Shown here one piece after another: positions 1 through 64,000 of a stretch of DNA of 64,000 nt. The notes below the pieces were generated by a model, which worked only from the letters and a program-made list of their open reading frames with translations, searched no databases and was not told the DNA's origin. The DNA is from Mustelus asterias (Eukaryota), in assembly GCF_964213995.1 (NCBI RefSeq), contig NC_135823.1, forward strand, positions 372,001 through 436,000. The letters are read 5' to 3'. A program made the position numbers and the translations under genes. Numbering within the stretch: position 1 is the first letter of the stretch; the number at the start of each line of letters is the position of its first letter.

Positions 1-1580
1 CTATCAAATCTCCCCACAATCTTCTACGCTCCAGGGAATAAAGTCCCAACCTATTCAATCTCTCCCTGTAACTCAGCTTCTCAAGTCCCGGCAACATCCT
101 TGTGAACTTTCTCTGCACTATTTCAATCTTATTTACATCCTTCCTGTAATTAGGTGACCAAAACTGTCCACAATACTCCAAATTCGGCCTTATATAACCT
201 TACCATAACACTCCAACTTTTATACTCGATACTCCGATTGATAAAGGCCAATGTACCAAAGGCACTCGTTACGATCCTATCCACCTGTGACGTCACTTTT
301 AGGGAATTCTGTACCTGTATTCCCAGATCCCTCTGTTCAACTGCACTCTTCAGAGTCCTACCATTTACGCTGTACGTTCTTCTTTTGTTTGTCCTTCCAA
401 AGTGCAATATCTCACCCTTGTCTGCGTTAAATTCCATTTGCCACTTTTCAGCCCATTTTTCTAGTTGGTCCAAATCCCTCTGCAAGCTTTGAAAACCTTC
501 CTCACTGTCCACTACACCTCCAATCTTTGTATCATCAGCAAACTTGCTGATCCAATTGACCACAGTATCATCCAGATCATTGACATAGATGACAAACAAC
601 AATGGACCCAACACCGATCCCTGCGGCACACCACTAGTCACAGGCCTCCACTCAGAGAAGCAATCCTTCACAACCACTCTCTGGCTTCTTCCATTGAGCC
701 AGTGTCTTATCCAATTTACTACCTCCCCATGTATACCTAGCGACTGAACCTTCCGAACTAACCTCCCATGAGGGACCTTGTCAAAGGCCTTGCTGAAATC
801 CAGGTAGACAACATCCACTGCCTTCCCTTCATCCACTTTCCTGGTAACCTCCTCAATAAACTCTAATAGATTGGTCAAACATGACCTACCACGCACAAAG
901 CCATGTTGACTTTCCCTAATAAGTCCCTGTCTATCCAAATATTTGTAGATCCTATCCCTTATCACACCTTCCAATAACCTGCCCACCACCGACGTCAAAC
1001 TTACTGGCCGATAATTTCCCGGATTTCTTTTGGAACCTTTTTTAAACAACGGAACAATTTGAGCCACCCTCCAATCATCCGGCACCTCCCCCGTGAATAC
1101 TGACATTTTAAATATGTCTGCCAGGGCCCCTGCAAGTTCAACACTAGCTTCCCTCAAAGTCCGTGGGAATACCCTGTCCGGTCCTGGGGATTTATCCACT
1201 CTGATTTGCCTCAAGACAGCGAGCACCTCCTCCCCTTTAATCTGTAAATGTTCCATGGCCTCCCTACCAGTTTGCCGTATTTCCGTAGACTCCATGCCCG
1301 TTTCCTCAGTAAATACGGATGCAAAAAAACCATTTAGTATCTCCCCCATCTCTTTTGGTTCCATACACAGTCAACCACTCTGGTCTTCAAGAGGACCAAT
1401 TTTATCCCTCACTATCCTTTTGCTCCTAACATACCTATAGAAGCTCTTTGGATTTTCCTTCACTCTGTCTGCCAAAGCAACCTCATGTCTTCTTTTAGCC
1501 CTCCTGATTTCCCTCTTAAGTAGCTTCTTGCACTTTTTATACTCCTCGAGCATCTGATGTGTTCCTTGCTGCCTGTACAT
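1..1580 (-). mobile_element. CR1 LINE ORF2 (reverse transcriptase) fragment
   Basis: ORFs 150-1364 and 1371-1580 contain [26 protein letters not shown] and FADDTK. Confidence 0.95.
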
Positions 1581-2956
1581 TGGATTGTTATTTCTGTTAT
1601 TTCCGTTATTAACAGAATTTTAATTCCACATTTTCCGAATTCGAATTCCACATTTTCCGAATTCTATTCCATATCCCAAACGGATTTGCCTGGACATGTC
1701 GACTGATATTACCACCGTTGCACTGTGCCCCTGTTTCACAAGTCAAGTGGTCTACTTCTCTTACACGATATTTTAATTTAAAAATTAATGGCATGGTTTT
1801 TCATTTGAAGTATTTCATGGCCAATATTCATCCCAGATTGCCTATGATCCACATGCCATTTTCATGTGTTATGCATTACGAATGAACTGATATGATACTG
1901 ATTTGACACCTATATATATGATTTCATCTATTTCCCAGGTTCAGTGGTGGTGCACAACCATACACTTAAAGCATTTTTCTGCATTGGACAAAGGTCGACA
2001 GGAAGACAAGAAGGAGGCTAGAAATCAAGTGGATTATCTCAGATTTCCAAACGGGTCCACTCAGTCAGAGACAGGAACTAAACTGTCAATCTAAATATCG
2101 AAGACTCTCAACAAACAACTAAACTATGTTAAGATAATGGGTTTCCATTAGTAATATCGAAAATAACAATTTTAGAAAGAAATGATTGATTTCAAAGTGT
2201 TTGGAACTTTCCACAGACGAGTGAGTTTGAGAATCCCTGGGACGTTACTTCCCACATAAACACTGGATGGCTTGTGGTAATATTACTGAATTTATTTTAT
2301 AGATTAAGTGGCTATAGGGACTGCACCCTCAAGGTATGTTTACTCATGAGTCGAACCAGGTAAGAGTCTTTGCTGGAAAATGTTCTGTGAGATTAATGTT
2401 AATGGTGTAATGTAATCTTCTGTGTCTTTTTTTTGTGTAACTTTTAATAAATGCATAACTTCAATATTTAAAAGCATCAAAGGTGTTGTGACATTTCTGG
2501 CACCTGATCTCGTACACACACCTTCTTGCAGAAAGGAGCAAGTAAAAGATGGGTGGAATTATGTGATTTTTCATTGTCACATGCATTGGGATACAGTGAA
2601 AAGTATTGTTTCTTGCGCGCCATACCGACAAAAAATACCGTTCATAGAGTACATAGAGAGAAGGAAAAGAGAGGGTGCAGAATGTACTATAATATAATCT
2701 AATAGAATAGAATACAGGGCAGGTGTGACCTCTACACAAAAATACGTGTGGCACTTGAATCCCAGGGGGACCGTTATCCTGGCGGGAAGGTTGGCTGAGG
2801 CTACTGGGGAGAGTTTAAACTAGATAGGTTGGGGAGAGGGGATCGAGACGAGGTGACTGGGAGCGAGGAAGTTAGATTGCAATCAGAGAAGGGTTATGGA
2901 CTCTTGTGTCTGTGTGTGAGCTTGCATGCATGTATGAGTACCTTTGCGTGCGCATG

Positions 2957-3126
2957 GTAACAAGTGTCACATCACCAGGTTAAAGTCCAACAGGTTTATT
3001 TGGAATCACGAGCTTTCGGAGCGCTGCTCCTTCATCAGGTGAGGTGGACTTGTTGGACTTTAACCTGCTGTTGTGAGATTTCTTATTGTGCCCACCCCAG
3101 TCCAATGCCAGCATTTCGACATCATG
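2957..3126. mobile_element. Minimal inverted-pLTR Penelope derivative
   Basis: CCAGGTTAAAGTCCAACA ... TGTTGGACTTTAACCTG inverted ends, with a hammerhead-like core at 3009-3039 (-). Confidence 0.7.
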
Positions 3127-3129
3127 GCT

Positions 3130-3472
3130 ACCTATGTGTGTGTACTTGTGTGTATTAGAGCACGTGAGTGAGCCAGTGTGTGTCTGTGCATGTGTGTGTG
3201 TGTCCGCATGTGTTTGTGCGTGTGTCTTTGCCCGTTCGTGTCTGTGTAGATATGTGCATGTCTGTAAGTGGCTGTGTGTGTGTCTGTGTTTATGAACTGG
3301 TGTTTCTGTGTGTGTGAGTGTGATTGAATCTGTGTTTCTGTGTACGTGTGTCTGTGTATGTATTTAAGTCTGTGTGTATGACTGTGTGTTTCTGTTCTTT
3401 TGTGTCTGTGTATGCGCCGTTATTTCTGTGTATGTTTGTTTGTGCATGTGTTTATGTGCAGATGCCGGCATG

Positions 3473-3508
<36 letters not shown>

Positions 3509-3525
3509 TGAGAGTGGGTGTGTGT
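3130..3525. repeat. Degenerate (TG)n microsatellite
   Basis: Direct inspection. Confidence 0.9.
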
Positions 3526-3656
3526 TCTCCTGCGAGGTGTGATTGATAATATTGTGCAGAAACATATTTCACCCTGTTTTCCCCAGATATTGGCAATTCC
3601 AACACTTAATTCAGGTGTCATGTACCCCCGGTGTGTTTATTGTGCACTGTGGTTTC

Positions 3657-4582
3657 GAATCATAGAATCCATACAGTGCAGAAAGAGGCCATTCGGCCTA
3701 TCGAGTTTGCACCGATCACAATCCCACAGAGGCACTATCCCCATAACCCCACTTATTTACTCGGCTAACCCCCCTGACACTGGGGGAGAACTTAGCATGG
3801 CCAATCAACCTAACCACACGTCTTTGCACTGTGGGCGGAAACCGGAGCACCCGAAGGAAACCCACGCAGGCACAGAGAGATCATGCAAACTCCACACAGA
3901 TAGTGACCCAAGCCAGGAATCGAACCTGGGCCCCTGGCGCTGTGAGGCAGCAGTGCTAACCACTGTGCCGTTTCATCAGTCATTTGGGGCGGCACGGTAG
4001 CACAGTGGTTAGCACTGCTGCAGGTTTAAGGTGCTGGGGGGTAGGTACAGCGGAGATGTCAGGGGTAAGTTTTTCACTCAGAGGGTGGTGGGTGAGTGGA
4101 ATCGGCTGACGTCGGTGGTGGTGGAGGCAAACTCGTTGGGGTCTTTTAAGAGACTTCTGGATGAGTACATGGGATTTAATGGGATTGAGGGCTATAGATA
4201 GGCCTAGAGGTGGGGATGTGATCGGCGCAACTTGTGGGCCGAAGGGCCTGTTTGTGCTGTGGCTTTCTATGTTCTATGTTCACAGCTCCAGGGACCTGGG
4301 TTCGATTCCCGGCTTGGGTCACTGTCTGTGTGGAGTTTGCACATTCTCCTCCTGTGTGCGTGGTTTTTCTCCGGGTGCTCCGGTTTCCTCTCACAGTCCA
4401 AAGATGTGCGGGTTAGGTTGATTGGCTATGCTAAAATTGCCCCTTAGTGTCCTGGGATGCGTAGATTAGAGGGACTGACGGGTAAAATATGCAGAGATAT
4501 GGGGGTAGGGCCTGGGTGGGATTATGGTCGGTGCAGATTCGATGGGCCGAATGGCCTCTTTCTGTACTGTAGGGTTTCTATG
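3657..4582. mobile_element. Head-to-head pair of HE1/V-SINE-type SINEs, the second split by a CR1 3' fragment (4021-4278)
   Basis: tRNA-like head GGCGGCACGGTAGCACAGTGGTTAGCACTGCTG...GGTTCGATTCC with V-SINE core and CR1-like tail. Confidence 0.88.
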
Positions 4583-4905
4583 AATTCTGAAAGGGAAACT
4601 TTCCCTGACAATTCTGTGAAAGATTTTATTGAAGGTTCTAACTGGCAGGGTAAATAGTTGGCGGGAGTGGAGGCAGTGCATTTTGCGTCCAACTCAGTCC
4701 CTCTCTCTGCATCATTGTAACCTGATCAAGCAGCACACAATGGAGATCTTCACTTCTGGTCCAGCAGATTTCATTTTGACACCTTTCCAGCTTTCATTCA
4801 AAGGGGAATGAAAACTGGAATGGTGTCAAAATGAAATCTATGCAATAGAAAGTTTTAATTTCATAGTTATTTCTAGGACAAATAATTGCATGGAAAACAT
4901 TAAGT

Positions 4906-7157
4906 TATAGAGTCATAGAGGTTTACAGCATGGAAACAGGCCCTTCGGCCCAACTTGTCCATGCCGCCCTTTTTTCAAAAACCCCTAAGCGAGTACCAAT
5001 TGCCCGCATTTGGCCCATATCCCTGTCTACCCATCATACACATGTAACTATCTAAATGCTTTTTAAAAGACAAAATTTTACCCGCCTCTACTACTACCTC
5101 TGGCAGCTTGTTCCAGACACTCACCGCTCTCTGTGTGAAAAAATTGCCCCTCTGGACACTTTTCTATCTCTCCCCTCTCACCTTAAACCCATGCCCTCTA
5201 GTTTTAGAATCCCCTACCTTTGGGAAAAGATATTGAGTATCTAACTGATCTGTGCCCCTCATCATTTTATAGATCTCTATAAGATCACCCCTCAGCCTCC
5301 TACGCTTCAGAGAAAAATGTCCCAGTCTATCCAGCCTCTCCTCATAACTCAATCCATCAAGTCCCGGTCGCATCCTAGTAAATCTTTTCTGCACTCTTTC
5401 TAGTTTAATAATATCCTTTCTATAATAGGGTGACCAGAATTTCATACAGCATTCCAAGTGTGGCCTTACCAATGTCTTGTACAATTTCAACAAGACTTTC
5501 CAACTCCTGTATTCAATGTTCTGACCGATGAAACCAAGCATGCCAAATGCCTTCTTCACCACTCTGTCCACCTGTGACTCCACTTTCAAGGAGCTATGAA
5601 CATGTACCCCTCGATCTCTTTGTTCTGTAACTCTCTGCAACGCCCTACCATTTACTGAATAAGTCCTGCTCTGGTTCAATCTACCAAACTGCATCACCAC
5701 GCATTTGTCTAAATTAAACTCCATCTGCCATTCGTCAGCCCACTGGCCAATTGACAAAAACTCGTTGCAATTGGAGATAACTTTCTTCACTTTCCATTAT
5801 GCCACCAATTTAGGTGTCATCTGCAAACTTACTAACCATGCCTCCTATATTCTCATCCAAATCATTAATATAAATGACAAATAACAGTGGACCCAGCACT
5901 GATCCCTGAGGCACACCTCTGGTCACAGGCCTCCAGTTTGAAAAACAACGCTCTACAATCACACTCTGGCTTTTGTCCAGAAGCCAATTTTGTATCCATA
6001 TAGTTACCTCACCCTGGATCCCGTGAGATTTAACCTTATGCAACAACCTACCATGCGGTACCTTGTCAAAGCCCTTGCTAAAGTCCATGTAGACAACATC
6101 AACTGCGCTGCCCTCATCTACCTTCTTGGTTACCCCTTCAAAAGACTCAATCAAATTTATGAGACATGATTTTCCACTCACAAAGCCATGCTGACTGTTT
6201 CTCATCAGTCCTTGCATCTCTAAATGCCTGTCGATCCTGTCTCTCTAAATACCTTCCAACAACTTACCCACCACAGATGTGAGGCTCACTGGCCTGTAGT
6301 TCCCAGGCTTTTCTTTGCAGCCCTTTTTAAACAAAGGCACAACATTTGCCACTCTCCAATTTTCAGGCACCTCACCCGTGACTATCGATGATTTAAATAT
6401 CTCGGCGAGGGGACCCGCAATTTCCTCCCTTGCCTCCCACAATGTCCTGGGATACACTTCATCAGGTCCTGGGGACTTCTCTACCAAGATGCGCTTTAAG
6501 ACTTCCAGCACCTCCTTCTCTGTAATATGTACACTCCTCAAGACATCACTATTTATTTCCCCAAGTTCCCTAAAATCCATGCTTTTCTCAACAGTAAATA
6601 CTGATGAGAAATATTCATTTAGGATCTCACCCATCTCTTGTGGATCCGCACATAGATGACCTTGTTGATCCTTAAGAGGCCCGACTCTCTCCCTTGTTAC
6701 TCTTTTGCCCTTTATGTATTTGTAGAAGCTCTTTGGATTCTCCTTTGCCTTATCTGCCAAAACAATCTCGTGTCCCTTTCTGCCCTCCTGATTTCTCTCT
6801 TAACTCTACTCCTACACCCCCTATACTCTTCAAGGGATTCACTTGGTCCCAGCTGCCTATGCATGTCATGCGCCTCTTTCTTCTTCTTGACCAGGGCTTC
6901 AATATCCCAAGTCATCCAGGGTTCCCTACTTCTGCCAGCCTTGCCCTTCACGCTAACCCTGAACCCTGATTAACACACTTTTGAAAGCCTGCTACTTACC
7001 AGACGATCCTTTGCCTTCCCACAAACTCCCCCAATTAACTTTTGAAAGTTCCTGCCTGATCCCATCAAAATTGGCCTTGCCCCAATTTAGAATTTTAACT
7101 TTTGGGCTGGACCTATCATTCACCATAGTTATCTTAAAACTAATAGAATTATGGTCA
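4906..7157 (-). mobile_element. CR1 LINE, 5'-truncated, with 3' UTR
   Basis: Fragmented RT ORFs from 5164 to 6951, and a CR1 3' end with short repeat tail near 4906. Confidence 0.93.
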
Positions 7158-7217
7158 TTTAAAGTTTATTTATTTATTAGTCTATTCATCTATTAGGCTT
7201 ACATTCACACTGTATTA

Positions 7218-8130
7218 TAGAATCATAGAATCCTACAGTGCAGAAAGAGGCCATTCGGCCCATCGAATCTGCACCAACCACAATCCCACCCAGGCCCTAT
7301 CCACATGTCCCTACATATTTACCCACTAACCCCTCTAACCTATGTATCCCGGGACACTAAGGGGCAATTTCGAATGGCCAATCAACCTCGCCCGCACATC
7401 TTTGGACTGTGGGAGGAAACCGGAGCACCCGGAGGAAACCCACGCAGACACAGGGGGAATGTGCAAACTCCACACAGACAGCGACCCGTGCCGGGAATCG
7501 AACCCGGGTCCCTGGAGCTGTGACACAGCAGTGCGAACCACTGTATTGACGTCACTGTGAAAATCCTCTAGTCGCCACACTCCTGCGCCTGTTCCGGTAA
7601 ACTGAAGGAGACTTTTAGCATGGCCAATGCATCGAACCTGCACATCTTTGGACTGTGGGAGGAAACTGGAACACCCAGAAGAAAACCATGCAGACACGGG
7701 GAGAATGTGCAAGCTCCACACAGACAGTGACCCGAGGCAGAATCGAACCTGAGTCCCCAGCGCTGTGAGGCAGCAGTGCTAACCACTATGCCACCGTGCT
7801 GTTCCCAATTGTGAAGCAATTATCTTGGAAGCATTTTTAAAAATAATTAAAAATCAAGCAAAAAATCGACCGTGTAGGATTAAACATTGAGAATGTCTGG
7901 GGTGACATGGTAGTGCAGTAGTTAGCACTGCTGCTTCACGGCACCAGGAACCTGGGTTCGATTCCTGGCTTGGGTCACTGTCTGTGTGGAGTCTGCACAT
8001 TCTCCCCGTGTCTGCATGGTTTTCTTCTGGGTGTTCTGGTTTCCTCCCACAGTCCAAAGATGTGCAGGTTAGGTGCATAGACCCGGACTGTGGCGATTAG
8101 GGGAATTTCACAGTAACTTCACTGCAGTGT
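7218..8130. mobile_element. Cluster of three HE1-type SINEs
   Basis: Repeated core GGGAGGAAACCGGAGCACCCGGAGGAAACCCACGCAGACAC and its reverse complement. Confidence 0.85.
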
Positions 8131-8140
8131 TCTTGTCAGC

Positions 8141-8362
8141 CTCACACCACCAGGTTAAAGTCCATCGTGAGCTTTCGGAGCGCTGCTCCTTCATCAGGTG
8201 AATGGAGAGGTAGGTTCACAAACACGGCATATATCGGCAAATACGCAATTGTAGGTTTGTGAACCTATCTCTCCACTCACCAGGTGAAGGAGCAGCACTC
8301 CGAAAGTTCGCGATTCCAAATAAACTTGTTGGACTTTAACCTGGTGTTGTGAGATTTCTTAC
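8141..8362. mobile_element. Short inverted-pLTR Penelope derivative
   Basis: Two oppositely oriented pLTR ends; hammerhead-like cores at 8169-8197 (-) and 8280-8310 (+, degenerate). Confidence 0.75.
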
Positions 8363-8699
8363 TATAATCAACAATCTCAAACTGCAGATAAAATCTCCAA
8401 TGGGGAATGAGCAACAGAGTTCACGTTCAGTGTCTGGTGATAAAAGGGCGAATGCGCCACCCGAGATCCTGATGGAAACGTCAATCCCTTTTGCAATATT
8501 ATTCAGTAATCACCTGACATCCATCAGTTCCCAGACGGGGTCATCGGGCGAGTAAGCAGCGCATGCAGTAGCCGTCCGCTGCCACCAGATGGCGGCAATG
8601 CACAACTTTATTCACAAGACCGTGAACAGAGCGGCTTTGACAACTTTCAAACTTATTCCTTCACACAGAGAAAACAGAGAAAGCTCTAACAAAATCTCA

Positions 8700-9125
8700 G
8701 ACACACATACACACACACAGACACGCACACACAGACACACACAGACACATATACACAGGCAAACACACACATACACTCAGCCACGACACAGCCAGAATCT
8801 CTCTCTCTCACACGCATTCTCTCTCTCTCTCTCTCATATACGCACAGCCAGAATCTGTCTCTCTCAACCGCACAAACGCTCTTTCTTTCTCTCGCTCTCT
8901 CTCACACACACAGATCCAGAATCGCTCTCTCTCTCACACACACAAAATCTCTCTCAAACACACAAACATCTTTCTCTCGCATACAGACACACACAGCCAG
9001 AAGCTCTCCCCCGCCCACCCCCCTCCCACACTGACACACAACCAGAATCTCTCTCTCTCTCGCTCACACACAGACTTTCTCCCTCTCACACATCCACTAT
9101 TCACACATCCACCATTCACACATCA
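8700..9125. repeat. Compound (CA)n/(CT)n repeat
   Basis: Direct inspection; recurring CCAGAATC motif. Confidence 0.85.
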
Positions 9126-9239
9126 CCTGGATCCACTACAGTTCGCCTATCGCCGCAACAGCTCCACAGCAGATGCCATCTCCCCGGCCCTGTACTCAAC
9201 CCTGGAAAAGCTGGATAACAAAGCCACCTCTGTCAGGCT

Positions 9240-10355
9240 CCTATTAACCGACTACAGCTCAGCCTTCATCGCCCCTTATTCCGACTAAACTCATCTCCAA
9301 ACTCCATGTCCTGGGCCGCGGCTCCTCCCTCTGCAATTGGATCCTGAACTTCGTAACCCTCAGACCGAAATCAGTAAGGATAGGCAACAACACCTCCTCC
9401 ACGATCATCCTCAACACCAGTGTCCCACAAAGCTCTGTCCTCAACCCCTTACTATACTCCTTATACACCGATGACTGTGTGGCCAAATTCCCCTCCAACT
9501 CGATTTTCAAGATTGCTGATGACACCGGCGTCGTGGGTCGGATTTCAAACAATGATGAGACGGAGAACGGGAATGAGAGAGAGAATCTGGTGAACTGGTG
9601 CCGCAGCAATAATCTTTCCCTCAATGTCAACAAAACGAAGGAGATAGTGATCGACTTCAGGAAGCGCAGTGGAGGATGCGCCCTGTCTACATCAATGGGG
9701 ACAGAGTCGAAATGGTCAAGAATCATAGAGGTTTACAGCATGGAAACAGGCCCTTCCGCCCAACTTGTCCATGCTGCCCTTTTTTAAAAACCCCGAAGCT
9801 AGTCCCAACTGCCTGCATTTGGCCCACATCCCTCTATGCCCATCTTACCCATGTAACTGTCTGAACGCTTTTATAAAGACAAAATTGTACCCGCCTCAAC
9901 TACTACCTCTGGCAGCTCGTTCCAGACACTCACCAACCTCTGTGCGAAAAATTGCCCCTCTGAACCCTTTTGTGTCTCTCCCCTCTCATCTTAAATATAT
10001 GAGCAACAAGTTTTGAGGTATCCCGATTCTGTCTACAATTCCCGCTGCCTCGGAAAAGCAGCCAGCATAATCAAGGACCCCACACACATCGGACATTCTC
10101 TCTTCCACCTTCTTCCACATGGAAAAAAAGGTACAAAAGTCTGAGGTCAGCTTCTTCCCTGCTGCCGTCAGACGTTTGAATGGACCTACCTCGCACTAAT
10201 TTGATGTTTCTCTACACCCTAGCTATGACTGTAGCACTACATTGTGCATTCTCTTGTTTCCTTCTCTATGAACGGTATGCTTCATCTGTATTGCGCGCAA
10301 GAAACAATACTTTTCCCTGTATCCCAATACAGGTGACAATAATAAATCAAATCAA
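9240..10355 (+). mobile_element. Rex1/Babar-clade LINE fragment with nested CR1 3' end (about 9720-10000)
   Basis: ORF 9479-9787 reads KIADDT...[24 protein letters not shown]; (ATCAA)n tail near 10345. Confidence 0.85.
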
Positions 10356-10871
10356 CACACAGACACACAGTCAGAATCGCTCTCTGACACACAGACACGC
10401 CAGAATATTTCTCACTTTTTCTCTCTCTCTCACACGCACATGCACACACACACAAACACACAAACCGTTACCAATCTACACTCTGCTGNNNNNNNNNNNN
10501 NNNNNNNNNNNNNNNNNNNNNNNNNNNNNNNNNNNNNNNNNNNNNNNNNNNNNNNNNNNNNNNNNNNNNNNNNNNNNNNNNNNNNNNNNNNNNNNNNNNN
10601 NNNNNNNNNNNNNNNNNNNNNNNNNNNNNACCCTCTGCTGGATAATGTCAGAATTACACACCCACCCCCCACCCCCTACCGCCCCCCCGCCCCACCACAC
10701 ACACAGATAGCCAGAATTTCTCTCTCTCACACACACAGACATAACCTTTGTCATTCTCTCTCTCTCTCGCTCTCACACACACACACACACACGCGCACGC
10801 ACACTTTTATCAATCTACCCTTTGCTGGATAATGTCAGAATCACACACCCACGCAGACACAGACAGCCAGA

Positions 10872-10937
<66 letters not shown>

Positions 10938-10996
10938 CACACATACAAGCACACACACACCTTTACCAATCCACCCTCTGCTGGGTAATGTCAGAG

Positions 10997-11040
<44 letters not shown>

Positions 11041-11180
11041 ACTGCCAGAATTTCTCTCTCTCTCTCTCTCGCATACACACACACACCTTCATCACTCTTC
11101 CCATTCCTGGATAATGCCAGAAACAGACGTATACACATTTACAGATCCATACTCTCTGCTGGGTACTCTCAGAATTTTAT
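10355..11180. repeat. Compound minisatellite with microsatellite spacers
   Basis: TGCTGGATAATGTCAGAAT-like motif repeated about 5 times, separated by (CA)n/(CT)n. Confidence 0.85.
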
Positions 11181-12164
11181 TGGACGCGATATTACCGGAA
11201 ACAACTTGGCTTAAGATTGTTTAGTTGTTTGTTCACTGTATCACAGGCGGTACATTGAATGTAAGATTTCCATCTCCGTTAGCAGTGGTTCCATTCTTAT
11301 AGAATCCATTTCTGATCCGCCTCTCTCTTATTTGCGGCGTTTTCAATACAGCAACATTCACTCCTCGGTAAAGAGTCCGGTGCTGCAACCCCGCCCTAAA
11401 CCTGTAAGACATTTTATCTGAGGGAAATATATAGATATGCAACTTAGATTCGTATCAGTTTATTTATTCTGCATCAAACACGAATCTGGTTTCACTGGGG
11501 ATATGTATTAATTAAGAAAATAATTAAAGTAGAAGTAAATAAGATTATTTTTCAAATCAAAATATCCAGGCAGAAAACGAGACTATTTGGCTGTTAGACA
11601 GGACCAATCAATCCAAGTAGACAGTTCTTCTGTATACCTGCCAGTTTCTGAGGTCCCATATTGAAGGGGAACTGTTCACAATTTCTCACTCAGTTCATGA
11701 CTTCAAAAAAATGGAAACCGGTTTTCTGGTTCCCCTAGCGGCGAGAGAAGAACTTGTTCTGCATGGGACATTACTGAAAAAAAAACTTCTTGCGGGTGAG
11801 AAGGGTCAAGATCCCTTCTTATTGTTTTGAATAACAGCGTCTCCTAATGGCGCGCCCACACACACACACACACTCATACACTTACAGACTCACATGCACA
11901 TTCATACAAACACATATTCATGCATTTAACCATACACACGCTCTCTTACACTGACACGCACTTACAAACACACACTCACATTCATACACTTACAGACTCA
12001 CATACACACACACACACACACACATATTCATATAATTAAAAATTCGCACACTCATACACTGACACACACACACACACGTACACTCATACTCATACACTTT
12101 CACATACACACACGCTCATCCACTGACACACACTTATACACATTTGCACACACACTCATACACA

Positions 12165-14380
12165 TGGTCTCGCCAATGTACCATGCCTTGGGGTATCCTT
12201 TCCTGCAGGTAGACAATGTTGGCTGAGTCGCAAGAGCATGTACTGTGTACCTGGTGGATGGTACTCTCACGTGAGATGGTGGCATCCATGTTGATGATCC
12301 GGCACATCTTGCACAGTTTGCTGTGGAAATACTCACTGTATGGTGTCGTTGTCACTGTTATCCTGAAGGCTGGCTAGTTTGCTGCGAAAAATGGTCTGTT
12401 TGAGGTTGCGCGGTTGTTTGAAGACAAGTAGTGGGGGTGTGGGGATGGCCTTGGCGAGATGTTCGTCTTCATCAATGACATGTTGAAGGCTCCGGAGAAG
12501 ATGTCGTAGTTTCTCCGCTCCGGGTCAGTACAGGACGATGAAGGGTACTCTGTCCACCGTCTCCCGTGTTTGTCTTCTGAGGAGGTCAGTGCGTTTTTTT
12601 GCTGTGGCGCGTCAGAACTGTCGATCGATGAGTCGAGCGCCATATCCTGTTCTTACAATGGCGTCTTGCGGCAACTGTAGGTTTCTGTTGTGTTCCTTCC
12701 CATCTGAGCAGATTCTCTGTATACGGAGGGCTTGTCCATATGACAACATTCCCCATGACGACGGCATTGCTGCAACTGCCTCAGTACTTAACGCCGACAA
12801 TTGCCAATCTTCAGACGCAATTCTGCAACTCATCTGCTTCATCCTGGACCACAACGTCTTCACCTTCAACAACCAGTTCTTCATTCATACACATGGAACC
12901 GCCATGGGGACCAAATTCGCACCTCAGAATGCCAACGTTTTCATGCACAAGTTCGAACAAGATCTCTTCACCACACAGGACCTTCAATAGATGCGATACA
13001 CTAGATACATCGATGACATTTTCTTCCTTTGGACTCACAGCGAAACATGAGTGAAACAACTACATGATGACATCAACAAGTACCCTCCCACCATTAGACT
13101 CACCATGGACTACTCTCCGGAATCGGTTGCATTCGTGGACACACGCATCTCCATCATGGCCTGTCACCTCAGCACCTCACTGTACCGCAAGCCCACGGAT
13201 AACCTCACGATGCTCCACTTCTTCAGCTTCCACCCTAAATACGTTAAAGAAGCCATCCCCTACGGACAAGTCCTCCGGATACACAGGATCTGCTCAGATG
13301 AGGAGGAACAGAATAGAAACCTACAGACGCTGAAAGATGCCCGCGTAAGAACAGGATATGGTGCTCGACTCATCAGTCAACAGTTCCGAAGCGCCACAGC
13401 GGAAAACCACACCGTCCCCCTCAGAACATACACACGGGACACGGTGGACAGAGTACCCTTCGTTGTCCAGTACTTTCCCGGAGCGGAGAAGCTACGACAT
13501 CTTCTCCGGAGCCTTCAACATGTCATTGATGAAGAGGAACATCTCGCCAAGGCTATCCCCACAGCTCCACTTGCCTTCAAACAACTGCGCAACCTCAAAC
13601 AGACCATTGTTCATAGCAAACTACCCAGCATTCAGGAGGACAGCAACCACAACACAACACAGTCCCGCCACAGCAACCTTGCAAGACGTGATGGATCATC
13701 GACACGGATGTCATCATCTCGCATGAGAACATCATCCACCAGGTACACGCTACCTACTCTTGCGACTCGGCCAACGTAATTTACCTGATATGCTGCAGAA
13801 AAGGATGTCCCGAGGCATGGTACATTGGGGAGACCTTGCAGACGCTGCGACAATGGATGAATGGACACCACTCGATAATCACCAGGCAGGAGTGTTCTCA
13901 TCCTGTCGGAGAACACTTCAGCAATCAAGGGCATTCACCCTCCGATCTTTGGGTAAGCATTCTCCAAGGCGGCCTTCAAGACACACGACAATGCAGAATG
14001 GCCGAACAGAAACTGATAGCCGAGTTCCGCACATATGAAGGTGGCCTCAACCGGGATCTTGTGTTCATGTCACACGACCTGTAACCCCCAGGACTTACCT
14101 GGGCTTGCAAAATCTCACTAACAGTCCTGGCTTGAGACAATTCACACCTCTTTAACCTGTACTTAACCCTCTCTCCACTCACATTGTCTGCACCTGTAAA
14201 GACTTGATTACTTGTAAATACTCGCATTCCAACTATTATCTTGTAAATTGAGTCTGTGTCTATATGCCCTGTTTGTGAACCCAATCCTCCACTCACCTGA
14301 TGAAGGGGCAGTGCTCTGAAAGCTCGTGCTACCAAATAAACCTGTTGGACTTTAACGTGGTGTTGTGAGACTTCTTACTG
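12165..14380 (+). mobile_element. Penelope-like element (RT + GIY-YIG) with inverted 5' segment
   Basis: 12740-14084 encodes GTAMGT, RYIDD, LYRKPT, WYIGET and HPVGEHF. 12165-12739 is a minus-strand segment homologous to about 13260-13835. The 3' pLTR has CTGATGA...GAAA near 14297-14321. Confidence 0.9.
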
Positions 14381-14861
14381 CACTTGATGTGATGAGTATT
14401 GTGAAAAGTCTTTATTATTTCTCTTTTTACAACATAACCTAAGTAGAAAACTTGAATGTGATTACTCTTTCTGTAATAACCAATTTGAAATATCTCAAAA
14501 TTTCATTTGCGTTGCGTTGAAGCAACTCAGAATACTACATGATTTGTGTAGAGAACCTGAATGTTTCATTACTTCCTGTGGTGGCCATTTTGTCATATTT
14601 TTCATGATCTTTGAGATATTTTATGAATAAGAAATTGGAAAAAATATTTTTTCCACGGTGTGTTCTGATTTTTAATCTTTTGACTTGAAGCCGAGGTTTG
14701 ATCCATAGTGTAGGAATTGTGTGTTTTGGAGGAAGATCTGACCTCAGAGCTATTGTTGCAACCTAGTTCCTGATGGAGGGATTCCCTGCCCATATCTGTG
14801 TCCTTTGTAGATATACTGCTAACATCTGTCGCAATGCCAACCATATTATGATTATAGCATG

Positions 14862-16934
14862 TGTTATGGTTCGGGTCAGAAACGCCAAAGTCTTTCATGA
14901 AGCCCACCTGAATCATAAGTTTTGCATTTTCAATTTGGCTCGGATAAGCGTGAGATGTTTCATAAGAACATAAGAACGAGGAGCAGGAACAGGCCATCTG
15001 GCCCCTCGAGCCTGCTCCGCCATTCAATAAGATCATGGCTGATCTTTTTGTGGACTCAGCTCCACTGACCCGCCTGCTCACCATAACCCTTACTTCCTTT
15101 ACTGTTCAAAAATGTATCTATCCTTGCCTTAAAAAATCATTCAATGAGGTAGCCTCAACTGCTTCACGGGGCAGGGAATTCCACAGATTCACAACCCTTT
15201 GTGTGAAGAAGTTCCTCCTCAACTCAGTCCTAAATCTGCTTCCCCTTATTTTGAGGCTATGCCCCCTAGTTCTAGTTTCACCCGCCTGTGGAAACAACTT
15301 CCCTGCTTCTATCTTAACTATTCCCTTCATAACCTTACATGTTTCTATAAGATCACCCCTCATTCTTCTGAATTCCAATGAGTATAGCCCCAGTCTACTC
15401 AGTCTCTCCTCATAAGCCAACCCTCCCAATTCCGGAATCAACCTGGTGAATCTCCTCTGCACCCTCTCCAGTGCCAGTATATCCTTTCTCAAGTAAGGAG
15501 ACCAAAACTGTACACAGTACTCCAGATGTGGCCTCACCAGCACCTTATCCAGCTGGAACATAATCTCGCTGTTTTTAAACTCCATCCCTCTAGCAATGAA
15601 GGACAAAATTCCATTTGCTTTCTTTGCGGCACGGTAGCACAGTGGTTAGCACTGCTGCTTCACAGCTCCAGGGTCCCGGTTTCGATTCCCGGCTCGGGTC
15701 ACTGTCTGTGTAGAGTTTGTACATTCTCCTCGGGTCTGCGTGGGTCCGGGTGCTCCGGTTTCCTCCCACAGTCCAAAGATGTGCGGGTTAGGTTGATTGG
15801 CCAGGTTAAAAATTGGCCCTTAGATTCCCGGGATGCGTAGGTTAGAGGGATTAGCGGGTAAATATGTGGGGGTAGAGCCTGGGTGGGATTGTGGTCGGTG
15901 CAGACTCGATGGGCCGAATGGCCTCCTGCTGCACTGTCGGGTTTCTATGATTTTTTAATTACCTGCTGCACCTGCAAACCAACTCCTTGTGATTCTTGCA
16001 CAAGGACATCCAGGTCCCTCTGCACAGCAGCATGCTGCAATTTTTTACCATTTAAATAATAGTCAATTTTACTATTATTCCTACCAAAATGGATGACTTC
16101 ACGTTTACCAACATTGTACTCCATCTGCCAGACCCTCGCCCACTCACTTAGATTATCTATATCCCTTTGCAGACTTTCAGCGTCCTCTGCACACTTTGCT
16201 CTGCCACTCATCTTCGTGTCATCTGCGAATTTTGACACACTGCACTTGGTCCCCAACTCCAAATCATCGATGTAAATCGGAAACAATTGCGGTCCCAGCA
16301 CTGATCCCTGAGGCACACCAGGTTTTCCTTCAGGAGTATTCAAAGACCCACTTGGGAGCTTTTATCAAACAAAGTTTAGGTAAGAATATAGTTGACATGT
16401 ATAGTAAGCAAAGTAGCAAGAACTTTTACAATTACAAAGAAGAAACAAAGCAACCATTACAATGTATAACCCTTAATGAACATAGATAGGCTTTCCCAAT
16501 GCAAACCAAAACCTGGCATTAACAAAACACGCTTTTCACAGGTTTAACAGCACAGACTAATGCTCACGTGACTAATGATAATTTGCGTCCCTTCGTTGAA
16601 ATCTGCAGTTCTCTGGATTCACTCCAAACAGTTTGAAGACAAGGCAGCTTCCCAAAACAGCAGAGAGACTCGTCCAGCTGCCAACAACATCAGATTTCCA
16701 CCTTTCTGGAAATGCAACAGAACTTTCAAAACAATATGGAGAGAGGGAAAACATTTCTTTTTAGCTTGCTGTTCCTTCAAAAACTCAACTCCAACCTGGA
16801 GCTCCAAACTGAAACTGAAAATGAAATCCCTATCACCTGATGTGCCCATATTTTTTTCTCCTTCCAACAATAAAATCACGTCAGGCTGTCAGCAAAAATT
16901 TATAGAAAATTCTTAAAGGTACACTCACATCACA
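14862..16934. mobile_element. Solo LTR (Gypsy-like) carrying a CR1 insertion
   Basis: TGTTA...TCACA termini with a perfect 4-bp TSD, CATG (14858-14861 and 16935-16938). Similar at both ends to 42956-43738. Confidence 0.7.
14960..16320 (-). mobile_element. CR1 LINE fragment nested in a solo LTR, itself split by a SINE (15626-15950)
   Basis: ORFs 15118-15606 and 15945-16343 ([21 protein letters not shown]). Confidence 0.92.
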
Positions 16935-17461
16935 CATGCAACTTCCAGGGTCGTAAAATGTGAAGTATATGGGAGTTGGTTTGAGGACTCTGGGTCTTTA
17001 CTCAATGGAGTTTAGAAGGATGAGGGGGATCTCATTGAACCTCACCAAATTCTGAAAGGCCTGGATAGGGTGGACATAGGGAAGATGGTTCCATTAGTAG
17101 GAGAGGCTGGGATCCGAGGGCACAGCCTCAGAGTAAAGGGACGACTCTTTAGAACCGAGATGAGGAGGAATTTCTTCAGCTCGAGGGTGGTGAATCTGGG
17201 GAATTCATGGCCACAGAGGCCAGGTCATTTAAGACAAACATAGATAGGTTCTTGATTGGAAAGGGGATCAAAGGTTACGAGGGAAAGGCGGGAGAATGGG
17301 GATGAGAGACCTATCAACCATGATTGAATGGTGGAGCAGACCCGATGGGCTGAATGGCCTAATTCTGCTGATACATCTTATAGTCTTATGGTCTTTTTCT
17401 ATGTAGATATTTTTATTTCCCTAATCCATTGTTTTCACAGCATAATAAGTAAACGTTGAGT

Positions 17462-18140
17462 CAGAGAGAGAGAATGAGGCAGAGCAGGTGAAATAGAGAG
17501 TGAGAAAGAGAGCGAGACAGAGGGAGAAAGAGAGAGAGAGAGAGGGGAGAGATAGAAAGAGGGGGAGCCAGAGATAGAGATACGAGGCTGAGAGAGACAG
17601 AGTGAGAGAGACAGATAGAGAGAAAGAAAGAGAGATAGAGAGAGAGACAGACAGAAAGATAGAGAGAGAGACATAGAAAGAGAGACAGAGAAAGCCAGTG
17701 AGAAGGAGAGGGAGCGAGAAAGAGAGAGAAAGAAAGAGAGTGAGAGAGAGGGAGAGAGAGCAAGAGAGAGTTAGACAGAGAAAGAGATAGGGAGAGAGAG
17801 AGAGAGACCGAGAGAGGGAGATAGAGAGATAAAGTGAGACAGAGAGAGGGAGAGAGAGAAAGACACAGAGGCAGCCAAAGGAAGAGAGAGAGAGATAGCG
17901 GGAGATGGACAGAGAGAGAGAGAAAGAGAAAGAGAGGGACAGAGCGAGCGAGAAAGAGAGTGAGACAGCGAGAGAAACAGAGAAAGCCAGTGAGAGGGAC
18001 AGAGCGAGAGAGCTGGGGTGGGAGGGAAAACGTTAGACAGAGAGACAGAGGGAGAGACAGAGAGAGAGAGGTGTAGAGAGAAAGAGAGAGCGAGAGACAG
18101 CGAGACAAACAGACAGACAGAGAGACACGCGGAGAGAAGA
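17462..18140. repeat. Long degenerate (GA)n polypurine tract
   Basis: Direct inspection. Confidence 0.92.
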
Positions 18141-18659
18141 AACTGGCGGAAACAAAGTCTCTGAATGTTTTTGAAAGTGTTTTCCTTGGACGTTTGATAG
18201 ATTCTTGATAATTGGCAGGAACGTGGCGTTGAATTTACAATCAGGTTAGCCCCGATATGATTGACTGGGTGAGCAGGCGCGAAGAGGTGATGGCCTAATC
18301 CTTTTCTGAGTTCATATGTTCATATCCAGATATTGTTTTTACTGATGTTGCTTGAGGGAGAAATATGTCCACAAGTGGACCCACTCTGGCAGTCCTGCTC
18401 ACAGTGACCATGATGTGGCCACTCACCTGAAGAAGGGGCTCAGAGCCTCGAAAGCTTGTGTGGCTTTTGCTACCAAATAAACCTGTTGGACTTTAACCTG
18501 GTGTTGTTAAACTTCTTACAGTGACCATGACATACTTTAAATTCCAGGTGATTAGACACGGGACTTTTGTTTCAATTGATTGGAGAATATTGACATGTGA
18601 TTCATTATGATCAGCTGTAAATAACCCACTCCTTCAGCATGAGGTTAGTGATTGAAGAC

Positions 18660-20845
18660 AGAGATTGAGTCTGGTGAACTGGTGCGGCGATAATAATCTC
18701 TCTTTCAGTGTCAACAAAACGGAGAAGATAGTCATCGATTTCAGGAAGCGTAGTGGAGGACATGCCCTTGTCTACATCAATGGGGACGAAGTTGAAATGG
18801 TCGAGAGCTTAAACTTCCCAGGTGCCCAGATCACCAACAACCTGTCCTGCTCCCCCCATGCTGATGCTATAGTTAATAAAGCCGAACAATACCTCTACTT
18901 TCCCGGGAGACGGTGGCATGCCTGCTACAACCCTCACCAACGTTTCCAGGGTGTAGAACATAGAACATTACAGCGCAGTACAGGCCCTTCGGCCCTCGAC
19001 GTTGCGCCGACCAGTGAAACCAATCTAAAGCCCCTCTAACCTATACTGTTCCAATATCATCCGTATGTTTATCAAATAATCATTTGAATGCTCTTAATGT
19101 TGACGAGTCCACTACTGCTGCAGGCAGGGCATTCCACGCCATTACTACTCTCTGAGTAAAGAACCTACCTCTAACATCTGTCCTATATCTCTCACCCCTC
19201 AATTTAAAGCTATGTCCCCTCGTGTTAGCCATCACCATCTGAGGAAAAAGGTTCTCACTATCCACCCTATCTAATCCTCTGATCATCTTGTATGCCTCTA
19301 TTAAGTCACGTCTTAACCTTCTCTCTAACGAAAACAACCTCAAGCCCCTCAGCCTTTCCTCATACGATTTTCCCACCATACCAGGCAACATCCTGGTAAA
19401 TCTCCTCTGCACCCTTTCCAACATTTCCACATCCTTCCTATAATGCGGCGTCCAGAACTGTATGCAATACTCCAAGTGCGGCCGCACCAGAGTTTTGTAC
19501 AGTTGCAACATGACCTCCTGGCTCCGAAACTCAATCCCTCGACCAATGAAAGCTAACACACCATACGCCTTCTTAACAACCCTATCAACCTGGGTGCCAA
19601 CCTTCAGGGATCTATGCACATGGACACCCAGATCCCTCTGTTCATCCACATACCAAGTATCTTACCATTAGCCCAGTACTCTGTATTCCTGTTACTCCTT
19701 CCAAAGTGAATCACTTCGCACTTTTCCGCAATAAACTCCATTTGCCACCTCTCAGGTGTACCATAGAAAGCATCCTTTTCGGATGTATCACGGCTTGGTA
19801 TGGCTCCTGCTCTGCCCAAAATCGTAAGAAATTACAAAATATTGTGAACGTAGCCCAGACCATCACACAAACCAGCCTCCAATCCATTGAATTTGTCTAC
19901 ACTTCCCGCTGCCTCTGGAAAAGCATGATGAGGAGATGCCGGCGTTGGACTGGGGTAAACACAGGAAGAAGTTTAACAACACCAGGTTTAAGTCCAACAG
20001 GTTTATTTGGTAGCAAAAGCCACACAAGCTTTCGGAGCTCCAAGCCCCTTCTTCAGGTGAGTGGAAATTCTGTTCACAAACAGAGCATATAAAGACACCG
20101 ACTCAATTTACATGAATAATGGTTGGAATGCGAATACTTACAGCCAATCATGTCTTTAAGATACAAACAATGTGAGTGGAGAGAGCATCAAGACAGGCTA
20201 AAAAGATGTGTATTGTTTCCAGACAGGACAGCCAGTGAAACTCTGCAGGTCCAGGCAGGCTGTGGGGGTTACAAATAGTGTGACATGAACACAATATCCC
20301 GGTTGAGGCCGTCCTCATGTGTGCAGAACTTGGCTATCAGTTTCTGCTCAGCGACTCTGCGCCATCGTTTGTCGTGAAGGCCGCCTTGGAGAACACTTAC
20401 CCGAATACTCGGGTAACTCGGGAAAAGCAGCCAGCATAACTAAGGACGCCACGCATCCCGGACATTCTCTCTTCCACCTTCTTCCGTCCGGAAAAACATA
20501 CAAAAGTCTGAGGTCATGTACCAACCGATTCAAGAACAGCTTCTTCCCTGCTGCCATCAGACTTTTGAATGGACCTCCCTCGCATTAAGTTGATCTTTCG
20601 CTACACCCTAACTATGACTGTAACACTACATTCTGTACTCTCTCCTTTGCTTCTCCCCATGTACTCTATGAACAGTCTGCCTTGTCTGTAAAGCACACAA
20701 GAAACAATACTTTTTCGACACTCTATCTGACTGTGACACTACATTCTCGACCTTCTCCTTTACTTCTGCCCTCTGTACTCTATGAACAATATGCCTTGTC
20801 TGTTTAGCGCTCAAGAAGCAAAACCTTTCACTGTATCCCAAGTAT
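18660..20845 (+). mobile_element. Rex1/Babar LINE fragment split by CR1 (18955-19752, -) and Penelope insertions
   Basis: [38 protein letters not shown] and HPGHSLF..LPSG..NSFFP pieces, colinear around the insertions. Confidence 0.85.
19925..20410 (-). mobile_element. Penelope-like 3' end/pLTR fragment nested in Rex1
   Basis: Same pLTR terminus (CCAGGTT.AAGTCCAACAGGTTTATTTGG), a hammerhead-like core and the ORF C-terminal end. Confidence 0.8.
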
Positions 20846-20960
20846 AAACGGGAGCAACTGTCTGCTCCCTCAATCGTGCGAACCCTGCAAAGGCATCATT
20901 CTAATTGAGGAGTGAGGATGACACAAACTACAAAGAGATACCCAGGGCAGTGAGGAGCGG

Positions 20961-22950
20961 ATGGTCTTTTTGCTGTTTTCCACATACCAGCTTTTCTCTT
21001 CGGTAACTCGTCATCTGCGCTGGAAAACATGGTGGAAATGTACGTTTTGCAGATACTACGTGCAGTGGTTAAGAACTGGAAAATTCAGCGCTGTGTTTAT
21101 TTTGTCTCAGCGCTTCCCGTTTATAGTTCAGGAGCCCGCTCATACCTCTGTCCGCCAAGACAAACACCTCACAGCTTATGCTTCACTGGGCGCTTCAGAC
21201 TGTTCAAACTGAGGAGAAAAGGCAAAGTCTATTTATTTTTTTATTAGTCACAAGTAGGCTTACATTCACACTACAATGAAGTTACTGTGAAAATACCCTT
21301 GTCGCCATATTCCAGCTCCTGTTCGGGTAACACTGAGGGAGAATTTAGCTTGGCAAGTTCACCTCACCTGCACATCTTTCGGACCATAGGAGGAAACCGG
21401 AGCAACCGCAGGAAAACCGAAACCCACGCAGATACGGGAGAGTGTGCAAACTCCACACAGACAGTGACCCGAGGCCGGGAATCGAACCTGGCGCTGTGAG
21501 GCAGCAGTGCCAACCACTGTGCCGCCGTGCCGCCCTTTGTTGGGCAGCGTGGATAATTTGCTGAACTCAACAGCATGACTGGTTGCGTCATTCACCTGAG
21601 CACAGGGGATAGCACTCTAATACAGAGTGTTGCGTTGAATTCATTCCGGATATCTTCATTTATTTTGTTTTGAACCAGAAGGTGTCAGATTGAAGATAAC
21701 ACGAAAGAGGAGTGAACCTTTCAGTTATTGTTTCACCTGCTGTCTGTTTCCCTGTCTATCTCTCTGTGGCATAATTATCCTCTTACTCGATGGAGCATGG
21801 ACAATCTGCTCCAGGCTGTTATCCTTCACATTAAACGCAACCACGTGGGACGCAATGGCCTAGTGGCATTATCACTGGACTTAATCCAGAAACTCAGCTA
21901 ATGAGGCATAGATCGGGTGGACTCTCAGAGGCTTTTTCCCAGGGTGGAAATGGCTGCTACGAGAGGACACAGGTTTAAGGTGCTGGGGGGTAGGTACAGG
22001 GGAAATGTTAGGGGGAGGTTTTTCACACAGAGTGTGGTGGGCGAGTGGGATCGGCTGCCGTCAGCGGTGGTGGAGGCAAACTCAATAGGGTCTTTTAAGA
22101 GACTCCTGGATTAGTACATGGGACTTAATAGGATGGAGGGCTATAGGTAGGCCTAAAAGGTAGGGATATGTTCGGCACAACTTGTGGGGCCGAAAGGCCT
22201 GTTTTGTGCTGTTGTTTTCTATGTTTCTATTCTTCTAATATTCTGGGTGCCCGGGTTCGAATCCCGCCACGGCAGAGAATGGAATTTAAATTTAATAAAA
22301 AAGTATCTGGAATTAAGAATCTACCATTTACAATGGTTAGCACTGTTGCCTAACAGTGCCAGCGCTACTGTTGCCTAACCCGAGTTGAATTCTGGCCTCG
22401 GGTCACTCTCTGTGTCGAGTTGGCACACTTTCCCCATGTCGGCGTGGGTTTCCACCGGGTGCTCCAGTTTCTTCACACAGTCCTAAAATGTGCAGGTTAA
22501 GTTGATTGACCATATTAAATTCCCGGTAGTGTCAGGGGGATTAGCAATGTAAGAACATGATGTTCAGGGGAGAAGACCTGGGTGGGATTGTTGTGGTGCT
22601 GGCTCGATGGGCAGAAAGGCCTCCTTCTGCACTGCAGGGATTCTATGAATGTTGATCTGTTCATTATTCCTCAAACAAAGAAGAGGAATAATCTGGAACC
22701 CCGACCCTCAAATAGTTGCTAAGAAAGTTGGGGTGGCGGTCATTGAAAACTACCAGAATTTAGATGTTGTTCGGTAATACGATGGAGGTTTATTGAATGG
22801 AACAGCGTGGATGCAGTTAATACAGATCAGTCAAGACAGACCAAACTCACCGAGTGGCTGAATGGACTCCACCTGCCCCAGTGTTCTTGTGGATACAGCA
22901 GTGTATTCCAAGGCAAATTTAGGACTGATGCCAGGAGCCTATCACACAGG
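20961..22950 (+). pseudogene. Highly decayed leader-VJ-C1 relic interrupted by SINE/CR1 insertions
   Basis: Motifs occur in the expected order across frameshifts: leader-like MVFLLFSTYQLFSS|GT; acceptor at 21110 with IVQEPAHTSVR; GSVDNLLNSTA*L; LSTGDSTL; GVRLKIT; C1-like TICS..GCYPSH..TTW (21801-21848); TEWLNG (22849-22866). Confidence 0.35.
21225..21535 (-). mobile_element. HE1-type SINE
   Basis: Near full-length match to other copies in the window. Confidence 0.85.
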
Positions 22951-24998
22951 AAGTGATCGGCATTGAGAATGGTTTTCTGGGTAGAGTGAATTGGGGGATA
23001 ATTCAATGAAACCCCTGCATTCCTCAAGAAACAATTGTCCTGGTGGATGAGAAGTTTAAATCCTCATGGGGTGGATGGACTGTCTTGAGCACAATAACTT
23101 TTCCCATTTTGAAAATCCCCTTCGTTGAAAGGTCAGTCACGAGGGGACATAGATTCAAGGTGAGGGGTAGGAAGGTTGAGGGGGGTGTGAGGAAAATATT
23201 TTTCACTCAGAGGGTGGTGAGGGTCTGGAATGCGCTGGCCGGGAGGGTGGTAGATGCGCGTTGCCTCACATCTTTTAAAAAGGACCCGGATAAGCACTTG
23301 ACACATCATACCATTCAAGGCTACGGGCCAAGTGTTGGTAGATGGGATTTGGCGGGAGTTCAGGTCTCGGTGCAGACTCGATGGGCCGAAAGGCCTCTTT
23401 TGCACTCCATGATTCTATGATTCTGCATAATGTACACATGGCTTCAAATACTCTTCGCAATTTCTGTGCAGAATGATTTTTTGGACCAGTGCCAAGCGGT
23501 GTGCATTTGAAAATGTGTCTACGCGTTTGTATCAGGAATTGTCCAAGGTTCTATATTATTTCAGAGAATAACAATTATCCAATTATCCAAAAATCATCAC
23601 ACGACATTCGAGATTCTTAATAGTTATGATATTAAAAATATCATGGGGATATGTCGTACCGTGTCAGTGAAAAATCATCTGAAATTTACTCACTCGTTTG
23701 CCTAATCTTCTAACGTGACTGAATAATTGACGTTTGCAAAGTTCGCCAGCAAATCTGTTGCATTCAAAGCCAATGGGTTATGCTTCAAGCTGTATGGATT
23801 TTATTTATTCATTAGTGGGACATGGGCGTCGCTGGTTGGTCAGCATTTATTGCCCATCCCTAGTTGCCATTGGAGGGCAGTTGAGAGTCAACCACATTGC
23901 TGTGGCTCTGAAGTCACATGTTGGCCAGACCGGGTAAGGAGGCAGATTTCTTTCCCCAAAGGATATTAGTGAACCAGGTGTTTTTTTTTGGGACAATCGC
24001 CAATCGTCATCAGTAGATTCTTAATCCCAGAGTTTGTTTTTTATTTAATCTAAATTTCACCACCTGCCGTGGTGGGATACGAACCCTGGTCCCCATTAGC
24101 TAACTTTCTGGATTATGAGTCTCGCGATCATACCACTAGGCTTCCGCCTCCGCATTCAGGGAGGAACATTTACTAGGAATTAAGAAAAAAAAAATCACCA
24201 TTAAAATGGTGATGTGGTGAAAGATGAATCATTCTCAAGGGCATTGGGAAAAAGCCAAGAGTTTAGACTAAATTGATGGTTCAAACAAATGACACTGGCT
24301 TGACGGGCAGAATGGCCTCTTTCTGGGCTGGAAATTGCCACAGTTCTCAGCTTCGAGTCTATAAAATCCATTTACCCGGTGTTCAGACGGGAATATGGAT
24401 TGCAGATAATGTTCTTTCAGGATTAAATATATCAGTGCCCAATACCAGGATACATCCAGTTAAGGCTCGGGACACATTTAATCTTGCAGATTTCATATTC
24501 ATGCAGACGAAATCCTGAACCAATTACTAACCTGCCTGGTCAGCCCTTAATCCCATCTCCAACGCACACACACATCCTAAAAATGTCTGTAAATTAGCTG
24601 AAGAGCCACCGGAAACATATTTGTTCTAAACCCTTATAGAAACCGGAATCACGCAGCTTACATTTGGTATTCAAAACCTGTTTCAATATTTAGATGACTC
24701 CGGCAAAGATATATTTTGAATTATTTCTTGCACAGTTACAGTAGAAAATGCAGAATAGAATTTCAAAAACCGCTATGAGAAATTAGAAGCATGGAGAGGT
24801 GAAATTGCACTGCAGACGATATTCTGTCATAGGATGGCGGACATGAAGAGAAAATTCATTTTCCGGTTTGGGCGCCATCATACTATAGAGCCACCAATCC
24901 GCCTGAATTTCCACCGGCTGCACTTTCGGAATTTCCCCTGTAACAAGAAGAATGTTTCTAAAGCACTAGACATCCGGTGAGTTCTCTCTCCCCTCGAG

Positions 24999-25043
24999 TT
25001 AGAGTTTTGGATCCTCGTTAAAGGCCAGGCGAGCGTAAAGCGT
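24999..25043 (-). CDS. Candidate terminal cytoplasmic exon with ITSM/ITIM-like tyrosine motif (TLYARLAFNEDPKL*)
   Basis: Good acceptor ttttcatccacAG; the phase-0 reading gives TxYxxL then a stop. It is the first non-repeat sequence downstream of the gap on gene A's strand. Linkage across the gap is unproven. Confidence 0.55.
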   Translation of the reverse strand, partial: TLYARLAFNEDPKL

Positions 25044-25349
25044 CTGTGGATGAAAAGTGATCAGTTCGTGCAATCCACACCATTATTATAGGGATGGGCG
25101 AGACCATTCAGTCCCCCGCTCCACCCCTCCCCCTCCCCGCCCCCCCCCCCCCCCCCACCCCCGCACTCTATTCAATCGGTTCATGGCTTAAAGGGAGCTC
25201 AACTCACAGTCACCCACCAATATTGAATAATCCTTAATCCACTCCCTAATGTAAATTTAACTGTCGCAGTTTTGAGAGTTCCAATTGCCCAATGTTCTAT
25301 ATAGCTTTTTAGTGACCAGAATTCCGCCCCGCGTTCTGTCAAGAAGTGT

Positions 25350-26604
25350 ATTGATTTCATTTAATATTGTCACATGTATTACTATGCATTGAAAAGTATT
25401 GTTTCTTGCCCAGTATACAGACAAAGCATACCGTGTACGGAGGAGGAAAGGAGAGGGTGCAGATTATAGTGTTACAGTGACAGCTAGGGTGTAGAGAAAG
25501 TTCAACTTAAATGAGGCAGGTCAATTCTAATGTCTGATGGCAGCAGGGAAGAAGCTGTTCTTGCGTGGGTTGGTACGTGACCTCAGACTGATGTATCTTT
25601 TTCCCGAAGGAGGAAGGTGGAATAGAGAATGTCCAGGGTGCGGGGGGTCCTTGATTGTGCTGTCTCTTTTTTACATAGAAACAAAGAAGATAGCAGCAGG
25701 AGGAGGTCATTTGGCCCTTCGAGCCTGCTCCACTACTCATTACGATCATGGCTGATCGTCCAGCCGAAGAGCCTAATCCTGCTTTCTCCCCATAACCTTC
25801 GCCCCCAGGTGCGATATCCAGCCGCCTCTTGAATACATTCAATATTTTGGCATCAACTACTTCCTGTGGCAATGAATTCCACAGGTTCACCACTCTTTTG
25901 GTGAAGAAATGTCTCCTCATCTCCGTCCTAAATGGTCGACCCCGAAACCTCAAACTGTGACCCCTGGTTCTGAACTCTCCCACCATCGAGAACATCCTCC
26001 CTGCATCCACCCTGTCTCGTCCTGTTAGAATTTTATAAGTCTCTATGAAATCCCCCCTCATTCGTCTGAACTGCAGCGAAAACAATCTTAACCTAGTCAA
26101 TCTCTCCTCATACATCAGTCCCGCCATTCCCGGAATGAGCCTGGTAAACCTTCGCTGCACTCCCTCGAGAGCACGAGCATCCTTCCAAAGTGAATACGCT
26201 TGGTATGTGTCCTGCTCTGTCCACGACCACAAGAACTGGTCCAATCCCATCACTCAAACCAGCCTCCCATCTCCTGACTCTGTCGGCACTTCCCGCTGTC
26301 TCGGAAAAGCAACCAGCATAATTAAGGACCCGACGCATTCCAGACGTACTCTCTTCCACCTTCTTCCGTCGGGAAAAAGATACAAAACTTTGAGGTCACC
26401 TACCAACCGGCTCAAGAACAGCTTCTTCCCTGCTGCCATCAGACTTTTGAATGGACCTACCTCGCACTAAGTTGACCTTTCTCTACGCCCTAGCTATCAC
26501 TGTAACACTACATTCTCCACTCTCTCCTTTCCTTCTCCATGAACGGTATGCCTTCTCTGTATAGAGCGCAAGAAACAATACTTTCCACTGTACCCCAATA
26601 CATG
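25350..26604. mobile_element. Two oppositely oriented Rex1 3' fragments flanking a CR1 3' fragment (25675-26187, -)
   Basis: LPSGKRY...NSFFPAAIRLLN motifs on both strands; CR1 [10 protein letters not shown]...VVNLWNSLP. Confidence 0.8.
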
Positions 26605-26804
26605 NNNNNNNNNNNNNNNNNNNNNNNNNNNNNNNNNNNNNNNNNNNNNNNNNNNNNNNNNNNNNNNNNNNNNNNNNNNNNNNNNNNNNNNNNNNNNNNN
26701 NNNNNNNNNNNNNNNNNNNNNNNNNNNNNNNNNNNNNNNNNNNNNNNNNNNNNNNNNNNNNNNNNNNNNNNNNNNNNNNNNNNNNNNNNNNNNNNNNNNN
26801 NNNN
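26605..26804. other. 200-N gap inside gene A (other N-runs: 10489-10629, 53327-53516, 57302-57457, 61371-61553)
   Basis: Exactly 200 N, suggesting a nominal-size scaffold gap. Confidence 0.95.
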
Positions 26805-26972
26805 CCAGTGTCCCTGAATCGGTCTGTCCCTCGGTATCCCGTCCCGAAACATTCCAGAGGACGGGAAAGGAATCGGGAGACACGCCTCTGACCAAACACA
26901 GCAACGGGACTCTTTCCATGGCGGGAATCTCATCCAGCGGCGGAGTGAGGAGGAATATGGTGGGAGAACCCG
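26805..26972 (-). CDS. C1-set Ig exon of gene A (5' part; remainder in N-gap)
   Basis: A 99-nt intron follows VJ, with a tAG acceptor at 26974-26973. In-frame (A)GSPTIFLLTPPLDEIPAMERVPLLCLVRGVSPDSFPVLWNVSGRDTEGQTDSGTL shows the C1 A/B/C-strand pattern (PxIFLLxP, LLCLV, VxW). Confidence 0.88.
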
Positions 26973-27071
26973 CTAAATCCGGCAAAACAAAAGGGGAACC
27001 CATTGACAATTGGAACAGGACACATTAATTGCTCTGAGGTCCCACATCAATGTAATAATAATGGAATTTAC

Positions 27072-27410
27072 CTGTAATCACTAACTTGGAGCCATTTCCG
27101 AATATTTGGGCCATGTTCTGGTAATTGCGCATTGCACAGTAATATATCCCAGAATCATTTATCCGGGAATCCGCAATCGTTAGTGAATAAATACGCCGTT
27201 TTTCAGAAATCTCGCTGGAAAATCTCCCCTCAGCTGGGCTGTACTGGTTCGCTCTGTAAATGAAATCCATGTGGTTTCTCTCCCTCTGTCTGTACCAGAA
27301 GACAGAGCCAGCAGCTTGACCCTGGATGCGGCAGCTGAGATTAACAGGACTCCCCGCAAGGATCGTCAGAACCGGCGGAGACTGGGACAAGGTGACCTGA
27401 GACATTGTAA
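27072..27410 (-). CDS. Germline-joined VJ (V-set Ig) exon of gene A
   Basis: (TC)n tract plus cAG acceptor at 27412-27411, then a 339-nt phase 1-1 open exon and donor GTAAAT. Protein has LSC, WYRQ, GRFS, YSLTI, DSGIYYC, an 11-aa CDR3-like loop and the J motif FGNGSKLVIT. No RSS between V and J. Confidence 0.93.
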
Positions 27411-28354
27411 CTGGGAAAGAGAGAGAGAGAGAGAACAACAGTCACCAGAGGTTATGGAGCATTCCCTGAAGACAGCGGACTGAAAGCCAATTGGGAGTAA
27501 ACCTCAAACCAGTCTTCCATCCATTGACACTTCCCGCTGCCTCGGCAAAGCAGCCAGCATAATTAAGGACCCCACGCACCCCGGGCATTCTCCCTTCCAC
27601 CTTCTTCCGTCGGGAAAAAGATAATAAGTCTAAGGTCACGTACCAACCGACACAAAACAACTTCTTCCCTGCTGCTGTCAGACTTTTGAATTTTCCTACC
27701 TCACACAAAATTGATATTTCTGTACACCCTAATTATGATGGTAACACGACATTCTGCACTCCCTCCTTTCCTTCTCTGTGTACGGTATGCTTTGTCTGTA
27801 TAGTGCGCAACAAACAATACATTTCACTCGATAGTAATACACGTGACAATATTAAATCAAATCAACTGAAATCACAAAAATGCCCGATTCAGAAAAAGAA
27901 ATCGCACCATTAAAATCGCTCTGATGATGGTGTTAGTTGCCCCATTTTCCTCCTCCCTTTCGAAAGGTATAATACCAGTCCATTCACCAGTAAATCTGGT
28001 TTAAACACTGGGGAGGGGGCACATGGAAACCAAGTGATGTTAAGCACATAGAGAGGTTCAGTGAAATTACGTTTCTCAACTATTGCTTACATCCCGTGTC
28101 TCTCCTTAAATGAAAGCAAATGACTGGGGATGCCTGGGACTGAACAAAAAACAGAAGATGCTGGAAAACCTCAGTGGGGGTACGGGAATTGTGATCAGTG
28201 CCGACTCGATCGGCCAAGTGGCCTCCTTGTGCGCTGAACAAACTGACTCTATGATTCTCGGTCTGAGAGCATCAGTGGAGGGAGAATAGACCCGACGTTT
28301 CCAGTCTGGATGATTCTCGGCCAGAGCTCCATTGCCTCTCCGCCGATGCGCTCA

Positions 28355-28670
28355 GAATCCTAGAATGATAGAATCCCGACAGTGCTGAAAAAGGCCGTTT
28401 GGTCCATCGAGTCTGCACCGATCACAATCCCTCCCAGGCCCTATTCCCGCAAACCCATATATTTACACTGCTAATCTCCTGATACGAAGGGGCAATTTAG
28501 CATGTCCATTCAAACTAACCCGCACATCTTTGGACCGTGGAAGGAAACTGGAGCACCCGGAGGAAACCCACGCAGACACGGGGAGAACGTGTAAACTCTG
28601 CAGACAGTGGCCCAAGCCGGGAACCCAAGCCTGGCGCTGTGATGCATCAGTGCGAAGCACTGTGCCGCTG
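28355..28670 (-). mobile_element. HE1-type SINE in gene A intron 1
   Basis: SINE core and tail. Confidence 0.85.
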
Positions 28671-29510
28671 AGATGTTCCAGTACTTTCTATTTTTGCTTC
28701 GTTTCTGCTTCTCCTCCGTTGACTGTGGACGCTAAAGTTTGTTCAACAGTTTATAACTGACTCTGACGTTCCACTTGAAGTTCGAGCTTTCTCTCCAAAG
28801 TGGTCAACATTGTTAATGGAGCCCATTGACATATCATATCTCGTGAGAAATGGCAATTCGGATCAATTAAACTCTAATCATTGTTATTAATCGACGTTCC
28901 ATTTTGTCAGTAACATTTGTTTCATTGTTAAGTTAAACTTGCACGCTGAATCACACCTTATAGCACGGCAGAAGACGGGGAGAAGGTAGGTGGGGGGGAA
29001 GGTGGAGGGTGGGGGAGGGTGGGGGGCGTGGGGGCGTGGGTGGCGTGGGGGGACGTGGGGGGGTGGAGGGGGGGTGCGGGGGAGGAGGGGTGGGGGGAAG
29101 GGGTGTGGGGGAGGGGGTTGGGAGGTGGGGGGAGGTGGGGGGTGGAAGGTGGGGGGACCGTTCGGCCGTTCGAGTCGGTGTTGAATCTTTGAAAGATTTC
29201 GCTAACATTACTGAATTTTCCCTCTTAAATACGTATCCAATTCCCCCATTTTGAAAGTTCCAATTGCCGCTTTTGAAAGTTCCTGTTGGATCTGCTTCCT
29301 CCGCCCTTTCAGGCAGAGCCTTCCAGATCGCAACAACTCAGATGGGTAAAAAAATATAACTCCCCTCATCTCCCTCTCTGTTACTATTACCAAATTCTTT
29401 AATCCATGCTCCTTTGGCTCCAGACACTCGTGCCAACGGAAACAGTTTCTGCCTCTTCGCTCTACCTAAATCCTTCTCCACTCTATCTGAAAATAATGAG
29501 GATATCTCAC

Positions 29511-29553
29511 CCTGAAAGAGATGGAACAGTGCACAGATACCGAGGAAACTCAT
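29511..29553 (-). CDS. Leader (signal peptide) exon of VJ-C1 IgSF receptor gene A
   Basis: ATG at 29553 gives MSFLGICALFHLFQ+G (43 nt, phase 1), followed by donor GTGAGA. The phase matches the VJ exon acceptor, giving ...FQ-VTMSQVTLSQ. Confidence 0.8.
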
Positions 29554-29714
29554 TGTCCTTGCGCCAGACCGTGAGACTCTGAGCCCCGGATCCGAATCTG
29601 ACAGAGATCTCGCTCTTGTTCTCTCTGTGTGGGGGAGGTGTGAAATATGCGCATTGTGTATATGAATGAAAACACGACTGGGGTTTGAAAATAGAACCGA
29701 GATAGGGAGCTCTC

Positions 29715-29727
29715 TGCGGTTTTCCTG
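29715..29727. promoter_or_regulatory. Adjacent RUNX (TGCGGT) and ETS/NFAT (CAGGAAA) motifs about 165 bp upstream of gene A ATG
   Basis: Plus-strand TGCGGTTTTCCTG. Motif match only. Confidence 0.3.
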
Positions 29728-30889
29728 TTTACTGTAGGTCCAAGTGCTGGCGTGCATTCGACATGTTCTACAAAATACCTCAAACATCTACTCACATCTG
29801 TTACACCAGACTTGGAGTGCAGAGCACGGTTCTTCCTAATCTGGTAAGGATTCTCAGGTAGTGGAAAAGGTGCAGTTAACATTTCACAACGAATGATGCC
29901 AGAAATGAGAGTGTGTAACTGTTAGTGAGTCTTGAAGTGTTTGGAGGTCTTTTTCTCGAAACAAAATTGAAAATTGAGGGCTGATCCACCGAAACATTTA
30001 GAAATATGAAATGCTTCAACAAGGCAGAAGTAGGATTTCAAAATATTGCAGGATGAGTTCGTCGCCAAGCAGGAATTCAGGACAAAATTGTATTTTGGAA
30101 GAACAAAGAAAATTACAGCACAGGAACAGGCCCTTCGGCCCTCCAAGCCTGCATCGACCATGCTGCCCGACTTAACTAAAACCCCTTCCGGGGACCATAT
30201 CCCTCTATTCCCATTCTATTCATGTATTTGTCAATATGCCCTCAGAAGTCCCTACCGTATCCGCTTCCACTACCTCCCGCGGCAACGAGTTCCAGGCACC
30301 CACTACTCTCTGTGTAAAAAATCTGTAAGAATGGGCAGAATATAGAATTCGGTCGCATGGGGAATGCTTTTGATTTGATTTGATTTGATTTATTATTGGC
30401 ACATATATTGGGATACAGTGAAAAGTATTATTTCTTGCGCGCTATCCAGACAAAGCATTCCGTTCATCGAGAAGGAAAGGAGGGAGTGCAGAATGTAGTG
30501 TCACAGTCAGAGCCAGGGTGTAGAGAAAGATCAACTTCGTGCAAGGTGGGCCCATTTTTCATTGTATAGTAATACTTGTGACAATAATAAATCAAACCAA
30601 ATCAAATGAAAATGTGCCGATTCAAAAAAAAATCGCACCATTAAAATCTTTCTGATAATGGCGTTAGTTGTCCCATTTTCCTCCCCACTTCCGCTTGAGA
30701 CGAATGACAAAGATGTATTTTAATTGGACAGCTGGATAGACACGAAGGAGAGAAAGGAGAAGAAGGATATGTTGATGGGGTGATAGAAAGAAGGAATGAG
30801 GTACCTCTGGAACATTAACAACAGCTGATAGGCCGAATGGTACCAATCTGTACTGTGCTTTTGATGTAATCGTGTTAGAAAAACATGAA

Positions 30890-31135
30890 AGCAAAGCCAT
30901 CCTTTGATACCCTGATATGTGAGCAGTTAATGCTGCCTCTTTGCTTTGTATGGGTTGCAACAGGGCATGGTCCACATTTTTTCAGTGAGATTACAGTCGC
31001 CTTGTTTAATGTCGAGCCTGGCCCGAACATAGGATGTCCCCAGGTTCTTGGTAGCCGGTGATCTGTCTTTGCAAGTGCACTTACTTTTGAAATGTAGGAG
31101 ATTCAGTCAGGATCACGCAAAACAGAATGCCGAAA
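30890..31135 (+). pseudogene. Possible decayed C1-set exon
   Basis: Frameshifted motifs in order: AASLLCM, FFSEITVA, ASALT, QSGS..EC. Confidence 0.25.
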
Positions 31136-31169
31136 ATTGACAAATGATAAAGCCTTGATAAGTTGACTT

Positions 31170-31660
31170 ATAGAACCATAAAACTCCTATAGCGTAAAAG
31201 GAGGGCCATTCAGCCCATTGAGCCTTCACCGCCAGCAATCCCACCCAGGCGATATCGCGGTGACCCCACATATTTAGCCTGCTAATTCCCCTGACACTAA
31301 GAGGCAATTTAGCATGGCCAATCCACCTAACCTGCACATCTTTATCCATTAAGGTGCAATTTAGCATGGCCAATCCAGCATCCTGCACATTTTTGGATAC
31401 TTAGAGACAATTTAGCGTGGCCAATCCACGTAACCCGAATATCCTTGGACACTAAGGGACAATTTACCATGATCAATGTACCTCACCTGCACACATTTGG
31501 ACACTAAGGGACAACTTAGCATGGCCAATCAGTAAACTGGCACATATTTGGACACTAAGGGGCAATTTTGCATGACCAATCCAGAATACCTGCACATCTT
31601 TCGACACTAAGGGGCAATTAAGCTAGTCAATCCACCTAACCAGCACATCGTTGGACATTG
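31170..31660 (-). repeat. SINE-derived tandem array (about 40-bp unit)
   Basis: About 9 diverged copies of GGACACTAAGGGGCAATTTAGCATGGCCAATCCACCTAACCTGCACATCTTT-like units. Confidence 0.85.
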
Positions 31661-32280
31661 GCATTCAAACATACAGCGTTCTAATTTACAGATACTGTCC
31701 CAGACACCTCGATGGCCATTTTTGTTGATTGCTGTTGCTTCTTTTGACAAATCCTCTGAAATCAATGCCATGTAACTCTCGATATTTTGCACTTTTCTAC
31801 AAATATGTATTCGTCTTTTTTGCAGAAATTATGAATGGCAACAGAACACAGAAACAGACAAGGCTCTGAACACAAAACAAAAAAAAGTAACGTGATTTGT
31901 TGTATTTAAGCTAATCCACGTCCTTTACCTTAATATAGGCTGCTGGCCATAAGAGAATGGGAGAGTAATCATCTTTATTTATCATTACGCTTCCAGAAAG
32001 CCAGCAAACCCTTTGCTTTGTGAAAAACTTCCTTTATACTGACAAACAATCCTATTTAAATAGCAGTTGCCTGGTTACTTGTTCTCTACCATCCAAGACC
32101 ACCTCTACACATGCTCAGTGATGGCACTTGCTGTCGACTGTATGATGGTCAGTTGACATTCATGATTAACCAGGGTCAGAATCCCGCCTTTCATCTCCAG
32201 GGAGAAGAACAGGTGCAAAGTGGATTGACTCAATTCTGTTTCTCATATCAGCTCGTTCACAACCTGTGTGGATCCCTTTG

Positions 32281-32735
32281 GATGTTGCCTGGTATGGAGG
32301 GTCTTAGCTATGAGGAGAGATTGGGTAGACTGGGGTTGTTCTCCTTGGAAAGACGGAGAATGTGGGGAGATCTAATAGAGGTATACAAGATTATGAAGGG
32401 TATAGATAGGGTGAACAGTGAGAAGCTTTTTCCCAGGTCGGAGGTGACGATCACGAGGGGTCACGGGCTCAAGCTGAGAGGGGCGAAGTATAACTCAGAC
32501 ATCAGAGGGACGTTTTTTACGCAGAGGGTGGTGGGGGCCTGGAATGCGCTGCCAAGTAGGGTGGTGAAGGCAGGCACGCTGACATCGTTTAAGACTTACC
32601 TGGATAGTCACATGAGCAGCCTGGGAATGGAGGGATACAAACGATTGGTCTAGTTGGACCAAGGTGCGGCACAGGCTTGGAGGGCCGAAGGGCCTGTTTC
32701 CTGTGCTGTACTGTTCTTTGTTCTTTGTTCTTTGA
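32281..32735 (+). mobile_element. CR1 LINE 3' fragment
   Basis: MLPGMEGLSYEERL...FFTQRVVGAWNALP with a TGTTCTT tail. Confidence 0.9.
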
Positions 32736-34737
32736 TTGCTCTGGGCGTCCCCAGCTCCTTACTAATACCGTGCATTAAGTTAGATATATGCAAATCTAGA
32801 TTCTTGGGTCGGAATAGTTCGGAATGGGAGGTGATTGAGACTGAGGGGATAAGCGGGTGGCTTGATTGAGATGTATAAAATTATGTGGGGCACAGATAGA
32901 GGAGATGGAAAGAAACGTTTTAAGTGTATTTATTCGTGCCACTAGTAGGCTCACATTACACTCTAATAAAGTAACTGTGATAATCCTCTTATTGCCACAC
33001 TCTGGCGCCTGTTCTGGTAGACTGAGGGAAACCTTAGCATGGGCAATGCACCTAACCAGCATGTCATTTGAAGTTTGGGAGAAAGCTGGAGCACCCGGAG
33101 GAAACCCACGCAGACACGGAGAGAATGTGCAGACTTCAAACAGAGAGTGGCCCAAGCTGGGAATTGAACCCGTGTCCCTGCCGCGGTGAGGCAGTAATGC
33201 TAATCACTATGCCACCGTACCACCCAGTTTTCCTTGGTGGGAGGATCAATGAACAGGGGGCATGGATTTAAGGTGAGGGACAGAATGTTTGGAACCATAG
33301 AATCCTTACAGAGCAGAATGAGGCCATTCAGTCCATAGTGCCTGCCCCAACTCGCTGAAAGAGCATCTGGACCGAAATCTATTTTCAGATCTTTTGTCCA
33401 TGTTTGAATCAAGGCTGGAATGAAGTAGTCCTTGACTCAGACTGGGAGAACCCAAATTGAGCGCCAGTGGGAAGGTTATTACTTGACATGCATCGATTGG
33501 ATTGGATTGGATTTGATTTCATTTACTATTGTCACATGTATGAGTACACTTTGAGAAGCATATTTTCTTGTGCGCTATACAGGCAAAACATACCGTGCAA
33601 ATGGAAGGAAAGGAGAGAGTGCAGAACGTAGTGTCACAGTCATAGCTAGGGTGTAGAGAAATATCAACTTAATACGAGGGAAGTCCATTCAAAAGTCTGA
33701 AGGTAGCAGTGAAGGAACAGTGTTTGAGTCAGTTGGTACGTGACCTCAGACTTTTGTAGCATTTTCCATACATGGAAGAGAGTATGTCCGGGGTGCGGGG
33801 GTCCTTGAATTACGCTGGCAGCTTTTTTGAGGTATCGGGAATTGTAGAACATGTCAATGGATGCAAGGCTGTTTGGAATGATGGACTGGACTTCATTCAC
33901 GCTTTGTAGTTTTTTGCAGTCTTGGGCCGAGCAGGAGCCATGCCAAGTTGTGATGCAACCAGAAGGAATGGTTTCTGTGGTGCCTCTGTAGAAGTTGGTG
34001 AGAGTTGTAGCTGACATGCCACATTTCCGAGCAATGTCAATAATCACTGATGATGGAGAGTAAATGCATGGGGTGATAATGAACTCAGTTGAATTTGTCC
34101 TGGTAATAATGTACAGGATATACCTGAGAAATTTTACACATTACCGAATAGCTGCCTGTGTTATCGCTGGACCTTAACATGGAGAACTGCTCAATTATCA
34201 GCGGAATGGGTCTGGGGACACAGTGCAATTAGCTGGTGTTTTCCTTTTCCATGTTTGACCAAATGTGAATTGATGGGATCAGGAGTGGATAGGGAGTATT
34301 CTCAGGACTACTCACTCCCGGCTGGCTACCCCATGGCCGCCATCTTAGCTAGATATGTCCTGCGAGAGCAGAACGTACGTTGGAATGGCGATGATGGAGA
34401 TTACTGACATTGGGAGATGTGAATGCTTGGTGTGAAAAGGAGATGATTTGCTGCAACGCGGCAGGTTAAATGAGTAATCGCCAATTTACCAGATGAGCTT
34501 GGAAGAATAGACAATCTGACTATGTTTGCGTGAACTTGTAAAGGAACTCTGCTAATTCGCATCTGGATGCAGGAAACAAGTGAGAATTCAAAAATAATAG
34601 TCAATATGTATTGCTACAATTGGACAGGATGTTATGCGATCACTCCTGAAATGATGTGTCCAGTTTTGAACTCCAAATTTAAGGAAGGATAAATTTGCTC
34701 AAGAGGCGGTACAGTTAATGTCCTTTAGAAAATTAGG

Positions 34738-35670
34738 ACATAAGAACTAGGATCAGGAGTAGACCATGTGGCCCCTCAAGCCTGCTCCACCATGTAATAA
34801 GATCATAGCTGATCTTTTCATGGACTCAGCTCCACTTACCCATCCGCTCACCATAATCCTTAATTCCTTTACTGCATCTATTTTTGCCTTAAAAACATTC
34901 AAAGAGATAGCCTCAACTGCTTCACTGGGCCGGGAATTCCATGGATTCATAACCCTTTGGGTGAAGAAGCTCTTCCTAAACTCAATCCCCAATCTGCTCC
35001 CCCTTATTTTGCGGCTATGCCCCCTTGTTCTAGTTTCACCCGCCAGTGGAAACAAACTCCTTGCTTCTATCTTATCTATTCCCTTCATAATCTTATATGT
35101 TTCTATGAGATCCCCCTCATCCCTCTGAATTCCAATGAGTATAGGCACAGTCTACACAGTCTCTCCCCATAAGCCAAGCCTCTGAATTCCACAATCAACC
35201 TCGTGAATCGCCGCTGCACTCCTCCAGTGCCAGTATATCCTTTCTCACGTAAGGAAACCAAAACTGTACACAGTACTCCAAGTGTGGCCTCTCCAGCACC
35301 TTAAACAGCTGCAACATAACCTCTCTGAATTAAACTCCATCCCTCGAGCAATAAAGCTCAAAATTCCATTTGCCTTCTTAATTATCAGCTGCACCTGCGA
35401 ACCAACTTTTTGTGATTCATGCATAAGGGCACCCAGATCCCTCTGCACAGCAGCACGCTACATTTTTTACCATTTAAGAAAAAAGTAAATTTTGCTGTTA
35501 TTCCTACCAAAATGGATGATCTCACTTTTCCCAACATTGTACTCAATCCGCCACGCCCTTGTCCACTCACTTAGACTACCTATAACCCTTCGCAGGCGTT
35601 AATTGTCCTCTGCACACTTTGCTCGACCACTCATCATACTGTCACCTGCGTACTTGGTCCCCAACTCCTA
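34738..35670 (-). mobile_element. CR1 LINE 3' fragment
   Basis: Degenerate ORF2 C-terminal ORFs from 34753 to 35570. Confidence 0.88.
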
Positions 35671-35984
35671 ATAATCTATCATTAACCCCTTGAACGATAG
35701 GGTTTTCCTGTGATGAGAGACTGGGAAAATTATGTTTATATTCTTTGTAGAACAGAAAAATGAGACATCAACGCATTGAAACACAATATCTTGAAGGATG
35801 GTGACATGCCAGATACGAAAGAGGTTGATTACATTAGCTGGAAAATATGTCACACAGCGACATGGCCTCAGGATCAAGAAATTACCATTTCAGAATGAGA
35901 GGAGGAGAATTTTCTCCGACCAGAGGATAATGAATGTTTTGGAATCTCTGCCCAAGTGACCTGTCGATGCTCAGTCACTCCTAA

Positions 35985-38097
35985 GACCATAAGACATTGG
36001 AGCAGTATTAGGCCACTCGTCCATAGCGTCTGCTCCACCATTCAATCTTGGCTGATACTTTTCTCATCCCCATTCTCCTGCATTTTGCCCATAACCCCTG
36101 ATACCCTTATTAAGCAAGAACATATCTATCTCTATCTTAAAGACACTCAGTGGTCTGGCCTCCACAGCCTTCTGTGACGAAGAGTTCCACAGATTCACCA
36201 CTCTCTGACTGAAGAAATTCCTCCTCATATCTGTTTTAAAGGTTCGTTCCTTTAGCCTGAGGATGTGCCCTCTGGTTCTAGTTTTTCCTACCAGTGGAAA
36301 TATCCTCTCCACGTCCACTCTATCCAGGCCTCGCAGTATCCTGTAAGTTTCAATAACATCCCCCCCCCCTCGCCCCCCCCCCCCGCCATCCTTCTAAACT
36401 TCAACGAGTACAGACCCAGAGTCCTCAACCGTTCCTCATATGACAAGCCCTTCATTCCAGGAATCATTCTTGTGACCATCCTCTGGACTCTTTCCAAGGC
36501 CAGCACATCCTTCCCTGGATATGGGGCACAAAACTGCTCACAATACTCCAAATGCGGTCTGACCAGAGTCTTATACAGCCTCAGCAGTACATCCCTGCCC
36601 TTGTATTCCAGCCCTCTCGACATGAATGCTAACATTGCATTTTCCTTCCTAACTGCCGATTGAAACTGCACCTTAAGAAAATCTTGAACAATGAGTCCCA
36701 AGTCCCTTTGTGTTTCTGATTTCCGAAGCATTTTTCCATTTAGAAAATAGCCTCTGCCTCCATTTCTCCTTCCAAAGTGCATAACCTCACACTTTTCCAC
36801 ATTGTATTCCATCTGCCACTTCTTTGCCCACTTTCCTAACCTGCCCAGTTCTTTTTCCAACCCTCCTGCTTCCTCAAGACTACCTGTCCCTCTCCATACC
36901 TTTGTATCATTTGGAAACTTAGCAACAGTGCCTTCAGATCCTTCCTCCAAATCGTTAATGTATATTGTGAAAATTTGTGGTCCCAGCACTGACCCCCGAG
37001 GCACGCCACTAGTCACCGGCTGCCATCCTGAAAGAGACGCCGTTATCTCCACTCTCTGTCTTCCGCCAGTCAGCCAATCCTCTGTCCATGCCAGGATCTT
37101 ACTCTTAACACCATGCGCACTTAACTTATTTAACAGTCTCCTATGTAGCACCTTGTCAAAGGCCTTCTGGAAATCCACTGGTTCTCCTTTATCTAACTTC
37201 CTTGTTACCTCCTCAAAGAACTCTAACAGATTCGTCAGATATGAGCACCCATTGACAAAACCTTGCTGACTCATTCCTACTTCATCATGAACTTCAAAGT
37301 ACTCTGCAATCTCATCTTTAATAATTGTCTCTATAATCTTGCCAATGACCGACGTCAGGCTAAGTGGCCTATAAATCCCCATCTGCTGCCTCCGTACCTT
37401 CTTAAACAGCGGTGTTACTGTCCTACTTTCCAATCCTCTGGTACTCTCCCTGCCTCCAGTGATTCCTGAAGTTCACAACCATTGAGTCCACAATTTCCTC
37501 AGTTATCTCTTTTAGAACCCTGGGGTGTAGTCCATCTGGTCCAGGTGACTTATCCACCTTCAGACCTTTCAGTTTCCCCAGAACCTTCTCCTTAGTGATG
37601 GCCACTCCACTCATCTGTGCCCCTTGGCTCTCCTGGAGCTCTGGCATCCCACTGGTGTCTTCCACCGCGAAGACTGATGCAAAGTAACTGTTCAGTTCCT
37701 CTGCCTTCGCTTTGTTTCCTGTTATTACTTCTCCAGCCTCACTTTCCAGTGGTCCAATGGCTATTTCTGCCTCTCTCTTACCTTTTATATATTGAAACAA
37801 AACTCTTCCTATCTTCTTTTATACTACTAGCTAGCTTACACTCATATTTCATGTTCTCATCGCTAATTGTTTTTTTTTTCAGTTGTGCTCTGCTCGCTTT
37901 TAAAGGCATCACAATCCTCTGGCTTCCCACTGATCCTTGCCACTTTGGAAGCTTTTTATTTTGCTTTTATACTGTCCTTGACTTCCCTCGTCAGCCATGG
38001 ATGCCTCGTCCTCTCCTTAACATGTTGCCTCCTTCTTGGGATGAATTTCATTTGTGCCTCCCGAATAACTCTCAAAAACTCCTGCCATTGCTGTTCC
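35985..38097 (-). mobile_element. CR1 LINE fragment
   Basis: RT ORFs 36064-36318, 36288-37433 and 37423-37800. Confidence 0.93.
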
Positions 38098-39629
38098 AAA
38101 GTCTTCGATATTGTACTCAGTATATTGAAGAGTAAGGTCTATTGATTTTTGGATAAGAACAGAAACGAGGTATTTGGAGATAGTGTGGCAAAATGGAACT
38201 CGGTTACAAGGTCTCGGTGAAGCAAATGTCTTCTCTTGCTCATGTTCCACACCTGTATGCTCAGGGTCTCAACATTTTGACGAAGCCTTTGGTAGCCATG
38301 GGGTGTTGCTGGGAAACACATCCTTGCATTAACACATGGTGGGGGAAAAACATTGAACTCAGAATTGAGTTCTGTTGCATTTGCAGGATGCGTTTGATTG
38401 ATGTGTGTCACATGTTGTCAAAGTTATGCCAACTGTAAAGTGGATTCCTAACCGTCCATTCTGAAACTGCATGCATCAGTGGCAGCACTGTAGCACAGTG
38501 GTTAATCCTGCTGCCTCACAGTATAAAGGACCTGCGTTCGATTCCCAGCTTGGGTCACTGTCTGTCTGGAATTTGCACCTTCTCCCCGCGTCTGCGTGCG
38601 TTTCCTCCGGATGCTCATGTTTCCCCCCACTGTCTGAAAGCCGTGCTGCTCAGGTGCATTGATCGTGCTGAATTCTCCCTCAGTGTACCTGAATAGGCGC
38701 TAAAGTGTGGCGATCAGCGCATTTTCACAGTTACTTCATTGCAGTGTTAATGTAAGCCCACATGTGACAGGAATAAAAAAAAACTTTAATGCTCTCCAGC
38801 ATGCTATTTCTCTGAAAGTTTTCTCCCCTTCATCTTCGTCCATCACCTCGTAAGTTGGATTTTCCCAAATATTTATTCATTTTGATTCTCAAACCGCTTT
38901 TAGGGCGATACGATGGTACAGTGCTGCCTCACAACGCCAGGGACCCGAGTTCGAATCCTGGCGTCGGTCACTCTATGTGTGGAGTTTGCACGTTCTCCCT
39001 GTGTCTGTTCGGGTTCCCTCCTGGTGCTCCGGATTCCTCCCACAGTCCGAAGGATCTGCTGGTTCTGTGCATTGGCCATGCTAAATTCTCCCTCTGTGTA
39101 CCCGAACAGGCGCTGGGGTTTGGCGACTAGCGGATTTCACAGTAACTTCATTGCAGTGTTAATGTAAGCCTACTTATGAAAAATAAATAAAATTTTAAAA
39201 ATATTATCGATGAATTAGTTTCTTCGGATTTATTGCAAGAAGGCTGCATGAGAAGAGTAAGGTTTACTGCAATGAAGGTGTAGAAGCCTTTGAGGTTTCT
39301 ATGTCATTGAGTGGGTTCTATGCATATTTCCTCGGGGGCAGGGCAGTGTGTGGTAATCCCATTAAAATATATCAGATACTGGCTGGGCTTTGAGGGCAAA
39401 TGTTGACAGGCTTTTTCTCCCACTTTATGGAGATTCTGGAACTGGGAGTGACAGTCTCCGGATCAAGACTGAGATGGTGAGAAGTTTCGTCAGTCGCAGG
39501 CTTGTGATCCTTTGGGATTCTCTCTGGCACAGATGTCCATGTGTTTTCGGGAATGAGCAGCATGTGAGGCAGAGCTAAAAGATCAGCCAAGTTCTTATGG
39601 CATAGTCGATGGGATGAAGGCCCACGTAC

Positions 39630-40180
39630 CGTGGAATCCCCACAGTGCAGATGGAAGCAATTTGGCCCATCGAGCTTACACCGGCAACAATCCCACCCAG
39701 GCCATGTCCCCGTAACCTCGCACGTTTACCATGGTTAATCCAGCCAAACAACACATCTCTGGACAACAATTGGAATTTAGCAGGGCCAATGCACCTAACT
39801 GCCACATCTTTGGACACAAAGGGGCAATTTAGCATGGCCAATCCACTTAATCTGCAAATCGTGGGACACTAAAGGGCAATTTAGCATGGCCAATCCAGCG
39901 AACCTTCCCACCGTTGAACACTAAGTGACAATCTAGCATGGCGAATTTACCTAAACTGCACATTATGGACACTCAGGGGCAATTTAGCAAGGCCAATCCA
40001 CCGAACATGTACATCTTGGGACACTAAGGGGCAATTTAGCATGGGAGGAAACTGGAACACTCTGAGGAAACCCACGCAGAAATGGGGAGAACGTCCAAGC
40101 TCAACAGAAGCAGTGACCCAAGCCAGGAATCCAACCCGGATCCCTGTCAGTGCGAGGCACTGTGCCACCGTGCCGCCCTA
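39630..40180 (-). repeat. SINE with internal tandem expansion
   Basis: About 6-7 copies of the same unit inside a SINE. Confidence 0.85.
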
Positions 40181-42955
40181 CTTGCACCGACTCTCCAGAA
40201 GAGCATCTTACCCTGACACACTTTGCCCTCTAAAGAGGTATAATCGTTTGAAATACCATCTGCTTTCTGGGTTCCAAATAATTTTTATTATTATTTCCAC
40301 AGGAGGTCAATACTTCCAAAAGAATTTAGAATTGTTCATAAGGGATCCTGCGACAGAGACTGTAGCTGCTTCCACTCCTGGCCGCACGGTGCCGCTCTAA
40401 CTCTGGAGCACGCCTTTCCTACCTGCAGTCGCATCTTGCCCGCTCCGTTTCCCGGTCGCTGCTCTTTGTCAAATCCCGATCACGCCCCCATGACGGGGAG
40501 CGACGTCTGCCATTCATTCGTGATGTCAAATCCTTTTCAAATATTCACATCGCCATTGGAAGGTGTTGATACAGGGTGATTGTGCGTTAATTCTCAATGA
40601 TTAATGTGCTGACTGTTGGTATCATGCTGTGGCTGTTCATAACAACATTTTGTCTGTGAGTATGATTGGAATTATTCTGACAGGACTGGGCGTACTTCGC
40701 TTTTTTCAGATGAGCGTAAAATAAAGGTTATTTATCTATTTCTAGTGGTCAATTGTTTGCTTTAAAATGAAAGATAAGGATTATTCCGAGCACATGTCTC
40801 TGGGCTTGTTGGCTCTTGGACCTGGTTGAGAACGCCTGGGTGATTTCTGGTGTCCCACTTCAAAGATTTGCTTCGATTTACTTTCAATGCCGAACACGCG
40901 CAGAGCAATATCAAAATTTGGTCCCAGACGAGGCAAAGATATATTTGGAAGGGTGATGTTAAGCTATTTCAAGGAGGTGTGTGTTAAGGAGACTCTTACA
41001 TTGGAAAATGAGGACGGAATTTTTAGCAGGTCAGCGAATGAATTCGAGATCTTATTGGCTGGGGGCCACTATGGTTAGCACTGCTGCCTCATATTGCCAG
41101 GACCGGGGTTCGATTCCTGGCTTGGGTCACTGCCTGTGTGGGGTCTGCACATTCTCCCCGTGTCTGCGTGGGTTTCCTCCAGGTGCTCTGGTTTCCTTCC
41201 ACATGCTGATTAGATGCAATGGCCATGCAAACGAAAGGCATGCTGGTCAGATGCACTAGCCATGCAAATTATCCGAAAGTGTTCCGGAATAGGCACCGGA
41301 GTGTGACGACGAGGGGGATTTTCACAGCAACTTCATTGCAGTGTTAATGTAAGCCTACTTGTGACGCTAACAGATGAACTAAACTTGAAAGCTTCAATGG
41401 TTGAACGAAGGGAAAATCGAGCGTATACATGTGGCTGCACTTTTCAAGCACATTAAAGTTAAATTCATTAATTAGTCACAAATCGGCCTACACCCATGAT
41501 TGTCATTGCCAAATGAAGGCACACACTTTCTGAAGTGTATTTATTGGTCACCAGTAGGCTTAGATTCACATTACAATTAAGGTACACTGAGGGAGAATTT
41601 AGCATGGCCAATGCACGTCTTTGGACTCTGGGAGGAAACTAGAGCACCCGGAGGGAAACCACTTACACACAGGATTGTTGTTTGTGCAGACTCGATGGCC
41701 TCCTGCTGCACTGTAGGATTTTATATTCTGTAACTTCTGAACGCAAAGTTCCCGACCTGGATCATAAAACACGGTTTCACGTGAGGGCATGTGATTTGCT
41801 TATTGGATGACACAGAGCCTAATTGAAGACGTGAACTCTCTGGATGACGGCTCGCTGAAGCCTTTCAAATATAGGCAGTGACCCCAAGCAAGGAATCGAT
41901 ACCGTGGTCCCTCGTGCTGTGAGGCAGCGGTGCTATCCACTGTGCCACCGTGCTGCCCCAGGAACTTAGTCAATGAAGTAAAAGTCAATGGTGACTGGCA
42001 GAAGCAGTATCAATCAATTTAATGTTGTTACTGGAAAATCCGGGCTTGAATGACAACTATCTGTTCGTACCTAAATCGCCATTACCTCCCATTGCAAGTG
42101 TCATTGATCTCTTTTTAGGGCAAGTGTCATTGAAGTTAACTCGAAATGTCAGGAAAATATTCCTGGAATCTTTCCTCAATTCACAAACATCATCAAATAA
42201 ACTCGTGGGGAATATTTCAACAATCAAGCTTACAATGATCGATGTGTACATACTATTCCATGTCAACAACGTATCAGAATGAAGTTTGGTTTATTGTGGA
42301 AGAAAGCAGATTTGTGTAACTTATTCTGTTTTGTAAGATCAATCTTCCATTTGAACAAAATGATAAACATACCAAAAAAATACAATAGATTTATCGAACT
42401 CATTCACAAGAAAATTATTTGCAAGTCTTCAGCGAGCCGTCATCCAGAGAGTTCGCGTCTTCATTTAGGCTCTGTGTCATCCAATAAGCAAATCTCATGC
42501 CCTCAAGTGGAACCGTGTTTGATGATCCAGGTCGGGAACTTTGAGTTCAGAAGTTACAGAATATAAAATCCTACAGTGCAGCAGGAGGCCATCGAGTCTG
42601 CACAAACACCAATCCCACCCAGCCCCTATCCCCATAACCCCTTGTATTTACCCTTGCTAACCCCCCGACACGAAGAGGCAATTTAGCATGGCCAATCCAC
42701 ATAACCCGTACATCTTTGGACTCTGGGAGGAAACTGGAGCAGGCGGATGAAACCCACGCATACACAGAGTGAAAATGCAAACTCCACACAGACAGTGACC
42801 CAAGCTGGGAATTGAACCTGGGTCCCTGGCGCTGTGAGGCAGCAGTGCTAAACACCGTGCTTCCGTACATGCTGTAAAGCCAACCTTTCCTTCTCATGGC
42901 TGCATAAGAAGATTCTGGGGTGAAGATAAATAAGATGTTTCTGGTGTCAAGACTC

Positions 42956-43738
42956 TGTTAAGACCCAGGCCAGAATCTTCAAGGTGTTTTATGAAGATAC
43001 CCTAGATCCTATGTTTTCACTTTTGAATTTGGCACCCGTCAGCATAAGATGTTTCACTCCAGGTTTGATTAAAGAGATCCAGGAGGAAGCTTTTATCAAA
43101 GAAAATTTATTTAAGAATACGGTTACAATACAATGAAAGGAATTAGCATAACATCGACCAATCATAAGATTTATACGTGATACAGTAAAAACCTTAACTG
43201 CGAGCTATCTATGGTATTCCAAGTAAAACACCATCCCACAAACACACACCCCTTTGTAGACAAGGCAGAAAGAGCAACTGTGCCCACGTGATACTAGGTT
43301 TTCAGCTTTTTAACCTGCTGTATATTGGTCATGTGGATGTTGGATTAAATTTCTGAGGCTTCCGAGTCATGGAACTTTCTAAAAGCCTCTGGAGAGAGAT
43401 AAAGCCGGAACCACGCTACCTTCTCCCACGAGATCCTGGAAGATACGAAAAGAAAACTAAAAACTTGGACTTTACTGTGGTCGAAAAGAATCTGCCCCCG
43501 GGCATCACCTGACCTGCCAGTCATGCTCCACCCAGCAATTCCAAAAGGATCATAAAACCCGAGGACACTGCATTAGGTCAGATTAAAAATAAACATGGTG
43601 TTCATTACGTTGCTCCAGTAACAATGAGAGACACTGGTTTCATACAAAACGATGCCAACAAAAGGCTAGGAGCTGCTTGAAGAAACCTGCAAAGAAAGAT
43701 GATTAAAATACATTTCTTAAAGGCACTGTATCGTCACA
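42956..43738. mobile_element. Solo LTR of a related family
   Basis: TGTTA...TCACA termini; flanks ACTC/ACGC (4-bp TSD, one mismatch). Shares blocks such as AGCTTTTATCAAA and TTCTTAAAGG with 14862-16934. Confidence 0.65.
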
Positions 43739-46700
43739 ACGCAGTCTCGAGGATTGATAGCAGAGAACAGACTGACAACTGAATACTCACAGGTGCCCTA
43801 CTGCACTCAAGGCCCTCTTACAGACAACAAAGTACAATGAACAAAGAACATTACAGCACAGGAAGAGGCCCTGCTACTCGCCAAGCCTGCATACTGCCTA
43901 TCGGACTAAAACCCCTACCCTTCTGGGGACCATCATCCCTCCATTCCCATCCTATTCATGTATTTGTCCAGACGCCCCTTATAAGTCACTATCGTATTTG
44001 CTTTCACTACTTCCCCTGGCAGCGAGTTCCAGGCACCCACCACCTTCTGTGTAAAAAAACTGCCTTGTACATCTCCTGTAAATCTTACTTCTCGCACCTT
44101 AAACCTACGCCCCTCATAATTGACTCTTCCACCTCGGGAAAAACTTTTGACTATCCACTCTGTCCATGCCCCGACTAATCTTGTAGACTTCTATCAGGTC
44201 GCCCCTCAACTTCTTAGTAGTAATTAAAACCCTGGACGCTATTTTGGAGGAAAGGAACCAACGTGCCTAAATGAGATCATTAGGGAATCAACACATTTCC
44301 TTGGGTTGTAACTTGCTTTCAGGAAGTGAAAGGGATTCCTACATCACAGCAGTAACTTTAATTTAATATGTTCTCAAAAAAATCTTGAACTGTCTACGAC
44401 CTGAACTGAGGCATGAATCCACAAACATTCTGACTCAACAGAAAAATACTTCAAGTCAAACTGAATCACTCACGAATTAATTACATTTAATATGCGGCTA
44501 ATAAATAAGTTACTTTCAATTAACAATTCTAATGTAAATCGATTTTCCAGTCTTGGTCACTCTTGGGGTAAAGAACAATCGTGTCAATGTTGCCTCTTTG
44601 TAGACATATTATAGTGAGCTAGCGATCGGGGTCAATATTTTCTACAATTAAGGAACTCGCTGATATTGGTTAATTGGGATTTGGTTTGATCTGATTTGAT
44701 TTATGATTGTCACTTGTTTGAGTATGAAGTGAAAAGCATTATTTTTTGCATGCTATACAGACAAAGCTTACCGTACATAGGGAAGGAAAGGAGAGATTGC
44801 AGAATGTAATGTTACAGTCACAACTAGGGTGTAGAGACAGATCAACTTAATGTGAGGTAGGTCCATACAAAATTCTGATGGCAGCAGGGATGAAGCGGTT
44901 TTTGTGTCAGTTGGGACCTGTCTTCAGACTTCTGTATCTTCTTCCCAATGGAAGAAGGTGGAAGAGATTATATCCGGGGTAAGTGGGGTCCCTGATTATG
45001 CTGGCTACTTTTCCGAGTCAGCGGGAAGTGTCCTGATCATGTTTGGAGACTAGGGAGCAATTTAGTATCGCCATGAACGATTATGTTATTGAATGGTGGT
45101 GCACGCTTGAACGGCCGAATGGCCTACTCCTGCTTTGTGCTCGTGAAAGTAATACTGTGATGGACAGTGTTGATTGGTAATAGATGAAACTTAAATGAAT
45201 GTGGGCAATTTCAAATCATTTTTTTCTTCATTGGATGTGGGCATCGTTGACAGGACCAGCATTTATTGCTCACCCCTAATCACTCTTCAATTACTCGGCT
45301 ATTTAAGAGTCTATCACATTGCTGTGGGTCCGGAGTCACATGTAGGCCAGACCGTGTAAGGAAGGCAGACTCCCTTCCCTAGAGGCCATTAATGAATGAG
45401 ATGGGTTTTTACAACAGTTTCATAGTCATCATTAGGCTTTTAATTCCAGATTTTTTATTGAATTCAAATTTCACCAGTTGCCATGGTGGGATTCGAACCC
45501 GGGTCCCCAGAGCATTTAGATTTATTTTATTCAATTTCATTTAATCTCATGCAACCATTTTATTGTCATTCTTTTTCACTTCTATTTTTCCACTTCTCCA
45601 TTCCAGCTCTCCTTGTCGCCACACCCTCCCGCCCTTCAGTGCAGCTGCCACATTCCTCAGGCAGCCCTTTAACATTTTGTACCTCTTCTGCCATTCTTCC
45701 ATTCTGATAACTTAGTGGACACACTTAGCACGTTATCAGCCTTCTCTCTCCTCATGTAAATTGCCATTGTCCAATTCCACACCCCCTCCTGCCTACCCCA
45801 AGCGTATAAACCTTTGCTGATTCTTTTTGCTCTTAGCTCTGACGAAGGGTCATGGAGACTCAAAACGTTGGCTCTATTCTCTCTCCACAGATGCTCAGAC
45901 CAGCTGAGACTTTCCAGCATTTTCTGTTTTTATTTCAGATTCCAGCATCCGCAGTATTTTGCTTTTACCCCAGAACATTCCCCTGAGTATCTGGTTTACG
46001 AGCCCAGTGACAATATCACTATGCCTCCCATCGGAATGGGTACTGGGGATGAACTTATTTTGACACGGTGTTAAATGCAATGAGGCTGCTAATTATGAAA
46101 TTTGTGAAAGGGGTTCGATTATCGTATTTCCTTTCATTAGATGAGATTATTATTAGTGCCACGAGTAGGCTTACATTGCAATGACGTAACTGTGAAAATC
46201 CCCTAGTCGCCACACTCCGGTGCCTATTCGGGTACACTGAGGGAGAATTTAGCATGGCCAATGCACCTAAAAGCACGTCTTTCAGACTGTGGGAGGAAAC
46301 TGGAGCACCCGGAGGAAACCTATGTGGACATAGGGAGACTTGACACAGACAGTGATCTAAGCCTCGAGTCGAACCCGGGTCTCTGGCACTGTGAGTCAGC
46401 AGTGCTAACCACTGTGCCATCATACTGCCCGTCACGGACTACGTTGGAACAATCGCTCTTAGGTCACTTCTGCCTCAAAAACACACAATTCTCGAACTAG
46501 GAATGAAAGGAAATCACTGCGGATGCTGGAATGTGAAGCCAAAGGAGAACAGTCTGGAAAATCTCAGTAGTTCTGGCAGTATGTGTAAGGAGAGAAAAGA
46601 GCTGACATTTCGAGTCCAGATGACCCTCTGTCAAAGCTAAGCGGCATGTCTTTTAACTTCGACAAAGCCTTCTATGCTTTTTAGCTTTGACAGTGTGTTA

Positions 46701-46849
46701 TCTGGACCAGAAACGTGAGCACTTTTCTCTCCTTACAGATAATGCCAGACCAGCTGAGGTTTTCCAGCATTTTCTCTTTTGGATTCTCAAACTATGGATC
46801 AAACACCTATGGCTTAAAGTTCAAATGTTAAAAATCAAAACACATTTTG

Positions 46850-47385
46850 TAAAAAGGATTTTGAGTAGGAGCTATTCACTCTGTTATGAAACAAGAAACT
46901 AGTTAGTATTTTAAAGACATGCACATTAGAGGAACATTTATTCCAATGCCCCAGTTAGACATCCCGTGAGGATCAGCCGCTTTAGTGAAACAAAGCCCTA
47001 ATTAGGATGTAGTTTAGAACACGGTTTTCCGTGATACTTACTGCAAAGGGTCAATATGCACCACCCTAACAGAACAAAAACACTTAGAAGCAGCCGTTGA
47101 ATCAAATCATTCATTTTCGGGAGACTCTCATTAGACAGTTGATATAATGAGAAAATTGAAGCAGTAAATTCAATGCTTCAGCTCCTCTGCAAGAGCCTGT
47201 AGCAATTATTCCACCAGGGTATGTTCAAAAGAATGGGGAGGAACAGTGCTGGGAGACCAGAGCGAGATACAGACATCTTAATGTGAAGACCCTAGGAGAA
47301 CGAATTAATGCCACAACAGGTTCGGAAGTGAACAGAGAGGGTGCTCCTTCCAGAGTGATTGAAATTCTCTGCAAAATGCTATCAC
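46850..47385 (-). pseudogene. Highly decayed VJ-C1 relic
   Basis: Acceptor at 47387-47386, then GDSILQRISITLEG.... A perfect GTAAGT donor lies 344 nt later, preceded by TTC TGT TAG GGT (FGQG-like). After a short intron comes VPLMCM (46935-46918), matching family C1 VPLLCL/VPLVCL. Confidence 0.4.
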
Positions 47386-47597
47386 CTTTAAAGTCAAAGA
47401 AAAGAGTCATTAGCTTTTGCAGCAGAGAGTGGGGTTTGGCAGCAGACAGAGCGAGGGAGAGAGACGTTGGCTGTGGCCACGCTTGTTTTGGTATGACCTT
47501 AAGAAAGACGCCTTCCTCACTGCCCTTTCAGGGATTGTGCAAAGTACATCTACAGCAGAAATCGCTGATCGAGATTTTGACCACGTTACGCTTTGAA

Positions 47598-47925
47598 ACA
47601 TAGAAACCCTACAGTACAGAAAGAGGCCATTCGGCCCATCGAGTCTGCACCGACCACAATCCCACCCAGGGCCTACCCCCATATCCCTACAGATATACCC
47701 ACTAATCCCTCTAACCTACTCATCTCAGGACACCAAGGGCAATTTTTAGGATGACCAATCAACCTAACCCGCACATCTTTGGACTTGGGAGAAAACCAGA
47801 GCAAACCCACGCAGACACGAGGAGAATGTCCAAACTCCACACAGATCGTGACCCAAGCCGGGAATCGAACCCATGTCCCTGGAGCTGTGAAGCAGCAGTG
47901 CTAACCACTGTGCTACCGTGCCGTA
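47598..47925 (-). mobile_element. HE1-type SINE
   Basis: Near full-length copy. Further copies at about 22330, 32915, 38480, 38900, 41060, 41535, 42570, 46150, 48335, 52710 and 55720. Confidence 0.88.
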
Positions 47926-49039
47926 CCGCTTGAGATAGAAAATTGCCTGAGACGGCAGCTCACTGTGGTTTTTCGTTTTTTACAGTTGAGGCGCTACACC
48001 GACCCAACAGCCTCCAGAGATCAGAAGCTGAAACACAATGTTAAACCGCAGAGAGAAGACGGTTGGGCATTCAAGATAGATTAAGCTGATCAGAGAACCT
48101 GTTTGTTTACAATTAAGCCATATTCCAGGAACCTATTCAAAAGACAATTAGTCACTATTTGCAAGCATTCCGAGGATTGGGTACAATTCGCAGAAACCCC
48201 CTCTGATTCACAACATACGCACGCAAGTCACAAATAATTTGTAGAATATTTTCACTCCTCTTTATGAGGCAGCTTGCATCAGGAATCATGTGCAACCTCT
48301 TTACAGAATGAATTAGATTGGACACAATTACATTACGGCATGCTGGCACAGTGGTTAGCAGTGCTGCCTCACCGCGTCTGGGACCTGGCTTCGATTCCCG
48401 CCTTGGGTGACTGCGTGGAGTTTGATGTTGTCCTCATGTCTGCGCAGGTTTCCTCTGGGTGCTCCGGTTTCCTACCACAGTCTGAAAGTGTGCAGGTTTG
48501 GTGGATTGGCCATGCTAAATTGCTCCTTAGTGTCCAACTATCTAGAGTTCAGGTGGAGCAGCCATGCAGAATTGTCTCTTAGTGTTCAAAGATGTGCAGT
48601 TTAGGTGGATTGGCCATTCTAAATTGCACCTTTGTTTTCAAAGAAGTGCAGGTTAGCTGGATTGGCCATGCTAAATTGCCCCTGAGTGCCCAACGATGTA
48701 TGGGTTAGGTGGATTATCCGTGGTAAATCTGCGCAGTTATGGGGATAAGGTGGGGTGACGTGACCTGAGTAAATTGGTGCTTCTTTCTGCACTGTAGGAA
48801 GTCTATGATTATATTCCGAATTCCTTTCGTTTCGCATTGTAACACAAAGGGTTCTACCCCCAGACGACAGTGACAGATTAAGAGGAACACCAAAATGATA
48901 ACGTGCCCCTCGAAAATGCGGAGCATTCTGATTTGGAACTATATCACCAACTATTCCGTCACTGCCCCGGTTACAAATCTGGTGACTCCTTCCCTAAAAT
49001 GAACTGTGAGCAAACACAGGGATTAAAGAGGATGGGTCA

Positions 49040-49425
49040 TCATAGAATCATCAAACCCTACAGTGCAGAAGGATGCCGTTCGGCCCATCGAGTCTTCACC
49101 GAACACAGTTCCACGCAGGCACTATCCCCATAACCCCATGCATTTACCCGAGTTGGTCCCCCTGACCAACTATCCCCATGACCCGATACATTTACCCTAG
49201 TTGGTCCCCCTGACACTAAGGGGCAATTTAGCATGGCCAATCCACTTAACCGGCATATCTTTGGACAGAAAGGGGCAATTTAGCATGACCAATCCACGTA
49301 ACCCGCACATCCTTGGACACTAAGGGACAATCTAGCATGGTCAATCTACCTAATCTGTACATCTTTGGACACTAAGGTGCAATTTGGCATGGCCACTGCA
49401 GCTAACCTGCACATCTTTGGACATC
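49040..49425 (-). repeat. SINE with internal tandem expansion
   Basis: About 5 copies of the same unit. Confidence 0.8.
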
Positions 49426-49859
49426 ATCATCTTGGAAAGAAAAATACACTCTGCCCTTGCCAAGGAAATTCACATCCCGTGAATGAATTGAAATTTAGCT
49501 GAAATAGAAAACATATCACCACACAATTACTGTACAATAACACTCCCTGAAGACACGCTGCCAGTTCACCGCTGTGACGCACGGTCGAGGACCACACGGT
49601 GTCAAATGAATTGGAATTCACCAGCACACCGCACCAAACTTGTGTCATACTTTCCATTGCATAGCTCGTCATAATTTCCACTGTATCTGAAAGGGACGAA
49701 ACTCTCTGGGTCTGAGCTGAGGTCAACCTGCGGCCATTAACCCTACAGAAACCAACTGGTCACATAACATGTAGAAATAACGCGTAAAGGTATCCAAAGA
49801 ATGCTTATCTGGAAGACTTATTTTCTTGCTGTGGCGTGTTTATGACAAGTGAAAGAAGG

Positions 49860-52440
49860 TAAGAACTAGAACATAGAACATTGAACATAGAACAGTACAG
49901 CACAGAACAGACCCTTCGGCCCACGATGTTGTGCCGAGCTTTATCTGAAACCAAGATCAAGCTATCCCACTCCCTATCATTCTGGTGTGCTCCATGTGCC
50001 TATCCAATAACCGCTTAAATGTTCCTAAAGTGTCTGACTCTACTATCACTGCAGGCAGTCCATTCCACACCCCAACCACTCTCTGCGTAAAGAACTTACC
50101 TCTGATATCCTTCCTATATCTCCCACCATGAACCCTATAGTTATGCCCCCTTGTAATAGCTCCATCCACCCGAGGAAATAGTCCTTGCACGTTCACTCTA
50201 TCTATCCCCTTCATCATTTTATAAACCTCTATTAAGTCTCCCCTCAGCCTCCTCCGCTCCAGAGAGAACAGCCCTCGCTCCCTCAACCTTTCCTCATAAG
50301 ACCTACCCTCCAAACCAGGCAGCATCCTGTTAAATCTCCTCTGCACTCTTTCCAGCGCTTCCACATCCTTCTTATAGTGAGGTGACCAGAACTGCACACA
50401 ATATTCCAAATGTGGTCTCACCAAGGTCCTGTCCAGTTGCAGCATAACCCCACGGCTCTTAAACTCCAACCCCCTGTTAATAAAAGCTCACACACTATAG
50501 GCCTTCTTCACAGCTCTATCCACTTGAGTGGCAACCTTTAGAGATCTGTGGATATGGAACCCAAGATCTCTCTGATCATTCACAGTCTTCAGAACCCTAC
50601 CTTTGACCCTGTAATCCACATTTAAATTAGTCCTACCAAAATGAATCACCTCACATTTATCAGGGTTAAACTCCATTTGCCATTTTTCAGCCCAGCTTTG
50701 CATCCTATCTGTGTCTCTTTGCAGCCTACAACAGCCCTCCACCCCATCCACTACTCCATCAATCTTGGTGTCATCAGCAAATTTACTGATCCACCCTTCA
50801 GCGCCCTCCTCTAAGTCATTAATAAAAATCACAAAGAGCAGAGGTCCAAGCACTGATCCTTGTGGCACTCCGCTAGCAACCTGCCTCCAGTCCGAAAGTT
50901 TTCCATCCACCACCACCCTCTGTCTTCGATCAGATAGCCAATTACCTATCCAATCTGCCAACTTTCCCTCTATCCCACAGCTCCTTACTTTCATCATAAG
51001 CCGACCATGCGGACCTTATGAAACACCTTACTAAAATCCAGGTAGATGACATCAACTGCACTACCTTCATCAACACACTTCGTTACCTCCTCAAAAAATT
51101 CAATCAAATTTGTGAGGCACGACTTGCCCTTCACGAATCCGTGCTGACTATCCCGGATTAATCCGCATCTTTCTAAATGGTCGTAAATCCCATCCTTAAG
51201 GATCTTTTCCATCAATTTACCAACCACCGAAGTAAGACTAACCGGTCTATAATTACCAGGGTCATTTCTATTCCCTTTCTTAAACAGAGGAACAACATTC
51301 GCCACTCTGCACTCCTCTGGGACCATCCCGTGGACAGTGAGGCCCAAAAAATCAAAGCCAAAGGCTCTGCAATCTCATTCCTTGCCTCCCAAAGAATCCT
51401 AGGATATATTTCATCAGGCCCAGGGGACTTATCGAACTTCAGTTTATTCAAAATTGCCAGTACATCCTCCCTCCGAATAACTATTTCCTCCAGCCTATTA
51501 GCCTGTCACACCTTCTGTTCCTCAAGAACATGGTGAACACTGAAGAAAAATACTCATTCATCACCTCGCCTATCTCCACTGACTCCATACACAAGTTCCC
51601 ATTACTGTCCTTGAACGGCCCTAACCTCACCCTGGTCATTCTTTTATTCCTCACATAAGAGTAAAAAGCCTTGGGGTTTTCCTTGATCCGACCCGCCAAG
51701 GACTTCTCATGTCCCCTCCTAGCTCTCCTAAGCCCCCTTTTCAGCTAATTCCCTGCTAACTTGTAACCCTCAATCGAGCCATCTGAACCTTGTTTCCTCA
51801 TCCCTACATAAGCTTCCCTCTTCCTTTTCACAAGACATTCCACCTCTTTCGTGAACCATGGTTCCCTCACTCGGCCATTTCCTCCCTGCGTGACAGCGAC
51901 ATACCTATCAAGGACACCCAATATTTGTTCCTTGAAAAAGTTCCACTTTTCATGAGTGCCTTTCCCTGAGAGTTTCTGTTCCCATTTCTGCCCCCAAATT
52001 CTTGCCGAATCGCATCATAATTACCTCTCCCCCACTTGTAAACCTTGCCCTGCCACACGGCCCTATTCCTCTCCATTGCAATAAGAAAAGACACCGAATT
52101 GTGGTCACTATCTCCAAAGTGCTCTCCTACAACCAAATCTAACACTTGGCCCGGTTCATTTCACAGTACCAAATTCAATGTGGCCTCACCTCTTGTCGGC
52201 CTATCCACATATTGTGTCAGGAAACCCTCCTGCACACACTGCACAAAAACTGCCCCATCCGAACTATTTGACCTACAAAGGTTCCAATCAATATTTGGAA
52301 AGTTAAAGTCCCCCATGACAACTACCCTGTGACCACCACAGATATCCATAATCTGCTTAGCAATTTCTTCCTCCACATCTCTATCTCTATACTTATATCT
52401 ATTAGTATCTATATCTATAATTTCTTCCTCCACATCTCCA
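49860..52440 (-). mobile_element. CR1 LINE, endonuclease-to-3' end, degraded
   Basis: APE motif GDFNFPNIDW (52161-52433), RT motifs from 50488 to 51451, and a 3' tail near 49870. Confidence 0.95.
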
Positions 52441-53714
52441 CACTGTACATTGCAATCAGCTAGAATCAGCGTTCACACAGTAGAAACTGTGACGCCCATA
52501 TTCAGGTGAAGGGAATTACCCTGTTCATGCGCGTTTGCTTTATTTTCCTCACAGAAATGTTCAGTAAAAGTTCACTAATGCTCTTCAGGGAAGGACATTT
52601 GCCGTCCTTACCTGGTTTGCCCGACATGTGACTCCGGAGCCGCTGCAATATTGTTGACTCTCAACTGCTTTCGGGCAACTAGGGATGGGCAACAACATTT
52701 TTAAAGTTAAAGTTTATTTATTTGTGTCACAAGTAGGCTTACATTAACACTGCAACGATGTTACTGCGAAAATCACCTAGTCACCACACTCTGGCGCCTG
52801 TTTGCGTCCAATGAGGGAAACGTTAGCAAGGTCAATGCACCTAACGAGCACGTCATTCCGACTGTGGGAGGATACCGGAGCACCCAGAGGAAATCCATGC
52901 AGTCACGGGGAGAACGTGCAGACTCCGCACAGATGGTGACCAAAGTCAGGAATCACAGGCGGGTCCCTGTGAGGCAGCGACGCTAAACAGTGTGCCACAC
53001 TGCTTTCTAAAGTTCTGGGAGACCCGGGTTCGAATCCCGCCTCCGCAGATGGTGGAATTTGAGTCCAACCAAAAAATATTTGGAATGAAGATTAACCATC
53101 ATCGATTGTCGGAAAACCCCACCGGGTTAACTAATATCCTTTCGGGAAAGAAATCTGCCGCCATGACCATCGTCTGCCCCATTACGTGACTCCAGAGTCA
53201 CAGCAATATGGTAGACTTTCGAGTGCCCTCAAAGGGCAACGAGGGGTCGGCAATCGATGCCCATTTCCGCCGAATGAATAAAAAGATTGATAGAGCGATC
53301 GATCTCCCTGTCTATCAACCTATCTANNNNNNNNNNNNNNNNNNNNNNNNNNNNNNNNNNNNNNNNNNNNNNNNNNNNNNNNNNNNNNNNNNNNNNNNNN
53401 NNNNNNNNNNNNNNNNNNNNNNNNNNNNNNNNNNNNNNNNNNNNNNNNNNNNNNNNNNNNNNNNNNNNNNNNNNNNNNNNNNNNNNNNNNNNNNNNNNNN
53501 NNNNNNNNNNNNNNNNTCTTGCAGGGTAATCGAGAAGGAGGTGGCAGATTTAAATCTGAGATGGGGGAAATTTTACTTCTGCCAAAGAATGGACAGTTTG
53601 TGGAACTTCCTACCATAGAGTGCGGTGGATGCCGGGACCTTGAGTAAATTAAGGATTAGGTAGACGACACATTAATTGGGAACGGTTTGAAGGGCTATGA
53701 TGAACAGGCAGGAC

Positions 53715-54980
53715 AAAGAGAACAAAGAACATGGAACAGAACAGTACAGGAAACAGGCCCTTCGACCCCCCAAGCCTGTGCCGCTCATTGGCCCAACTAG
53801 ACCATTCGTTTGTATCCCTCCATTCTCAGACTGCTCATGTGACTATCCAGGTAAATCTGAAACGATGCCAGCGTGTCCGCCTCCACCACCCTACTTGACA
53901 GCGCATTCCAGGCCCCCACCACTCTCTGTGTAAAAAACGTCCCTCTGATATCTGAGTTATACCTCGCCCCTCTCACCTTGAGCTCGTGACCCTTCGTGAT
54001 CGTCACCTCCGACCTGGGAAAAAGCTTCCCACTGTTCACCCTATCTATACCCTTCATAATTTTGGACACCTCTATTAGGTCTCCCCTCATTCTGCGTCTT
54101 TCCAGGGAGAACAAGCCCAGTTTACCCAATCACTCCTCATAGCTAAGACCCTCCATATCAGGCAACATCCTGGTAAACCTTCTCTGCACTCTCTCTAAAG
54201 CCTCCACGTGCCTCTGGTAGTGTGGCGACCAGAACTGGACGCAGTACTCCAAATGTGGCCTAACCAGCGTTCTATACAGCTGTATCATCGGACTTCAGCC
54301 TTTATACTCTATACCCCGCCCTATAAGGCAAGCATACCATATGCCTTCTTCACCACCTTCTCCACCTGTGCTGCCATCTTCAAGGATTTGTGGACTTGCA
54401 GACCTAGGTCCCTCTGTGTTTCTATACTCTTGATGGCTCTGCCATTTATTGTATAACTCCCCCCTACATTAGTTCTTCCAAAATGCGTCACTTCGCATTT
54501 ATCTGGATTAAATTACATCTGCCATTTCTCCGCCCAATTTTCCAGCCTATCTATATTCTGCTGGATTGTCCAACAATGTTCATCGTTATCCGCAAGTCCA
54601 GCCATCTTCGTGTCATCCGCAAACTTGCTGATAACACCAGTTACACCTTCTTCCAAATCATTTATATATATCACAAATAGTAGAGGTCCTAGTACAGAGT
54701 CCTGTGGAACACCACTGGTCACAGACCTCCAGCCGGAAAAAGACCCTTTGACTGCTACCCTCTGTCTCCTGTGGCCAAGCCAGTTCTCTTCCCATCTCGC
54801 CACCTCTCCTTGTATCCCATGAGCCTTAACCTTCTTAACCAACCTGCCATGAGGGACTTTGTCAAATGCCTTACTGAAATCCATATGGACAACATCCACG
54901 GCCCTTCCTTCCTCAACCGGTTTTGTCACTTCCTCAAAAAACTCCACCACATGTGAAGGCACGACCTCCCTCTTACAAAA
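53715..54980 (-). mobile_element. CR1 LINE fragment
   Basis: ORFs 53797-54129 and 54513-54962 (DFSKAFD, FADDTK). Confidence 0.92.
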
Positions 54981-57184
54981 CAGGACAGTAAAGCTGAGGA
55001 TCAGATCAGATCAACTATGATGGTAATAAATGGTAGACCAGTCTAGAGAGGCCAATTTGCCTTTTCCTGCTCTCAGTTCTTATGACTTGTGTGAGAGAGA
55101 GAAAGGGTGACTGAGAGGGAGAGCGATGGGGGAGCGCCGGGGGTGCGGGGAGGGGTGGGGGGTGCGGGGGGGGGGGGGGTGGGGAGCTGCGGTGGGGGGC
55201 GGGGGGGTGGTGCTGTTGGGAGGGACACAGCCAAATACGTGGAAATAAGTTATTCAGCCTCTCATATATACGCTGTCTCTTTGAACGAGCTCTGCAATTG
55301 GATCCAAAGTTTTCCAATAGCATTTCCAAATTCTTCCCGTCAAGTCACAATCTGACTTCCGTTTTGCAAGCTACTGTTGAATATGCTTCCAACCCCCTTT
55401 GCAGGCAATGGATTTGGAATGGAGTCAATGGGCAGCCTTGCGACGACAAGTGGCAAAGTATCAATGGTGCGACACATGGGCCAGGCAATGACTATATCCA
55501 ACATGTGAGAATCGGACATTTCATCTTGACATTAAATTGAAATGCCATTGCCAAATCCCCTAGTATCAAATTCCTGGGCGTTACCATTGACCAGCAGCTT
55601 AATTGGACTGGCCATATAAGTGTATTGATTGAAAGGGAATATCAGAGGCTACGAATCTTGCAGCGAAAAGCTCGCCTCCTGACTCCAAAGATACTTTTTG
55701 CTACCCAGAAAGCACGAACCACGACAGAGGTTTTAGCACTACTGTTTCACCGGGCCTTGGACCCGGGTTCGATTCCAGGCTTGCGCCACTGTCTGTGCAG
55801 TGTCTGCACGTTCTCCCCGTGTCTGCGGGGGTTTCCTCTTCGAGCTCCGGTTTCCTCCCACAGTCCGAAAGACATGCTGGTTAGGCGCATTGGCCATGCT
55901 AAATTCTCGCTCAGTGTACCAGAACAGGCGCCAGAGTGCAGCGACCAGGAGATTTTCACAGTGACGTCATTGCAGTGTTCATGGAAGCCTACTTGTGACA
56001 CGAATAAATGAACTTTCACTAAAGTCAGAAGTGTGATGGGATACTTTCCAAATTGCCTGCATGAGTGTAACCCCAAAAGCATTCATGAAATTTGGCGCCA
56101 TCCAATGCAATGCGGCCCAGTTGGTTGGCTCCATTTCCACAAATATTCACTCCTCCCACCATCGAGGAACTGTGCCAGCAGTGTGCACCATCTACAAGAT
56201 GAATTGCATAAGTTCACTAAGGCTCCTTATACAGGACTGATACCTTCTTGAAGGGACCTGGACACGAGATAAATGGAGCACCAGTTCCTGAATGTTTCCC
56301 TGACTTGGAAATATACCATCTGTTCTTCACTATTGCTCAGTCAAAATCCTGAGAGGGAGAGAGATGAGGGGGGGGGGAGAGGGGGGGAAGGGGGGGGGGA
56401 GGAAGTCGGGGGGAGGGTGCTGTTGGGGGATGGGGGGTCACAGCCAAATACGTGGAAATAAATTATTCAGCCTCTCATATATACGCTGTCTCTTTGAACG
56501 AGCTCTGCAATTGGATCCAAAGTTTTCCAATAACATTTCCAAATTCCCTTCCGAACAGCATTATGGGTGTAACAACACCAATTGGTGTGTACCGGTTGAA
56601 GAAGGCATCTCACTATCACATTCTCAAGGTATTTTAGGGATGGGCAATTAGCTCTGGCCTGGCCAGCGACGCCTACATCCGGTAAATTAATTTTAATAAT
56701 CCAATCCTCTTTTCCAATTGATGCCAGTACCTTTGCACCATTCTCTTGTCAGCTGGCACCGTGCTGAGGAATGCAGTAAAGCTTGGGACAGCCGCTACAG
56801 AGGCACAATGGGGGAAGGTCGAAGGCTAAGACAATTCTGCCATTGTCCACCTTGGGGTGGGTAATTTTCTGGAGCACCTCCCTCATAATGAAAATACATG
56901 GTGAATATTAGATAGATCATAATTGTATTCAAGCATCTCTAACTGCCACTTGATCAATGTGGGCAACGCAAGTGCTGTTGCACTTTTGCTACTGGCCGAT
57001 TTGAAATTTCTCTAGTGTTCCTTTGACTGTATTGAAGCACATCAGAGGCAACATGATCTATGAAGAAAAGTTAAATATCATTGAAATGAAGATAATTCCA
57101 GTTACAGACAAATATCGCTTTATTAATATGTAAATGTATGTCTCAGGTATAAGTGAACAATTAAATTAATCAGCTTAGGGAGAA

Positions 57185-57830
57185 TAAGTGTGCGTGTGTT
57201 TGTGTGACAGTGTGTGTGTGACTGTGGGTGTATGAGTGAATGAGTGAGAGTGTGTTTGTGTGTGTCTGTAAGTGTGTGTGCATGCTTGTGAATGTATGTG
57301 ANNNNNNNNNNNNNNNNNNNNNNNNNNNNNNNNNNNNNNNNNNNNNNNNNNNNNNNNNNNNNNNNNNNNNNNNNNNNNNNNNNNNNNNNNNNNNNNNNNN
57401 NNNNNNNNNNNNNNNNNNNNNNNNNNNNNNNNNNNNNNNNNNNNNNNNNNNNNNNNNAGTGAACGTGTGTATGTGTGTGAGAGTGTATGTGTGGGAGTGT
57501 GAGTACATGTGCGAGTTTGTGCGCATGTGTGTGAGAGTATATGTGGGAGTGTGAGTGTTGTGTGTGTGCGTGTATTTATGTGTGTGAGTTTTTGAGTGTG
57601 TGTGTTCTTGTATGCGTGTGTGAATACGTGTGTGTTTGTGTGAATGTGTGTGTGTATGTCAGTGCGTGTGCGCGTGTTTTTGTGTTTGCGTGTGTGTGTA
57701 TTTGTCTGCGTGTGTGTATGTGAGTGTGAGTTTAAGTGCTTGTATGAGTGTGTATCTGTGAATGTGTGAGTGTGTGTGAGAGAGTGTGAATGTGCGATTG
57801 GATACGTCTGTCTGTGCATTTTTATGAATG
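57185..57830. repeat. Degenerate (TG)n microsatellite containing an N-run
   Basis: Direct inspection. Confidence 0.9.
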
Positions 57831-58049
57831 TTTGCGAGTGCTTGCTGTACCTCAGAGGGTCGCTGCTTATCTCTTATAACATCCCCAAACCCCACCTTCC
57901 AACACGCAGTAGAAAGTGGGAAACTGAAAGACAAATATAGGGAAAGCAATTATGTTACGTAGATACCTTTTTCAAAGAACTAACACAATGGACCGGATGG
58001 CTTCCAAGATTGGATGATGCTCGGATACAGGATGGGCTAATTTGAAATC

Positions 58050-58721
58050 TTATTGAAGTATTTTTGAATCTTCCGAATTAATATACATCCCAGAATCAAT
58101 GCGGAATCTTTCTGCTACACTGGGGTGTTTTGCACTGGAAAAGGAATGGAAAACAAAAGGTGGGTCACAGAAAAGAAACCGGATGTTTTCCCTCTGATAA
58201 ATTAGAGAGGCAGGACTTTCTTGTGGAAATAGACAGGGAGCCATGGAGACGCCCAGGAAATAAAGAAAGCACCCTGTCCACTCACCATGTTGTCCAAAAT
58301 ACTGACAACATTTGCAAAATGCAAAATAAACTGTTTTCATTTGATTTTGATTTGAGTTGATTCATCATTGTCACATGTATTAGCATACAGTGAAACGTAT
58401 TGTTTCTTGTGCGCTATACAAAGCATATCGTTCACAGAGAAGGAACGGAGAAAGTGGAGAATGTAGTGTTACAGTCATAGCTAGGGGGTCGAGAAAGATC
58501 AACTTAATATCAGGCAGGTCCACTCAAAAAGGCTGCTGGCAGCAGGGAAGAAGCTGCCTTTGAGTCGGTTGGTACATGTTCTCAGAATTTTGTATCATTT
58601 TCCAGACAGAAGACGGTGGAAGAGAGAATGTCCAGTGTGCGTGTGGTCCTTGATCATGCTGGCTACTTTTGCCGAGGCATCGAGGTGAAGATTCAGCACT
58701 GCTGATGATATTCCACTGTAT
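58050..58721 (-). pseudogene. Possible decayed hinge/TM/tail exons of pseudogene B, split by a Rex1 fragment
   Basis: (D)TVEYHQQC* at 58721-58693. Hydrophobic LFCILQMLSVFWTT ends at a strong phase-2 donor GTGAGT (58285). After a 151-nt intron with a long polypyrimidine acceptor, the last exon reads AKHPSVAERFRIDSGMYINSEDSKILQ*. Confidence 0.4.
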
Positions 58722-59894
58722 TTTTATAATCCCAGTATGTAGTGAACGTTAATCAAAATTTAGGGACTTTGCTGAGATTCTCTGAACCTATCTTGTTGAT
58801 CCTGAAACTTCAGTTGTTGACAAAATTTTAATCTCTTTGTAAATGACAGTTCGTATCTGAAAATCAATTATTCTTCGGTGATGGAAATTCAGAAGAGATT
58901 TGTATTTATCGGTAATTCACTCATAATTCGATGTGAAATGGATGAAAATGCAATTCGTGGTGAGTTGACGATAACAACATGGGATTTGATGCTGTGAGCG
59001 GTCGGTTGTCTGTCTGAGGTGCAACTTGTTCAACCAATTACAGAATTGAAACACAGCAGGGACTGGACACGGGCAGTGATGCACGAATGTAAGAGAGGCG
59101 ATGGCCTAGTGGTATTACCGCTGCATTGTTAACCCAGAAAGTGTCCTAAAGTTTTGGTGGTCCAGGATCGAATCCCACCACGGCCTGGGGTCCGTTTTGA
59201 ATTCACTAAAACAAATCTGGAATTAAGAATCTACTGATAGCCATGAATCGATTGTCAGAAAAGAAATACCTCTTGTTCGCGAATATCCTTTAGGGAAGGA
59301 AATTTCCCCTCCTTATCTGGTGTGGACTCTGGAGCCACAGCAATGTGGTTGATTCTCAGCTTCCCTCCAAGAGCAACGAGGGATGGGCAATAAATGCTGG
59401 CCCAGCCAGCGACGTGCCCCAGTAATGAATTAAAATAAAAACTTGCGATGGTTTCATTTGATCTTTACACAATAAAATGTGTTTTTATTTCAACCCATTG
59501 GTTCACTGCACTGTGTTTTCGAAGTGGCCATATTTTTGAAGAGCCAAATTTTCCCAAAGCTTTCGCTCCTTTTCTTTATTTTTCTCCCTAACTTCGCTGT
59601 ATTTCAGAGGGCATTTGAGAGTCAACCACATGGCTGTGGGTGTGGGGTCAAATGTAGGCCAGACCAGATGAGGATGGCAGATTTCCTTCCCAAAACCAGT
59701 TGGGATTTACTACACTCCGCATTGGTTTAATGGCTAGGACTAGACTTTTAACCCCTGATTTTAGTGAATTCAAATTTCACGATTTGCCTTGGTGGGATTT
59801 GATCCCGAGTCCCTTGAGCATCTCCCTGGGCCTTTGGATTAATCGTCTGGTGATAATTCCATTGTGCCATTGTCTCTCATATCCATGATATGGA

Positions 59895-60580
59895 TAGAGA
59901 TGTCGGCGTAAGACTGAGGTGGGCACAGTAAGAAGTCTCACAACACAGGTTAAGATCCAACAGGTTTATCTGGAAACACGAGCTTTCGGAGCGCTGCTCC
60001 TTCCTCAGGTGAATGGAGAGCTAGGTTCACAAACACGGCCTATAAAGTCAGAGACACAATTACAAGATAATGGTTGGACTGTGGGACTGTACACGTAATC
60101 AAGTTTTTTACAGGTACAGACAATGCGAGTGGGGTGAGGGATAATCACACATTAAAGAGGTGTGAATTGTCTCAAGCCAGGACAGTTAGGATGATTTTGC
60201 AAACACAGGCCAAATGTTGGGGGATACATGTAGTGTGACATGAACCCAAAATTACAGTTGAGGCTGTCCTCCTGCATGCGGTACTTCGCTATCAGTTTGT
60301 GCTCGGCGATTCTGCATTGTCATGTGTCTTGTCGGCCGTCCAGGAGAATGCTTACCCGTGATTATCCCTTGCTCCACTCTCATTGCCTGTACCTGTAAAG
60401 ACTTGATTTCCTGTAAAGACTCGCATTCCAACCATTGTCCTGCAATTGCGACGCTGTCTTCATAGGCCGTGCTTGTGAACCCACCTCTCCAATCACCTGA
60501 GGAAGGAGCAGCGCTCCGAAAGCTCGTGATTCCAAATAAAGCTGTTGGACTTTAACCTGGTGTTGTGGGATTTCTTACTG
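59895..60580. mobile_element. Non-autonomous Penelope derivative with inverted pLTR ends
   Basis: The left arm (about 59925-60120) and right arm (about 60370-60580) are reverse complements, each with CTGAGGAAGGAGCAGCGCTCCGAAAGCTCG. Confidence 0.8.
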
Positions 60581-61199
60581 GCCCCTCATACCATAATAAA
60601 GATTCATTTCCATGACAACACTATTATCATTGTACTATGCAACTACCAGGATGGTAGAATGTAATCATTATGGTGCTTTGCGTTTTTCAGTTTTGTAATT
60701 CACATGTTACTAAATCCAATTTTGTCAGGCTTTGCAAGAAAGTTTTTAGTTGGCGATAGAGGGTTTCAGTGCTCCTGGTTCCTCTGCATCGGAGTCACAT
60801 CAGTCTAAGCATTTCCACCTTGTTTACTCTTCAATCAAAAGGTACAATCAAATGAGGTTCAGTGCAACATTTGCAGTTTCTGGTGAACTATATTGTAAAA
60901 TTCATCTCCCAGCTACTGGCCAACAAAATGCATTGCCGATTTAGATGAGCTTTTGACTTTCCCGTTCTTGTGAATGTGAACTTTGATTATATTATAAACA
61001 GAAATGTCGGAGAAACTCAGCACCTTTTGCAGATCCGTGGAGACATAAACACCTTGTTCTTGTCACCAATATTACCAGGGACAATTCAAAAATGGACAAA
61101 CCTTAGATAAGGGAAACGAATTTACCAAGTAAAAGCAGATAGATGCATACGGAGAGACAGAGAGAGAGAGAGGGAAATAGAGTGAGTGAGGGAATGAAA

Positions 61200-61705
61200 T
61201 AGGGAAGGATGGATAGAAATGAAGACAGATAGAAAAACAGATAAATGGATAGAGGAAAGAGTATACAGATGGGTGGGCAAATGGATGGAGGGACGGACTG
61301 ACGGAGGGATCGATGGATGGATGAACGGATGGATTGACGGACGGATCAATGGATGACTGCAGGACAATGGNNNNNNNNNNNNNNNNNNNNNNNNNNNNNN
61401 NNNNNNNNNNNNNNNNNNNNNNNNNNNNNNNNNNNNNNNNNNNNNNNNNNNNNNNNNNNNNNNNNNNNNNNNNNNNNNNNNNNNNNNNNNNNNNNNNNNN
61501 NNNNNNNNNNNNNNNNNNNNNNNNNNNNNNNNNNNNNNNNNNNNNNNNNNNNNTCTGATGGACAAACAGACGGATGGATGGATGGACGGATGGATGGACG
61601 GACGGATGGACGGACGGGCGGATGGATGGACGGACGGGCGGGCGGACGGGCGGGATGGACGGACGGATGGATGGACGGACCGGCGGATGGATGGAATGGT
61701 GGACA
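61200..61705. repeat. (GGAT/GGAC)n tetranucleotide repeat containing an N-run
   Basis: Direct inspection. Confidence 0.9.
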
Positions 61706-63253
61706 ATGAACAGTCGACTGTCGGGTACAGAATGAGGAAATGAGGGCCTCAATGTTTCTGTGCACTCCTTCACAAATTAATTTAAAGTTAATCTCATTAC
61801 CAGATTCCCTCTCGAGATTCCAGCACCCATCAGGAAATTATCCCAAATTCTACTCTGCAATGCAACAGCTTCACCTCCACCCCCACGGCCCGTCAGTCTG
61901 AAGAATATACCTCTCTGCCTGCATGTATTTGTCTTTCTATCCATCTTCCCACGTTTCTTTCAAGGTTCACCCTTTATTATTTCGTGACAGCCATCTTACA
62001 GGATACATGAAAGTCTGTGGAAATCCATGCACGTTATACCAAATGCGTTCTTTTTTATTGTCCATTCGGATACTTCTTCCAAAATAATCTCCATTATCCC
62101 TGTTAAACATGATTGCACTTCCACAACTCGCTGCTCGCTGTCCTAAGATGAATGATCAGATCAATCCCAAGATGGGGTGCAATGCCTTCTCCTGTCAGTT
62201 TGGATCTTGTTTGTCTCCCTTGCGGGGACCTTAAAACGGATTCAATCAGATTTTGAATTTGATTTTTGGACCAAGCAAGGAATGGATTTGGGGTTTCCCT
62301 GTCCATTCTGAACATTGGCTTTGTAACTATAAGGATGGAGAAGAAAATAAAATAAAATAAATAACTAATAACTAGGAAATAGTCGTAAATTTCACTTCGG
62401 ATAATAGATGATAAACGTGTGTCCTCCACTCACTACATACTTAATTCTTCATAATTCCCAAACTGATTTTCAGATGGATGCAACTTTCAAGGTACAGCGT
62501 TTTGTTCGGACGGATCGAATTAATGTTGAGTTCCTTGTTAGGGTTAGTGATATGGAGAGGATTAAAATATGGCTTATCGCTGGTGTTACGGTTAGTGTTT
62601 GGTTTATTGCAAGGGTTAGCGTGAGGGTTAATGTTAGCACGAGGCTTAGGTCAGGGATAAGATTAGTGTTGCGGTTATTTTCGGGCGATGCAGTCAGAAA
62701 AAAATGGTTTCGAAATTGGAAAGGGGGGAAAGTGATATAGGATCCAGATACACACATAATTGATACAAAGTTTAATTAAACCATAAATACAAAAAAAACC
62801 CCAGACCATGTGGGTGACGCCCAAGTAAATCGATTTGAAAAGTTGAAGGTCTATGTTGAAATATCATCACCGTTAGTTAGGGGAACACTTGTACTCCTGT
62901 GAATGACTCTGATGTTCACATTATTGAATTAATATAGAGCGATTGGGGAATTTGCGACGAGGAAACTTTATTGGGATTTTACCTGAACAGAGATTGTATA
63001 ATGATCAGGAAAGGTGGAACAGGTTGAGGCTCTTTCGTTTAAACATGACACCGAGACAGTTAAGATGTTGAAGCATAACTGACGAATGCAGAGACTGTGC
63101 AATTAACAATCACAAGAAGTTTATTATTTATTAGTGTCACAGGTAGGCTGGCATTAACACTGCAATGAAGAATAAATAAATGTGAAAGTTTTGAAGCAAA
63201 AATAAACGTTGTTAGCAAATAACCAATAATAGGAGGAAAATGTTAATATCCAC

Positions 63254-63559
63254 CTCTCTCAGATGAGACACTTCCACTGACAAGATGTTGACTGGAGTTG
63301 ATCTGAACGGCGCAGATACACCGAGCTCCGCTGCTCCAAGATTCCGCCGGGAGAATTATGTAACTTCTGATTGTATAAGTTCCATCTGGATCGATTGCAC
63401 CAGAATCAATCCTGCCCTCCATAAGCCGCCCAGACACATTCCAGTGGATGGCGCAGTTATTTGAATCCACACTCTTCACCAAACATACCAAAGGGACCAT
63501 TTCCACCTGGGGAATTTCAACCAGTGGCGGAGTTAAGAGATAGATGATTGGGGTTCCCG
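63254..63559 (-). pseudogene. C1-set exon of pseudogene B
   Basis: GTPIIYLLTPPLVEIPQVEMVPLVCLVKSV...IHWNVSG...DPDGTYTIRSYIILPAESWSSGARCICAV...SSER with donor GTGGAT. About 79-nt V-C intron, with no AG at the homologous acceptor position. 31/55 aa identical to gene A C1. Confidence 0.88.
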
Positions 63560-63638
63560 GAGGAGTAAGATTCAGGCACTATTGAACATACGTTTCTTGG
63601 TGATTCATGATAAAATGAGAAAATAATATTTTTTGTTC

Positions 63639-63977
63639 CTGTAATGAGCAATGTGGAGTCGCTTCCAAACATAGAAGACATCCCACTGAACTGCTCAGCT
63701 GCACAGCAATACAGCCCCGAGTCATTGGCCCGGATTACAGCGATGGCTTGGGAATAGAGAGTCAATTTGTCATTACCGTCTCCTGAAAATCTCCCGTTTG
63801 AAGGGTTGCTTTTTGTCACGGTGTAAACAAGCTGTAGATGCTCACGTTGGCGCCGTTTATACTAACGGACAACTCCCCCTGCCAATCAGCCCGTGTGACA
63901 ATGCACCTTGTAGGTGCATCCAAGCGACAGAGTCTGGATCGCCAGGGTCTGGGACAAAACTGCCTGAGATACAATAC
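63639..63977 (-). pseudogene. VJ exon of paralogous VJ-C1 pseudogene B
   Basis: ctctctcAG acceptor and a 339-nt exon colinear without gaps with gene A VJ (41/113 aa identical by hand). In-frame TGA (63888-63886) and TAG replacing the conserved Trp (63864-63862). Shows DSGLYCC and FGSDSTLLIT; donor mutated to GA. The leader lies outside the window. Confidence 0.9.
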
Positions 63978-64000
63978 CTGAGAGAGACAAGGTTATCACT

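What the first reader, a model, noticed from the sequence alone, without database searches (positions are those of the whole stretch)
24999..25043. Candidate inhibitory/switch tyrosine-motif tail (TLYARL) downstream of gene A
A strong acceptor is followed directly by TxYxxL and a stop, the typical last-exon layout of ITIM/ITSM receptors. If it belongs to gene A, a TCR-like ectodomain is wired to its own inhibitory signalling tail, unlike TCR/Ig. Phase 0 requires intervening TM and cytoplasmic exons. None are visible in 25044-26604 (all repeats), so they would have to lie in the gap. Direct phase-1 splicing from C1 would instead give a short secreted tail (xALRSPGL*).
Basis: partly seen in the sequence, partly recalled or inferred. 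Interest (0 to 1): 0.7.

Follow-up and report, generated by a model that had tools for sequence, protein, structure and literature searches.

The report
Shark germline receptor's tyrosine brake exon
This short stretch matches the spliced final exon of a family of shark surface proteins built like one T-cell-receptor chain but without DNA rearrangement, and its conserved tyrosine motif likely acts as an inhibitory switch, although this copy's own membrane-anchor exon is hidden in a likely assembly gap and is inferred from near-identical neighbours.

Summary
Confirmed: 25043-24999 (minus) is acceptor + TLYARLAFNEDPKL + stop. That pattern alone is weak (4 hits in the window, 0.46 per shuffle). 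The evidence comes from paralogs. The three closest copies hold 3.5-3.9 kb where the window has 200 N, containing the C1 end, a transmembrane exon and a cytoplasmic exon ending in phase 0. Spliced contigs from two studies join C1-TM-cytoplasmic-TLYARL exons. YAxL is kept in 30 of 32 shark and ray homologs with a TM. Gene A is one of about 24 type-1 VJ-C1 genes interleaved with about 24 type-2 genes; relatives occur in bony fish, lungfish, coelacanth, a caecilian and reptiles. TLYARL is strictly neither ITIM nor ITSM but fits SHP-2 SH2 preferences, so an inhibitory tail is likely, not shown. Gene A's own TM and cytoplasmic exons are unseen; about 1 in 5 they are broken. The design is known (SIRP-alpha; probably PRARP, paper not held). 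I found no description of the shark array in 10 literature searches. The scan noted this same cluster earlier, 1.0 and 1.26 Mb away.

The parts
29511..29553 (-). Leader exon of gene A (MSFLGICALFHLFQ, phase-1 donor)
   Evidence: matches N-termini of NCBI models P0001/P0002
27072..27410 (-). Single-exon VJ-type V domain (WYRQ, DSGIYYC, FGNG), open frame
   Evidence: Pfam V-set 1.2e-15; no exact RSS heptamer or nonamer in 26900-27450
26805..26972 (-). 5' half of the C1-set exon, cut by the N run
   Evidence: the complete paralog exon in L027 is Pfam C1-set 8.8e-10; the half exon alone gives no Pfam hit
26605..26804 (.). 200 N, likely an assembly gap; the three closest paralogs hold 3.5-3.9 kb here, with C1 end, TM exon and cytoplasmic exon. 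Gene A's own exons are inferred, not seen
25044..26604 (-). Visible 3' part of the last intron, mostly interspersed repeats, collinear with paralogs
25044..25057 (-). Pyrimidine tract and AG acceptor of the last exon
   Evidence: the equivalent acceptor is used in spliced contigs laid on paralog L027
24999..25043 (-). Last coding exon, phase 0: TLYARLAFNEDPKL*, single tyrosine motif

Best explanation
The TLYARL exon is the spliced last exon of a shark family of non-rearranging VJ-C1 membrane receptors, and in gene A it likely completes an intact receptor (TM and cytoplasmic exons inferred in the gap) whose single tyrosine would, once phosphorylated, likely recruit SHP-1/SHP-2 and damp activation. 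Shown: exon order leader-VJ-C1-TM-cytoplasmic-last in paralogs, splicing of the last three junctions in near-identical copies, conservation of YAxL and of a cysteine just outside the TM across sharks and rays. Inferred: the cysteine makes a disulphide-linked dimer, possibly with the interleaved type-2 chain, which carries its own YASL; the dimer would offer two phosphotyrosines to the tandem SH2 domains of the phosphatase. Skipping the cytoplasmic exon shifts the last exon into a tyrosine-free frame and would give a silent membrane form. The ligand is unknown; faster change in the CDR-like loops suggests a variable one.
For: Paralogs L025-L027 (94-97% identical on both flanks) hold 3522, 3859 and 3674 bases where the window has 200 N, with a phase 1-1 TM exon and a phase 1-0 cytoplasmic exon. 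Contigs of X5, X1 and X2 (2 studies) laid on L027 show GT-AG joints C1-TM, TM-cytoplasmic and cytoplasmic-last; X6, from the same sample as X5 and covering introns, shows none. NCBI model P0001 ends ETLYARLAFNEDPKL. 16 of 21 last-exon copies in the fetched DNA keep acceptor and YxxL; position -2 is T in 10, S in 4, I in 1, A in 1, so it interconverts with canonical ITIM residues. 30 of 32 elasmobranch homologs with a TM (36 examined) keep YAxL, and 1 of 32 has a charged TM core. T-x-pY-A-x-L with F at +5 fits the SHP-2 SH2 preferences quoted in PMC12151841 (passages). Two phosphotyrosines from two chains activate SHP-2 strongly (PMC7078208 passages). All 5 TM exons with an outer arginine have a broken route to the tyrosine exon, against 4 of 14 others (Fisher p 0.011, copies not independent), the pattern of paired receptors. 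The flank nearest the hidden cytoplasmic exon is closest to intact L027 (3 mismatches in 200, against 8 and 10). Type-1/type-2 ectodomain pairing: weak support, 0.49 against best control 0.00, runs agree in at least 78% of contacts, partner pLDDT at least 76; such a low pass is more often wrong than right unless likely beforehand, and may reflect likeness to solved Fab/TCR structures.
Against: Gene A's TM and cytoplasmic exons were not seen. Its V and C1 are closest to L025 (4 and 1 mismatches, against 8-10 and 3), a copy with a broken V, a TM arginine and a frameshifted cytoplasmic exon. The spliced contigs cannot be assigned to gene A: the listed V contig differs from L027 at 1 place, gene A at 4; none of the runs is on record as RNA. 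TLYARL meets neither (S/I/V/L)xYxx(I/V/L) nor TxYxx(V/I). Position -2 is acidic in 10 of 30 homologs (rays) and usually proline in type 2, which strict ITIMs do not allow. No binding or signalling was tested.
Confidence: 0.58

Rival explanations
1. The exon is real for the family but gene A itself is a broken, tail-less or mosaic copy: the gap hides a frameshift like that of the paralog at C23:81 kb, or joins halves of two copies or haplotypes.
For: V and C1 are closest to the broken copy L025 while the right flank is closest to L027; 9 of 19 scored copies have a broken route to the tyrosine exon; no contig was assignable to gene A.
Against: Leader, V, visible C1, acceptor and last exon are all intact; the flank 420 bases from the expected cytoplasmic exon resembles the intact copy; both flanks are collinear with the same paralogs, so unrelated contigs are not joined.
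Confidence: 0.18
2. The tyrosine is mainly a YxxPhi sorting or internalisation signal, so the receptor captures and takes up ligand rather than inhibiting.
For: Only Y, A and L are invariant; -2 varies among T, D, S, E and P in type 2. A single motif near the C-terminus fits YxxPhi (established knowledge, recalled).
Against: Ala at +1 in 30 of 30 and an aromatic or hydrophobic +5 fit SH2 selection; loss of the tail goes with gain of a TM arginine, expected for a brake and not for a sorting signal.
Confidence: 0.12
3. The tail activates or switches: ExxYxxL is half an ITAM, and a disulphide dimer could present two halves to Syk/ZAP-70, or the T at -2 could recruit a SAP-type adaptor.
For: E at -3 in shark chains and acidic residues upstream in rays; conserved juxtamembrane cysteine; hemITAM signalling by dimers is known (recalled).
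Against: L at +3 fails the ITSM consensus; separate arginine-bearing tail-less copies would be redundant if the tail already activated.
Confidence: 0.09
4. Gene A is a secreted germline-joined Ig light-chain-like or UrIg-like protein and TLYARL is a chance or phase-1 tail.
For: The pattern arises by chance in 37% of shuffled windows; germline-joined VJ light-chain-like exons exist elsewhere in this genome.
Against: TM and cytoplasmic exons in paralogs, spliced in order; family C1 domains are set apart from 17 Ig-type C1 outgroups at 98.8/99.
Confidence: 0.03

Closest known systems
[quoted passage not shown] 2019, PMID 30770416). Paper not held; title and one-line mentions seen in PMC10751288 and PMC11599192; other features recalled
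   Same: Non-rearranging joined-VJ IgSF genes, two of them in chicken (title). Recalled: V-C1 layout outside birds, ITIM/ITSM-like tail, dimers, orthologs in bony fish, amphibians and reptiles. The relatives found here have that layout and range: caecilian, turtles, Komodo dragon, lungfish, coelacanth, sturgeon, paddlefish, gar, bichirs, salmonids.
   Different: About 24 + 24 interleaved genes rather than a pair, with arginine-bearing tail-less copies. PMC10751288 lists PRARP among VJ genes 'in the MHC'; here all 140 MHC class I matches are on C8 and the cluster is on C23. No named PRARP sequence was in hand to compare.
SIRP-alpha / SIRP family (PMC12975943, passages)
   Same: V-set plus C1-set ectodomain wired to tyrosine motifs that recruit SHP-1/2; paired with a relative that has a charged TM and no ITIM.
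   Different: SIRP has V + 2 C1; here V + 1 C1, one tyrosine per chain, a cysteine outside the TM and two interleaved chain types. SIRP sequences were not in my trees.
UrIg / UrIg2 (PMC12227049, parts 1-2 of 8 and passages read)
   Same: Elasmobranch non-rearranging single-exon VJ followed by C1, split leader.
   Different: UrIg has three C1 domains, is secreted and MHC-linked; UrIg2 has nine or more C1 domains and lies in the Ig/TCR complex. 'ITIM' and 'PRARP' do not occur in that paper's main text.
TCR chains
   Same: Leader-VJ-C1-cysteine-TM order; two chain types side by side.
   Different: No V/J split or RSS, no charged TM residues in tail-bearing members, own tyrosine tail.

Membership tests
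PRARP | Single-exon V with J-like FGxG, no rearrangement | tested here: met
PRARP | V-C1-TM-cytoplasmic tyrosine motif (feature recalled) | tested here: met
   Met in paralogs and orthologs; gene A's own TM is inferred
PRARP | Two linked gene types able to dimerise (feature recalled) | tested here: inconclusive
   Two interleaved types with a juxtamembrane Cys; pairing only weakly supported
PRARP | Orthology to chicken PRARP1/2 by sequence | not testable with these tools
   No named PRARP sequence returned; papers not held. C1 domains group with unnamed bony-vertebrate V-C1 genes at 98.8/99
PRARP | Linkage to the MHC or an MHC paralogon | tested here: inconclusive
   Not on the MHC class I contig; marker genes nicastrin and NDUFS2 fall on small separate contigs, PEX19 not found
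ITIM (strict) | (S/I/V/L)xYxx(I/V/L) | tested here: not met
   T at -2 in gene A; met by 5 of 21 paralog copies (SVYARL x4, ILYTRL)
ITSM (strict) | TxYxx(V/I) | tested here: not met
   L at +3
ITIM/ITSM receptors (functional) | Phosphorylation and SHP-1/SHP-2 or SHIP recruitment | not testable with these tools
   Sequence fits SHP-2 SH2 preferences only
SIRP | V + two C1 domains | tested here: not met
   One C1 in P0001 and paralogs
TCR / Ig (rearranging) | Split V and J with RSS | tested here: not met
UrIg / UrIg2 | Three or more C1 domains | tested here: not met
   C1 splices directly to TM

The most novel reading that the evidence does not exclude
Sharks keep a roughly 48-gene array of two alternating germline VJ-C1 chain types that pair as TCR-like disulphide heterodimers, each chain donating one tyrosine to a split two-motif brake for SHP phosphatases, with arginine-bearing tail-less copies as activating twins: a combinatorial, RAG-free receptor system retained from sharks to reptiles and a living model of the two-chain receptor before RAG.
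Probability: 0.22. Interest if true: 0.85.

Novelty: new variant of a known kind. Interest (0 to 1): 0.5.

Why it matters
Non-rearranging VJ-C1 genes are the standing candidates for what the RAG transposon invaded. This family has the closest layout to a single TCR chain (VJ, one C1, cysteine, TM) yet carries its own tyrosine tail, in the oldest jawed-vertebrate lineage and in many copies. If it is the shark form of PRARP it dates that family to the jawed-vertebrate ancestor. It also gives a directly testable inhibitory receptor family for shark lymphocytes or NK-like cells, and shows that dozens of database entries named 'Ig heavy chain Mem5-like' or 'kappa light chain-like' are mislabelled membrane receptors.

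Tried and rejected
Motif-plus-acceptor pattern as evidence by itself: rejected. Synonymous/non-synonymous count on the 14 codons: uninformative, because frameshifted and misregistered copies were included. No RNA holder listed on record. PDB search returned antibody chains only among the 60 shown of 10175. V-domain tree (48 rows): type 1 (95/91) and type 2 (99/97) are each one group, but the family as a whole is not, IgL V falling inside at weak support; the one-clade test did not finish. The support labels printed are shifted by re-rooting; values were re-read. TCR, SIRP, MHC and tapasin C1 domains were not among the outgroups. Alignment A3 was chosen from proteins with tails (24 of 36 plus P0217 in place), so its invariance is biased; the unbiased count is. 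Synteny markers gave nothing usable. Literature: 10 searches found no description of this shark array; Fu 2019, Ohta 2019 and Flajnik 2023 were not held and may describe it; supplements of PMC10751288 and PMC12227049 were not read. No single-chain fold or fold search was run.

Full report
Observation. On the minus strand, a pyrimidine tract and CAG (AG at 25045-25044) are followed by TLYARLAFNEDPKL and TAA at 25001-24999, exactly as reported. The pattern alone is weak: the same scan finds 4 such sites in the window against 0.46 per shuffle.

Gene A. Upstream lie a leader exon (29553-29511), a single-exon VJ domain (27410-27072; Pfam V-set) with no exact RSS heptamer or nonamer nearby, and a C1 exon from 26972 that is cut at 26805 by 200 N. 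The genome is an elasmobranch's: all close homologs are from sharks and rays.

What the gap stands for. The window is G000:C23:372001-436000. Three paralogs are 94-97% identical on both sides of the N run and hold 3522, 3859 and 3674 bases between the equivalent points, so the 200 N is most likely an assembly gap. In those copies the interval holds the C1 end, a phase 1-1 TM exon with a cysteine just outside the membrane, and a short phase 1-0 cytoplasmic exon. A 96-base tandem repeat sits at the gap edge in one paralog.

Splicing. Contigs of four public runs were laid on paralog L027. X5, X1 and X2 (two studies) show GT-AG joints C1-TM (skip 2800), TM-cytoplasmic (139) and cytoplasmic-last exon (1983). 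X6, from the same sample as X5, has contigs running through introns and none of these joints. None of the runs is on record as RNA; the joints themselves argue for it. Only 15 joints were shown and 665 not, so a rare C1-to-last form is not excluded. The contigs cannot be assigned to gene A. NCBI model P0001 ends in this exon in phase 0; models P0002 and P0020 skip the cytoplasmic exon and read the last exon in phase 1, losing the tyrosine but keeping the TM.

Conservation. 16 of 21 last-exon copies in the DNA I fetched keep acceptor and YxxL. Of 36 elasmobranch homologs, 32 have a TM and 30 of these keep YAxL; position -2 is T in 18, D in 9, S in 2, E in 1. Proteins of the same layout with a C-terminal tyrosine motif were found in salmonids, gar, sturgeon, paddlefish, bichirs, coelacanth, lungfish, a caecilian, turtles and Komodo dragon. 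Their C1 domains and the shark ones (33 rows) are set apart from 17 Ig-type C1 outgroups at 98.8/99; the V tree does not resolve the family as one group.

The array. C23 holds 24 type-1 C1 exons and 24 of a second type, some broken; over the first 580 kb they largely alternate on one strand. Type 2 is also VJ-C1-Cys-TM and ends in PLYASL or similar; the nearest copy lies about 11 kb left of the window. At the V-V interface position, type 1 has Leu or Met (6 of 6) and type 2 Pro (12 of 14), as in heavy/beta and light/alpha chains (recalled). A complex prediction gave weak support: 0.49 against best control 0.00, contacts agreeing at least 78%, partner pLDDT at least 76; passes this low are more often wrong than right and may reflect solved Fab/TCR structures. 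All 140 MHC class I matches are on another contig.

Mechanism. TLYARL fails both strict definitions, ITIM (S/I/V/L)xYxx(I/V/L) and ITSM TxYxx(V/I), but T at -2, A at +1, L at +3 and F at +5 fit the SHP-2 SH2 preferences quoted in PMC12151841 (passages), and 5 paralogs carry canonical ITIM residues at -2. One tyrosine per chain in a dimer would supply the two sites that activate SHP-2 strongly (PMC7078208 passages). All 5 TM exons with an outer arginine have lost the route to the tyrosine exon, against 4 of 14 others (p 0.011; three divergent copies with no cytoplasmic exon found were left out; copies are not independent and at least two arginine copies also have broken V exons). Among 6 close copies, CDR-like codons have pN/pS 1.5 against 0.6 for framework and C1 (pairwise, small sample). 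I put the full model at 0.58; every signalling step is inferred.

Against. Gene A's TM and cytoplasmic exons are unseen. Its V and C1 are closest to the broken, arginine-bearing copy L025, while the flank nearest the hidden cytoplasmic exon is closest to intact L027; about 0.18 that gene A does not reach the motif in frame. Acidic -2 in rays and proline in type 2 leave sorting (YxxPhi) and hemITAM readings open.

Comparison. It works like SIRP-alpha (PMC12975943 passages) but fails the two-C1 feature. It is not UrIg or UrIg2 (PMC12227049, parts 1-2 and passages). It best fits PRARP, known to me from its title, mentions in PMC10751288 (section 13 and passages) and PMC11599192 (passage), and recall; orthology could not be tested, and the MHC linkage mentioned in PMC10751288 is not seen here. 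Ten searches found no description of the shark array, but three key papers were not held.

Verdict. A real, spliced, conserved tail exon of a germline TCR-like receptor family; likely inhibitory; design known, shark expansion apparently undescribed; already noted elsewhere in this cluster by the scan. Interest 0.5.

Noticed in passing
window 63246-63975 (minus): Gene B: a divergent type-1 VJ-C1 copy whose V exon carries stops and a frame break while the C1 exon is open; likely a pseudogene.
   Followed up: partly
G000:C23:350494-361129 (L045, L046): Nearest type-2 gene: VJ with two extra cysteines and a degenerate J motif, C1, Cys-TM, tail with PLYASL and a basic C-terminus.
   Followed up: yes
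G000:C23 TM exons at 77930, 591566, 1053093, 1102051, 1454856: Outer-TM arginine together with loss of the tyrosine tail in 5 of 5 copies.
   Followed up: partly
P0002, P0020: NCBI models skip the cytoplasmic exon and read the last exon in a tyrosine-free frame in two shark species: a possible splice switch.
   Followed up: partly
G000:C73:4123304 and 1887604; C23:3.08-3.27 Mb; C3499: Outlying type-1 and type-2 copies; the type-1 V at C23:3.23 Mb is nearly unchanged from catshark P0003 in the tree, unlike the fast-changing array copies.
   Followed up: no
L096 (G000:C1:175912753-175913085): Another single-exon VJ domain (YFGAG), on a different contig; identity not worked out.
   Followed up: no
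L086, L087 (G000:C8:20.45-20.48 Mb): Two single-exon VJ domains about 1 Mb from the MHC class I cluster; labelled NCR3-like from recall only.
   Followed up: no
L095 (G000:C16:64416500-64424000): A V exon followed by at least two C1 exons; used as an unlabelled outgroup, identity not worked out.
   Followed up: no
P0087: A caecilian member of this V-C1 family is named 'programmed cell death protein 1' by NCBI, apparently a mislabel.
   Followed up: no
window + strand 16152, 37831, 44604: Three more acceptor + tyrosine-motif + stop patterns with no Ig exon nearby; treated as chance.
   Followed up: no

What the first reader, a model, noticed from the sequence alone, without database searches (positions are those of the whole stretch)
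63254..63977. Pseudogene B shows V diverging faster than C with perfectly conserved length
By hand alignment, VJ is 41/113 (about 36%) identical to gene A with zero indels and the same 11-aa CDR3 length, while C1 is 31/55 (about 56%) identical. It is inactivated by two nonsense codons and loss of both V-C splice sites. Inference: the paralogs diversified their ligand-binding domain under structural constraint long before B died, i.e. a germline-encoded repertoire.
Basis: partly seen in the sequence, partly recalled or inferred. Interest (0 to 1): 0.7.

Follow-up and report, generated by a model that had tools for sequence, protein, structure and literature searches.

The report
Chimeric dead shark immune receptor gene
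This is a broken copy of a shark gene for an antibody-shaped surface receptor that needs no DNA rearrangement, and its binding domain differs from its neighbour's more than its constant domain does, likely because an old binding-domain lineage was joined to a younger shared stalk, not because that domain adapted faster.

Summary
The counts are right: VJ 41/112 without indels, both CDR3 11 aa, C1 31/55, two stops, both V-C1 splice sites lost. B is one of 5 broken copies of its lineage in a cluster of 47 VJ-C1 loci; an intact ortholog exists in a catshark. Neutral decay does not explain V>C1. But the excess is as large at silent sites: among intact A paralogs omega is 0.62 (V) against 0.63 (C1), and C1 is the unusually young exon. 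B is likely a chimera: its V, intron and junction follow the ancient E lineage, its C1 and TM follow A (informative sites 34:50 against 64:9, p=5e-10). V trees reject A+B; C1 trees favour it without rejecting B+E. CDR loops do evolve faster than framework (omega 1.27 against 0.46) but not clearly above 1. The family is likely PRARP-like; membership could not be tested. The scan reached this reading before on another B copy (e1-9571091).

The parts
63639..63977 (-). Gene B germline-joined VJ exon (339 nt, 112 codons), E-lineage type
   Evidence: Pfam V-set on the stop-free part; V trees
63886..63888 (-). Nonsense codon TGA at V codon 30 (Trp in 3 of the 4 other B copies, in E and in the catshark ortholog)
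63862..63864 (-). Nonsense codon TAG at V codon 38, the canonical C-strand Trp
63557..63638 (-). V-C1 intron, 82 nt; donor GT>GA, acceptor AG>GG, 8-nt deletion; closer to the E intron than to A introns
63254..63556 (-). Gene B C1 exon (303 nt, open frame); E-type 5' junction, A-type body
   Evidence: Pfam C1-set 5.7e-6
61053..63253 (-). Intron after C1, 81-84% identical to other B copies; the TM and tail exons that follow in other copies were not found in the window
29508..29553 (-). Gene A leader exon
27072..27410 (-). Gene A VJ exon (339 nt, open)
   Evidence: Pfam V-set 1.2e-15
26805..26972 (-). Gene A C1 exon, readable 5' part (55 codons)
24999..25043 (-). Gene A last exon with the TLYARL tyrosine motif and stop

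Best explanation
Gene B is a dead copy of a shark non-rearranging VJ-C1 membrane receptor lineage that likely arose when unequal crossover joined the V exon and intron of an ancient lineage (E) to the C1, TM and tail of the A lineage, so its V is likely much older relative to gene A than its C1 is. Shown: the lesions; the family; equal whole-domain omega; the switch of affinity at the start of C1. Inferred: the crossover lay in the first codons of C1 and predates the split from catsharks; C1 exons are further homogenised among A genes by gene conversion; CDR loops drift under relaxed or weakly positive selection on a fixed-length frame; B then died about when it was amplified to 5 copies. Predicted function of intact members: inhibitory-type surface receptors (TxYxxL tail) that would pair with the interleaved D-type chains in a Fab/TCR-like dimer.
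For: V protein tree: A clade with ray and sawshark relatives 99/97 excludes B; forcing A+B is rejected, p-AU 2e-6 and 0.001; DNA tree B+E 98/99, A+B p=0.011. C1 tree: B plus 14 A rows 98/96. Informative nucleotides B=A:B=E are 34:50 in V and 64:9 in C1 (p=5e-10); third positions 15:20 and 25:1 (p=8e-6). Amino-acid sites 3:14 and 7:1 (p=0.0017). The one-codon junction indel splits the 20 aligned proteins into A type (11) and E type (9, with B), rays on both sides. TM exons of 3 B copies are 65-77% identical to A and 55-62% to E; the catshark ortholog's tail is 41-54% to shark A rows and 19-38% to shark E rows. On the A stem dS is 0.90 in V and 0.17 in C1, with omega 0.29 and 0.41; the B stem is equal in both. 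Among 9-10 intact A genes V has twice the dS and twice the dN of C1 (C1 scale 0.53, p=8e-4); A1 x A2 third-position difference is 0.38 V, 0.30 TM, 0.21-0.40 in flanks of V, C1, TM and cyt1, 0.16 C1, with higher GC3 in C1. Pairing: score 0.72 against best control 0.02 (mark reached by 51 of 78 solved and 2 of 108 mismatched pairs; 87% contact agreement, partner pLDDT 80), for horn shark A and D chains; this may come from likeness to solved Fab/TCR structures.
Against: No C1-side test firmly rejects B+E: p-AU 0.087 and 0.0499, 0.18 and 0.11 with the tail added, 0.18 on DNA (0.011 only when the relic L050 is left free). Four-fold sites alone show no V excess between B and A1 (0.46 V, 0.52 C1), and 9 of 12 single-pair silent-site tests are not significant. 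The site counts use one E sequence. The A-stem dS intervals nearly touch (about 0.45 to above 1.6 against 0 to 0.55). Real site-level selection exists in A-type V (M8 against M8a p=0.009). In D genes the dS gap is small (1.09 against 0.88) and omega is higher in V (0.69 against 0.54). No expression or ligand data.
Confidence: 0.7

Rival explanations
1. One reading: A and B share one history for both exons, and V diverged more because it was under diversifying or relaxed selection while C1 was held by purifying selection; B's C1 resembles A's only because E's C1 evolved fast.
For: CDR omega 1.27 against 0.46 in framework (p=1e-9); 16 sites with posterior above 0.9, 13 of them in or beside CDR1, CDR2, HV4 and CDR3; C1-side AU tests do not reject B+E; four-fold sites equal between B and A1; E C1 branches are long; 4 of 7 B=A residues in C1 are shared with outgroups.
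Against: Selection on residues does not predict the doubled dS, the 25:1 against 15:20 third-position switch, or A-type TM exons in B. Stem omega is not higher in V. CDR omega is not significantly above 1 (p=0.17).
Confidence: 0.17
2. B is an ordinary E-lineage gene whose C1 exon (and separately TM) was overwritten by repeated gene conversion from neighbouring A genes, with no single founding crossover.
For: C1 is homogenised among A genes while TM and introns are not; B copies sit among A genes; conversion of C domains is reported for shark UrIg2 (PMC12227049).
Against: TM exon and tail are also A-type in B copies and in the catshark ortholog, which needs a long tract; B C1 forms its own clade with the catshark ortholog (89/94), so exchange has not been recent.
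Confidence: 0.1
3. The V/C1 gap is neutral decay of the pseudogene or small-sample noise.
For: Only 55 C1 codons of A are readable; p=0.02.
Against: B copies diverge equally in both exons, omega not different from 1; the gap holds for the intact catshark ortholog (V 35-44%, C1 50-62% to the 8 intact A loci compared).
Confidence: 0.03

Closest known systems
PRARP (Fu et al. 2019; Ohta et al. 2019). Neither paper was held; title seen in a reference list, one-line mentions read; other features recalled
   Same: Single-exon VJ with a J motif, one C1, TM, tyrosine motif, two chain types side by side; relatives in gar, sturgeon, paddlefish, lungfish, coelacanth, caecilian, turtles and lizards
   Different: Here a cluster of 47 loci with many pseudogenes and mosaic members, against a recalled gene pair in chicken; no sequence named PRARP and no bird among the 30 clusters looked up
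UrIg and UrIg2 of elasmobranchs (PMC12227049: abstract and parts 1-2 of 8 read)
   Same: Non-rearranging VJ exon followed by C1; C domains homogenised by gene conversion in UrIg2
   Different: UrIg has three C1 domains and is secreted; UrIg2 has nine or more; this family has one C1, a TM and a Tyr tail and is multicopy
Partial homogenisation in paired leukocyte receptors: KLRC, KLRA, PIR (PMC3210942, abstract only)
   Same: Gene conversion limited to part of the gene gives exons with different histories
   Different: There the ligand-binding part is homogenised; here the constant exon is, and the V lineages stay distinct
Rearranging Ig and TCR chains
   Same: V-set plus C1-set domains; best PDB matches are antibody and TCR chains
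   Different: V and J lie in one germline exon 82-99 nt from C1 in the window's genes; each V has its own C1, TM and tail

Membership tests
PRARP | Germline-joined VJ in one exon with FGxG J motif | tested here: met
   339-nt exon, FGNG in A, FGSD in decayed B
PRARP | One C1-set domain after V (recalled for non-avian members) | tested here: met
   Pfam C1-set; one C1 in ~300-aa relatives
PRARP | TM and cytoplasmic ITIM/ITSM-like tyrosine motif (recalled) | tested here: met
   TxYxxL-type tails in A, E and the catshark B ortholog; not found for the window's B copy
PRARP | Two chain types forming disulfide-linked dimers (recalled) | tested here: inconclusive
   A/E/B and D types interleaved; stalk Cys invariant in 20 of 20 A/B/E rows; model 0.72 against 0.02, possibly by likeness to Fab/TCR
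PRARP | Orthology with chicken PRARP1/2 in a tree | not testable with these tools
   No record named PRARP was returned
PRARP | Linkage to MHC or an MHC paralogon | not tested
   Flanking genes of the cluster were not examined
UrIg / UrIg2 | VJ plus three or more C1 domains; UrIg secreted | tested here: not met
   One C1 then TM exon against PMC12227049
Germline-joined shark Ig light chain | VJ-C with no TM or signalling tail (recalled) | tested here: not met
   TM and tail exons in paralogs and other B copies
SIRP | V plus two C1 domains in the canonical members (recalled) | tested here: not met
   Single C1 in the relatives read; no tree against SIRP was built

The most novel reading that the evidence does not exclude
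Sharks keep a germline, combinatorial two-chain receptor repertoire: about 11 intact A/E chains and 11 intact D chains pair like TCR or Fab chains, and new specificities are made by shuffling V exons older than the shark-ray split onto a C1-TM stalk that gene conversion keeps uniform so that any V still pairs with any partner chain. Lineage B is a dated example of such a V swap.
Probability: 0.25. Interest if true: 0.7.

Novelty: new variant of a known kind. Interest (0 to 1): 0.38.

Why it matters
V diverging more than C is common in immune receptor families and alone is unremarkable. The useful result is the cause: here the constant exon is young and the V lineages are old, so a V/C identity gap is not evidence of adaptive V evolution. 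Non-rearranging VJ-C1 genes are candidate relatives of the gene that the RAG transposon split; a multicopy shark family that diversifies by exon exchange shows what a repertoire could do without rearrangement. The intact catshark B ortholog makes this testable.

Tried and rejected
Neutral decay: rejected. Assembly error as source of the lesions: unlikely; contigs of run X1 match 63386-63806 and 63795-63948 with no difference, but X1 may be the window's own sample. No RNA holder listed. Positive selection across D-type V: M8 not significant (p=0.15-0.52). Leader exon of B: not found in the stretches fetched upstream (L018, L060, L061) with A, E or catshark leaders. C1 plus tail tree did not sharpen the AU test. 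Literature: eight searches returned no paper that describes this shark cluster or a V/C1 mosaic in it; the Fu 2019, Ohta 2019 and Flajnik 2023 papers were not held, so they and their supplements may already describe it; the supplement of PMC10751288 has no 'PRARP'. Rows dropped before trees: Mustelus-named proteins as near duplicates of G000 loci, and 10 near-duplicate or truncated rows; 3 loci on other contigs left out of the cluster count; L024 left out of codon models because its V is split by an insertion.

Full report
Observation. The minus strand holds a 339-nt VJ exon (63977-63639), an 82-nt intron and a 303-nt C1 exon (63556-63254). Against gene A the V is 41 of 112 identical with no gap, CDR3 is 11 aa in both, C1 is 31 of 55, p=0.02. 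Two stops and both splice lesions are present. A's C1 is readable for 55 codons only; paralogs hold about 3.7 kb more at that place, with the rest of C1, the TM exon and one tail exon, so A's own completeness cannot be judged. B's C1 exon is one codon shorter than A's. The window's B copy also lacks detectable TM and tail exons, which 3 of the 4 other B copies keep at least in part.

Family. Searches of G000 found a cluster on contig C23. I classified 47 loci there: 18 A-type (10 with open V and C1 and good splice sites, gene A included), 23 D-type (11), 5 B-type (0) and 1 E-type (1), with A/B and D largely interleaved. Relatives are ~300-aa leader-V-C1-TM-tail proteins with a TxYxxL-type motif in sharks and rays, and more distant ones in gar, sturgeon, paddlefish, lungfish, coelacanth, caecilian, turtles and lizards (30 clusters of the 150 best hits looked up). 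The catshark protein P0215 is an intact B ortholog: it groups with B in V (92/75) and C1 (89/94) trees.

Test 1, neutral decay. The five B copies are 77% alike in V and 75% in C1; for the four usable ones omega does not differ from 1 (0.75, 1.23). The B stem was under purifying selection (0.21, 0.32).

Test 2, intact paralogs. V is less identical than C1 in 43 of 45 A pairs and 50 of 55 D pairs. But in A the codon model gives omega 0.62 for V and 0.63 for C1, with tree dS 1.25 against 0.64; a separate neutral scale for C1 (0.53) is preferred, p=8e-4. Between subgroups A1 and A2, third-position difference is 0.38 in V, 0.30 in TM, 0.26 in tail exon 1 and 0.16 in C1; 60-nt flanks of these exons differ by 0.21-0.40. 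C1 is thus the outlier, and has higher GC3 and CpG. I infer gene conversion in the one long conserved exon. Within V, CDR omega is 1.27 against 0.46 elsewhere (p=1e-9) but not above 1 (p=0.17); M8 beats M8a for A (p=0.009) and not for D. My codon models are home-written, ignore recombination, and some 'intact' genes may be recent pseudogenes.

Test 3, ancestry of B's exons. B's V is 49% identical to E and 32-39% to A; its C1 is 48% to E and 55-62% to A. V trees keep B out of the A clade (99/97) and reject A+B (p-AU 2e-6, 0.001, 0.011). C1 trees put B with 14 A rows (98/96; DNA 84/81) but mostly do not reject B+E (0.087, 0.0499, 0.18, 0.11, 0.18). Informative sites switch at the exon border: 34:50 in V, 64:9 in C1; third positions 15:20 and 25:1. 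The intron (z 2.1-4.0 to E, -0.8 to 2.2 to A) and the one-codon junction indel are E-type; TM exon and tail are A-type. Branch models place the whole excess on the A stem, at silent sites: dS 0.90 in V, 0.17 in C1, omega 0.29 and 0.41; the B stem is the same in both exons. Against this, four-fold sites alone are level between B and A1 (0.46, 0.52). Since rays carry both A- and E-type genes, I infer that B's V split from A's before the shark-ray split, while its C1 split after the horn shark lineage and before catsharks.

How it likely works. Shown: birth and death of whole genes, fixed V length (34 of 39 parsed CDR3 are 11 aa), faster change in CDR loops. Inferred: crossover in the first codons of C1 made lineage B; conversion keeps C1 uniform. 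Predicted: intact chains are inhibitory-type receptors that pair with D chains; the horn shark A-D model scored 0.72 against 0.02 for the best control (51 of 78 solved and 2 of 108 mismatched pairs reach the mark; 87% contact agreement; partner pLDDT 80), which may only reflect likeness to Fab and TCR structures and does not exclude homodimers. No ligand or expression data were obtained.

Known systems. Architecture and distribution fit PRARP as I recall it; the defining papers were not held and no named PRARP sequence was returned, so membership is likely but untested. UrIg/UrIg2 differ in C1 number (PMC12227049, abstract and parts 1-2 of 8 read). PMC10751288 (passages, section 13, supplement search) and PMC11599192 (one passage) only mention PRARP. 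PMC3210942 (abstract) describes part-gene homogenisation in the opposite direction.

Earlier notes. After my own tests, the scan's index showed the same mosaic reading for another B copy (e1-9571091) and the two-chain reading for another member (e1-8606029). They agree but are not independent support.

Verdict. Real feature, accurately counted; the adaptive reading is incomplete. Interest 0.38.

Noticed in passing
G000:C23:79 kb-1.71 Mb (L001-L049): A second chain type (D, 23 loci on C23) alternates with the A/B genes, strictly so in the first 600 kb apart from the B copies; D chains lack the FGxG motif and keep a stalk Cys.
   Followed up: partly
window gene A, after 26805 on the minus strand: Paralogs L053 and L054 hold about 3.7 kb more than the window here, including the TM exon; assembly gap or deletion cannot be told apart.
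   Followed up: partly
L021 and L024: These two B copies share three single-base deletions, so they were likely duplicated after death; L024's V exon is split by an insertion of about 3 kb.
   Followed up: partly
window 63785-63932, run X3 (organism B): One low-depth contig of another organism appears to share the codon-30 stop but not the codon-38 stop, hinting that B died before that species split; inferred from depths only.
   Followed up: no
L016 (G000:C23:3.23 Mb), L033, L050; L017 and L034 on C73: An outlying E-D pair with an old relic lies 1.5 Mb from the main cluster, and a second E-like and D-like copy sit on contig C73.
   Followed up: no
window 150-1370, 5164-6799, 36288-37818, 49957-51505; 12374-14084: Reverse-transcriptase-like fragments of LINE type and a decayed element that looks Penelope-like (labels recalled, not tested).
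   Followed up: no
proteins P0031, P0036, P0026, P0016, P0017: Several database models lack the TM segment, suggesting secreted or cytoplasmic-tail-only splice forms, or annotation errors.
   Followed up: no
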